Below, piece after piece: positions 1-64,000 of a stretch of DNA of 64,000 nt. The position numbers and the translations under genes were made by a program. The notes beneath the pieces are model-generated. The model was not told the origin of the DNA. It was given only the letters and a program-made list of their open reading frames with translations, and did no database searches. Location: NCBI GenBank assembly GCA_010015585.1, contig ML975156.1; one strand, written 5' to 3'. The DNA is from Eremomyces bilateralis CBS 781.70 (lineage: Eukaryota). The first letter of the stretch is position 1. Every line of letters starts with the position of its first letter.

Positions 1-3000
1 TGCAAGAAGTATCCGACGACTTCCTCTCAAAACTCCTAGCACTCGATGCAATTCGCGAGCGTTATCCATATGTTTCACATGGACCTCCTGACCAAGATGA
101 TATCCCTTCCTTTACCAGCATGCATAGCGCTGTCGCCCTCAGCCGTTGGAATTTCAACTGGTATTCGCTTCCATTCAAGCGACAACACAAAGGAGCTGTC
201 ATCATCTCTATTCCAGAGATCTATAGGGAGGATGAAGACGAAGCATATCCCCTGGTTATTGCTGGTATCCACTTGGTCTGCGGACTGACTGATGAATCTG
301 TCGCTGCGAAGAAGTCACAGCTGGCCACTCTGATATCTCATCTTCAAAAGCACCATCCATCGAATCCGTGGATAGTTTCTGGCGGCTTTAATCTCACGAC
401 CTCTGCATTTACCATTGATCAAGCACTGAAAACCAAGTCCATCTCCTTGCAGGCTGTCTCAACCCTCGCTTCACTCGACCACATGCTCTTCGACGCCTCT
501 CTTCAGGATGCGTATTTTCTCGCTCCAATCAATTCCACCAGCGTGAGTAAAGTCCGCCTCACCCATGCGGCGATGGAGGAGCTGTACGAAGGCGAACAAG
601 GCGCAACTTTCGACCCTCTTCATAACCGTATCGCAGCCGACATAGTTGGTACGGGCATGAACCGTCGTCCCCAACGGTATGATCGGATATTGTTCAAAGA
701 CGCCGACGTTTTGCGTCTCGGCTCGTTCAGTATGTTTGGATTGCCGGAAACCTTACGGGAAGGAACGGTAGGCAACGATACCCCCAAAGGGAAGGAGCAG
801 TCACCGCAAATCGGCTATGGGAGCGGTCACTGGGGTGTCAGAACAACATTCAATGTTGCATGCAAATCTGATTCTACAGACAGCGCATCGCTATCGCTAA
901 AGCACCCATCTTTCGTTATGCCTCCGGTACCGGCCACCATTGTTACCCACCCTCTGGATGACTTCAACGCAGTTGTCGAGTGTCTGAGGCAGAATCCTTT
1001 GCATCTCACTACAGAAGACCAGGCCAAACGCACCGAAATCTATGTTCTGCTGAAAATGATCCTGAACCAGACTCTATCAGGAACCCCCAATGCTCAACAA
1101 GGCGCATCATTTGTCAAGTTTAAGATAGAGCTAGTCGGATCTGGGGCGCTAGGTACTGCAGACGCCTTGTCCGATATCGATATCATCTGCCTCGGTGCTG
1201 TCAGCCCACCCATTTTCTTCTCCCTCGCTATTAGTCGATTAAAGAAAGCGAAAGACAATCCCTACAATGTCACGATCCTCAGAAAGGTCGATGCTTCAAG
1301 CGGTACAATGCTTGAACTTCTCGTTCGGGGAATTCGGGTCGATTTGCATTACTGCACCGCAACCAAATTCCTAGAAAGGTACGTATCTCCTGAACAAGCT
1401 GGTCCAGAGTTTTGGTTACTAATACTTGCTTCAGGTGGCCTGAATCGATTTATCTGGCTCACAACAATCTAGCTTATCGCTTGTCGGGCCAGTCCATCGA
1501 CAAGCTTCAACCGTTGCGAGACATCCTCTACCTCAAGCGGACGATCCCGGATATGGCCAAGTTCCGCCTAGCAGTGCTCTTCCTCAAGGCATGGGCGAGG
1601 GGTCGAGGCATCTACAGCACCAGATTCGGATACTTGGGAGGTGTCCACATCACACTCATGCTGTCCTCCATCTACAAATCTCTGCTCCACCAAAGGGGTC
1701 ATGACCTGTCGATTCCGGGATTGATTGGGACGTTCTTCACCTACTACAGCCAATTCGATTGGAATAAATACATGGTGTGTGATCCGCATATGCCATACGA
1801 TGGCCGGTACTTCAGATCAGCTCAGGAACCTATGGTCATCCTGACGATGCACGCGCCAAAGAAGAATGTCGCAAAGTCAGCAACAGTGCCGACCGTGAGG
1901 GCGATCGTCTTTGAACTCTCACGCGCCGCCCACGCAGTAAGAGCGTACACCGACCCCTTGAAGTGGTTCAACTATTGCACTACTAGTTCTGAGCTCCGAG
2001 GGCCCGACTCGTTGGTTCTGCCACGTCGAGGCAAAGTCCTCTCTTGGCCCGACTTTCTCGACGACCCCGACCATGTCGATCCAAGTCGCGCTACGGGAGC
2101 TTCCGAGTTTCTTCGCAATTCTAGGACTCTTCTGCAGATAAATGTCCACTATTGGGGTGGGTCAGTGGTGAAAGGGGGCCAATTTCTCGGCTGGCTGGAG
2201 TCAAAGTTGTTGACGATATCTGTCGGTATGCTGGAATCGGTCTGGAAGGCGTCTCGGGGTTTAGAGTTGACATTTTACAGAGCTAAGCAAGGCCATCGCA
2301 CCGTACTTTTGTCGAATTTGGCCTGGTCGGTTCGCACAACCTCCCCTTCTAGACTCAACTTCCTACTTTGGCTGTTATTTATTATCCATACGGCGATGCG
2401 CTCGGACAGATGGCCTGTTCCCATCTACTACGACTGTATCAGTTGCGGTTACGGAGATTTTGAGCCAATTTTGCGAAAAGTTCTGCGACCAGATCCGTCA
2501 GAATGAGAAGTATTACGATCCCGCTTCATGCGGGATCGATGCCGCACTAGTGTCTGGAAAGGAAGTCCAAGATCTCGTGCTCGATACAAGGAACTGGGGC
2601 ATGCACGCCGCAGAGGATCTTCCCCCTGATGACGAGTTCGGGGAAGAGGATGATTTGGTGGTCGATGGCGACCCTTCGGCAAACGAGCCGAACAATCAAT
2701 CTGGGCACTTAGCCGGCGGCCCGAGACAAGACTCAGTCGTTACCGAACGTGCTGGCCCGGTTCCTCAAACATCCCACGCTCCGTTGCGAACGTCAGCCGA
2801 CGTCCTCAACCGCATTCTCTGGGACGAGATCATGGACACTGACGACTATGTCATCGGCTATGAAGATCGATTCCTCGGGGTCCAAGAGATACCCGCACGG
2901 CGGTGGAAGAAGAACACGACGGATGAAGAGTTCATTCCGATGCATCGTGTCGTCTATTTCCGCAGGAAGAGTGACGACGTCAAGGTCTGGGATAAGCCAA

Positions 3001-3119
3001 GTAGGACGGATTTGGTGTTTGGTACGGGCTTGACTTCTGACTCTCAGAGGGAGTCGCTTCCTCGTCTAGCTCTGCGAGTTGACGAGGATGCTTGCTTTTT
3101 GCCACAGGGGATTACTTAG
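1..3119 (+). CDS. 5'-partial multidomain protein: endonuclease/exonuclease/phosphatase (EEP) + poly(A) polymerase-like nucleotidyltransferase + C-terminal MJ1316 (RNA cyclic-phosphate end recognition) domain
   Basis: The frame is open from the window start (QEVSDDFL). EEP-like motifs are GGFN, RYDRILF and SGHWGV. The NTase motif is GSGALG..SDIDI..RVDLHY. The PAP central-domain motif is KAWARGRGIYSTRFGYLGG. The MJ1316-like tail reads LRTSADVLNRILWD..IGYEDRFLG..FIPMHRVVYFRR. Introns at ~1379-1434 and ~2226-2280 join ORFs 120, 1412 and 2460. Confidence 0.85.
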
Positions 3120-3585
3120 AGCGAGTGAATTTTAGTGGCTGCTGTTCTCTTGAGACTAGGAGAGTCTTTATATTCTAAACATTCGCTCGTATTGTGTGCT
3201 GTCTTTGATCATATTGTCCGTATCATGCCTATTGTGCCATACAATGAGAATGCCTTCCATGGTGGTCGTGCAGGTGGAAATAGTAAACACTACAATTTTG
3301 TCCATTTTGAACCATCCTGAACATCTCAAAATTCAAGTGAAGTGAATGCGGCGTTTGATGTCCCGTCACGGTCGGCTCCGAATTCCTATTCGCGTTGGCA
3401 ATTTCCCGCGATATCGGCCCACCTTGCCGACTCCACGTTTATGGGGAAGCCGTTCACGGTTCCGCATCATTTCGTAATTCGCCTCCCGAGCCGAGGGCCT
3501 GATGGATCAACATTAAATAAAACCAATATCATGAACCGCCATATTTGAATTGTCCGCTTGGATTTCCAAGACCGCCCAGCAAACA

Positions 3586-5190
3586 ATGTCGTTCTCTATT
3601 CCTTCTATAGCCCTGCGCCGGGCATTCCCTCGGGTTGCTCACACACACGCCACGCGATGCAGGCGGCTGGCCACTACAGCGGATCCAAAGCTGCCGTTGG
3701 CTGGTATGCGGGTGTTAGATATGACCAGAGTTCTGGCAGGTGTATGTAGTCTTCCATATTGACGACCTCCTCCCCTACGCACCGACTAATTCCTCCTTAG
3801 CCATACTGCACACAGATTCTAGGAGATCTTGGGTATGACCCAGTATGAGTCAAGCGTACGAGGTGGTCAGAGGCGATAGTGCTAATTCGTAATGACTTGA
3901 AGGGCCGAAGTCATCAAAATTGAGCACCCTATCCGTGGGGATGACACAAGAGCTTGGGGTCCGCCGTACGCGAAATATAAGGATCTCACGAACCAACATG
4001 CGCCAGGGGAGAGCGCCTATTTTCTTTCCGTATGCTCCCCTCCGGGATTCAATGCTCTCAACTTACCCTATGAAAGGTCAACCGAAACAAGAAGTCTCTG
4101 GGACTCTCATTCGCCAGCCCGAAAGGCGTCGAGATCCTCCATCAACTGGCGGCGAAATGCGATATCCTGGTCGAGAACTACCTCCCCGGGGGGCTGAAGA
4201 AATACGGCATGGACTACGAGACGCTCTCGAAGATCAATCCGAAACTTATCTACGCGAGCATTACCGGCTACGGGCAAACGGGGCCGTATAGCAACCGAGC
4301 GGGCTATGATGTGATGGTCGAAGCGTAGGTGCTCTCTACCTTTTCCATCGACTCGCTCTAACATTCTGCAGCGAATTCGGACTTATGCATATTACCGGCG
4401 CACGAGACGGCCCACCGGTCAAAGTGGGCGTCGCAGTCACGGACTTGACTACGGGGTTGTACGCATCAAACTCGATAATGGCAGCGTTGCTCAGCAGAGC
4501 AAATACCGGGAAGGGACAGCATATTGACCTGGCATTGAGCGATTGCCAAGTTGCCACCCTCGCCAACATTGCAAGCTCAACCCTTATTAGTGGAGAGAAG
4601 GACTCCGGGCGGTGGGGCACAGCGCATCGTATGTCTCCTTTTATCCATGCCGCTGTCCCCTTGTCCCTCGCTGACCTATATTAGCGTCGATCGTGCCATA
4701 CAAAGGCTTCGCCACCGCGGACGGCGACATTCTCATTGGCGGCGGCAATGACCGCCTATACGGCATCCTCTGCCAGAAGCTCGACCGACCAGAATGGGCG
4801 ACCGATCCCCGCTTTGTGACCAACGGCCACCGCGTCCAAAACCGCAAAACTCTCGAATCCATGATCGAGATCGAAATGCGGCGCAAGACGACCGCCGAGT
4901 GGCTGCAGGTCTTTGAAGGGAGCGGTATGCCGTATGCTGCCATCAATGACGTGCAGGCGACGCTGAACCATGAGCATGTGCGCGCGCGGAACATGGTGGT
5001 GAAGGTGCAGCACGAGGCGTGTGGGGAGATGGAGTTGGTGAATACGCCGGTAAAGTTCTCGGATAGTCAGCCGGGGGTTCGGACGCCACCGCCGACGTTG
5101 GGGGAGCATACGGATGAGTTGTTGAAGGAGTTCACCAATTTGTCGGAGGAGGATGTGAGGGCGTTGAAGGAGGAGGGGATTATTGCATAG
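3586..5190 (+). CDS. Mitochondrial CoA-transferase family III (CaiB/BaiF; succinate-hydroxymethylglutarate CoA-transferase-like)
   Basis: Motifs PLAGMRVLDMTRVLAG, IEHPIRGDDTRAWGPP, SITGYGQTGPY, KVGVAVTDLTTGLY and PPTLGEHTDE. Arg-rich presequence; about 5 introns. Confidence 0.92.
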
Positions 5191-5653
5191 GCATCCTGGA
5201 CTTATACCCTACCACATGGAATTTTTACCACAACTCCGGGGGCTTGCATTACGCAATATACCATTAGTCCGAACTACCATGGTCTACTGGGACCGACGCG
5301 ATCATGAACATATTTGTGTCTATAGTCTTCCCTAACAGTATGCAAGGAGATTGGAAACCGTTACAAGAAACATTTGCTTGAAGCGGTAGCGTCGTTTTCA
5401 GCTTCCCTTTCCATCAAGATAACTGTTATGGATCTCACATTTTGGTTGAACTGATAGTGGTGGTAACGAGTAAACCTTTCCTAGGTACGAGTAAAGAAGT
5501 TTCCAAGAGGCTTGATAGGTATGTGGATATATTTAAGCAGGATAGGTCATGTAACCAAAGGAAATCAACAGGGATCCCTCACAGCACCCTATCACTCTTT
5601 CTGACGTGTTTTACTGCATCGCACAAGTGCTTTGGGCCTTTCCCGGTCGCGTA

Positions 5654-7949
5654 CTATGACAGCGTGCAGCTTCCGTTCCGTTCTTGCGTCGGCGGCGGGA
5701 CGTCCAACGCCGGATTTTTGTCGAAGAAGTTGACTGGCTTCAGGCAAACCCTCAGCGTATCGCAAGGCATGACTGGGAAATCTTCAACTCGGGGTATCTG
5801 TTATCACACGTTAATGACACTCTCTTTCGGTTGCGTAGCTACGGGGATTATATGTTGCTTACGTGGTTGATTGCGAATTGGATCCAGATCACAATGTCTT
5901 CATTGACGACTTTGTCTTTTCGATTTGCCCATGTCCTAAGTCCATCCCCTCCTCTTGACTGGTTAGTGTACCGTCCAGCAGCATAGAGCTCGTTCTTCTT
6001 GTATTTGGTCACATAGATGTTGTGGTCGGCAAACGGGGTGCGTTTGTAGTTGTATGAGCCGGGGTCGGCAATGATCTTTTGGAAATCCGGCACCACGACC
6101 TTGTAGCCAACAGGTTCCTTGTTGACCGGGTTGAGCACCTGGGAGTTCTGAATTTTGAATACTCGGCCCTTGGAGCTGTCCAAGTCGAACCCCCCGGACT
6201 TGTAAATGGCAGTTTCCTCGGTGTAGTACCCGGTTCCGTGCAGGTTGAAGTCGGATCGTGGTATCCCAAGGGCCTCCTCATATACTACACGGTTCTGAAT
6301 ACCGTCGATCATAGGGTCCAATCGAAGGGAGAAAAAGTGCTGATGGTGAGAGGCCAATACTCCGGGATGCATAAAAGTGCCCCAGGGGACTGATATATCT
6401 TTGTCAATCGGCTGCGTTGAAAGAATTCCCGTCGCCCGGACCTCGTAGCTAATCTCTCCTGCTTGGTTGAAGACGAAAGCGAACACGTAGTCATAATTGT
6501 TAAGGGTTATGATTGATTGAAGAACCAGTTCGCGATTTCGGGTAATTCCAGCGTTTCCCGTCCGAGGATTCGTATGTTTCCAACCGATACCATTGTCCTG
6601 TATGAAGAGCGTGAATATTCGAAACAGTGGTACCAATCTGCCAGAGGACTGACCTGTTCATGGATGCAGATGCAGTTCTCTTTCAGCATGACATCCCCAT
6701 CCCCAGTGGAAAGATATGCCGAAAGGTAGTAGATAGCGCCCAGACAATCGCACCCGAGCTTCAAATTGTTGGCCGAATATCCTGCCCCGTGATCTCCAAG
6801 GTCAAAGGCACATTTCCTATGAAATGGATTTCGCGGGTCGGCGTAAGAGACGTTTAGCTCAGACAAGGAAATGCGATAAAACAGCGGTCGGCCATCATAC
6901 CGGACCTATTCTTATATCAGCCGAATGCGGAAGCAGGTTAGGCCACTCTTTGCCAGAGACTGCGGCGAATAACATACATCGTACAACATCATTCCCTCTC
7001 TTCCGTTGAAGTTGATTCTGAAGTACCACTTCTGCCACTTTAGTGTTTGGGAGCCCGACTCTTCACCGATCTCAAAGCTAGCTCCATCGGGTTGAATGAC
7101 GATGAGTGGTTTCAGGTCCTTTCGGAGAGTTTGGTACTGGGGCATGTACTCATTCGGTGGAGGCGGCTTGTATTGTTCTCCGGGTTTCAGAGTACGATCG
7201 GCTCCGGTGGGAAGTCGATCAATTCTTATGATTCGTTGGCCGACAGCTTCCACAACAGGAGATATAGGCAGAGGGAACGCATAGTAGTTGGAATCGAGTT
7301 CGGACGGATTCCCTGGGTCTCTAAGATAGAGATAGCACTGAAACATCCTTCTGTAATTATTAGTCGCATCCGTACCTAAAATTCCAGACTGTCAATTAAA
7401 TTCTAGGACTCCTTACGACATCCATTGATAGAGAACCAATACGTACCATATATCCATACAGCACAGACTACCAGTGACATGTCGTCGATCCCAAGATTCC
7501 GGATCTCTTCATTGACGTTCGAATCTTCAAGCACCAACTTCTTGACGGCCTCGATTTCCAGCTCATCGGGCCGTCCATGGACATTCGGTCCCAGCTGGCG
7601 ATTGTAAACCACCGTATCTTTCGTGACATTGAGTAGCGCTTCATAGGGTTGTTCCTAGTTTCTGTCGGCGACTACCTAATTGAAGGCAGGAGGGGCGACA
7701 TACGTTCCCTTTGACATAGTAGGATACAATACTCTCCCGATCGATGACAGGTGGAGTTGGCCTCCTTGAATGCTCCGCATCGAGGAACTCCAGTACGAGT
7801 TTCTTGTTGGGTTCGTTTAAGGTGATAGACTTGAAGTCCAATCCGAACTCAGGAGGGTGTAAGGCTCGAACCAATACGCTGGACCGTCTGATTTCGTTGG
7901 CAGAGAGCTGAGAGAGGGGATGGACACGAGGTGGGGAGGGATTCGACAT
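5654..7949 (-). CDS. Copper amine oxidase (TPQ-dependent)
   Basis: N-terminal [31 protein letters not shown] motif TLNNYDY, Cu ligands HHQH, and [12 protein letters not shown]. Multi-exon; stop TAG at 5656-5654. Confidence 0.92.
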
Positions 7950-9284
7950 TTTAGACCATGGTAGACTAATATAAGAATATAGGGAGGAGTAGGTGATGGT
8001 AAATGCTTCACAACACGTAGTGTAAGACTTGTACAAGAGAAGACCCGATATATGTAGAATGGCAAGACAACGATTTAAATACCCGGAGGAAGGAGCATCC
8101 GCGATGATAGGATCAGAGCACATACCACCATTCAATGGATATTTATTCATTCCACGTAGTATCTTCTAGAAATACCGTTTTAGCACCTATCAACCGTAGT
8201 TGTGGTTGCCTTGAGACAACAGTGAAGAAATGATGAGAGTTCAAGGCTGATTCTTTGACATGCTGGAATCATAGATCCTTTAACTTAAGCGCAAAGGGTG
8301 GCTAGTATTACGATTCCGCGAATGAGTGCGATGATAATCCCAGGGTTGCTCGGATCGACACCGGGGACCTCCGCTTAGTGTTGCACTCGTACTCCCTGAT
8401 ATTGAGCTATCGGGCGCGGATGATGTCCTACTGTGTTGTCTCGGGGTCTCGGAGTGCCAAGGAAACCGAATGATTTGATAGAGCCAATTCAGACACCCTA
8501 GCTGTTGACTTCGTTGCTCCTTCGATTCAAGATAGCGGGAATCTAGAACCGACCTTGATATAGAAATAATGTAGTACGCTATCGACCGCATTGAGATCAT
8601 TTTAGTAGAAAATCCCATTTGGCAGATGTGAAGGAAAATCTCGGTAGCATCGATTCCGTACGAGCAAGGAAAAGTGATAAACAAGCTGATATTGGCCAAC
8701 ATGCCTGTAGGCAGTACTGCTAGGTCTGGAAGATACTCCGAGACACAGAGGTTGTAGAGCCTAAACAGGTTTGTTGGGTACTCACAAGGTCTAGGAAAGA
8801 TAATCATCCGTTGATGGGCTCTTGAAGCTTCATTCATAACTTCTCCATACTCGACTTGGTTATAGTTAACAGCATTACCAGATCTTCTACAGGAGTAGTA
8901 GAAGCAGAGTGAAGAGCCGTTGGAGCTCCAGGAGACAATGCGAGGACTGTGGGCGGAGTCTCAAACCATCTCGATGGGGAAGGCAAAACCATTTGCCAGT
9001 CGGATAATTCAAGATCGGATAGTATTCAACAGCAAGTTTCATGCTGATCTTGAATACGCAGCTTCAAGTCAATCAGGGAATTTGCACGTGACCGTCTAAA
9101 AGTTTCAGCCACAGTGTGGCACGGCACGGCACTGTGTGTCCAGCTGGCTCCAGAAACCAATGATGCAATATATCGTCGTGATATTCCGCCTTGCATTTCA
9201 ATTCAAGAGCCTGGCTACTCCACACCCACGCTTTATACATTTTCCGTCTTTCCCGATCGATAAGCCCTCCACCATCCCTCCACT

Positions 9285-10387
9285 ATGGGAAACGACGGCG
9301 GAAGCATCCCCACGCGGCGCGAACTCGTGAAAGAAGCCGCCAAAACCCCAACAACCACGCAACTCAAAGAGCGCGCCGTCGAGGCGCAATCCTACGGCTG
9401 GTCGACAGATCCATTATCCCGTAAGCCCTTACAGCCTCCGATCGTCAGCGATGCATCGGGGAAACTGTACAACAAGGACTCAGTCCTCGAGCACCTTCTG
9501 TCCGCGAACGCTGAGCCGGGGTCGCTGGCGGCACGGAGGAGGGAGGAGGCGGAGACGATCTTGGAGGGGCGGGTGAATGCGCTGAGAGATGTGGTGGGTG
9601 TGAAGTTGGAGGAGAGGGGTGATGGGGAGGAAAAGAGATTTGTGTGCCCGATTAGCGACAAGGTGCTGGGACCCGGGACGAAGTGTGTGTATATTGTTCC
9701 GTGCGGGCATGCGTTTTCGGCGGTGGCAGTCAAGGAGGTTGCGGGGGAGAAGTGTCTTGTGGTAGGTGATCTCTCATTTATTTCCTGCCGAGCTCCGACT
9801 GGGTAAAGGAGTCATGGAAGTCGGAGTATAGCTGACCAAAAGCACAGTGCAACGAGCCATATGCACCGAACGATATCATCCCGATTCTGCCAACCGATCC
9901 CCTCGACCTGGCGCGATTGTCGCTAAGAGTGAAGATACTCAAGGAGAGAGGACTATCGCATTCGCTGAAGAAGCTTCCGGGCTCCAAGAAGCGCAAGCAG
10001 GCGGCAGCAGTGGCGGCCACCGCAGCAGATTCAGATTCAGCTCTGAAATCCTCCACCTCCACCACTGTACCCGACACCGACATCACCCCGTCCACCGCTA
10101 CCACCACCGCCCTATCTTCCGCACACCCGACCACCCCACCCACCACATCCCGCGTCCCTCCCCCAACGACTGCCAAATCTACCGAAAGCATCCACAACGC
10201 ATCCACCCGCGCGCTAGCCAGCAAGGTGCTCTCGGAGCAAGATCTCGCGAACAAGCGACGAAAACTACAAAAGAACGAGAACTTGGAGAGCTTGTTCTCG
10301 AATAGAGGGGAGGGTGCGAATAAGGCGAATACGAAGGATTTCATGACGAGGGGGTTCTCGATTCCGGCGGGGGCGAAAAGGACGTAG
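9285..10387 (+). CDS. RTF2: Replication termination factor 2 (Rtf2 RING-like) homolog
   Basis: Diagnostic N-terminus MGNDGGSIPTRRELVK; CPIS..PCGHAF..CLV|CNEPY; C-terminal DFMTRGFSIP. One intron at ~9762-9847. Confidence 0.93.
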
Positions 10388-10845
10388 GGTTGGGGGTAGG
10401 TTGGGGGGTGAGTGTGGGATGTGGGGGATGAAGAGATCACGAAGCTATATTTTCTGGTGCATTTGATGGCGTTAGGGTTGGCTTTGGGATAGAGTGACGA
10501 TACTAGGCTTTTCATGACCATGGACGGCAGGTGGTGCAACGAGGGAGCAACTTTGTACACAAATGACTGGAAGGCCTGACTGAGAGATTCATCAGATGAT
10601 CAATAGCACTAAATCATGCTAGCTGCTATAGGGTATGCATATCGTTTAAACACCCTCTCGCTGTGTCCCTTCTCTGCCATCGCCGTCAATCGGTTCCCAA
10701 TGCTGCTGGAGGAGATTAAACATGAACATAAAGAACTCGTCGCCGTGCCGCTCTAACCAAAAACCAAAAACCGAACAAATGTTCAATCCCAACGTGAATA
10801 TCGTATGTATTATGATCCCAAACTCCAGGTCATAACCTCCACCCC

Positions 10846-12725
10846 CTACCCAATCTCCCCCAACCACACCTCCATCTTCCCCATCTCCGACCCCTCCATC
10901 CTCGCCACCCTCCGACTCTCCATCACCGCCAACTCCAAATCATCCCGATCGCTCATCGTGATCAAATCCCCCCCCTCCTCCTTCGTCATCACCTTAAACG
11001 CGTTCCGCAACCCGAACTTCATCCGGATCCCGTCCACGAAATCCGCAAACTCCACTGCTGGCCCGATCAGCACGTACCGCGTGTCCGCCGCGTGCACCTT
11101 CACCCGGATCTTCCGCAACGTCACGCTGTTGCTGTTGCTGTTACTATTGCCATTCGACGACCGGTACCCATACTCCCCTCCTCGCCCCCCCGCCCCCGGC
11201 CCTCGCGACCGGGATCGTGACGCCCGCCTCCTCCGCCCCCCCGACCCATTCGTCCTTGCCCTTGAGACCATCTCGAAGTCCGGCTCCGACTCACTCCCGC
11301 CGAACTCGTCCTCTTCCTCGATATACCCAACAATAGCGCGCGGGGCACCGGCCGGGTTTCTCGCCTGAGATCGCCGCGCGCCGCGCCCGCCGTACAGATC
11401 GTACACATCCTCGGTGGAGGCGGTATCGTCGTCGAGGGGATCGAAGGAGCGGCGACGGGGCCCGCGCAGGCGGTCCTGGGAGGGGGTGGCGTAGCGGTCG
11501 TGGTCGCGGCGGGGGCGCTCGGACATGGAGCGCTGGGTGCCGAGGCGGGGAGGCGGGGCGGGGTTAGTGGGTTGGGGTTGGTCGAAGCCGGCGACGGAGA
11601 GGTCGAGTGGGCGGGGGTAGGGGCGGACCCCGTTTTTGACGCTCTGGGCGCGGGAGAGGGGGTCGGGGCCGGAGCGGCGTTTGTCAGGGGGGGGAGGGGG
11701 GCGGGAGTCGACTTCGGGGGGAGGAGTGGGGGGGAAGACTGTGCGGTTGATGGGGGGCTCGGATTGGAGGCGCGTGTTAGAGCGGGAGATGAGGTTGGGT
11801 TTGACGAGGTTGGTGGCGGCGTAGGACAGTTGGGATTCGGGGCGGTCGTCTTTGGCGGGGAGGGAGGTGGCGGAGGCGGCTTTGATTTCGGCGCCGGCGA
11901 AGCCGGTGTAGAGATTGTTGCGGTCGGACGCCGCGACGAGACGGGCGCGGCCGAGGTAGTCTTTGGTTTTGAGGTTTTTGACTTTGGCGGCGTTGGGACG
12001 ATAGATGATGCCGACGGGGATAGAGAAGACGGTGTATCCCTGGATCATGTCAGTCAACATGTTTGGAGAAAGCTTGGAAAGGGGGGAAATTTCGGGGGGG
12101 ATAAGTTACTTACTTCAGCTTCTTCCCGGATAGCGTCCTCAATGACTTCGTGATCCGGCATGGTCTTTTCGCGAGCAGCGAAGGCGAGATCCTGCATACC
12201 CGCCGTCTTTTGCTGTAGGTAAATGTAACATAACCCCCTATTAAAAAGGGCTTCGCAGGAGTGAAGCTTGAATTTGAGGCCGAGCTGCTCGTAGTCGATG
12301 TTATTGTGACCGCGAAGGTACAATAGGGTGTCGTTGAAGTTGGCCAGTGCTTCCTCGAAATCGCCCATGAGGAAATTCGAGACCCCTTGCTGGAAATAGG
12401 CCACGGCCAGGTATTTGTCGAGGGCTAACGCTCTTTGATAGCTGTCCACCTGTGATAAATTAGCCAGATCCTCTATAGGGAAGACCCAATTCTTGACATA
12501 CCGCTTTCTCGTGCTCCCCTAGGGTCGCAAATATCACTCCCATGTTGAACAGGATCTTGGAGGTATCGGCGATATTTCCGAACCCCTTGAGCGCGTCATC
12601 GAACTCATTGTTGTCATAGTGGCCTAGTGCCTGTACCCACGTCTCGATTTCCTTGAGTGGATGTCAATCTCATTTTCTCTCTGCAATATCCCTGATATGT
12701 GACTGCTTACCTGTTTCAGCGACAT
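10846..12725 (-). CDS. noxR: NADPH oxidase regulator NoxR (p67phox-like TPR + PB1)
   Basis: MSLKQ|EIETWVQAL start; YLAVAYFQQGVSNFL, IDYEQLGLKFKL, GYTVFSIPVG..YRPN..KVKNLKTKDYLG; PB1 domain KIRVKVHAADTRY..ITMSDRDDL. Three introns. Confidence 0.95.
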
Positions 12726-14896
12726 GGCGACCGATGTTCGAGCGAATCCGCTAGCTCAACCCCCCAACGGAGGAATACTCCCGGTGTCTTTGATGCTCAA
12801 CCCCTAACTCTGGTTATATCGGTACGTCGTAGGTACAAACTCGGAAATTGGCGTCTGATGTGGAGTTCCACGGTTCGCTCCCGAGATAGACCGTGCTGTG
12901 GGATGACTTCTACGAGGAGTCGATGTCGTGTATAGCTTGAATATCGTTCGAGGAATTGTCAATGGCACGGCCCCCTCTAGCTCGAGGCGCTCTTTAGGTA
13001 GAATATCTTGTATGTGGTTCGATTGACGAGCTACGGAGTTCCGGAGCGCACAAGCAGTGAGACGAGTCCAACCACCTCAAGGGAGTGTTGACGTCCAGGT
13101 GGCACAATTACTTTCTAAATGAGGGACTCGAGCGCAACGGGTATCCTTCTTCTTGTATTTCAACTCTTTCGCAGGATCCGATCCTTCCAAAGCCGAGCGG
13201 CAAAGCGGGCGGTTAACAATGTTGGTGGCCGCGAACTCGCACAGCAGAGAGGTGAAGTCTTTCGAGTGAGTGCAGTAGCGGCGGTGCAAGGGACGGAGTC
13301 GCGCAGACGGCAAGGCGGCTTTTTGAGGTTCCAGAAGATCTAGGGAGGTGTGCAATGGCGAGGACAAGTGACGAATAAAGAAAAGATACGGATGTAACCA
13401 CTGAACCTGCAGAAGAAACCAAATGGTGAGTGGATGGGGACGGAATATGCGACTCTAATACATCTATGGACAACCGAGACACCAGGCCTCGACTGACGCT
13501 CACGAGATGCAAGCACTACTGAAAACTACTGCACGAATTGGGCGCGTGGGAAAAAGCTGCAGAATACATCAGACAGGACATGGCATCTCCTGGACGCCTG
13601 GACGGTCCTGCTCATAAGCTCATTCGCGGGCGGCGCACATAAAGTGATTGAAGATTGCGAGGGGCTCCGCGGGTCGAAGCGCTCGGAGCGGCGGGAGGGG
13701 CCCAGCGGGTCCATAATGGACGGGAATATTTCCAGGATGGACGAATGGGACGCATGGCGAGGATCTGGAGCGTCGAATGTCGGGGGTTTGGAGATGGGGA
13801 TTGGTGAGGGATTACGGATGCTGGGAGATGCTTGGGGGGGATGTGCCACGGCGGTTAGAGAGGGGAGGGAACTGGTGGATGGACACGAGGGTTAAGAATA
13901 GACGACGGGTTTCGCTTCGCCAATGCTGTTAATGCTCTTGGTCTTCACGCTATTGATGTGCTAACAATTCATATCACAGCTTAAGATCGGAAGTCTGTCT
14001 TTCTATCGGTTGGTGCAATTCCATTACCATTGTTAATGGACAATGGTGCTGTGCTTCGTATTGTTGTCTTACTGTATTCCGTAGAATCCCCGCCTCCCCC
14101 TCGCCGTCATCGCTCACCCTCCAGCCTCCACATTCTCCAACCTCAGCGGTTACAGATCCGTTCCAGAGTGTCGCTCAAGTCCCACCTCTCCTGACCACTG
14201 CACGACCCACTCCTGATGGAATGGGAATTGCATAACCATCGCGGTTCCAGACCTGGGGAACTGCAACACTGCGGAGCTGCATGGGCCTGTTGGCGATCGC
14301 CTTTATGTGCTCGGATCCAGTTTCCGGGTTGTTAGAGAGGAAGACGATCTAGAACTGAGGAGGGGATAGGGGTCGGAAGCGCAGAAGAAGCGCGATGCAT
14401 GAGCGATGGCGATGGAGATGGAGATGAGACAAGCGCAAGGTACCTACACGGTGTCTATTTAATTTCTCTCTCATCACGGAGACGATCCGGGGTGAATTTG
14501 TGACGCCAGGGTAAAAGACGAGGAATAATGAACCCGAGGCAATTCCGTTTTCCTACTCCCTATGGCTTGGTCACCACACATGAAGCAATTGATATTCATG
14601 GAGAGGAGTCCTGTTCATAAAAGCCTTGTCTCGCCCTGTTTCCGTTGATTTCACCTAGGTCAATCATGCAGTGAGGCATACATCTGCAGAATGATCATTC
14701 CCTGGCCAAATCTGTCTTGAAGCGTATCGTAATTCCGACCCGATATCACGCCGAGTGTCTTGAATAGTACTTGTGGATATGAGTAGGTGTATCCCCAAGG
14801 ACCTATAGCATCTACATCTCCTCATCACTCTTGTGAATCTCCCCCCTTCACCTGCTTTCATACCCTCAAACATAGTAATCCAACAATCCACCCCTC

Positions 14897-15736
14897 TCAC
14901 AACACCCCCCTCCCCACCGCCTCCGTCCGTTCCTCCCACACCGTCTTCCCACTACACGAACACACCGTCTTCTCATTCTCCCAAACCCCCGCACTCCGCG
15001 CCACCACCCCCACCAACGTATCCGCATCCTCCGCCGCGAACCCCTCCCGCTCCTGCGACACCACCACGCTCCGCCCTATCACCTCCCACACCTGCATCCT
15101 CCGATCCAGAAACGTCGACCCGATCCCCGCCTCATCCACCTCTACCGTCCCTAGCACCCCGCGGCCCTCCCCGGATGCCTGCTTCCCCGCCTCCCAGACT
15201 CCGCCAGTGCTCGCGGTGCCGCGGGAGATATCTCCCCCTTCCCGCACTGTCGCCCAGTATTTTCCGGGAGCCAACCCGCGGAGGCTCAGGTCGATGAGGG
15301 TGAGGTCCGAGGTCACCTGAACCATGCGCGCGAGGCCGCGGACTTGGTTAGGCACGTCGGCGTGTGTTTCAAGGATGCAGACAGCGGCAGCTAGGCGAGG
15401 TCAGTTCTGCGTGTAGAGTCTGGGAGGTATTGCAATTTCCAGGACGTACAGTTCTCCCGCCCACTTCCTCGGAGGATCGCATCGCGTCCGGTGGATTGGA
15501 TGGCGGAGACGATGGCGGAGGGGGCGGCGGTGCCAGTGACGGAGACGAGTTGAGAAGGGAGGTCAGCAGCGACGGAGTGGATACCGGGGAGCTTGTGGAG
15601 GGAGGAGGAGACGTGTTTGATACACTCGTCGCAACGGAGGGGGACGGCGAAGGTGGTCTGGTGGGGGTTAGTATTCTGTATAAAGGGTTGGACTTGGGGG
15701 ATGGAGGAGATAGCACACCTCGAATGGGGGTATCAT
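14897..15736 (-). CDS. CCS1: Copper chaperone for Cu/Zn superoxide dismutase
   Basis: MIPPFE|TTFAVPLRCDEC (HMA-type CxxC), AAVCILETH, SOD-like middle region, C-terminal GVVARSAGVWENEKTVCSCSGKTVWEE. Two introns. Confidence 0.93.
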
Positions 15737-16169
15737 GATTCGTGAAATATTCAGATGTTATAAAGGCACCGACTGCAGACTTCCAACTCTAATTATCCCT
15801 TTCATCGTAAAAATAAAAGGTCAACTCTAGCTCTCAAGTGCTGTGACGTTAGTCTAGAGCATTTGAAATCCGAATCCATTGGAGCTCCCCGAGGTCGCAA
15901 GGAGGTTTTATGCCTGAGGCGATAAGGCGACATCACAATTATCGCGACAGGGCTGGCTTGAGCTTCACATTTCTGATGATATGAGATTTTGCGGTCACCT
16001 CACGCTTCAACCATACTCTCACTTTTGTGCCCATCAACGTCCTTTAAATCTCAATCCTTCCCGTCCCTATCTTCTGCGTACCCTTGGATGGGCAACGCCT
16101 CCGCTCACGACCGCATCGTTCCGCTACACCAACTCCATCCCTAAATCACCACCTACCCTCTCGCCCATC

Positions 16170-16847
16170 ATGTCCCAAGTAATCGGCCAGGTAAACTCCC
16201 TGAACACCGCAGAAATGACCACATAAATAACCACCATTCAGACCCGCCTCGCCTACTCCCGCCCCTGGCACCACCTCCCCCTCACCCGACACACCCCCCC
16301 CCTCGGCCGCGTCGCCTCGCGCATCGCCATCCTCCTCATGGGCAAGCACAAGCCGATCTACGACCCATCAACAGACTGCGGAGACTATGTGGTGGTGACG
16401 AACTGTCGCGGCATCAACGTGACGGGGCGGAAGAAGGAGCAGAAGCTGTATTATAGTCATACGACGCGGCCGGGCACGCTGAAGAGCATGGCGATGGGGG
16501 AGTTGATGGAGAAGTGGGGAGGCGGGGAGATTTTGCGGAGGGCGGTCAGGGGGATGTTGCCGAAGAATCGGTTGAGGGATGTGAGAATGGGGAGGTTGAA
16601 GGGTGAGTGATTTTTGTTTTTTTGGGGGAAGGAAGAGGGAAATGGGGATGGATGAGGATGAGAGGAGGAAGGCGGAGGCGTTGCGGGTTATGATCAATGG
16701 AGTGGAATGATGGCTAACATGACTACAGTATTCGAGGGCGATGCCCATCCGTACAAGAAGAACATCCTGCACTACCCCGTGGAGCAGAATCCGTCAATAT
16801 TAGATACGCCCAGCGTGAAGGAGACTTTGGCCGAGGCGAAGGCATGA
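16170..16847 (+). CDS. MRPL23: Mitochondrial ribosomal protein uL13m
   Basis: MSQVIGQ|TRLAYSRPWHH..LGRVASRIAILLMGKHKPIYDPSTDCGDYVVV..RAVRGMLPKNRLR..|VFEGDAHPY. Two introns; divergent from CCS1 across ~430 bp. Confidence 0.93.
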
Positions 16848-17052
16848 AAGACAGCAATCAGCATTTACGGCGTTTTGGAGAGAAGGATGTTTCAGAAGCA
16901 CTGCTACGGCGATGGTCGGCATTTGCTCAAATGATCTTCATGTATTCGTATCGTGTATTTGTACAAATGAAGGTCCAAATCTAGTATCCTTAACACCCGC
17001 TCCCTAGTAGACCGTGAGATGGAAAAAAATCGAACCCTTCTCCATCTGCATT

Positions 17053-18000
17053 TCACAGCTTCGCCTTCGCCTTCAACCCCTTCCGGCTCACCGTACAGTC
17101 GATCAACCCATTCGGATCCGTCTGGGGCGCATACACCTCCGCATCCCCCCCCGTATTCTTCAACCCCTTATGCCAACTCAAATCCACCTCGAAATAATGC
17201 CGATTGGGCAACGTATAGCTAACATTCTCAATCCCCCCCACCGCCCCCAAAATCGCCTCGCACATCTTATACATCGTATTCTGCACGCTCGCGCTATTAT
17301 CCGTCGCGAACGTACTCAACGTCACCTCCCGCGCCACCTTCCACGCCCGATCAAACTCTCCCACCTCCGCACGCACCGCGTCCACGCTCCCAAAATGCTT
17401 CCACCCCCACCGCGCCCGCACCGACGTCGACAAAATCCGATCCCATGTCTCCGGCAGCCGCGTATACTCGTCCCGATGGAACCCATGGAATGCTGACCCC
17501 GTGCTCTTCAGCACCACCAGCTTGTCGATCGCGCTGGAGAGCGTGATGCCCTTCGCGCCGCCGCCTTGCAGCTCCGAGGCGCCCTGCCCGTCGCGTACGA
17601 CCGCTGCCACCTCGCGCGTCTCCTCGCCGTCGCGGATGAAGCTGTGCGGGTGGGGTTCACCGTCGACGAGGAGGCGCGACCAGCGGTGCTGGACGATGGA
17701 GACGTGGGCAGCATGGATGTGGGGGTAGCTGTCGACGAAGTGTTGGCCGACGAGGGCGGCGAAGAGCTCCGGGGGGGCGATGGGGTGCTGCTTGGCGAGG
17801 ATGTAGACGGATTGCTTTTGGGTGTCGGTGGCGACGATGACGGAGTTGTCGGCGGCGGTGTAGGAGGTATCGATGGCGCCTTCGAGTTGGGTGCAGACGG
17901 TCATTTCGACGACGGTTTGGATGTTGGTGGTGGGGTCTTTGTGGACTTTGTAGAGGCGGATGTTATCTTTGCCGTAGCGGGCGGAGGTGAGTTCGGCCAT
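17053..18000 (-). CDS. uaZ: Urate oxidase (uricase), peroxisomal
   Basis: YGKDNIR, IVATDTQK, VLKSTGSAFHGF, DRILST, SASVQNTMY, PNRHYFEVDL; ends with PTS1 -AKL; single exon. Confidence 0.97.
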   Translation of the reverse strand: MAELTSARYGKDNIRLYKVHKDPTTNIQTVVEMTVCTQLEGAIDTSYTAADNSVIVATDTQKQSVYILAKQHPIAPPELFAALVGQHFVDSYPHIHAAHVSIVQHRWSRLLVDGEPHPHSFIRDGEETREVAAVVRDGQGASELQGGGAKGITLSSAIDKLVVLKSTGSAFHGFHRDEYTRLPETWDRILSTSVRARWGWKHFGSVDAVRAEVGEFDRAWKVAREVTLSTFATDNSASVQNTMYKMCEAILGAVGGIENVSYTLPNRHYFEVDLSWHKGLKNTGGDAEVYAPQTDPNGLIDCTVSRKGLKAKAKL

Positions 18001-18270
18001 TGTGATGGTGATGGTGATGGTAGTTTGGGGTCTAGGTGTAGTTCGAGTGCGGCGTGAAGCAGAAATTATGGTGTTTGCAGAGGTGATAAGATGGAATTGT
18101 CGAGCAAGATCTCACAGGCAGAATGGTCGAGCGAGGAGCAACAGTCGGGATTAGACCTTCGGATATCTAAGTCATCTAATGAAGAAAAAGGAACGGAGTC
18201 CAGAGGAAGAGAGCAGCCAATGGTTCATATATATCGGCCGTACAAGTCTTATCGCGGAACACTACGCAAA

Positions 18271-18284
18271 GCGGAGCTGGCCGA
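18271..18284. promoter_or_regulatory. Candidate UaY/Ppr1-type Zn2Cys6 site (CGG-N6-CCG) upstream of uricase
   Basis: GCGG-AGCTGG-CCGA lies ~270 bp upstream of the uaZ ATG, one mismatch from TCGG-N6-CCGA. A GATA site (TGATAA) is at ~18084. Confidence 0.5.
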
Positions 18285-20100
18285 GAAATCCTTCCATCCA
18301 GGAATCTGCCCACTGGTTTGTGGATGTGGCCCCTCTGGACAACGCGCGATCCAGGCCTTCCGTTGCGCTATCAATGATCCAATGGCAGCTAGCGATCGAG
18401 AACCATTCCCCTCCGTTAAATTGGCACTTGATTAAGGGAATTGCGGCGTCATTGGGCGTAGAAAGCGGCAGTTTCCCCTCTCCAAAGGGAGACGGAGGTC
18501 ACCGATGGCGATGGGGGAGTGGAGTTTACGGGGCACCTCACCTGAGAATCTGAGATATCGGTCGCTAGGAGTGGGATAGTTCGTATTCATGACAGATTTT
18601 AATCCATTGTTCTCCATTTTGAGCGGAATTTATCTACCATTGCGCGGAAATGTTTCACGGTTTATATCAACATATTATTAAGTTAACTAGTTATTCTAAT
18701 TAGTATGACGACATGATATTTGCACATGATAATCCGCGAATATCCCCGCAAGTTCGCGACGAGAGTGGCTTCAACTTTGTGGCTGTTGCGATATTTCAGG
18801 GTTATGGAGTCTACCGTATTCCGTATCATTGGCGTAGAAGAGTTCGAATGATGCCCAGAGTCCATGCAGTGGACGATCATCTACGGAATCCTCCCTATTG
18901 TTCGGTGCACGCCTATTAGTGTTGAAGGATCGTCCTGCGTCAGATGTATCGCCTAGTCTTCGGTGGCTATTATCTCATCGTTTCTGGACGACTTGATGCT
19001 TCCTGAGGGTCCCGATGGCGTACAGGATCTATCCTCATGTATTCCATTTTCCGTTTGGCTTGATATTGCTCGAAGTCGGCCTAGACTATAGTACTCAAGC
19101 ACAGTACTACCGTGCATACCCCTAGTTCATTACGCCAGGGGCATCGTCCTGCTCTGGGCATCCGCAATTGCAGTACTACACGTATAATCCATATTCGTTA
19201 TAGGTCGACTCTAGCATCGATGTATGAAACTGGGGGTTAGTTCGCTCCCGACGGGATGAAACATTACAATATCTGCCATTATGCCATAAGACATGGATAT
19301 TCAGAGGTGGAGGGGAGCGTCAATGACGACACTGATATCCCTAACCTTACGAAAAGGTACCTGGCTAGAAAGAGGAAAGGGGAAATCGCCATTGTCTTAG
19401 GAAACGTCCTTTGGGTAAATACCGTTGGTAGATATGTATGCCATTGAAGACAAGACATTGTCCACATCTGCGAATGATGTTATCATGATCGAGTTTGTCG
19501 GCGGATTGTGTGATGCCTGAGTAAATGGGCGAACGGGGTACATAATGAAAGCTAGTCAAACAAAGACAGTAAGCTTGAGAACATATGACACAGTATGTTG
19601 GAATGGAGAAGACTGAAGTAGGATGAAATGAATTGATGAATTGATGAATTGAATTGACGTTGTTGCTCCATATGAGAGGAATTCTGTTCCGGCATTCTTA
19701 TTGGCTGACATGTCACCCTTGCTTCCACTGGCATCTCACCACGCCATACATCTCTCCATTCACCACTTACTACGGAGTACTGCTTCAATACATATCATTC
19801 AATCACCATTCTATCAGCATTCATTGCGACGAGACTGACTACTTACTTGCCCACTTACTTCACACCTCTATTCTATTATTCCCCGGTACTCTTGTACACC
19901 ATCTCGCATCGGTGTCCACCTCCCACCCACCTCCTCATCGCTGAGGTTCACCTCCCTCGGATGGACTATCCTCATGCCCACCAACGGGCCGCAACCGTGG
20001 CGAGCCTGATCCGGAGATGAAGGCTGGCATGCCGGGGGACTGACTTGAAGGCATCCATTCTCCATCCACCTCCGCGCCTTTGGAGCGCTCCGCTCTCCAG

Positions 20101-23100
20101 ATGACACCAGCCCCGCAACTCACCGTTGTCCCCGCCCATTCACAGCATGGCACGCCCTCCCAACTCGATGGGAGCGTCGCAACCGACCATCCCAATGCCC
20201 TCATGCCGCCCCCCTCGAGAAGTGGCGCGCGAGACGCCCGCTCCATGTCGTCCTCGTCCGCCCAGCCGTCGTTCCGCACCGGAGCCAGCTATGCGACCGG
20301 CCCGCCACCTGGCAGCTTCAGTTCGGAGCTCCGCACCATGACGATGCGAAGCGAGACCCCGCGACCGACCTTCAGCGCCCAAGACGGCTTTTTGGGGGAA
20401 TTGGCGCGTACGACCTCCGAGCAGCGGCAGGCGGACCTGCGGGACCAGATCGTCAAAGAGGAGAAGATCAAGACCGGGTCGGAGAATTTGTTGGAGGCAT
20501 TGAACAGCAAGAGCGCGAAGCAGAGCGCAAAGCAGAGCAAGGATCAGAAGAAGAGGGTGGAGGCGGAATTGAACACCGCGAATCGAAAACTGGCGGCGCT
20601 GCGACAGGGCCTGGAGGACGAGATTGCCCGGAATAAAGAGGAGGCGGCGGTCGCATCGGGGATGAGCCCGAAACCAGGAAAGGGACGGTTGAGCTTTCTG
20701 TTTCGCGCCAACGAAGCATCGCCGACGACACCAGATGTTGACGACGGAGAGAGCGAGACCGAAAGCCCGACGTTCGTGCTAGCGGAGATATTACAGGCCT
20801 TGGAAGCCGAAGGCATGTTACCGGAGTATTACGTGGAATACGCGAATAGGCTGGTCGAGCTGTTCAAGCGAAATCCGACGCTAAAGTTCGACTTGGCCTG
20901 GCCGATATTCGCCATGCGCGTACAGACGATGCTGCTAAGCGACAGCCGGGAAGTCGTCGCGGCGGGTTATCGTGTTCTGCGATATGTCATGACCGACCGA
21001 CGCTCATTGCAGACCATTCGCGCCCACCAAACCGATTACCTGGTCATTGTTTCGCTGGTCAAGCAGACGAGGGCGTCCGTGGAGCGAGAACAAGCGCTCA
21101 AATTCGTTCGCGCGTTCTTGGAAGTCAAAGATGGGGTGAAAGAGATCTCGCGTTCCATCGTGCGCATTCTGGTCGCCATCGCGGAGCACACAGAAGATCG
21201 CCTTCGAAACATCGCCATTCTCACCCTCTCCGAAATTCTCATTCGAGATCCTGTTCTTCTGAAAGCCGCTGGCGGACTCGGGGCGCTCACCGATGCACTG
21301 GGAGAAGGGGTCTACCTTGCCGCCGAGAGCGTCGCTGTCTCGTTTCTCTACCTGCTAGATCTACCCAGCCGACGAAAGCACCTTACCCACGGCCGCGAAA
21401 TCGAGCTCGCATTCGCATCATTCACCGAGATACCCATGAATGTTACCCATCACGAAGAGAAGCTGAAAGCGAACGTAAAAGTCATTTCCGCGTTGTTGAA
21501 AAGCTGGTCTGGGTTGTTGACATTGTGTATGGACGATTTTATGGCGACTCGATCGCTCGTCGCTTCGCTATTTATCCCGATGCCGCATTTACGAAATATT
21601 GTCCTGGAGTTGTTCATTGATTTGTTGCGGATTAAGCCACCGGCTTTCGCGTCGTCCTTCTTGGCCGGGAGGAGACTAACCACCTACCAACGAGTCACAA
21701 GACTCAAATCAACTGCTGGGACCACTACCGATTCCAAAGCTCCTGGCGAGACGGACGATGATGTCGATCAAATGAGTCTGGTCGAGCATTACACGGCGGT
21801 TCTCCTTGCCGTTTTCATACACTCCGGTCTGGTCGATGCGCTGATGCATGCGGAACAAGAATGGCTCACTCCACCTTTAAAACGAAAGACCACCCTAGTG
21901 CTTAGCGAAGTCCTACGAATGGCAAGCGAGATGCTTCCGCCTCCGATTAGCGAACAAGTTCAAATCCTTCCGCAGCTGGTACAGCAAGGCGCGAGAATGG
22001 ACGACGATGACCGATTCGACTACACCTCAACCATCTACCAGATCGAGAGCGTTACGCGGACGATCTATCGCTTCGCGCCCTCGGAACAGCACGGGACGCG
22101 GCCCACGAGCGCGGGCGAGCCGAACAACGGACCACCCGAGTCGTCAAAGGCGCATTCGATGATGCAGGTCGACGAACCGGGGTTCCGGCAACTCATACTC
22201 GAAACCCATATCCTCAGCACCGTGAACTTCACGAAATGGCGCTGGGACATCATTCAGAACATCATCGAAGGGCCCCTTCTCAACGCGAAACGACTAGACG
22301 AGGCGATCCGAGCCTCGAAGTTCCTGCATCGATTGCAGGGTTTCTACCGCCCCTTCAAGCGGCGGTTCGCCGATGTGAAGAATACAAAGCCGAATCAGCG
22401 CTATGTCCGCGTTGGCGTGGCGTTAATGCGCACGCTTCTTAATAACCCCGAAGGAGCGAAATACCTCGCCGAAAGCAAACTCATCCGACAGCTCGCGGAA
22501 TGTCTCGCGCAATTCGACCGTATGTCCGGCATCATGGCCGTGAGCCCGATCTTCACCCCCGAGCGGATGAATGAGACGCTTTCCGGCGGCTACTTCTCCA
22601 TGCTCGGAGCGCTCAGCCGGGACCCGAAGGGCATGCTCATCATGGAGCGGTGGAAGATGTTCAACATGTTCTACCACATCGTCGAGCTCAAGGGACGAGA
22701 CGATCTGATCAAGACGTTGCTGGGGGGCATGGACTACACCCTCGAAGGGCATCTGCGTATTATATTAGGGAAAGCGATGACCTGTTGCTCGAAAGATATT
22801 CGGATCTTTGCGACACGCATACTGAGGAAATATGCGGTCCGCGCTGTCTCCGGTTTGTCAGATACGGACGCCACGCAGACTGCTGAATGGGCCATCCGGC
22901 TCCTCGTTACGCAGCTATACGACCCGTCTATCGAAGTCTGCGAAGCAGCAGTCAAGATCCTCGAAGAATCGTGCAACCTGACATCATCCCTTGAGTATGT
23001 CGTCAAGTGCCGACCGGCTCTAGACCACCTTGGCGAGATCGGTGCGCCGCTTCTACTCCGCTTCCTCAGCTCCAGTGTTGGATATCACTATCTCGATGGC

Positions 23101-24340
23101 CTTGACTATATAACCCGCGAGATGGACGATTGGTTTCTGGGACGAAACGATACCTATGTGGCATTAGTCGAGGCATCACTTGCAAAGGCGTTCGCCGAGC
23201 CGCACGACAAGCCCGGCAGCTCATCCGCCGCCCAATATCCCGGGGTCGGCCACCATTCGCATTTCGATGAGATGATGGCCGAGCACCAAGAATACGGCTT
23301 AGTCCCCCCGCATTTCTACCGCGAGCTCACCCGCACGCACGAAGGCGTCAAGCTCCTCCGCGAGAAAGGCCACTTCGACGAGTTCGCCGCGACCATCCAC
23401 GACTTCGGCCGCGAGGACGACGACGCCGAGACGATCCTCAAGCTCAAAGGCTGCCTCTGGGCAGTCGGCAACGTCGGGTCCATGGAGCTCGGTGCCCCCT
23501 TCCTCGAGACCACCGATGTCGTCCGCGACGTCGTGCAGATCGCGGAGAACTCCCTCATCATGTCTGTGCGCGGCACCGCGGTGTTCGTGCTCGGGCTGAT
23601 CAGCCGGAGCGTGCATGGGCAGGAGATCTTGCTGGAGTACGGCTGGGACGGGGCGACGAATATGATGGGCGAGGCTCTAGGGTTTGCGATCCCGAAGGAC
23701 CTGCGGAAGTTGTTTAGTGTGCCGGATTGGACGAGGGAGGCGAAGGCGGAGCAGCGGATGGCGGCGGCGGCGCCGTTCGATGCGGCGAAGATTTTTGTAA
23801 GGAGTGGGAGGGGGGAGAAGGATCCGGTGAAGAAGCGGCTTTTCGCGGCGGCGGAGAATTTGGGGAACTCGGTGTTGAGCAAAAAGGCGGCAGGGGAGTT
23901 GAATGCGTAAGTACATCAGCATTTTCTATTCTCCTATCCACAGTATCAAGACGGTCTATCATTAATCGTCCGCTAACAATCACGGCAGCCTAAAATCCCG
24001 CTACCCCGCCTACTTCCGCCGGCCGTCCGTCTTCCGCACCGTCCTCTCCATCCTCGAAGCTCACCACTTCCGCCTGCACGTCTGCCGCTTCCTCATCGAC
24101 CTCTTCGATAAGGACGTCATGCGGCAGATCGTGCTGGAGGAAGAGAGCGACGAAGAAGCGGGAGACCGCGATGATGTGGCGCTGGATATCGACAGTCCGA
24201 TCAGTCCGATCAATTCGATGGAGCGGCGGCCGTGGAGCAAAGGGAGCGAGACGAGACCACGGAGTAAGGGGTCGGGAGGCGAGCATGCACGACCGTACAG
24301 CAGGGGCACGACCGGGGCTATTGGAGGAGCGCGGGGGTGA
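20101..24340 (+). CDS. TSC11: TORC2 subunit Rictor/Avo3 (Tsc11, S. pombe Ste20)
   Basis: N-terminal HR1-like segment (QIVKEEKIKTGSENLLEAL); EREQALKFVRAFLE, SSFLAGRRLT, LHRLQGFYRPFKRRF, PPHFYRELTRT, LKGCLWAVGNVGS, SVRGTAVFVLGLIS. Intron at ~23907-23988, then a last exon with HHFRLHVCRFLIDLF. Confidence 0.95.
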
Positions 24341-25915
24341 GCCGCGAGAGATGGAACGCGAACGAAGGACATCTCGCTTCACGGCGTACGGATCATTCAA
24401 GCTCGGATGGCGATGGGCTTGACGATTCTGATTGGCGGGCGTTTCCCCACTGGGTTCGGAACCGCCACCCGTTTGCATGAGCTACGGCGTATTCATATTG
24501 CTTTGACTTTTGGGAGTGTCTGGAACTCGGGATGGGAGTCTGGGCTCGGTTTGGGACCTTGCGACGCGAAGAAGATTACGGCAACGAACCGGTGGACGGA
24601 GCAAGCGAATCATGGATGGGAAGGATGTTATTGTATACTGGGCTCGATGCTTTGCCATATAACTTGAACAATTCCAAACTAGCCACATTGCCAATGCGTG
24701 ACCCTACAAGCGACGGCGCCCGAATTCCCACAACCCCACAAACCAGTGGATTTCACTTGTTAGACACCACTGACGACTCCGCTATTCCGTCGCAATAGCG
24801 GAATCTTATGATAACCACAACATAACAACATCCAGCAATCTCGTCTCGTTCCCTTCGAATTTGAAATAATATATTATTTCCCGGCCGTCCAGGCAGCCCA
24901 TGTTTCCTACCAATCCGGACCCCAACATGCTCCTACTCAACGCGTTTTGTGAGGCGTTGCTCAGGGAACATCCTGCCCCAGCCCCTTTTAGGATCGCCAT
25001 GCTTGCTGCTCAGCTTCTGGGTTCTGATTTCTACAACAGTAGCCCCATACGGAATACGCTGCTCTACTCGTGTAGATCAACTGATAGAGACGGGACTATC
25101 TCTTTTCTCGGTCAGGGTATCCCGTGCTGGATGACGGTTGAATCGCCTTCATTGGCGGGGAATTCACTCGATCGTCATGTAAAATATTTCAATTGGCGTT
25201 TACACTTTATACTACTGGAATCCTTTTAACACAACTGCCCATCTGGGACATTAGCGACGTCGTGTTTGTTTGCCGGTCATACTCTCGGTCATACATGGCG
25301 AACAAGCAGATTGTTCCGTTGGAACTATTCTGCTAATTATAAATACGGAAAGGGGAGTCTGATCGACTGGAGCTGGAGAAGAGTTGGGAACGCCACTGTA
25401 TGGATGTCTTGGTTTAACCGAGTCATGACATGGACGACTCAGTAGGGCAACACGGGAAAGTTCAGAGTCCTTCGTAATTAACTCCGGTTCATTTCGCTTC
25501 GTTCAGGGTTCTAACACGGCCCGTGTCTCAATCATCAATCGTGCAGATGCCGCAGGGCGCATGCTGGTATCGGTCGTCCGTGCCAAGTCGTCCATTTCCT
25601 GGTTGACGGTTGTGTCCTGTAGCCTTCCCCAGTTCCCATCTCTTTGGATCGGAGCGTTCTTGCGGGGAGAACGATTAATATAACCGTATCCCCGGCTGAT
25701 GGACGCTGGTCTTTCCCATTTAAAAGTTGTTTGGCTCCATCGCCAACTGACGGGCTGACTTGGCGTATGGTTCATCTTGCTTTATACTGGACATTTGCGT
25801 TTCTGTGTCGGTTTTGTTCAGTCAGTGAGGCTGAGGCTCGTTTCACTCGTACCAAGAGAAAGAATGTGACACCGGTATACTGTATATCGTATATCGGATA
25901 TCGAGAATCAACACA

Positions 25916-27379
25916 ATGGGCCGATTTCTGCAAGGGCCAGCGATTATGGTATGTCCAACGAGGTGTCATCGATAGGAACATGCGAACAGTGCAAACGGCT
26001 CGGAATTGTACGGGACTGGCGCTGACTGGCCCATAGGTGGTGGACTGGATAATGTATGGACTGGCATTCATCCTCGTGTCAATACGGCTATGGTTTCGAC
26101 TCCTCTACCAGCGAGTCCGTCTCAGATTATCTGATATTCTCCTCATCATCTCGCTGTTTTTCGCCCTAGGATTAGAGATATGCCTCACGATCACATTCCA
26201 ACGTGGAGGGATGGTGGAAGAAGTCGCCATGATAGGCCCTACGCCAAACAGAAAGGTGGGTGGTTCATCTCGTTCCAACTAATAGATCCTGCTCACGAAG
26301 GATTAGATTTCGTACACGTCGTCATTCCTCTACTATACCTCAGTGTACTGCGCGAAGTTTAGTCTCCTCACCCTCTACTACTTCCTCATCCCGCGGACAT
26401 GGCCTAATCTACGCACCGCACTCATCGTCACCATCGTGTACACAGCCGGATCATATCTTACAACCCTATTCCTATCACTATTTTGGTGTGGGACGAACAT
26501 TTTATCAAATTTCATCCCTTCCCTCACAACGTGCAGCATCTATAATCACACGTATTTCAATACGGTCTGGTCGTTGAACATTACCTCGGATTTCATGGGT
26601 ACGGCAAATCCTTTGGAGCATGCAAGACACTTTCGCTGACTTATGCTGCAAGCTTTTGTACTCCCGTTTCCGATGCTAGTTGAACTCCAGTTGGCGAGGA
26701 GGCAGGTTGTAGCCTTGGCCATAACGTTTGGACTGGGCATCATCACCATGGCGGTGAGCACCGGACGGTTTGTCGCGGTCAAGAACTACTCCATCATGCC
26801 TTTGTGTACGTCCACTCTGATCCGTCCGACTATGCCAGCGCTCGCGGAAATCGGGAGTCGTTTGCTGATCTAAATCGTGCAGTTGTCTGGTCCTCGGCCG
26901 AATGCACGACAGCGATCATGGTCGCCTCGCTCCCGGCATTGAGACCTCTACTCAAACGGGCCACCAAGTCCACCCGTCGAACCACCGATGAACTGGGTGC
27001 GACCGAAATGGCGAACCATCACACCACCAAACGTGCCGTTCAATCCCATGCGAGCGTCCGTAGTACCGATTCGGCATATTCGATGACTCGCCAGCATAAC
27101 CGACACAGTTTCGGCGCGTTAAGCAAAGGATGGGTGCAGATGCGGGACGATCTTTCGAATGGCTCAGACCTAAAATTGGAATCACCACGGACGGCTGCCC
27201 TACCGATGGATTCCCGACGAGGCACGGAAGAATTTGAGTTGTCTGGCCCCTCTGATACGGAGACAACCGAAGGCAGGCATCCTGTTCAAGCCAGAAATGT
27301 CTTCGAAGAACGACACCAGGTTGTCATACACGGGCCAGAAAACACCATCAATCGCAGCAGTTCATGGCGGAGAATCTGA
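25916..27379 (+). CDS. Pth11-like (fungal rhodopsin-domain) multi-pass membrane receptor without CFEM
   Basis: MGRFLQGPAIM|VVDWIMYGLAFILVSIRLWFR..LSDILL; AKFSLLTLYYFL; WSLNITSDFM; LPFPML..LQL; WSSAECTTAIMVASLPALRPLL; low-complexity cytoplasmic tail. Four introns. Confidence 0.85.
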
Positions 27380-28196
27380 TATGTAATTTTCCTGAAGTGA
27401 GGATATTTTCCAGCATTCGATTCTTTATTCCCTTAAGGCGAAAACTGTCCGGGTTCAGGTCTTTATGGTTGGGACTCAAGATAGGAGGTTGGTTGGAGTT
27501 GGGTCGGAGTCAACCTCGGGGACATTATGATCGGTATGATTTGAACTGGCGATGGCTGGCGAACCAATGGATATTCAAAAGCGTAATTCGTCAATAGATA
27601 ATTGACAGAATGCTCAATTTGGACCATGAAGCTAGACAATATCAAATATACCAAATACATATGTAAAATAGCAGCTCTTATTCCGTACGGAAACCCCTCT
27701 AGCCGTCTCGGCCAGTCGGCCTCTCCTAAGTTGCTGAGATAAGCAGCCCAGATGTCACGACTTTCTGTGGGGATCTCACGGAATTTCTCCAATCTCCATT
27801 ATTAATATTCCCGTCCTCATATTTGGTTCTCCCTCCCTCCTCCACCAGCCGCATTCCGTTTAGCCATATCGCCATCGCAGTCCTCCGCTAAACACATCGG
27901 GCCCAAGATGAGCAAAATCCTCCGGCCGCGGCCCGTTTTCGCAGGCCTCAATGCCAGACCCTTGCTATCCACGGTGAATGAAGATTGGGGGTCCACTCTC
28001 CCATGATTGTTCTGGGCGATGAAGATTATTATTAACTATATATTTCTTCTTCGGCCGTTGGCGATCTCTATTGCGATATATTTCTGTGAGCGGAGCTCTA
28101 ACATGATGTGAATGAAGAGCGCTTCGTCGTATTTAATCTATCCTTCCTCCTCATCGCCACGAGATCCTTATCATAGACCCCTCCAACCACTCAGCC

Positions 28197-29513
28197 ATGG
28201 CTTCGCAACCCTCATCCCGCACGCCTCTCTCCTCGATTCTCCCTCCCCTCATCTTCGGAACCGCTACCTTCAACACCCAGTACAATAAGGACCCCTATGC
28301 GCTCGACACGAAAGGCCTCGTCAAGGAAGCCCTTGATCACGGCGTCCGCGCCTTCGATACCTCGCCTTACTACGGTCCCGCGGAGATCCTCCTCGGCGCC
28401 GCGCTCGACGTGCCCGATATCCGCGCGCGATATGCTCGACGTGAATACTTCATCCTGACGAAAGTTGGGAGGATCGCGGCGGAGGAATTCGACTACAGCC
28501 CTGAGTGGGTACGATCGTCGGTGGATCGATCATTGGAGAGGCTGAAGACCGATTACCTAGACGTGGTATATTGCCATGATGTCGAGTTCGTTAGCGAGGA
28601 GGAGGTGCTAGGGGCGGTGAAAGAGTTGCGCCGATTAAGAGATGAGGAGAGGAAGGTCAAATATATCGGGATCTCGGGGTATCCGGTCGATGTCCTTTGC
28701 TCCCTGGCCGCGAGGGTCCTCCGCGAAACGGGAGAACCACTTGATGCGGTCATGTCATATGCGAACTTCACCCTACAAAACACATTGCTCGAAACCCAAG
28801 CCATCCCTCTGTTGAAGCAAGCGGGCGTCGACGTCGTTCCGAACGCCAGCATGCTTGGTATGGGTTTATTGCGACACGACGGCCAGCCGGAAGGCGCCCA
28901 GGGCGACTGGCACCCGTCCCCGCTCGGCCTTCGGCGGGCCGTGCAAGATGCCAGCGACTTCTGCGATCGACACGACGAGCGGATCGAGGTCATTGCGATC
29001 CGATACGCACTCGAGAGCTACGTGACCGTCGGATCGATCGTCGGGTCCAGCGGCGACCCCGCGTCGGGCGTTCCGTGGAAGGAGGAAAGCATCGACGATG
29101 TCGGCGGCGGGAAGTTGGGGGTCTCGGTCATGGGCGTGAGCAATTCAGCGGAGTTGAAGAAGACGATGCAGGTGTGGCGAAGTATCCTGGACGGGCTAGA
29201 AGGCGGCGAAGCGACGGCGATGGCGGCAGGACGATGGCGACGCGATCACGAATGGAGCCTCAATCGCAAGAAAGCCGTGCAGATCTTGGCGGACGGCGTA
29301 AAGGAGGTGATGGATAAGTGGCTCGACTTCACGTGGGAGAGTCCACATAGGGATTACGTGAATGTCCGGGGGAAAACGACTGAGCAGGTATACGAGGCGA
29401 AGGAGAAGTTGAGAGCGTCGGCGTTGAAACAGGTCACGGTAGCGGCCATGTGGCCGACTCCAGCAGCGAGCCCCGAACCAGTGTCGGAGGATCGAAGGTT
29501 TCCCTTCCGATGA
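28197..29513 (+). CDS. ARA2: Aldo/keto reductase, Ara2 / L-galactose dehydrogenase-like
   Basis: PPLIFGTATFN; AKR tetrad in FDTSPYYG (D, Y), LTKVGR (K) and YCHDVEF (H); YIGISGYP; NASMLGMGLL. Single exon. Confidence 0.85.
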   Translation: MASQPSSRTPLSSILPPLIFGTATFNTQYNKDPYALDTKGLVKEALDHGVRAFDTSPYYGPAEILLGAALDVPDIRARYARREYFILTKVGRIAAEEFDYSPEWVRSSVDRSLERLKTDYLDVVYCHDVEFVSEEEVLGAVKELRRLRDEERKVKYIGISGYPVDVLCSLAARVLRETGEPLDAVMSYANFTLQNTLLETQAIPLLKQAGVDVVPNASMLGMGLLRHDGQPEGAQGDWHPSPLGLRRAVQDASDFCDRHDERIEVIAIRYALESYVTVGSIVGSSGDPASGVPWKEESIDDVGGGKLGVSVMGVSNSAELKKTMQVWRSILDGLEGGEATAMAAGRWRRDHEWSLNRKKAVQILADGVKEVMDKWLDFTWESPHRDYVNVRGKTTEQVYEAKEKLRASALKQVTVAAMWPTPAASPEPVSEDRRFPFR

Positions 29514-29777
29514 TGGCGAATGTCGACGGTTTCATGATTTATAATGCGTTAATACAGAGGAATGGGACCTCATGAATGTCACGACGTAGCACACCGAAGG
29601 ATGCCTTGGGCATGTGCTAAAGAGCGAGGATTCGAAACCCTGTCGGATCCTTTTCAGTTTGCGTACCTCGACTTTGTTTTCTTCCCCTTTTCCAAATTCC
29701 AATGCGTTCTACACGCCATAAATACCTAAGCATATCCCGCGCCATGGAGTGGTTTATATCTCCCCTAGGACATCACC

Positions 29778-30832
29778 ATGTCCTTCCCAATCTCCATCCC
29801 CTGGATTCCCCTCCTCCACCCACTCGTGCAATGCTCCCCATCCCAACCCGCCATCACCGCCGCCCTGCCCAACCAAAGCCCAGGAACAAATAAACCTCGC
29901 TTCTGGGGGTACACCAGCAGGTCCGACTCGTGTGCATCCTCCTTCTACGGCCGTTGATCTATGCTTATACCAACCTCTTTTCAGGGTTACCCCTCTTCTG
30001 CCGAACCGACTCCACCTACGGCACCTTCGGCACTATCGTCGACTGCTGCCCCACCTCCGCCGCCTCCTGCCACCCCGCGACGCGATGCTTGTCTGGAAAC
30101 ATCGTCCAGCACCCGATCGGCCGCGCGGAGACATATTGGTTTGCCTTCCCTTTCTCCCTCCCCGCCCACTCTCCCCGCCTCATCTACCATTGATACTGAA
30201 CCCCCTTCCATAGCTTCGACGCCTGAAACCCCGTCCTCATCCTCTCCACCGCCAACGACCCCGCCCCACACACCCAGTTCAGTTGCGCCCCCCCCCTCCA
30301 TGACCCTTCTCCGCGCTATCGACGCCGCCGCCACCGCTAAGTCCCAATCGCCTCCCGCCAAAACTAGTCGCGAAGTGGGCGCAAGCCTCGTCGGCGTTAT
30401 CTTCGGTTTTGTCGTTGCTGGCTTGATCGTCCTCATCCTCCCCGTGGTGGGGATCGTTTGGTTCTACCGCAGACGGAAGGTGCGGATGAACGCTTGGACG
30501 GAGCTGAGCGATGTGGCGCCAAACCGGGAGGGGGGGGAGGGGCCGGTGGACTCGAAGGGGGGGTTGGTGGAGTTCTCCGCGGAAGGGGGCGGAAAGGGGG
30601 GGTGATGGAGCTGTCGGCTGGAGGTAGACGGACTCGGGATGTGGTAGAGCTGCCGAGAGGGGGGCAGGCGGTGGAGTCGTCGGCGGGAGGGGGGAAGGGG
30701 AGGGGGGAAGGGCGGGGCGGTGAAGTTGCCGCAGCGGAGCTCGAGGGGGTATCACGAGTTGCCGGCGTAGATATGATAGGCATGTATAGATGGCATTGGG
30801 TTTGTGTTCGGCGGTATGGCGCTCGGGATTAG
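29778..30832 (+). pseudogene. Disrupted Cys-rich type I membrane protein (signal-like N-terminus, CC-containing ectodomain, TM helix, repeated ELx tail motifs)
   Basis: Spliced reading MSFPISIPWIPLL..RFWGY..W|LPLFC..DCCPTSAASCHPATRCLSG..YC|FDA*NPVLIL. In-frame TGA at 30224-26; frameshifts in C9 (30288-96) and G7 (30596-602). TM segment LVGVIFGFVVAGLIVLILPVVGIVWFYRRRK; tail VEFS/VMELS/VVELP/AELEG. Confidence 0.55.
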
Positions 30833-31337
30833 TGTTGGACGTTATACGGGACAAAGGGGGGCGCTCTGGCTGCCGGTCGTCGGACTGTTGAGGCTGTTAG
30901 TGCGCAATGCAAGGTCGACATCCGCTGCTATGGGATCAAACCAGGGGACCCGACAGGAGTCATGAATGATCTGAATAGGGATGCATCATAGTAGACTTGG
31001 CCACTAATCTAGCTCAGCAAAGAACGTTATAACCATGAATTTTTCGCTATTAAACACACATAACGAATCTATCTACAGCGATTTGACGCTGTCACATAAT
31101 TTTTTCAGTGAAAACACATACCCGTCCCCGGATTTTGATGATACCGATAGCAGAATGTAGTTTTCATCGCATGACCATGGCTCGTCATCATGTCGCATAG
31201 CGCCCAAGCCGCGATGCAAATCAACCCGTGTAAACAAAGAGGAAAAAAAGGACAGAGGGATTCCAACAGATCTCGCTCGTCATACCGGTCGTGACACGCG
31301 CTTAAAGCACCCATACATCGGAAACATCAACACACAT

Positions 31338-33488
31338 TCACTCCCGCCTCGTCAAGATAAACCCTCCGTCTCGCACTTCCACCCGCTCGCTCAACCGCAC
31401 CGTATCGCTGGGCGACCCTTTCCCTCCCTGTCCGTTCTTCTTCTGTCCACCCTTCCCACTCCCACCCCCGATGCCGTTCCCAGATTCTCGATCCACCACC
31501 CCCACCAACCCCATCGCCACCACCCTCCTCTTCTCCCTTTCTGCAACCACTACCTCCGCCAAACCCCGCGCCCGCTCACTCCCCACCCGCTTCGCGAACG
31601 CCGGCGCCTCGAACACCTGTCTCAGCGTGCGGAACGGGATCGTCAGCAGCACGGAGGAGAACAGCGCGGTCGGCGAGGGTGCGGGGACGATCCCGTCGGG
31701 GGAAACGGAGACCTGCCCGAATTGGATTCCGGGGCGGACGCTGCGGCTGCGCGAGCGGGCATGGTGGAGATGATGGTAGGGGAAGCGTTCCATGTTGCCG
31801 GTCAGTTCGGGGGCATGGGCGTCGAACGTCAGGTCTGCGGGGAGATGTGCGATGAGGTAGTCGTTGATGGCGAGGAGGAAGTCCTTGTTGTACATGCCGT
31901 AGGCGAAGCCGCCGTGGCCGGAACCTTGGGTCGGATCCTTGCGCGCGTAGGCAAAGTCGAAGGCCATCGCGAGGGTGTCGGGACCAATCAGGGAGCGCGC
32001 GTAGTGCAGGCCGTGGTGGCAGAGGGATGGGAGCTGGAGGATGTAGCCGGCGGCGAAGTAAGCGAGGCAGCGGGAGAAGACCTCGGGGGTGTCGGTGTGC
32101 TCGAGGAGGTTGCCGTAGGGGTCCCAGGTGCGGGAGAGGTCGTCGAGGGTGAGGGGCCGGGCGCCGTAGACGTAGCGGAGAGCGTCGGTGAAGGCGTGGG
32201 GGGTGACGAAGGGGTCGTGGAGGGTGGCATGGAGGGCCTTCATGCGCTCGTAGGGGTTGAAGGATTGGGAGGGGGAGAGGAGAAGGCGGGATAGGGTGGG
32301 GCTTTGGGAGATGATGATGGAGTGGACGGGGAAGGTCATGAAGAGGCGGTCGAGGCGGGAATCGTGGAGGATAAGGATATAGTCGGCGAGCACATCGGTG
32401 CCAAACATGTTGAGGATGCTGGTACGCATGAGGGACATATGTTCCATATCCGAATATTCGCCAGGTCCGGCCACCAGTTGGTTCAGAGCCGGGTCGGGGT
32501 ACGCAATGGCATCCTTGGAGGAGCCATTCGACCATCGGTGCTTGTCCTGGTCCTGATACAGAAGAGAAAGATCGGTGTAGTTTTCCGCGGGCGATGGCTG
32601 CATCGGAGGCACAGCAAACCCTCCATCCTGCGGGGACATCGTCCGTGTTCCATTGCGAGAGTGTGCGGGGCTCGCTACCGCCCCTCCGCCCCTGGGAGCG
32701 CCAGCGAAGGCATCTTGTTCGGTCGGAGAGTTGAGGGCGTTATTTGGTATAAACGGGACAGACGTCGGAGTCAAGACGGTCCCGTTAGGCGTTGCCGAGG
32801 GTATCGCACTGACTGGGTGTGCGTGAGCTGATGACGGGACAAACGCTGGAGCGAAGACATGGTTGTTCGTGAATCGAGGCGGTGGAAGCGATGATGGATC
32901 GAGAGGAGACTCGGGGCGGCCTCCAAAGACCAGTGGACCTCCTGGTTGGAATCGTCGAAGCGGAAGATCGTGTTGCATCGGAGCTTGGTGTGGGGGTTGG
33001 ATTTCTGGTGGAGGCAACACTGAGGTTCCGTTCGAGAGACCATGGTTCCCGTTCACGGCGCCAGGAGCCTCGATGTCACCATTTGTCACCGGTATGCCGG
33101 AATGAGGCATCGCCTGTTGGTCCTGAGTGGTAGTAGAGATATCTCGGGCGGCTGGCGAACTGGTCTGGCGGGAAGCGATACCGGAGTCACGCCTCTCTGG
33201 GCTATGAGAGGGCGACGATTCTAGTTGAGGAGCAAGAGCCTCCTCTTTTACCGCAGAAGCATCACTCTCACCCTGAGCCTCAGTTGGCGGATCTTTGCGT
33301 TGTTTTGTAACCTCCCCAACCTCTGCTCGCTTGTCATCGGCTCGTGGCCCCTCGGAGGTGGGGAGCTCCGCACTGCTCGCGGTGGACAAACCAGAGATGG
33401 AATTCCTGGTTGTATGCGGACGTTTTTCGAATACCAGAGGGATAGCCGGGACAATACGGCTGGTAGGCCGCGTCTTATTTACCGCCAT
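31338..33488 (-). CDS. Hypothetical protein: disordered Pro/Ser-rich N-half and BTB/POZ-like C-terminal domain
   Basis: 716-aa single ORF; IVPAIPL N-terminal motif; ADYILIL..FPVHSIIISQSPTL..AFTDALRYVYG resembles a BTB fold. Confidence 0.7.
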   Translation of the reverse strand: MAVNKTRPTSRIVPAIPLVFEKRPHTTRNSISGLSTASSAELPTSEGPRADDKRAEVGEVTKQRKDPPTEAQGESDASAVKEEALAPQLESSPSHSPERRDSGIASRQTSSPAARDISTTTQDQQAMPHSGIPVTNGDIEAPGAVNGNHGLSNGTSVLPPPEIQPPHQAPMQHDLPLRRFQPGGPLVFGGRPESPLDPSSLPPPRFTNNHVFAPAFVPSSAHAHPVSAIPSATPNGTVLTPTSVPFIPNNALNSPTEQDAFAGAPRGGGAVASPAHSRNGTRTMSPQDGGFAVPPMQPSPAENYTDLSLLYQDQDKHRWSNGSSKDAIAYPDPALNQLVAGPGEYSDMEHMSLMRTSILNMFGTDVLADYILILHDSRLDRLFMTFPVHSIIISQSPTLSRLLLSPSQSFNPYERMKALHATLHDPFVTPHAFTDALRYVYGARPLTLDDLSRTWDPYGNLLEHTDTPEVFSRCLAYFAAGYILQLPSLCHHGLHYARSLIGPDTLAMAFDFAYARKDPTQGSGHGGFAYGMYNKDFLLAINDYLIAHLPADLTFDAHAPELTGNMERFPYHHLHHARSRSRSVRPGIQFGQVSVSPDGIVPAPSPTALFSSVLLTIPFRTLRQVFEAPAFAKRVGSERARGLAEVVVAEREKRRVVAMGLVGVVDRESGNGIGGGSGKGGQKKNGQGGKGSPSDTVRLSERVEVRDGGFILTRRE

Positions 33489-34163
33489 CGTCGGGGAAGC
33501 GTAGAGGAATGATTGTAGGGAGGACGGGAAAGGTTATGACTCCTCCGCACAACGGAAGATCGACAGCGGGGAAAAGATGGAAGGAATTCCTGAGAAAAAC
33601 AAGTGCGGCTCCAAGATAATGTGCACGGGGTAAGTCCAGAGCAATTATCTTGGAGCGCAAGAAATAATTGCAGGAGACGAGAGGGACTCGTTACCGGAAA
33701 GGGAAGAGAGAGTGTTGACGAAGTGAAAGCGAGAAGAAATGGTCGTTGGGAGAACCGGAGAATCGATGGAAACATGACGAAACTGAAAGTAGTAAGGCGC
33801 TAAGGCTGTAAATTAGTGGATGCCTGATTCTCCCCGCAGCCGTAGCCGCAAACTGCAGTCGGAGCTTCAACGTCTCTCTGGCCTCTGGTCACTGTGGTTC
33901 TCACTCCCGGGAACATCAATATTCAGTACAGTACATCTGATATCCCTACACCACTGAACAAAGGCATTGACTCCTATACTTATATCACGGGGATTAATTT
34001 GTCAATATATCCCTTTTGTTCCCGCCATTCCATCCCGTGAATTGATCTACAAACATCTATCACACCGCCCGTCCCCCTCCTTGCTTGCATCATCAACGAC
34101 CTGGTTGGCTGGCATCTAGAATCCTCCGAGACATCGTCAAACCCAGTCATTGACTCTTTAGAG

Positions 34164-35146
34164 ATGGCGGAGGAAGGGCCTGCTGCGGCGGGCATAGATG
34201 GTTTACGAGAGTTGGAGCCCTCTCCAGTCGAGTCGCCGTCCAAGGAGAAGAAAGACGCTCCGTTGGTCGAGACAAGGCAAACACCAGCACACTTGCATCC
34301 AAGTAGATTAGGTCTAAACGGCAACCACGGCCCATCATATTACCGTATGTCATATCTAATATCCTCAACCCTTCCCTCCCAACTAACCTCCCAGTCTCCC
34401 GCCTCCAACGCTACTCCTCCTACACCTTCACCGTTTTCGCTGCCCTCCACTTCACCAACACCGCCCTCATCCCCCTCGCAGCCTCCTCCCTCTCCTCCGC
34501 AGACTCCTACCTCCTGCTCACCCGCCCCTACTATCAATCCCCCCTCGCCGAACCCCTCCTCGTCGCCCTCCCCCTCGCCACCCACATCGCCGCCGGCCTC
34601 GCCCTCCGCCTCGTCCGTCGCGCCCAGAACCTCCGCCGCTATGGTGCCGCGCGCTCCGACGATGCGGGCTGGTGCGCACGCCTCGCGCAGGGGTGGCCGC
34701 CGCTGAACGGAATCAGCATTCTAGGGTATGCGCTCGTGCCGATGGTGGCGGGGCATGCGTTCTTGAATCGGGGGTTGCCGTGGATCCATGACGGCGGGAG
34801 CTCGAATGTGGGTTTGGAGTACGTGGCGCATGGGTTCGCGAAGCATCCGGTGGTGAGCTTTGTGGGGTTTGCGGGGTTGGTGGGAGTGGCGGCGTGGCAT
34901 TTTACGTGGGGGTGGGCGAGGTGGTTGGGGTGGTCGCCGAGTGGTGTGGCGCCGGGTGTAGTGGAGTACCGGGCGCGGAGGAAGAGGAGGTGGTATTTGG
35001 TAAATGCAGTGAGTGTGGTGGTTGCGGGGGTGTGGATGGCGGGGGGGTTGGGAGTCGTTGGTAGGGGAGGGGCGGCGACCGGGTGGGTGGGGAGGCAGTT
35101 TGATGATCTGTATTCGAAGGTTCCGATCGTGGGGAAGTGGCTTTGA
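34164..35146 (+). CDS. MCP1: Mitochondrial outer-membrane adapter Mcp1 (DUF1691) homolog
   Basis: LRELEPSPV..SRLGL..YY|LSRLQRYSSYTFTVFAALHFTNT..YLLLTRPYYQSPLAEP; GLEYVAHGFAKHP; WHFTWGWARW. Intron at ~34345-34394. Confidence 0.8.
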
Positions 35147-35239
35147 GCCATTCTAGATTTCATTGCTGTTGGCCGGATGTGAAGCTCCTTTCGGAGCGGC
35201 TTGGAGATACCCTGCATAGAACACCAGCATAGCGTCCGT

Positions 35240-36538
35240 TCACCGACGACCGAGATCAATGTCGAGCACATGTCTTGAGTTCCGTCCGTCGTCCACGCTC
35301 TTCTCGATCCCGAAGAACGGCTTGACGGCGAGATCGATCGTGTCGTCGAAGAACCCCTGAACCACTCCCATCAAGTCATCCCCCGTCTGTCGGAAATCCG
35401 GAAACGCGTTGATCTCCAGTAACCACGGGTTCGCCTCGCCGTCCAACATAAAGTCCAATCCAAACACCTCAAACGCATTCGGTAGTGTCTGAAAATGTAT
35501 CGACATGCCTCTCGCCGCCGCCTCAAACGTCTCGGCGGTGAGTTCGCAGATCTGCTCGAACACCTTCTCCTTCCATTCCCCTGGCTCTCCCGTGCCCGTC
35601 GCATTGGGCAAAACCTCGTCCAGATCCCAGAACCGCCGCACGCTTCCCTCATGCACACTCGAATCTTGTAGACACGTGTTGGTCAGATGTCCTCGCAGAT
35701 CAGTGGAATCCCACGGCGCTCGGTATTCCTCCGCAGCGAAGAGCGCCAGCATGTCGCGGTAGACGTACACGTTCAGCCCGCCCACCGCGAGGACGTAGGT
35801 GCGAATATGGAACTTTCGGTTCCCTTCGGAGGCGAAGAGGAGGGCCGGGTGGATGTATGGTTGCGCGATGAAATGCCGCAGCTGCGACGTGATGATGCCG
35901 TCGCCATATGCGAGTGCCTTCTCCCCATCGCCGTCCTGACTGCGGATATCCTCCTCCTCTTCGTCCGTCAACGGCTCCTCCTCTTCCCACTCCTCGAAAA
36001 TCTCCTGCAGCTCTTCCATCGAACTAAACAGCCGGATCCCCTGCCCCCGATCGCTCATCCCCGGCTTCAAGATCCACCACTCCCTCTCCTCTCTCGGAGC
36101 GGTCTCATTTTTGGCGAAACTCTCGTGCAGCTCATACGCTTCGACCAGCGCATCATCCAGAAACTCTGCAAAGTCCACCTCGAAGTCCACCCCCGCCTTG
36201 AAATGCCGCGCGAGCACGCTGTCCGGATGCTTGACCCGCCAGTTCTCCACCGTGCGCAGGAGGTAGTGTTTCCGGATCAGCGCCTTGCGGATGACATACG
36301 CGTTGATCAGCACGTTTTTCGGATGCTGCAGCGCATGTTCGAACTCGATCGATTCATATTGTCGGACTTCTAGGATCCGTGGCGAATTTCCGGGCTCTTG
36401 AGAATTTTCCTCGGTCGCTGACGCTGGAAAAATGCGGCGGAACGAGTCCGATGGGAGCCTTCGTTCGAGCGACGAGAGGACCAACGGCTCGATGTAGTCG
36501 TCTTCCAGGTTGACGAGCGTATGGATTGGGGAGGCCAT
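35240..36538 (-). CDS. Tubulin-tyrosine ligase family ATP-grasp protein (Pby1-like)
   Basis: NAYVIRKALIRKHYL, WILKPGMSDRGQGIRLF, RKFHIRTYV, HLTNTCLQ, FEVFGLDFM, WLLEINAFPDF. Likely ATG at 36538. Confidence 0.92.
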   Translation of the reverse strand: MASPIHTLVNLEDDYIEPLVLSSLERRLPSDSFRRIFPASATEENSQEPGNSPRILEVRQYESIEFEHALQHPKNVLINAYVIRKALIRKHYLLRTVENWRVKHPDSVLARHFKAGVDFEVDFAEFLDDALVEAYELHESFAKNETAPREEREWWILKPGMSDRGQGIRLFSSMEELQEIFEEWEEEEPLTDEEEEDIRSQDGDGEKALAYGDGIITSQLRHFIAQPYIHPALLFASEGNRKFHIRTYVLAVGGLNVYVYRDMLALFAAEEYRAPWDSTDLRGHLTNTCLQDSSVHEGSVRRFWDLDEVLPNATGTGEPGEWKEKVFEQICELTAETFEAAARGMSIHFQTLPNAFEVFGLDFMLDGEANPWLLEINAFPDFRQTGDDLMGVVQGFFDDTIDLAVKPFFGIEKSVDDGRNSRHVLDIDLGRR

Positions 36539-37898
36539 TTTCGGGTCGATGACCGTGAATTTCGTAATTGTTCGTCCAAAGGTGGTTGTTGCTGGGGAGT
36601 CGTACCGCCACCCGCTGTCCGGTTTATTTACATAATTCGTATCAGGGTCCAACTTTATCCCAACATCGCCACCAGCTTTCCTTCTATCACGTCTACTGAT
36701 TTATGCTTTGGTCTCGACTACCATTGTACCACATGGTATTACTGTCAGAGTTTCCCTGCGTGGGACTGCGGCAAAACGAATAGAGAGGCTTACACACATT
36801 GAGTTGGAGCCCTCAGAATTGAAGTCATTCCGCTTGCCACGTTTTCATTTTCCCTTAATTATGCCGAATGCGCATACTATGTACCTACCAATTGTACTCC
36901 AGACCCGGATGGATTGACCGCTATCAGCTTTCGGGAGCCTTACCGACAGCCTTCACATGAAGGTTGTATGATTCTCTTCTGAAAGATCATGGAGAGTTAG
37001 AAGTAAAGGGTTTGTGCAATCGCCTATGAATCCTACGAATCCTACAACAAATCCTGTCCCAGGAACGCGATCTGGGGGGCATAGCTACGCTCCCTATTTA
37101 CAAATGTCGCTAATTCCGTGACTTAAAACCATTCCACGGCCTTAATGCTTTCCTTAATCAAAGTCGAATTTATATATTTCCCCCTTCTGTTCCTGTTTCT
37201 CGCGTTGCGCCATTATTCAAGAGCTTGGAGGTGTTTGCCATGTCGATACGAATGCATGAGGGGTGTGCTCTTTGGCGAACTTGACAGGATAACGGCATTT
37301 GATACTTCCAGAGACGCAATCACGCAACTAGGTATTAGCGTTGTAGGAAACTGTGCTCCAATATTTGCTGGAATCCTGGTCTTTATTTTCAATTTTCTTC
37401 AACATTCAGCTCCCTCTAAATTTAATGAAACGAGAGATCGTCAGGTTTAGTTCCTTCGCGCAATCCTTTCTCCCTGTGCCCTGGAGTGGTAGGCCCTAGG
37501 TCTGCGATCTGCAGCTGGACCAGGCACCGCCCTAGGCAACGGATGAGAGACCCCCTGGTTTTCGGATCATCCGAGAACTGGACATTGAGAATTTGGGACT
37601 TGGGATTTGAGAGTGAACAGAACCGCGATCTCCACATCATTTGCACCTGGTGAGGTCCGTGAGGGTCTTCGTCTAGTTTATTCCCGAACGTCCCTCTTCC
37701 TCATCGCGTCTTTTCTTTCCTGCTCTTCTTTCCTGCTTCCTTGGCCGTTCATTGTCCGCAGGAACGTATCACTCCTTTTTACAGTGCACGGCATCTTTGT
37801 GCCTCCACCGTTATATATACCATAAAGTTTCTTCGAACCTCACGCCCTGCAACAGTCCAATTCCTGCTCAATCGCTCCTTAATTACGCCAATGCTATC

Positions 37899-38789
37899 AT
37901 GCGCTTTATCTCCGCCGCCGCCGCCGTCTCTTTCTTCGTCGCTCTTACCGTCGCGCAAGCAGACTTTAGAGGGCTTCCCGACTGCTCCGTAAGCTGAACC
38001 TCCTATACTCTAGAAATCCGAGTTTAAGAGCCAAATCACTAATATTCCTTCCTTGATAGCTCTCCTGCGCCATCGACACCGTCGGCAGCTGCAGTACTTC
38101 CGATGTTAAATGCATTTGCACCAACCCAGAGCTGATTAGCGAGCTCGCGTGCTGCATCTCGGACCTCTGTAGTACGGCTGACCAACAAGGTACGCTTCTC
38201 CCGCCCCTTTTAGTAGTACTATGAATATCTGAAGTACTAATACGTCGCATCTATAGCTACTATCAGCTTCATCAGTACCATCTGCAGTAGTTACGAACTA
38301 TCCGTCCCTACCTCCGCATCTTGCCCTACGAGATCCTCTCAGATCTCATCTCTCAGTGCGACCGGGTTCCGTACTGGGATCCCGGCTCCCGTTGCGGCTC
38401 CTTCTGGTAGTCCCACCTCACAAGGCGATAGTACTACAACAACAGTCACCCCACCGGCCGGAACCAGTGCTGGCGGTAGTACCGGGCTCAGTACCGCCGT
38501 GAGCGCCGGGATAGGCGTCAGTGTGGCAGTTGGCGTGCTGCTCTCTTGTGCCATTGGATTTTTCATATTCCGGGTATTGGCAAAGAAACGGAAGGAGGAA
38601 ACCACCAGTGGGGGAACCGACGTGGAGACGAGCTATCTGGACTTGCCAGAACTTGGTGATTCCGTTCATGGCAAGAGTATATCAGAACTTAACGATCCTG
38701 TTCGTGTCGAAGAGTTAGATGGAAGTATGAGCATATTGTCCGAAATGGGAACTAATGATGAACCGAGGGCAGAACTGGAGGGAAGCTGA
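37899..38789 (+). CDS. CFEM-domain single-pass membrane protein
   Basis: Signal peptide MRFISAAAAVSFFVALTVAQ; LPDCS|LSCAIDTVGSCSTSDVKCICTNPELISELACCISDLCSTADQQ|ATISFISTIC; Ser/Thr stalk; TM GIGVSVAVGVLLSCAIGFFIF; LPEL/EELDG/AELEG tail. Two introns, reading frame intact. Confidence 0.88.
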
Positions 38790-39411
38790 CAGAATAGTAA
38801 AAGGGGACGGTGGATGGGGTCAATTTATGTTGCCTTAACTTAATACAGATTTTCAATGCACCAATCTTACCGTATAGGTAATGTGGATGATGTTAGGTTA
38901 CCCATTGCAGTGAGCCCAGTCTAGTGAGCGATGGCCTATGACAGGACGCTGCTCATGTGTCTAAAAGTCAGGGCATTACAGAGGCTCCTTCATTTAGTCA
39001 AATTCAAACGACTCCAGCCTTGGACCCGGCAGCACCGGCACAGGCAATAAGTAAGAGAATCCATGTTAGGCGGCAAGGGGCATCAGTTAACTGGACATTC
39101 AGATGGAACAGTGCAGCAAGGCTGCGCCTTCGGTAGCATTACAGATCTCGGCTACAGACCAGAAAGCAACGATATCGACTCCGCCTTATTTCAGCCTTTC
39201 TCCTTCCATCTTGGATGAAATAAATGGTACGTTGTTCTTGGGCCCTACCTAGCCTGCCTCCCATCTCCTCTTCTCAACACGCTTTTCGCATTTCCCAAGC
39301 TCCTTGCGCTCCCTTCATTGATCGATCTTAGATTGAACCGCTACTGAGCTGTCCTTTCTCTTGAGGGATTAAGTTTGCATTCCACAATAAAACGCTACAC
39401 AACCGAGGACC

Positions 39412-42400
39412 ATGGATGATTTAGATCTCCACCGAATCGACCAGATCAAAGCAGCTTTGAAAGACAAAAAGCTCGTCATTGTGACTGGGTCAGGAGTAAC
39501 ATTGAATGCCACGGCGACTCTCTCCGGCGATGCACTAGATGAGTTGTCATGGACTGGCTTGATCAATCATGGACTCGACTTTCTCGTCAAAAGCGGCAAG
39601 GTTGAGGCGGATGATGACGATTTAAGAAACGCACGAAAAAAGCTTAAAGATCCCAAGCCCAGCTCAAAACAACTGCTACGGGCAGCAGGAAGATTGAAGG
39701 AGCTTTTGGAAGACACCGACCAACTGTCAAACTGGCTGGACTATAGGTTCGGTAAGCTGTCAAAGCAAGTCAGGCATCCTGGCATCCTGAATGTTTTGAA
39801 GTCCTTCCACGAGAACGGTACTCAACTGCTCACAACAAACTACGATGATCTTCTGGAGGAAGGATATTGTAAATTAACCCGTATCGGGCGGATGGATCAT
39901 CAGCAACTCCGGAAATTCCAGAGCGGAAATTTGCGCGGCGTCGTTCACCTGCACGGCAGCTTCCATGACCCCAACGACGTTATCCTCGATGCAACGGATT
40001 ACTACAAAATCGCCTCGTCAAACGACATCCAGGAACTTCTGAGGTCGATTTGGAACACGCATACTATCTTATTCGTTGGTTGTGGATCCGGGTTGGAGGA
40101 CCCAAACTTCGGCGCGCTGTTGGATTGGGCGAAAGAAGATCAGAAAAATATCGCGGATCGGCATTTTCTCTTGGTTTCTACTGAGGATCGGTTCGACTTC
40201 CCGCGTCTGATGCGGTTGGAATTTGGCACAAGCTATGCAGACCTAGTGCCTTTCTTACAGCGACTTCTGGACGACCCGCGACGACCAGCAGCAGGGCCAG
40301 CGTCAGGTGCGCAATCCTCTTAGTGCTTTTAGATATTCCTGTGACTCCGTGTATATCCACCGAATAGCGAATGGATCTGATGTACTCCGTATGTGTTGGT
40401 ATAATGACGTGTTTTTACCGGATAGTCGATCGTTCTAAAGTCCTTGCGTCTGATGATGAGGCTCGGAGCCTCAAAAAGGAGAAAGACGGTTTGTGTCGCC
40501 CTGTCCGAACTCCAGCCTTGATTGAGAGAACTAACAGGTTACAGACTGCCTCAACTCCATCGGATTTCCCGACATCAACGCACGGAGGCTGAACATAGCC
40601 GATGCCCATCCCGATACGTGCGACTGGCTATTTCAAACCGCTGAGTTCATAGAGTGGCGGGACCGCACCGACCTACCGAACCACAATGGTGTACTCTGGA
40701 TCAAAGGCAAACCGGGCGTGGGGAAGTCAACGTTGATGAAGCATGCACTGGACCACCTTGAGAACATTTTCGCCGACCACTCGATCATATCGTATTTCTT
40801 CAACGCTCGAGGCGGAATTCTCGAGAAGTCTCCTCTCGGCATGCTCCGGTCGATCGTGTACCAGCTCGTGAACAAAGATGCTGTCCTGTATGAACATTTC
40901 CTCTCCATGTTTCGTGAGAAGAAAAGACTTCAAAGACAAGAAGTCCCTGAGTGGCAAGAGTCGGAATTGAAGGACTTTATAATGTCGGAAATAAGGCAGT
41001 GGAAACGGAAGCCACTTGTCCTTCTTCTTGACGCGCTAGATGAGTGTAACGAGCCAAATGTGCGAGAGGTAGTTAGATTTCTCGAGGACCTGAGTATTTA
41101 TGCTGTTAGAGCTGGTGGTACCTTGAGGACTTGTCTCTCGAGTCGTCACTATCCCCACGTTAGCATAAAAAAGAGCCTGGAATTCACGGTGGAGAGGATT
41201 AGGGATCACGATAAGGATATAGCGAGGTATACCCAAGAAAGGTTGATACAAATGTATGACGGTGTGGACCGGGAAGATATCCACAACGTCACCAAGGAGA
41301 TCCGAGAAAGAGCAAATGGGATTTTCTTGTGGGTCGTCCTTGTTGTTTCTCTGCTCAATATAGCCTACGACAAGGGCCGCGTTGAAGCAATGCATAAGAC
41401 ATTGGAAGAAGTACCGAACGATCTCGAGGAACTGTTCAACACGATTTTGAGCAAGGGAGATGAACATAAGGACGAGACAACGCTCATGCTGCAATGGGTG
41501 CTCTTCTCTCGGCGACCGCTGGGGCCCGAAGAGCTCTTCTTCGCCGTAACTAATTGGATCGAACCCAAAGTCAGCAGCGAGGTTATCCATCGACGCATCA
41601 CCGAGTCTTCTAGGGGCCTGATCGAAGTCCGAAAAGGGTATGCCTCGGTGCAATTCATTCACTTATCGGTCAAGGACTTCCTCCTTCGAAACCGTAGGCT
41701 ACTGACACTGGACCCGACGCTGGGACCGGAGCCTATCAGCGCTAGTCATGGTCGATTGTGGGCGTGCTGCTGGGCCTGTATTGAGCGAGTGAACACGGGG
41801 TGATAAATCAGCAGAGCGCGTGGGCGCTAAGAAATCGACCTTTCCACGTGTATCCGGTCAGGCATGTGTTCAATCATGCAGACAAGGCAGCTTCGGAAGG
41901 TATCATGAAAGAGACTATCTCACAGTGGCTACGGAAGCACAAGGACTGGTTTGAGTGGTGGAAAACATATATCAGGGCAACAGTACATATTAGCCCAACT
42001 AGCCCCGGGATGGAGCATCTAGTGACAACAGCGGACGCACAGGTAGGACTTCTTTACACGTTATCAGTTCTTGGTCTTCAACAATTGGTCCAGTACGTTC
42101 TGACTGGGAAATACGACGACGTCAACGCGCAAGGGGGGAAATACGGCACCGCGCTCCAAGCCGCGGCGCGTTTTGACCATAACGAGGTGGTCAAGCGGCT
42201 GCTAGATAGCGGCGCCAACGTTAACGCGGAAGGCGGGGTATACGGTACCGCGCTCCAAGCCGCTGCGGCTACTGGTTACCAAGAGGTGGTCGAGCAGCTG
42301 TTAGACCGCGGCGCCAACGTTAACGAGCAAGGTGGGAAATACGGTGCCGCACTCCAAGCGGCGGCGGTTTTTGGCCACGAAAAGGTGGTCGAGCAGCTGC

Positions 42401-42619
42401 TGACGCGTGGCGCTAATGTGAACCCACAAGCCGGCGGGTATTACGACACCGCTTGTTGCGGCGGCAGTTTATGGCCACGAAAAGGTAGTCGAGCAGTTAC
42501 TCGCGAGTGGTGCCAACGTTAACGCACAAGGCGGGAAGTCCGACACCGCACTCCAAGCAGCAGCGGCTAGAGGGCACACAAAAATAGTCGAACAGCTACG
42601 GGCACATGGTGGGAAATGA
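39412..42619 (+). pseudogene. NLR-like protein: SIR2_2 (putative NADase) - NACHT - ankyrin repeats; two frameshifts (pseudogene or assembly errors)
   Basis: SIR2-like motifs VTGSGVT, TTNYDDLLE, HLHGS and LFVGCGSGLEDPNF. Phase-1 introns (40307-40425, possibly split by a 21-nt mini-exon; 40489-40544) join them in frame to HPDTCDWL..WIKGKPGVGKSTL (Walker A), LLLDALDEC (Walker B), GIFLWVVL and VQFIHLSVKDFL. About 5 ankyrin repeats follow. Frameshifts at ~41800 and ~42451. Confidence 0.85.
42121..42616 (+). repeat. Five ~99-bp ankyrin-coding tandem repeats with high internal similarity
   Basis: Units start at ~42121, 42220, 42319, 42418 and 42518 with the pattern GTxAACGCxxAAGGxGGGxxxTACGGxACCGCxCTCCAAGC (VNAQGGKYGTALQAAA..GH..VVEQLL..GAN). 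Confidence 0.9.
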
Positions 42620-43641
42620 GGAGAATTGGCGATCCTTATACGACCGTCCAGTATTCAAGAGAGCTCCATTGCAACTTGTTGAGGTATTAGACTGCAATCG
42701 AGAGGATTTTGAAGACTGTTCGTTTTTTTCTCTTTCTTGACTCTCCATGTAATTGAGAGATCCACCGGGAAGGTGAGGATGGGGGACAGTTGACAGGTAT
42801 TGAAAGGGTTGGGAATACGCTTCAGTGTCGTAGGAAGGAGTCGTTTAGATAGCGTAGACTAAACTTGGGCATCCTCCATGATTAAGTAAGGCAGCAAAGA
42901 AAGGCAATAGTAGGTAACCAGTTAGGGCATTGATGACTTGAAATCAGGGTTGAATTCTTGAAAGCGCTGTTGGAGACCTGATGAACAATGGGTACTTCGG
43001 CTTTCTTGTCTCAAAAGCATAGCAACGGGGACTGGATATCCATGCATTCCCCCTCCAGATTCGACAGCGACTGGATGGATGCAGCACGCAATCCCGATGC
43101 TATGTTTGGAGTATGATAGGTGGATGGGATGATGAAGTTCAAACGAGAGCTCGAAAAAGGGGGAAACTTCAGTTCGACGGCTGCCTTTAAACCTCAGGCA
43201 GCGAATCGAACAGACTTTAATGTCATGTGACATGCTCACCTGAGCAGGATGCTATTAATAACATTCGTGTAGTCATCAGAAACCTATTACCTATTGTTGT
43301 CTTCTCATAAGAGAAAATGGTATCGAAACTCGGAGATATGCCTTCCTTCTTGAGCCCGGAGTTAGGTGTCAACGATGTTACGAATACCATGATGTGCCTG
43401 CTGGGAGAATGGTCGGACAAATCGGGGGCCGACTTTGGAAGTCGGAGGTCTCGGCCACCAGTGGGCCAGTGGACTGGTTCATGTCGAAAAGGTGGTGTCC
43501 AATGTGATACGAACGGTCAAAGAGTAATATGGCCATGGCGATCGGACCTACATTTATTCATTCCTTCGTTAACTCCGGTCTATCGTTCATTTAAAGTCCT
43601 AATACCCTCACTCTTCCTGCTGCGTTAGTTGCGAACCGCTC

Positions 43642-45048
43642 ATGTCCCGATATAAGTCTTCCATACAACGACTGCTCAAGCAGCGCAGTTTCCACCGTAC
43701 AGCATTGGTGTCGTCCAGTATGACTTCCGCGATCTTGTATTCCGCGACAATATCCCCGGCGAAAATTACGGGGGCGGTGCCGGAAGATGCCCCGGAATTG
43801 GAGCACCATTTGAAGGGGAAGAAGGGGTTCAGGAATCCGTGGACATCGTGGAAGGACATCACGTTTTGGGGTGCGCTCAAACTCATATTCACAGGGTATG
43901 GCATGCCTTGGAATAATTCTACGATGACTATTAATCGATGATATGAAGTGGAATACCCAATCCAGATACCACACAGTGTACGATCCCAGTTCGCAAGCCT
44001 CAATTCCCCACCACCCGCGAAACCTCCACTCTCCGTGCAACCTGGCTCGGCCACGCCTCCTTCTACGTCGAGTTCCCCTCGGGCTTCCGCGCGCTCTTCG
44101 ACCCCGTCTTCGAACCCCGGTGTTCGCCCGTGAGCTTCTTGGGACCCAAACGCTACACGCCTCCGCCCGTGGAGGTCGAGGACATCCCGATCATCGACGC
44201 GGTGATCATCTCGCACAACCACTATGACCACCTCTCGCTGCCGACGCTGACGAAGATCAAGGAGCTGCATCCGAACGTACAGTTCTTCGCGCCGCTGGGG
44301 AATAAGGAGTGGTTTGTGAGCTGCGGGTTCCATAATATTACGGAATTGGACTGGTGGGAGAGTCGGGATGTGAAGTTGTCGTCGACGGCGAAGCCGGCGG
44401 TGGCGAAGGTGGGGCATGATTTGGCTGGAGATCAGGGACAGAATGGGATTGTGCCCGACATTGAGGCGACGATTGGGTGCCTGCCGTGCCAGCATATCAG
44501 TTCCCGGACGCCATTTGACCGAGGGCATACGCTCTGGGGATCGTGGAGCGTTGAGAGCGGTGGCAAGAAGCTCTGGTTCGGAGGGTACGTGTATCATTTA
44601 TCTCCCCTTTCCCCCCTATTTCGCATCCTAACCATCTCTCAGTGACACTGGCTACCGCGGCGTCCCCTCCCTCCCTCCAAGCGAAGACGACTACGGCCCA
44701 GAGCACGACTATCCCCACTGCCCCGCCTTCAAATCTATCGGTGAACTCCGCGGGCCGTTCGACCTAGGACTCATCCCCATCGGCGCCTACGAGCCACGAC
44801 ATTTCATGTCGCCGATGCACGCGAATCCATACGACAGCGTCAACATCTTCATCGACACGCAGTGCAAGAAAGCGCTCGGGATGCACTGGGGCACTTGGGT
44901 ATTGACGGGCGAGGAGGTGATGCAGCCGCCGGAGGTGTTGAAGAAGGCGATGGCGTGGAAGGGGTTGCCAGAGACGGGAGTGTTTGATGTGTGTGATTTG
45001 GGAGAGACGAGGGAGTTTGAGGAAGAGCAATCGGTTGCGAAGTTATGA
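43642..45048 (+). CDS. FMP30: N-acyl-phosphatidylethanolamine phospholipase D (metallo-beta-lactamase fold), Fmp30-like
   Basis: [77 protein letters not shown]. Introns at ~43896-43948 and ~44586-44642. Confidence 0.92.
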
Positions 45049-45280
45049 TGCGCTCGTTCAATGACATAGAGGTCCTTCATCACGACTGGTTGAAGGCAGG
45101 TTGGATAGGGTGTTGGCCAGTGGAGGACTCGGCTGTGATACCCAACTTTTATTTTATACAAATTGCTAATATCTCTCACCAGGATTTCCCGGCTCCTAGC
45201 TGTTATATCCAACTCAAACGCTCTTTAATCCCATAATAACGCCTGCTCCACCAATCTCCACCAACTCCTCCTCCTCACCC

Positions 45281-46086
45281 TCACAACTCTGCAAACACCA
45301 CCCCCATCACCACCATCATCACCATCGCCACCACCGGCACCCTCCATGCCACCACCGGCACCCTCCATGCCACATCCATCTTCTCCGCCGCCCCCGTCCC
45401 CCCTCCCTGCTCTACCACATCCCCCCCTCCACCACTAATGCTCGCCCCCTCCGTCAGCGCAAACGTCTCATTGAAAGGATCCGGCATCGCGCTCGTCGGC
45501 GCGGCCGTCTGCAGCGGGTTCACGTCCGTGAGAAGCGGCTCGTTCGAGAGGGTCATGGAGGGGTAAGTGGAGGTTTCGGCGGGTAGGAAGGTGGTGAGGA
45601 GGAAGGTGGTGGAAGGGGTGGGTTTGAGGGTGGCCATTGAGGTGGAGGGGGTTCAGAAGTGGGAGGTGAGAGAGGCTTCCGGGGGATGTATTAGTGGTGA
45701 ACTCACTTTGCGGGGTGGATCGGGGAAGGGAGTGAGCAGAAGACATACTTTGTTGTTCGTGAGGACTACACTGCTCTATGATGGCTTGTTTCAGTCCGGC
45801 GATAACGGTCTCATTCTTGCAGACAGGTGGGGTCGGTCAACGCGCAGCCGCTGTCCACGATGTCGTTGAGAATATATCCTAGCTGTCCCTGCCGCTTCTA
45901 TCACTTTTCAGTTTGATTTTTTCGCGCCTCCGATGCTGCGGAACATTTCGCCGGGTTGGGACAGGTGTGGAGGGTATCAAGCAGCAAACTCACTGCGCAT
46001 GGTGGGAGGTCGACGAGGCTTTGCGCGACGACGATGGGCGACAATGATAGGGTGAGTAATTGTGTGAGGACAATCCGTTGGATTAT
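45281..46086 (-). pseudogene. Degraded GPI-anchored CFEM protein
   Basis: Reconstructed reading: (ATA)IQRIVLTQLLTLSLSPIVVAQSLVDLPPCA|LG(Y)ILNDIVDSGCALTDPTCL/CKNETVIAGLKQAIIEQCSPHEQQ|TSLTSHF*TPSTSMATLK.., then a Thr-rich stalk and hydrophobic GPI-type C-terminus. There is no ATG, a frameshift at ~45820 and a TGA at 45655-53. Confidence 0.7.
45327..45373. repeat. 21-bp tandem duplication
   Basis: GCCACCACCGGCACCCTCCAT occurs twice, encoding VAWRVPV twice on the minus strand. Confidence 0.9.
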
Positions 46087-48546
46087 CTTATTGTTGTGTT
46101 ACCTCTCCCTTCTTTAGGCTTCTGCGTCTTCATCGCCTCGAGGTCCGTTGAGATGAGGATATATGACCGATGGACACACTATGGGTGCATCGTATCCCGC
46201 TATATTTTGACTAACTCCATTAATTTCTCAGATTTTTTCCTCACCCGTATGTCGATTGATGCTTTTGTCTTCTCTATTTTCGGATATGTGGTGCAGCCTT
46301 AGCTTGTACCACGTTTCCGCGTCCAGCGTCTGAGCACGCCAGGAATGTAACCGAACCACAGGTCTCACGATAGAATGTCATTACCAGCCACTCGGCACTT
46401 GCTGGACTGGAGTGCTTGTCTGTCTCTGTCGCTTCGGTTGTTCTAGACATAGTCCTCTTTGTTTTCGTGTCTGCTTGTCACCAGTCGTATGACGTAACTT
46501 GCCTTCGACAACCGTATCCATCCTTTGACGTTTGAAAGGGGAACGCCAGACAGACGCTTCTGCATTTGGGTACATTACCACATAAGAGTCGACATCACCT
46601 TCCTCCAGTATGATTCTTCAGTCAACGATCGATTCGAAGCCGAGCGACGTGGGGACCAGCGGTTTGCCTCCGGCATGTTCGCGATACCGATATATGCACG
46701 CCACTCCTTCTCGTATTTCTCCCCCAAGTCGCCAGAATACGGGGTACATAGACCAAGGATGAGTTTCGACGATCCAAAGGCGTCATACTCTCGGTATGGT
46801 TCTTCCTCTTCCCAGGAACATTCAGACGCTCTCGACTTCATGATCCCTCCTTTTGCAATGCACTTCGCTAATTATCACCTTCTCCCCTACAGGACGATGC
46901 ACGCTCACACCGTCAAACAAATTGAGCATCTCTCTCCCCACATGCCGAAATCTCCACCACCGACGTTCAAACCACACAGCCCTACCTTGACCGGACTTTC
47001 CAGAACCAAGCAGCCAGGAGTGCTGCTCTGCTCCCCTCGAGTTTCGAGCGCACGTCCTAATCTTTCCGAACCCGCGACCCTGATTAGCCCATTGGCGCTG
47101 TCTTCGCTGCTTGGGAAACCGCGGTCGACATGTCATGTTGAATCCGGACTAGGGGCGAAGACGCTGCAGCCGGGACAGGGTTCGGATATGAAGACGCCTT
47201 CCAATACCACGCCGAGCAAAGAAGAGGGGGGAGAGCGGAGTGGCGCTGAAGCAGATGAAACGAGCCAGGGAAGAAGACCTGAGAACGGTCGCCAATGTCA
47301 GGGATCGAGGATACCAGGAGGATGAGTTTGGGGAATCCGGCAATGCTGGAGTTGGAGGGGGGAAAGAAGAATCGGAATCGAAATCGTTTGGGACTGAGGT
47401 TGGGATGGTTGGGGAGGATGCGGGAACGATGATCGAGGATTGAAGACCGGCTAGAAGCTCGAATGCACGTCGGAAATTACCTTATGAGATGTGATTTAAT
47501 GAGATGTGGTGTGTATGCATGTTGAGCGAGGATATGCTGTCCGTAGCTTTTGCTATTGACCTAGCATAGCGAATGCGAAATTCATCAGATGTCCCTGATC
47601 CTCATGTCCCGTTTCAGATGCGACCATTATTAATATTCCCCGACATATTATTGAGTTTCGAGGATTGGAGTTCGGACTTATTTGCTTCTCGAGTCATTGA
47701 CACCCAATGACCGTCATTATTCCGTACCGATGCGGATGAGCGGATCTGCAGGGCCTTGAGCAAAGGCTAGGATGATTCCGTCCTGGTGCGTTGGTCACTT
47801 GGTCTGTTCCCTTAGACAACTTGACCATTTGACAAACTTGGAAGTTGGAACGGTAAGGTATTGTGACCTGGTGATTGATATTCCATCAAAGACCACTTCA
47901 ATATCGTGCCGACGGACCTTCTGCCACGTCAACCTCCATCGCAAAACACCGTTTATATGCAGTTTTGATGCAATTGAGCAGTACGATACACCACTAAAAT
48001 GGAGCCGCGACGGCCATGCACGATGACATCTTCGACGGGTACCCCTCTCGACTTGCATAAATTGTAGAGCTGGTGGCGGGCTGATGAACGGTTTATGGGT
48101 CGCTTAACCCGTCACGGTTAAGCGTCTGGTATATTCATGGATAATGGATCCTCATAATGGATTCACTACAGCAGGATCCTCCGCTAGGCCCACTTGCATC
48201 GCGTGCTTCGAACACGGACTTTGTTGGCCTGAGTCCTGGTTCATAAAGTCAATTGAACAAGATTGATAGTTACAGGAATTCCGTTACTACAGGTTCCAAT
48301 ATCCATTCAATGTCGATGCCAGACAAAGAGTATTCCAACACCAAATTTCATTGATCCCATCCCTTGCAGACAATAACAAGAGAATCTTAGGATCATCATC
48401 TTACCCTTTAAAAATCCGTTATCTATCTTGTCAGATGCGGATATCTACACCTTGAATCTAGAGTCTACTTACCTCTTACATATTCCTCGTCTCTCGTTAT
48501 ACAATTCCCCATTCTATAGATACAATCTTTTGGATACATCCTCAAC

Positions 48547-50250
48547 ATGACTACAACCCAGCTCCCCCTCTCGGAGGTCGACTCCTACGACTTCCTCATC
48601 GTCGGAGGCGGCACCGCAGGCTGCGTCATCGCATCCCGCCTCTCCGAATACCTTCCCTCGCGGCGCATCCTCGTTATCGAAGCGGGTCCCTCCGACTATA
48701 TGGACGACCGAGTCCTCCTCCTCAAAGACTGGCTCTCCCTCCTCGGCGGTGAACTCGACTACGACTACGGTACAACTGAGCAGCCCATGGGCAACTCCCA
48801 CATCCGGCACTCGCGCGCCAAGGTGCTCGGCGGCTGCTCCTCACACAACACCCTGATCTCGTTCCGGCCGTTCGAGCACGATTGCCAGCGCTGGGAGGCG
48901 GCGGGGTGCACGGGCTGGAGTTTCCGGACATTCACGCGGGTGCTGGATCGGTTGCGGAATCGGATCCAGCCGGTGCATGAGAGGCATCGGAATCAGTTGT
49001 GTTTGGACTGGGTAGAGTCGTGCTCGACGGCGATGGATATCCCGGTCATTCATGACTTCAATCGCGAGATTAGGAACGATGGGAAGTTGACCGAGGGGGT
49101 CGGGTTCTTTTCCGTAGCATATAATCCGGATGATGGGAGGCGGAGCAGCGCCAGTGTGGCATACATTCACCCTATTTTGAACGAATCGGAAAAGAGGCCG
49201 AATTTGACAGTGTTGACCAATGCGTGGGTCAACAATATTAATGTAGTGGGAGATAAAGTCACGGGTGTCAATCTCACGCTTCAGTCAGGGGAAACGCGTA
49301 CACTAAACGCCAAGTGCGAGACGATTATTTGCTCCGGTGCTGTGGACACTCCGAGATTGCTGATGCTTTCTGGAATTGGACCGGCAGATCATTTGAAAAG
49401 CGTGGGAATTCCGGTTGTGAAGGACATCCCGGGCGTTGGGGAGAACCTCCTCGATCACCCGGAAACGATCATCATCTTCGAGCTCAACAAACCTGTCCCT
49501 CCTAACCAGACGACTATGGATTCTGATGCCGGCATATTCCTACGCCGCGAGAAGCCGAATGCAGCGGGCAAAGATGGCGATGCGGCAGATATGATGATGC
49601 ACTGTTACCAGATCCCCTTCTGTCTGAACACTGCCCGGTATGTCAAACATACCCCCTATTGAAGAACAATAACAACATCACAATAGCAAGGAAAACTGAC
49701 TATTGAACCCAGACTCGGCTACCCCACCCCCATCGACGCCTTCTGCATGACTCCCAACATCCCCCGCCCGCGCTCCCGCGGCCGCATCACCCTCACCTCC
49801 TCCAACCCCACCGACAAACCCGCCCTCGACTTCCGCTACTTCACCGACCCGGAAGGCTATGATGCCGCCACCTTGGTCGCCGGCCTCCGCGCCGCCCGGC
49901 GCATCGCCGCGCAAGCCCCGTTCAAGGACTGGATCGTCTCCGAAGTGGCCCCGGGGCCGAAGGTGCAGACGGATGAGGAACTGAGCGAGTATGCGCGACG
50001 GGTGGCACATACAGTGTATCATCCGGCCGGAACGACGAAGATGGGGGATGTAGCGAAGGATGCGATGGCGGTGGTGGATCCGGAGTTGAGGGTGAGGGGG
50101 TTGAAGGGGGTGAGGGTGGCAGATGCCGGCGTCTTTCCGGAGATGCCGTCAATTAATCCAATGTTGACGGTGTTGGGGGTTGGGGAACGGGCAGCAGAGC
50201 TGATCGCGGAGAGTTGGGGATGGAAGGGGGCGGAGAAGGAGAAGTTGTAG
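48547..50250 (+). CDS. codA: Choline oxidase (GMC oxidoreductase)
   Basis: YDFLIVGGGTAG, IRHSRAKVLGGCSSHNTLISFRP, RSSASVAYIHP, GVGENLLDHPE, AHTVYHPAGT, INPMLTVL. Intron at ~49638-49712. Confidence 0.93.
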
Positions 50251-50407
50251 ATGGGTGCTGGTTTGGGATATGGCGAGTTGTGAATTAGGGCAGCTGGGTG
50301 AGAGGTGGGTGGCATATATCCGCTCGCTCTTGCGTAGCGCTTACTTGCACAAATGAAGTACCTCCTGGAGATCTAGATGTGGTGGAATGGTAATAGAACT
50401 TTCCGTA

Positions 50408-50433
50408 GGTATATCTAGACCTCTAGATATACC
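50408..50433. repeat. Perfect 12-bp inverted repeat between the convergent codA and ARP6 genes
   Basis: GGTATATCTAGA-CC-TCTAGATATACC, starting at the first base after the ARP6 stop codon. Confidence 0.85.
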
Positions 50434-51910
50434 CTAGGCCCCTCGATTAGAAAACTTCCGCAACAACCACCCCGCTCCATTCTCCAAATACTCCTCCCGC
50501 GTCACCACCACATCCTTCAACCCCTCTCCATCTCCCGCCCACCGCGCTCCCCCCATCCACGCAAACTTCACCGGATCCTCCGGCACCCCCACCCTCACCC
50601 CCCACCCCTCTGGCACCAACATCCTCAGTTCCCCACTCAACCGCTCCGCAAACCCCGCCATCTTCGCATTCCCCCCCATGACTACCACATTCGCAAGGCA
50701 CCCCGCCGCGATGGCCTGTGGCACATTCTCCAGACACCGCATCGCGACGTCCGGCAGCCCCGCCTCCTGCAACCCGATATCCGTCGGCCGAAACAGCAGC
50801 TCCGGCACAGCGAACTTCTCGTTCCCGATCGGCAGCACATACTCCCTCGGGCCGGCAGGGCCGCCCAGCAGATTCCGGCGCTTCGCACTGGCGCTGGGGT
50901 CGTGCTCTCTGCAGACGATCTCCGACCGGGTGGAGTAATCTGGGAGGACGACGTCGACGATGGCGGTCGGGTCCGCGGCCTTCCAGTTGCGGTCGAGCTG
51001 GGTGGAGAAGTCGGCAGGGGAGACTGCGAGGTGGCACAGGCATTCTTTGATGGCGTTGACGAGGTGGAGCTCGTCGATCATGCTAAAGTTGCGGATGGAG
51101 AGGGATTCTTTGAGGAGGTTGGTGAGGAGCTTGCCGCCGATGTCGAGGCGGCGACAAGAGGATTGGAGGGGAGCGTGGGTGAGGAGGGGGGTGAGGAGGG
51201 TGTGGGAGTAGCCAGAGTCGATGAGGAGGAGGGGTTGGGTCCCGGAAGGAGGGGGTGAAGGGGTGGAGGGAGAGGGAGAGGGGGAGGGGAAGAGGGACTG
51301 GATATCATTGTGAGAGGCGAGGATGGATGCTGGAAATCGTCAATAGAGATTCGGTAGACTAATCGAGGAGTTTTGGATTTGGGGAGTTGTACCCAGAGTG
51401 CGGTGATACGCTGCGAACTCGAATTCTTCGAAAACGATCTGATCGCAATTGGTTTGCAGCGCCTGTGGACAATTCGACGCCTCCGTCAATATTAAATTCG
51501 TCTCATGTGGGTCGACCTGTCCTCCAGTTAGCATCGAAATATTCAAATCTATCGAATTTATTCTACTTTCAATCAGAAATATACGGAATTGGTCGACCTA
51601 CCGGGACATCCGCTCTCGCCCCGAAAAAACTCTCCTCCCAAACCGCCCGCTCGCTCTCCCAATTTACGACGAACCCCTTCTCCACCGGCCGCCGGAATTG
51701 CATCTCCCCATAGTCTTCCGCATCGTGCAGACGGGAGCCGACATAGGTTTTCTTCTCGCGCGACCGCGCGATGCAGTTCGGGATGATTTGGCAGTCTTGG
51801 AGCGATGGGCTGGCGGAGGCGTAGCCGGCTTTGATGGTATAGCCGCCGTTGTCGACGACGAGAGTTTTGGGGGCGATGGTCCGCGGTGGAGGGGCGGCAC
51901 GGCGAGGCAT
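50434..51910 (-). CDS. ARP6: Actin-related protein 6 (SWR1 complex)
   Basis: TLVVDNGGYTIKAG, IIPNCIARSR, FRRPVEKGFVVNW, QIVFEEFEF, LIDSGYSHT, RLDIGGKLLTNLLKE, NEKFAVPELLFRPTDIG, VTREEYLENG. Two introns. Confidence 0.93.
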
Positions 51911-52194
51911 GGGAGAGATTTTAGTTGGGACGGTTATGGAATTATTCGGATTCGTTATATACTGTTTCGTTGCGTTGTCATAAAAGTTGTATGTATTTAC
52001 TAAATTTTGATGGCCGTGGTAACTAAGCATTATCACAACTGATGAACTGAAGAAATATATCAAAATCCCCCACGAAATATATTTGGGGTGGAAGAGGATA
52101 TTAAACAATCTGCCAGCACTCCTATAAAACCAAAATTTATAAAAATATTAAAGACTTACTGCAGCAAGATCAAGTAGTGAATAAGAAAATCTCA

Positions 52195-53690
52195 TCAGTA
52201 AACCCATCCCCACCTTGGCTGCTTCGCTGTCGCGACCTTCATCCTCTCCATCTCCCTCGACTGCGCCAGCAGCATTGAACACAGTTCCTTCGCCCTCAAT
52301 ACCTGCAAATCCTGATCCTCATACCACACCCAATTCAACCTAGTCCTCAAATCAATCCCTATGCTCTCCAAGTCGTCCCCATCCGGGCCCTCAAGCCGAT
52401 AGACATCACCCACCTCCCTACTCGTCCTCACGACCTTTTGTGACCGTGGTCGGCGCATCGCGTCATATGCCTGGAAGGCAGCTGGGAGGTCTGCCGGGCG
52501 CTTTACGTCAAGCGAGGAAAGGACCTCCGCAAGGACCAACGCGTCTTCGATGGCTTGACCGGCGCCAGCACCTTGGTGGGGTAGCGAGGCGTGGGCGGCG
52601 TCACCGATGAGGACGAGATGGTCTTTACAATAGGTAGAGAGGGGCTTGTCGGCACTATCCCAGAGAGACCAGAGGTCGACGGACTGGTCTTTCATTGCCT
52701 GGAATGGTAGCGTTAGCGAAGTTCAGGGAGTGCGAGACATGTTGTAATGCACACCTTGAGCAAGTTCTGAACATGTGGACCCCATTGTGAGAATGTCCCC
52801 TGGACGCGCTCGAATGGAACGTTTTTAATAGCCCACGCTTCACTATCCCAGCTATCCTGCTGGGTGCAGGCGACGACGTTCATCATGGCCCCTCGATCGA
52901 TTGGATAGGTGAGAATATGACCGCCTGGGCCGATATACATTTCGCTAGTAGTAGCAAGCTCCTTGCCCATGGCATCCACAGCAATATGCATGGGAACAAG
53001 TGCACGATAGCAAACCGTTCGCGTGAATGATAGGTAGTCGAGGTGAGAGTTACCTCCGAACGCGAGTTGGCGAAGGGAACTTCGAATGCCATCTGCTCCG
53101 ACAACCGCATTGGCAAAAGAGTTTGTGCCGTCCTCAAAGACGAGATTCATCAAGCCACTGGCTAGCTTCTCAACTCCGGTGAGGCGCTTATTGAAGTGAC
53201 AGAGCTCCTTCGGGATTTGCTCGACAAGTTTGTCCATGAATGGAGCCCGTCTTGAGCCGCATATACCTGTCCGAGTCTTGTCTCGTGTCTTGACTGGGGC
53301 AACGAGAGTCGGATCCCCATACCCTAGTCGAAAGTTGATCCAAGTTCTCTCGATATCATCATCTCCTTCCGTTGGATCCTCAGTTGCCAGCTCCTTGAAT
53401 GCCTTCAAGATCGTGGGATCGATCATGCCCATTGCTCTCAGGCTGTTTGGTCCGAAGCCCACTCCGAGACCAATCTCTTTAAACTCCGACGCCTGTTCAT
53501 AGACTTGAAAAGAAACCCCACGCCTGAGAAGGGCGATGGCAAGACAGAGTCCGCCTATCCCTCCGCCAACAATGGCGATTGTGAATGGTGGTTGGACAAC
53601 ATCTGCCGATCCTTGCTTCTCGATTGCTTCCCACCAACTCTCGAACTTGCCTGGAATAGGCATAAGAAGACTAACAGGACGGTTCGACAT
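52195..53690 (-). CDS. FAD-dependent monooxygenase, salicylate hydroxylase / 6-methylsalicylate decarboxylating hydroxylase (AtA/NahG)-like
   Basis: IAIVGGGIGG, EIGLGVGFGPNS, VGADGIRS, GHILTYPI, LIGDAAHASLPHQGAGAGQAIEDA, AFQAYDAMRRPRSQKVV. One intron at ~52755-52700. Confidence 0.88.
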
Positions 53691-55542
53691 GCCGTATGAG
53701 AATTATACTGGACGTAAGGAATATGCCAAGAAAACGAAACAGTGAGTTCTATGACAAGTAAACTGGAAACGATGCGTCTGCCTAACTTACGCCTACCTTC
53801 TGCATCCCTAATATTTAATAGATCCCTTCAAGCTAAGTGGGACTTCGGATACCAAGCCTTTCTGACTCTTCAAGAGTTTTGTTCCTTGTACGATAGCTGA
53901 GATCGCCTAAGACGGGCGTTCTGGTCGATGTCCGCCGCAGATCGGGTATGCATTCTGCCAATCGATCTTAAAACCTACCCAAGGACTTTCTCGATGAAGT
54001 ATTCATCACCTCGAATTCAGACGCCAACCTGAGAATACGAAGCGAATGCATGACCTCACCTGAAGACAGAGGGTTCGGAGAAGGCGATTGTACTCCCTTC
54101 TATGTAATCGGCACATCCAGATTGTCCCACGGTGACATCTGGTGCGCCCCTTCGGCATGGCATTGGCTCCCAAAATAGTGCCTACATCGGCACGCACAGT
54201 GATTGCCTCGTGGTAGAGCAGGGAAACATCCCATCGTAACTTCCATTGTGGTGTTGTGCTGTGTTAATGGTTACAGGAGTTAAGGAAAAGCGCCAGAGGT
54301 TCGCGCCGAGAGATTGGAAGGTCTAAGCGGACAGCAATTCCGTCCACCCATGTTCCGCTCCTCCTCAATAACTTCACCTCCTTCATCGCTATTCGGGCCA
54401 ACGTAGTACGTGTCGTCGATTATGTTTCGAATATTCAATATGAGGGCAAGATGCGTGTCTGACCCACAATGCCGTACGGTATCCCAGAATATCTACCATA
54501 CTGGACCGGCGGACACGGAACGGACTGTGGCTTTCACGTCATCACAGTTCTATACCCCGATCGCTGGAACAAAACCTATGGTGCTCATGCTTCTTACTCA
54601 GTCGCTATATCGCCCTCAGCTTGTTAATCGGAAGAGATTGGGAATGTTTATCCGTCCCAATGACGGCTGGCCGCAATTTGTCGCGTTTCACGGTCTGGTG
54701 TCACGTTGACAGACAGCTACGAGTCCGAAGCTGATTATGTTATGGAACCCTCGGCCGAGTCAATAATCGATATCAGCACTGTCAGGCTAATTTATCGCCA
54801 TTTTATGGAGACCGCTTATACGATGTTACTTCGAGAGCTTTACGAAAGCCATTGTTAACTTCTAGACTCGCTGCCAAGTTTCACCTGTACAACCATGACG
54901 ACAGGACCGTCCGAGATGAGTCAGGAACTCAGCACGCATAGTGAGCGTCATTCACTTGACCGCAAGAGATCAATTTCTTGTATCGCGGGCCTTCGGAAAG
55001 ATGGCTGACCGCCCGTAAGACACACTCCTCCCGCAGAGGGAGATCCAGGGCGGTCTATCAGTCTCACCGCGATGTATATTGCGACTCCGATCGACCGCTC
55101 ACCCCAAAGTGATACGTTCCACATGCCGTACAGGCTTGTCGAAGTGGGGGATATCTTCTGTTCCTAGAACTTGCAATGCTGCCTTCTGGCTGAATGGCTC
55201 TCGTCACTGCCTCCATTCGGTATAGTGACCCCGATTGGATATCTGACTCTCCCTAGCTATCGATCGCGGAGAGGCCAACAGATTACGGTGTCCGATTGTA
55301 GATGCAGGCAATATATTCCATGACGTATAGACAGACAGCTGAAATATGATCAGTTTGGAGTTACGGGATATACGATGTTAAAAGGGATAAGTATGATCAG
55401 GTCCCATCGTTCAGAGTCTGTCTCGTACTGGCCAAGCCATCCTTCTATTTCATCCTCTGTGGCCCTTTTCTTCGATAGTATAATTTACCTATTTCATTCG
55501 CATGATTACTTTTCACACTCCACGCTCCAGCCATAACACGAA
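53691..55542. promoter_or_regulatory. Divergent intergenic/promoter region shared by the monooxygenase and the PKS
   Basis: Head-to-head start codons at 53690 (-) and 55543 (+), with no credible ORF between them. Confidence 0.6.
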
Positions 55543-58500
55543 ATGGCACCTTTCTTAGATGGTAAGTGCTATCCTTTATGACTACATGTTCTCCAAGTCT
55601 AACGACAATCCAGCCCATAATTGCCCCTCTGCTGGGTCAGTATCATCATTCGATGATCTTAGCCCAACTCCTCCCGCCATAGAAATCAATGGTCTTCGGG
55701 ACACCGACGATATTGCTGTTGTCGGGATGGCATGTCGCCTTCCTGGAAAGATCAACTCCGCCGAGGACTTATGGACCGCGTTGCTGAACAAGAAGGTTGC
55801 TTCGTCAACCCTCGACCCATCAAGATGGGAGCCATATCATAGAAGAGATGCAAGGAATTCTAAGGTACTTTTACCAACAACTGTTCGATGACGGTGACGC
55901 TAATGAATTATAGATTCTGAATGAGACGACTCAGAAGGGCTATTTCCTGGATAACGTTCAAGACTTCGACGCGTCATTCTTCGGAATCTCACCCAAAGAG
56001 GCCGTCCTAATGGATCCGCAGCAGCGGATTTCTCTGGAGGTGGCATGGGAGGCGCTTGAGGACGCTGGAATTCCCCCGCAGAGTCTCGCCGGGTCGAACA
56101 CCGCCTGCTTTATGGGCGTTAACAGCGATGACTACGGGAAGCTCGTCCTGGAAGATCTCCCTGGAGTTGAAGCCTGGATGGGTATCGGAACCGCATATTG
56201 CGGTGTGCCAAACCGTATCTCCTACCTGCTGGATCTTCGTGGTCCCTCTACTGCTGTCGATGCGGCTTGCGCATCCTCCCTGGTCGCCATCCATCACGGC
56301 GCCCAATCTTTGAAATTGAGAGAGTCCGACGTTGCCATTGTAGGCGGGGTCAACGCACTGTGTGGTCCAGGTCTTACCCGGGTTTTGGACAAGGCCGGCG
56401 CCATTTCAAAAGATGGTATCTGCAAATCGTTCGACGATTCCGCTAATGGATACGGTCGCGGAGAGGGCGCTGCAATCGTGGTCCTGAAACGATACCACGA
56501 CGCGATCCGCAGCAATGACCGAATTTACGCCGTCCTCAAGGGTTCCGCTGTCGGCCAGGATGGCAAGACCAACGGGATCATGGCCCCTAATGGTGCTGCT
56601 CAGCAAGTCGTGGCACGAAAAGCTCTTGGCACTGTTGATCCGCTCAGTATTCAATACGTCGAAGCTCATGCTACCTCCACATCTGTCGGCGACCCTGTCG
56701 AGATCGGGGCCATGTCCGGAGTTTATGGTCAGGGACGTCCTGCTGATGCTCCCTGCTACGTCGGTAGTGTCAAAGCCAACGTTGGGCATCTCGAGGCTGG
56801 TGCTGGTGGTGTTGGGTTCATGAAAGCTGTCACTGCCATGTGCAAAGGTAGCATACCACCCCAAGCCAATCTCGTCACGCCGAATACGAAGATTGACTGG
56901 GACACTGCTGGTCTCAAAGTATCAGTCGAGCAGTTGGAATGGCCTCAGGTTGCTGGCAAGAGACGAGCAGCCATAAGCTCTTATGGGTATGGTGGTACTG
57001 TTTCCCATGCGGTCATCGAGGAAGGGCCAGCGATGCGCGATCGCCTCCTGGTTTCCGAGGGCTCATTTCCAACGGTGTTCCTGCTCACTGCCCCGCAAGA
57101 AAAACGAATTGCGATCGAAGCCGCTAGCCTGGCGGACTTCATCTCCGACGCCGGGACTCGGCACTCTGCATCCTCTATCGGAGCCACCCTTGCTACTCGG
57201 CGCGGTTTCCACGACTTCCGTGCCGGTCTCATCATCGAGGACAAAGAGCAACGTGATACCCTTCTCCGCTCACTTGCTACTAGAAAAGGCCATAACCAGA
57301 TCGTCTCCAACCGTGCCAATGCCAAGGATGCGACTAAAGTCGTTTGGCTCTTCTCCGGCCATGGTGCTCAATGGCCAGACATGGGCACAGAGTTGCTCGC
57401 TCACGAACCAGTCTTCCGAACCGCTGTGCAGGACCTCGACACGGTTGTGGCCGAGATTGCCGGCTTTTCGCCGGTTAAAGCTCTTCGAACCAAGGACTTC
57501 GCCTCTTCGGATCGTGTCCAGGTCCTTACCTATGTCGTACAAGTCGGTCTGACTGCTCTGCTGCAGTCCAAGGGTAGCCGAGCAGATGCGATCATTGGCC
57601 ACTCAGTTGGCGAAATAGCAGCTGCCGTGGCTGCTGGGGCGTTATCTCCGACTAAAGGTGCCGTCGTAGTCTGCAAGCGTGCTGTCCTCTATCGACGCCT
57701 CATGGGACAAGGGGCGATGGTCCTCGTCACTTTGTCCTTCGAAGAAGCTGGAAAACTTCTGAGAGACGAGAAGAATGCCTACCCGGCCATAGATGCCTCG
57801 CCAAACTCATGTGTCGTGTCTGGCACAATTGAAGCAATCGACCGCTTCTCCGCAACCTGCAAAGAGCAGGGCATCAAAGCTCTCAAAGTCAACTCCGACG
57901 TGGCTTTCCACACCCCTCTCCTTGCTTCGCTTGCCGATCCTCTTCAGAAAGAGCTGGCTGATATTGAGCCCTGCGTACCGACCATACCTCTATACTCGAC
58001 CTCCGCGGTGGACAGCCGCCAGCAAATTCCACGAGATGCCGCTTATTGGATTTACAATATGATGATGCCAGTCCAGCTCACCAACGCTGTCCGCGCTGCT
58101 GTTCAAGATGGTTACCGCCTCTTCCTCGAGGTATCTGCTCACCCCATAATCGCCAACTCAGTCAACGAGACCATCATGGATATGGACATTGAAGATGCCA
58201 ACGTCTTCCCAACCATGCTACGCAACAAGCCGGTCCGTACCACGATCCTCAAAGGACTTGTCAGCCTTTGGTCTAAGGGGGCAAACGTCCACTGGGACAA
58301 TTTTTTCAGTGGCGTCAAGTGGGCTGATGACGTCCCGAAGACTCAATGGCAGCACAAGCCGTACTATCAGGAAGTAGGAGCTGGAACCACATCTAAAGGC
58401 CTTTTCCACGACGTTACCCATCACGCCCTACTCGGTCACAAGATCAATGTTGCTGGTGGAGACCAGACAATCTTCAGCACTCAGCTCGACAACAATTCGA

Positions 58501-60989
58501 AGCCGTTCCCTGGTAGCCATCCGCTTCATGGCACTGAGATTGTTCCTGCCGCGGTTCTCTTTAATACTTTCCTCCACGCTACTAGTGCTGGGCATCTCTC
58601 TGACATCCATCTTCGAGTGCCTGTAGCCATCAGTGCACCTCGTGACCTTCAAGTCATCTTCGAACCTGGTTCCGTGAAGATCATGTCTCGTTTGGTCGGC
58701 TGCGCAGAAAAGGATGACGTGAACAACTCCTGGCTTACACACACCACTGCAACCCCAAGCGCAGAGCGTATCTTTGTCGGAGAGCAGATTGACATCACCG
58801 CGACTCAGTCCAGAATTGGCAAAGAATTGCCAACAAACTTCACGGTTGACTATCTTGAGAAGGTTGGTGTTCCGCTTATGGGCTTTCCGTGGACCGTCAC
58901 TCACCACGTCGGTACCACCTCTGAGATGCTTGCTCGAGTCGATGTCTGTCCAGATATTTCGGACGATGCTGTCTTCCCTTGGGATGCGAACTCCTGGGCC
59001 CCCGTTTTCGATGCCGCCACTTCGATCGGTTCTACCCTCTTCTTCAATGAGCCTCGTCTCCGCATGCCAGCTTTCGTTGACCGGGTTGCTATCCGTGAGG
59101 GCGCAATCGCTCCCAAGATCGCGTATATCCATGTCACCCTTCCTGATCAGGAGACAGAACTTGCTTGCGACGTCACTGTTCGCGATGAGTCCGGCAAAGC
59201 GCTTGCGAAATTTTTCTGTATGCGTTTCTCCGAGATCGAAGGCACTCCAGGGGCTATCATCAGCTCGGAGGGCCTCATCCACCAAGTTTCTTGGCTACCT
59301 GCTTCTATGCAGGACAAAGCTTTGCCGTTGGATAAGGTGATTATCCTTGGACAGGCATCTAGCACTCTGACGAGGAAGTACACAAAACATCTCACCAAAC
59401 GTGGCATCCCTTCCCAGATCCTCGCTCCGAAGCACCTCACTCCGTCGATTCTAGAGGGCAGCACTGAAGGAACTGTCGTCGTACACATTCCTCCGCCGGT
59501 AACTCCAGCCTACGACATTACTTCCAGTGCAAACATGAATTGCATTGAACTCCTGGATATCGTTCAGCTTGTCTGTGGTGTCAACAGCCCAGCCAGGATC
59601 TACACCGTCACCGAGAACATCCTGAAGGGCGAGTCGAAGACTGCTCTTGCCCAGTCCCCACTGGTCGGCTTGAGTCGTATCATCGCATCGGAGCTACCTA
59701 AAAACTGGGGCGCTCTCATCGACGTCGACTCGAACAGCTTTCCCTTCCAGGTTATCAAACATGTTATTGGGGCTGATGTTGTCAAAGTTAAAGATGCCGT
59801 CGCCCGCGTCGCACGCCTCACTGCGCTACCGAAGACTAAGTCTGACTTCGATCAAGGCCTTAAACCACGACCAGAAGGCACTTACCTCATCACTGGCGGA
59901 TTTGGCTCGCTTGGCTTAGAGGTCGCTTCCCACCTCATCGACCAAGGCGCTAAACGTATTGTTCTACTTTCCCGCCGTACCCTTCCACCGCGACGGCAAT
60001 GGTCAAACATCCAAGGCGACATGGTGCAAGTCATCGACAAGATCAAATTCTTTGAAGAGAGGGGCGCCTGCATCTATACCGTTGCGCTTGATATTTCCGC
60101 GTCTGGGTCCTCTCGTGCCCTACTTGACAAGCTTGACAACCTCAACTTACCCCCTGTTCTTGGCGTCATCCACGCTGCTGGCGTCCTGGAGGACCAATTT
60201 GTCCTCAACGCCACGCCTGAAGAGTTCAAGAAAGTCATAACGCCAAAGATTGCTGGTGCAATGAATCTGCACGAGGCTTTCCCACCGACTACCATTGACT
60301 TCTTCAATATGTTCTCCTCCTGCGGTCAACTTTTCGGCTTCCCCGGCCAAGCATCTTATGCCTCTGGCAACGCATTCCTCGACGCTCTTGCTGAGCACCG
60401 TCGCCGACTTGGAGACAACGCTGTTGCCATCCAGTGGACTAGCTGGCGCGGTGTCGGTGGTATGGGCGACAATGAGTTTGTCGAGGCCGAATTGGACAGC
60501 CGTGGTTTCACCAGCATCACCCGCACTGAGGCATTCCAAGCCTGGGACGAAATCTCCGGTCGAGACTGCGCAACTGCTACAGTTCTTCGCTCGCGTGTCC
60601 TGGACGCGGATGAGATCCTTCCAGTCCCGATCTTGGAGCACATTGCCATCCGTCGAGAGGATCCTCAAACTTCCGGGGCTGCGGAAGCTTCGTCGACGAG
60701 TGCGAATAGCAATGGCGCTCCATCGCTTCCACCGCCTGGTCCTGAGCGGAACGTGTACCTTACCACTGCAATTGCCGGCTGTGTGGCATCCGTGTTGCAA
60801 CTTGCCGGTGCAGATGAGGTCGATCCCAAGGCAGCATTGTCGGATTTGGGTATGGATTCGGTCATGACTGTTGCCTTTAGGAAGCAGCTGCAGCAAAATC
60901 TGAAGGTGAAAGTGCCACCAACTCTGGTTTGGGGACATCCTACGGTCTCCCACCTGGTTCGTTGGTTCGGGGAGCAGCTAGGCGCTTGA
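55543..60989 (+). CDS. MSAS: Partially reducing iterative type I PKS, 6-methylsalicylic acid synthase type (KS-AT-TH-KR-ACP)
   Basis: VVGMACRLPG; KS DAACASSL, EAHATST, GHLEAGAG; AT GHSVGE, VAFH; TH KPFPGSHPLHGTEIVPAA; KR LITGGFGSLG, FSSCGQLFGFPGQASYASGN; ACP LGMDSV. About 1780 aa, with no ER, MT or TE domain. Two 5' introns (~55562-55613, ~55865-55913). Confidence 0.95.
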
Positions 60990-61207
60990 CTGCGTTAAAA
61001 GTCTACTTTAATGCCCCTTTTTTCTTTTGTTCCAATATTAGGCTCATTCTTCTTTTGATATTGGGTGTGGAGTCTATGGGCTTTGATTGGATATTTTCTT
61101 TGATTTTGTTCATATCTTTCGACTTTTCTTCTAGAGTATGCCATTCTACAGCAATAACGACAAATGATCGAACAATTTATACAATTATTAACGGTTATTA
61201 CTTCAAC

Positions 61208-61245
61208 TATCTTCTACCATCAATATATCTTCTACCATCAATATA
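61208..61245. repeat. 18-bp tandem duplication downstream of the PKS
   Basis: TATCTTCTACCATCAATA occurs twice. Confidence 0.9.
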
Positions 61246-62752
61246 CTTAGCAATAATGTTTGGGATTCCGCCCAACCTAAATTTGATTCATTCAGTCAGC
61301 ATCATTTTGTTCCAGTTTCAATGGTGCCAACGCGAATATCACTACCGCCAACATGGATCGTCATCCTATACGCCCTATACCATAGCCATTAGCCGCCTTC
61401 GGGGATATTGAAAGGAAATTCGTGGTAGATTCGCGGTTCACTGGATGATGTCACTGCCAACAGCAAAGTTGCCTTACCCAAACTCGGACACACTGCGACA
61501 CTTTCGCCTGCTCAGATTCTCCCTTTTCACAGCTTTCCAACCCGTCTCAGCCCAAAATGGTTGTAGTCTTGTAGAAAAATGTCCAGTCAGGGGCCACAAA
61601 TTTACCTAAACCTACCCACCGGTGACAGAGCAAGCCCCCCTTTAGAGCGGACGAATGTTGAGCGAACTATTTGTATTTTTGTCTCAGTTACTGTATATTG
61701 TTGTCCCTGTTATCATTGATGCAATAATACCTATGCACTTAATCTTATAAACTCAATATATCATTCTTGTACGCGGCACAGGTTGCAATCGTTTGTAATG
61801 TTTAAGATATCTATCTCACATATACATTTTAACTACCTCAACAGTGCATCTACATTTCATTCCAGCCAGCAGATCATGTTAAGTCGCGGCCCGAAACAAC
61901 TTTCGCTTGACAGCTTGGCATTGTCGCGATCATTAAGTTTATTCTTTAATTCCTACCCCTATATACTCACTCCGTTGTCAGCCAAGTGCTTGGTTCCTTA
62001 GACCCACTGCAGTGTCACTACTCCTTGATGGAACCCAATGGAAAACATCTCTAAGATTTAGTGTAACCTGCGAGGACTCGATAGTTGCGTACAACATCAG
62101 AATGCCGCCAGCTAGTGCCAGATCTCCGTCACCGGACTGGCCGTCTCACTACGTTCGGGACCTTTGTACAACCGTGATCTACACAGGTCCTCGAATGAAC
62201 TCCATTTAGCAGTCCGTTTTATAGATTCATGGTACTGGTGTCCGGTCACTAGAAGCTGTACCTGTACGATAAAGCTAAATTAGCCTATGATACGCGAGAA
62301 TTGCCGACTTCACCGTCGTGGATTCCCCTGATTGGTACGAATTCAGCCCCTAGGAGTCCTTCTCATGCAATTTCTCGGAATATTGAACGTTCAAGTCGGG
62401 TGGAGGACTTGACTGTTGCATTTTAATGACGACTACAACATGCTTCAGACTATGACAGCGTCGTGGCTATTCGGAGACTTCCCACAGCTGCGGATCGCTA
62501 AAGATAACTAGCGTGGCAAGCCACCTCTCAACATCGGCTTCCAGAGATATTGGTAGAAGGGTAGATATCGTTATCGTTAATCCCAGCGCTGATCTCCGTT
62601 GCTTTGCCTCCTGATATGGTGTTGGATATTGAACAGAGATGCCCACGGTGAGTGAAGGGTCAATATAAAGACATCATGGCAGCGTGATTGCAACTTGAGT
62701 AGACATTCGCATCCTCTTTCCTTTCCATATCGTTAGCAGAACACTCGCTTTC

Positions 62753-64000
62753 ATGATGAAGGTTTCTCAGTCGATTCTGTCGTTAAGTTTGGTTCTTTTT
62801 GGCCTAGGGACAGTGGCCGCACCTCAGGGCGTTTCGATTGCCCTTGCTATTCCATCAGGTACTCCAACGCCTTCCCTCGAATTCGTGGAAGCCACGAAAG
62901 AGGAGCCGGAGACTAAGGAAGACGGAATATCATCAAATTCGAGTTCTTTGGGCAGCCCGCCGCCGGTACTGGAAATCGCTTTCTCGAAGTTGAAGAACAT
63001 TTACAGGAGATATATCGCCGATGAGCTAGTGGACAGAGGATGGTCTAAGAAATGCAATTTTGGGAAAGTGATGGTGAGAAAGGAATGGTTAGTCGACTGC
63101 AATTGAACTCAGCGAAGCGCCAGATAAAGGGGCTAACAGACCCAGGGGTACTATGTCCCAATCCCAAAGGAAAAAGTATACCGACGCCGTCAAATGTCTT
63201 TACAACAGGCCGTCGCAGTCCGACCCTGTTCTGGTTCCCGGCGCGCGCAACCGTCTCGACGATTTCGTCGCTACCCATCTCACCTTCAGCAACAACATCC
63301 ACTTCAATGGCTACGTCTTCGCCTGGCATCGGCACTTCACCTATCTCTACGATCAAGAACTCCGCAACGAATGCGGTTACAGCGGGCCGACCCCATACTG
63401 GGACTGGGTGATTGACAACGCTGACCCACGTCGGTCCACTGTATTCGACGGCAGCGAGTTCAGCATGGGCGGCAATGGAGAGACTATCCCGCATGGTAAT
63501 ACAAGTATTAATGCATTTGGAATCACATTGAGCCTCCCACCAGGCACTGGAGGTGGCTGTGTCACAGAAGGCCCGTTCACGGATCTGGTTATCAATCTAG
63601 GACTTTCGCCGAATGTGAGCGCGCCAGACCAGAACCAGACCGCTCCACCTGATGTAACATCCCATTATTTGGCACCGTTTGCGGATGCATTCAAAGGAGA
63701 CACCACTGCGGCGGTCCAAAAGAGACAGAATGACGTACCCCCGGAGATCCTGCAGGGATTGAATTATAACCCACGATGCATGACGCGCGACATAAACCTG
63801 CAATGGGCAGCGCTGGCCACAACCACAGCACTGGCCCGTATCCTGTCCTGCGGCAATGTCAGATGTCTGGAGCAGCGGATTGATGGGTGGGAGGAAGGCG
63901 CTAGTGACGAACAACAGGCGAGAGACCAACTCCACGGAGGAGGCCATTTCACGATCGGCGGTTTGAACAACGATCCGTTCGCGAGCCCGGGCGATCCGGT
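62753..64000 (+). CDS. Secreted tyrosinase / catechol oxidase (type-3 copper), 3'-partial
   Basis: Signal peptide MMKVSQSILSLSLVLFGLGTVA; VRKEW|..YTDAVKCL; CuA DDFVATH..IHFNGYVFAWHRHF..ECGYSGPTPYWDW; GGGCVTEGPF; NPRCMTRD; CuB start LHGGGHFTIGG..DPFASPGDP at the window edge. Confidence 0.92.

Follow-up and report, generated by a model that had tools for sequence, protein, structure and literature searches.

A SIR2_2-NACHT gene of the fungal NLR type with out-of-frame ankyrin repeats, probably a decaying allele, in Eremomyces bilateralis CBS 781.70

The locus at 39412-42619 (+ strand) was located within a 64-kb window, the whole stretch of Eremomyces bilateralis CBS 781.70 DNA that was analysed, and consisted of a SIR2_2 exon, a NACHT module, and ankyrin repeats. 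The following features were placed on it.

39412..40306, + strand: exon 1, SIR2_2 domain of the SIRim type, 298 codons and 1 nt
40307..40544, + strand: intron 1, 238 nt, GTGCGC donor, TACAG acceptor, CTAAC 9 nt upstream of the acceptor
40545..41803, + strand: exon 2, NACHT/NPHP3_N NTPase module (PF24883), ending at TGA 41801-41803
41785..41800, + strand: frame break 1 (+2 to +1), overlap of two open frames, holding the GGGG run 41797-41800
41833..42441, + strand: former linker/helical region, ankyrin repeats 1-3 and the start of repeat 4, open in frame +1, past the stop at 41803
42441..42452, + strand: frame break 2 (+1 to +2), a 1-nt insertion within ankyrin repeat 4
42452..42619, + strand: remainder of ankyrin repeat 4 plus repeat 5, with frame +2 open, TGA at 42617-42619

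The unspliced SIR2 open reading frame (ORF) extended from the ATG at 39412 to 40323, with its in-frame stop at TAG 40321-40323. The preliminary description had given the first exon 303 aa, which is the length of this ORF but not of the exon as spliced. Nine frame-keeping GT..AG pairs were found between the SIR2 and NACHT ORFs, intron 1 being one of them. The interval 40307-40544 was taken as the intron because it alone of the nine gave exactly P0001, a public hypothetical protein of E. bilateralis CBS 781.70 with the Pfam domains SIR2_2 and NPHP3_N. Once spliced, the CDS (39412-40306 + 40545-41803) encoded 717 aa identical to P0001, and the public gene model also had SIR2 and NACHT fused, with its end at 41803. 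Alignments of SIR2 homologues reached up to 40308, and those of NACHT homologues started from 40541-40547. The in-frame splicing of the SIR2 exon to NACHT that had been proposed was therefore borne out by a GT..AG intron that reproduces P0001, with the junction absent from read contigs: among the read-derived contigs of three runs (X1, X2, and X3), none joined exon 1 to exon 2. X1 and X2 were DNA runs, possibly from the source sample of the assembly, and X3 belonged to a second study, its kind being guessed as RNA. The X3 contigs covered parts of both exons, their coverage excluding 40361-40546 and 41485-41618, and the contig at 39381-40360 continued 54 nt beyond the donor, unspliced. The word depth in X3 was 65.9 for the 3' contig versus 12.7 and 6.4, values unfit for ranking expression.

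Since that contig ran past both the donor and the TAG at 40321-40323, since the exons were joined by no contig, and since stand-alone SIR2_2 proteins of ~300 aa are common, the locus could be read as two adjacent genes, with the SIR2 ORF ending at this TAG. We regard this as extremely improbable. The NACHT ORF (40535-41803) had its first Met downstream of the P-loop and hence no usable start of its own, and the conserved N-terminal segment of NACHT homologues began at the acceptor. The intron preserved the frame, and its signals were GT (donor), CTAAC (branch site), and AG (acceptor). Moreover, SIR2_2 and a NACHT-type domain occurred in one protein in 29 of the 120 long relatives listed, and the public model was fused.

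The exon 1 ORF matched Pfam SIR2_2 (PF13289; E 5.8e-21, 75.5 bits, cut-off 24.5) as its sole family, and no canonical sirtuin family was found in exon 1 at E <= 0.01. The motifs GSGVT, TTNYD, HLHGS, and FVGCG started at residues 26, 141, 179, and 221 respectively. Asn143 (in TTNYD, 141-145) and His181 (in HLHG, 179-182) were the putative catalytic residues, with the GSGVT loop at 26-30, and T141, T142, N143, D145, H179, H181, and G182 were invariant in an alignment of 74 relatives. Exon 1 held two cysteines, C153 and C224, and therefore no CxxC pairs, in agreement with the earlier reading of SIR2_2 motifs lacking the Zn-binding pairs. The domain belongs to the noncanonical SIR2_2/SIRim class, with the Asn and His kept and the zinc module absent. 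A sequence search of the PDB returned 13 matches, including FAM118B (E 9.3e-17, residues 16-285), DSR2 (3.8e-7), ThsA (1.1e-5), and KomC (7e-3). The AF2 model of the domain (pLDDT 92.9, pTM 0.90) gave the same ranking with Foldseek, where FAM118B was best (TM 0.73), followed by DSR2, ThsA, and KomC. Canonical sirtuins were absent from the 13 PDB matches and from the Foldseek matches listed up to rank 50, so that neither these searches nor Pfam grouped the domain with the canonical deacetylases. Six PADLOC matches were obtained with the SIR2 part, among them ThsA (9.2e-13), LmuA (2.1e-10), and Dsr1 (2.2e-10); no Avs model was among the six, and the NACHT part gave solely mad8 (E 0.0094). No NCBIfam family was matched by either part. 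A two-copy complex prediction for the SIR2 domain scored 0.30 against a mark of 0.32, a value that speaks neither for nor against self-association.

The proposed kinship with bacterial SIR2 domains, those of ThsA and DSR as well as the STAND-fused ones, was upheld by these matches. ThsA (Thoeris), DSR1/DSR2, KomC, and LmuA agreed with the E. bilateralis domain in SIR2_2 fold and in catalytic motifs (Foldseek E 1e-8 to 3e-7), but they were 14-21% identical to it and differed in partner domains (SLOG, the DSR2 C-terminal sensor) and in triggers (a signalling nucleotide, the phage tail tube). Human FAM118B/FAM118A (PDB 9r3e, 9r0p) shared the TTN(Y/F)D Asn, the HxHG His, and the absence of a zinc module. 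In the PDB sequence alignment, Asn143 and His181 fell on the FAM118B chain positions for N163 and H206, the residues mutated in preprint 10.1101/2024.09.18.613514. FAM118 proteins differ in being stand-alone, filament-forming, and vertebrate, with an activity that depends on the FAM118A/B pair according to PMC12700824. FAM118B was 22-25% identical to the E. bilateralis SIR2 domain, which is fused to a NACHT NTPase.

The ORF at 40535-41803 matched NPHP3_N (PF24883, E 1.7e-33) and was NACHT-like. In the 717-aa product, Walker A (GKPGVGKST) was located at 353-361, and Walker B (LLLDALDEC) at 458-466. Residues 669-678 formed the winged-helix motif FIHLSVKDFL, and the ORF was intact throughout the NOD module. 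Further downstream, the ORF pieces 41785-42522 and 42422-42619 were ankyrin repeats (Ank_2 E 2.6e-22; Ank E 1e-12), TRF reported a period of 99 with 4.5 copies at 42119-42568, and tblastn of P0121-P0133 against 41833..42441 gave 37-51% identity in frame +1. Profiles for SIR2_2, NACHT/NPHP3_N, and Ank were thus all matched at the locus. An N-terminal effector domain and a central NACHT were present in one predicted polypeptide, and C-terminal ANK, WD, or TPR repeats were absent from its 717 aa, the ankyrin DNA lying behind the stop at 41801-41803 in two other frames. The NACHT domain and ankyrin repeats said to complete the gene were both found, but NACHT was not in frame with the repeats, and the locus comprised four ORF pieces instead of the three described. 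The ancestor of the gene evidently had C-terminal ankyrin repeats, and the TGA at 42617-42619 was probably its original stop.

We further examined the two frame breaks. At break 1, eight of eight close NACHT-Ank homologues left frame +2 at 41788-41797 and resumed in frame +1 at 41833-41842 (tblastn). The gap on the homologue side was only ~14 residues, which makes break 1 a frameshift instead of an intron. Both frame changes were seen with all eight homologues, and the unit of ankyrin repeat 4 (42394-42493) measured 100 nt compared to the 99-nt period of the array. Contigs of X1, X2, and X3 ran across both breaks without a gap or a difference from the window; as X1 and X2 are possibly the assembly's own data, independent support for the frameshifts comes mainly from X3. 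This match at the breaks indicated that the ORF ends at 41803 and that the ankyrin sensor is no longer read in frame. Removal of any of 41 GT..AG intervals (40-200 nt) would formally restore the frame at break 1, for example the 62-nt interval 41800-41861. As introns they were rejected, in that homologues aligned inside the intervals and the X3 contig was unspliced there.

The same intervals would also suit an intact working receptor whose frame breaks are sequence errors or are bypassed by splicing or ribosomal frameshifting. Such a receptor would fit with both downstream pieces being open up to a plausible natural stop (42617-42619), and with an X3 contig, of the run guessed to be RNA, that spans the ankyrin region from 41619 to beyond 43000. 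We consider it highly improbable, however, since contigs of three runs from two studies matched the window at both breaks, the X3 contig was collinear with the genome and unspliced at the breaks, homologues aligned within every short candidate interval (up to 41797 and from 41833), break 2 lay inside a repeat with no space for an intron, and the public gene model likewise ended at 41803. The copy in CBS 781.70 is instead most likely a recently inactivated, decaying allele, whose encoded product, as a result of the two frameshifts, is a sensor-less SIR2-NACHT protein of 717 aa. The frameshifted gene may still be transcribed. Both out-of-frame ankyrin pieces were still stop-free, so that decay, if it is decay, would be very recent, which leaves room for a functional reading.

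The origin of the domain combination was then considered from each domain separately. In the SIR2 phylogeny, which the preliminary description had proposed, fungal sequences were split from bacterial and metagenomic STAND sequences by a branch with SH-aLRT 100; no FAM118 sequence was returned by the searches behind the tree, and the fungal domains are related to FAM118 only through PDB scores and a statement in 10.1101/2024.09.18.613514. The E. bilateralis domain clustered with four other paralogues of the species (SH-aLRT 100) that differed in their C-terminal parts, and E. bilateralis had at least six SIR2 paralogues. For the NACHT module, fungal NACHT-ankyrin NLRs were 50-63% identical over 85-100% of the length and had ankyrin repeats of the same type, but the 120 nearest relatives listed lacked PF13289 and had N-terminal PF06985, PF01048, PF01734, PF17106, or PF17107 in its place. 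PF06985, PF01048, PF01734, PF17106, and PF17107 are HET, PNP_UDP_1, patatin, SesA, and NACHT_sigma respectively. NACHT modules of other SIR2-NLRs were just 22-28% identical to that of E. bilateralis. The presence of different N-terminal domains on the nearest NACHT relatives points to domain shuffling.

SIR2 relatives at E <= 1e-3 numbered 2521 in a representative library of 1.84 billion proteins; among the best 70 of these, 14 had a NACHT or NB-ARC domain and 40 had a SIR2_2-only architecture. P0008 and P0018 were intact homologues. The N-terminal modules of fungal NLRs comprise pore-forming, amyloid, HET/TIR-like, PNP_UDP, patatin, and similar domains. A literature search found no fungal-NLR paper treating SIR2 or PF13289, and SIR2 or sirtuin was not mentioned in the main text of PMC9815663, PMC12258605, PMC12881547, PMC10197012, and PMC4986451. 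The bioRxiv preprint 10.1101/2024.09.18.613514 describes fungal SIRim-NACHT/NB-ARC-ankyrin/TPR proteins, placed in its clade A sirims, as NLR-like. They resemble the present gene in being fungal, with an N-terminal SIRim/SIR2_2, a central NACHT, and C-terminal ankyrin repeats, the latter being out of frame in E. bilateralis. The preprint gives them one descriptive paragraph and a figure, and no experiment on the fungal proteins. The suggestion that the locus was the best candidate for an undescribed system was not supported, as the architecture is in the preprint and the protein is public with both Pfam domains; the SIR2-NACHT-ankyrin design is already published, and the E. bilateralis copy is a further, partly decayed member.

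Taken together, the identification of a fungal NLR-type gene with a noncanonical SIR2_2 N-terminus was supported by Pfam domains, motifs, and fold. The locus is probably a fungal NLR (STAND)-type gene that combined SIR2_2, NACHT, and five ankyrin repeats by domain shuffling and that is present in the sequenced strain as a decaying frameshifted allele. Avs5 (SIR2-STAND) offers a precedent for the mechanism. According to 10.1101/2025.07.08.663546, Avs5 hydrolyses NAD+ on activation, requires the TTNxD Asn, and loses immunity when the C-terminal repeats are deleted. Avs5 and other SIR2-STAND proteins share a SIR2 domain N-terminal to a STAND NTPase, C-terminal repeats, and the GxGxS/T and TTNxD motifs, and bacterial and metagenomic SIR2-NB-ARC-TPR proteins were 30-35% identical in the SIR2 domain. 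However, about half of the Avs5 proteins have NG where the E. bilateralis protein has HG, and the E. bilateralis NTPase is a fungal NPHP3_N-type NACHT. The architecture is analogous, in a eukaryote. By analogy, in intact members the ankyrin repeats would bind a ligand, the NACHT module would then oligomerise, and the clustered SIR2 domains would hydrolyse NAD+ with Asn143 and His181 as presumed catalytic residues, the outcome being cell death or growth arrest. We infer that the domain is an NADase switched on when the protein oligomerises, that the receptor serves immunity or allorecognition, and that function is lost in this strain. Killing by NAD+ depletion upon oligomerisation, which the preliminary description had put forward, would follow the pattern of Avs5, ThsA, and DSR2. 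No enzymatic or genetic test of a fungal SIR2-NACHT member was found in the literature on sirims and fungal NLRs.

NAD+ depletion by the SIR2 domain is not assured, given that FAM118B is reported in PMC12700824 to be a very weak NAD processor alone and a filament former instead of a killer. The domain could act in NAD processing or signalling as a weak or regulated enzyme, as proposed for FAM118B, or could transfer ADP-ribose to a target. FAM118B is its best solved relative by both sequence and fold, very weak activity of FAM118B or FAM118A alone is reported in that paper, and the discussion of 10.1101/2024.09.18.613514 sets strong bacterial NADases against a weaker human one. Nevertheless, phmmer favoured bacterial STAND-fused SIR2 (131 bits, 31-34% identity) over FAM118B (65 bits), and the domain sits N-terminally on a STAND NTPase as in Avs5, an NAD+ hydrolase in the source cited above. 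We therefore rate such a weak enzyme as possible, though clearly the less probable outcome.

It may also be asked if the sensor-less 717-aa protein is functional, either as an NAD-processing enzyme, constitutive or under some other control, or as a null or alternative allele kept as an immune or allorecognition polymorphism. No break interrupted the ORF across the NOD module, its winged-helix motif included, both exons were covered by X3 contigs, and SIR2_2-only proteins made up 40 of the 70 closest cluster representatives. On the other hand, all C-terminal repeat deletions tested in the Avs5 work abolished activity, and two independent indels in one 3' region look like relaxed constraint. Such a function is distinctly unlikely in our view. 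It is likewise unlikely, if slightly less so, that this protein or an intact allele elsewhere acts as a working NAD+-hydrolysing death or arrest switch, with the intact and frameshifted states forming a standing polymorphism. If true, this would be the first fungal NLR shown to execute via NAD+ depletion, with a polymorphism like that of immune and allorecognition loci.

Through a SIR2_2 domain on a NACHT receptor, fungal NLRs are tied both to bacterial NAD+-depleting defence (Avs5, Thoeris, DSR) and to FAM118B in humans. As the family is not rare, the SIR2-NACHT class lends itself well to an initial functional test in fungi, with an intact homologue preferable to the frameshifted E. bilateralis copy as the subject. 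Within the 64-kb window, tblastn of P0241, P0243, P0268, P0355, and P0002 revealed no second SIR2 paralogue, only the 39412-42619 locus being matched, and no other NLR or HET gene was found among the 36 of 109 window ORFs (>= 130 aa) that were scanned. These scanned neighbours were housekeeping and secondary-metabolism genes.

The window gene was resolved into four stop-to-stop ORF pieces on the plus strand between 39391 and 42619, one more than the three previously reported, and the SIR2_2, NPHP3_N and ankyrin profiles expected of it were all matched on these pieces:

39412 (ATG) to 40323, plus strand: piece 1, SIR2_2 (PF13289; E = 5.8e-21; 75.5 bits, cut-off 24.5)
40535-41803, plus strand: piece 2, NPHP3_N (E = 1.7e-33; NACHT, NB-ARC and AAA matches below threshold)
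41785-42522, plus strand: piece 3, ankyrin repeats
42422-42619, plus strand: piece 4, ankyrin repeats

The four SIR2_2 motifs described earlier were located in exon 1, with GSGVT, TTNYD, HLHGS and FVGCG starting at residues 26, 141, 179 and 221. Zinc-binding CxxC pairs were absent, as had been stated, because C153 and C224 are the sole cysteines of exon 1. Across 74 aligned relatives, T141, T142, N143, D145, H179, H181 and G182 were invariant.

Nine frame-keeping GT..AG pairs led from the ATG into the NACHT ORF. Removal of the chosen 238-nt intron, 40307-40544 (donor GTGCGC, branch motif CTAAC, acceptor TACAG), gave a 717-aa product identical, letter for letter, to P0001, the public protein of this gene ('hypothetical protein P152DRAFT_481758 [Eremomyces bilateralis CBS 781.70]', from a dothideomycete). 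SIR2 homologue alignments reached 40308, supporting the donor at 40307, while NACHT homologue alignments began at 40541-40547, at a conserved DCL.S..FP segment, and the NACHT ORF had no methionine upstream of the P-loop. The locus was contained in three sequencing runs: X1 and X2, from one DNA sample from which the assembly may derive, and X3, from a second study and guessed to be RNA. No contig of these runs spanned the exon 1-exon 2 junction; one X3 contig extended 54 nt beyond the donor. The gene model joins SIR2 and NACHT in a single protein, so that this half of the proposed in-frame SIR2-NACHT-ankyrin protein stood; the ankyrin half did not, owing to frameshifts and a stop at 41801-41803.

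The frame was mapped with eight NACHT-ankyrin homologues (P0121, P0122, P0125, P0126, P0127, P0131, P0132 and P0133; NACHT part 57-63% identical). All eight aligned in frame +2 to 41788-41797 and then in frame +1 from 41833-41842; in P0122, 12 window codons lay opposite 14 homologue residues. Since both frames are open only in 41785-41800, the indel of this first break, after the NACHT module, sits in that segment, which contains a GGGG run. The second break (+1 to +2) fell between 42441 and 42452, within ankyrin repeat 4. Tandem Repeats Finder reported a 99-nt period of 4.5 copies at 42119-42568, and a one-base shift of the register behind repeat 4 gives that unit a length of 100 nt. Contigs of X1, X2 and X3 spanned both breaks with no differing letter and no gap relative to the window.

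At the first break, the frames could formally be brought back together by 41 GT..AG intervals of 40-200 nt. Among these, the 62-nt interval 41800-41861 carries CTAAG and a run of pyrimidines and would restore the frame, and its splicing would remove about 12 residues conserved in the homologues. An intron at this break, including 41800-41861, was rejected, as homologues aligned inside the intervals and the X3 contig was collinear and unspliced. Neither break is an intron, so that the ORF of this strain stops with the TGA at 41801-41803, where the public gene model likewise terminates. Five ankyrin repeats persist as an out-of-frame, still stop-free remnant, for which 42617-42619 is a plausible original stop. 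The X3 contig covering this remnant and the 3' flank (41619-43140) had a word depth of 65.9, versus 6.4 for the NACHT exon (about 10-fold) and 12.7 for the SIR2 exon (about 5-fold). The excess could stem from 3' bias, from an internal start or from an overlapping transcript; contig depth does not discriminate among them.

Among 13 PDB sequence matches to the SIR2 domain, the best was human FAM118B (E = 9.3e-17, residues 16-285), followed by DSR2 (3.8e-7), ThsA (1.1e-5 and 1.4e-4) and KomC (7e-3); none was a canonical sirtuin. PADLOC models gave ThsA (9.2e-13), LmuA (2.1e-10) and Dsr1 (2.2e-10). An alignment-based AlphaFold2 model (pLDDT 92.9, pTM 0.90) was matched by Foldseek to FAM118B first (E = 5e-11, TM 0.73), then to many DSR2 chains (TM 0.62-0.68), ThsA and KomC. 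The domain therefore does not group with canonical deacetylases, a placement that would have told against the preliminary description. Counted along the alignment, Asn143 and His181 correspond to FAM118B N163 and H206, the residues of the alanine mutant used in the SIRim preprint (10.1101/2024.09.18.613514); another report treats SIRim and the SIR2_2 subfamily as one and the same (PMC12700824). With phmmer, bacterial and metagenomic SIR2-NB-ARC-TPR proteins scored up to 131 bits (30-35% identity) versus 65 bits for FAM118B, and by that score the domain is nearer to the former.

Beyond the domains, catalytic motifs, fold, gene-model fusion and frame breaks shown above, a mechanism is inferred for intact members: the repeats would bind a ligand and so cause NACHT oligomerisation, which would bring the SIR2 domains together and switch on NAD+ hydrolysis. 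By architecture, bacterial Avs5 is the closest analogue to have been tested: its Sir2 domain hydrolyses NAD+ upon activation and requires the TTNxD Asn (10.1101/2025.07.08.663546). Every C-terminal repeat deletion tested there abolished immunity (10.1101/2025.07.08.663546); by analogy, the sensor-less 717-aa product would more likely be inert than autoactive. A weaker, signalling-type NAD processing is a live alternative for the SIR2 domain, because FAM118B, its nearest solved relative, forms filaments and is reported to be only weakly active alone (PMC12700824).

Relatives in the representative library of 1.84 billion proteins numbered 2521 at E <= 1e-3, of which 1479 passed <= 1e-10 and 70 passed <= 1e-30.

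Architectures of the 70 closest representatives, the query's own protein among them
SIR2_2 only: 40/70
NACHT-type domain: 11/70
Ankyrin repeats without NTPase: 5/70
NB-ARC: 3/70
TPR, NHL, SH3: 2/70 each
PNP_UDP_1, BTRD1, WD40, UvrD helicase: 1/70 each
No Pfam match at 1e-5: 1/70

Among the 120 long relatives listed, 29 combined SIR2_2 with a NACHT-type domain, 14 carried NB-ARC, and five carried NACHT plus ankyrin (P0008, P0009, P0015, P0016 and P0018). The SIRim/SIR2_2-NACHT-ankyrin architecture is already in print (10.1101/2024.09.18.613514), and the claim of an undescribed system is not supported. SIR2 or sirtuin did not occur in the main text of five fungal-NLR papers (PMC9815663, PMC12258605, PMC12881547, PMC10197012 and PMC4986451), a full-text literature search found no fungal-NLR paper linked to SIR2 or PF13289, and none of the literature searched reported experiments with a fungal protein of this kind. 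The novelty therefore lies in a new, damaged copy of an already described kind. Fungal-type SIR2_2 was also fused to PNP_UDP_1 (P0004-P0006 and P0384, with two putative effector domains per protein), HMG boxes (P0303, P0304, P0315, P0328 and P0335, from Pseudogymnoascus and Bisporella), SH3 (P0370 and P0385) and NHL repeats (P0368 and P0394), fusions for which no discussion was found in the accessible text of the literature covered.

E. bilateralis has at least five further SIR2_2 paralogues, none inside the 64-kb window: P0002 (SIR2-NACHT-WD40, 1188 aa) and the short proteins P0241, P0243, P0268 and P0355 (320-413 aa). The short proteins cluster with the two NLR-fused copies; truncated gene models or additional decayed NLRs may be among them. 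P0241 shares the 997,570-nt contig of the window gene but is encoded outside the window. Eighty-four SIR2 domains, hand-picked from 360 proteins, were placed in a quick maximum-likelihood tree (LG+G4, SH-aLRT support only), with unnamed metagenome rows labelled by our own judgement. One branch (support 100) separated 54 rows (all named fungal and short metagenome) from 30 (all named bacterial and STAND-type metagenome). The window domain paired with P0241 (support 97), and all but one of the six E. bilateralis copies formed one clade (support 100), with architectures interleaved in the tree. The nearest NACHT relatives were 47-63% identical, none of the 120 listed carrying SIR2_2, and NACHT parts of other SIR2-NLRs were just 22-28% identical to that of the window gene. 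The differing kinships of SIR2 and NACHT point to domain shuffling as described for fungal NLRs.

The neighbourhood scan covered 36 of the 109 window ORFs of >=130 aa and found no other NLR or HET gene among them. Neighbours were unremarkable and included RICTOR, uricase, copper amine oxidase, aldo-keto reductase, tubulin-tyrosine ligase and an MBL-fold protein, as well as a polyketide synthase with tyrosinase and oxidoreductases:

48520-49659: GMC oxidoreductase
52198-53702, minus strand: FAD/NAD-binding oxidoreductase pieces
55914-60986: reducing-type polyketide synthase ORF (KS-AT-DH-KR-ACP domains)
63093-63998: tyrosinase, cut by the window end

The interval 52198-63998 is likely a secondary-metabolite cluster. 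Directly upstream of the window gene, the plus-strand ORF 38241-38789 matched no Pfam family at 1e-5; it is Ser/Thr/Pro-rich with one hydrophobic stretch, a composition that suggests a small membrane protein.
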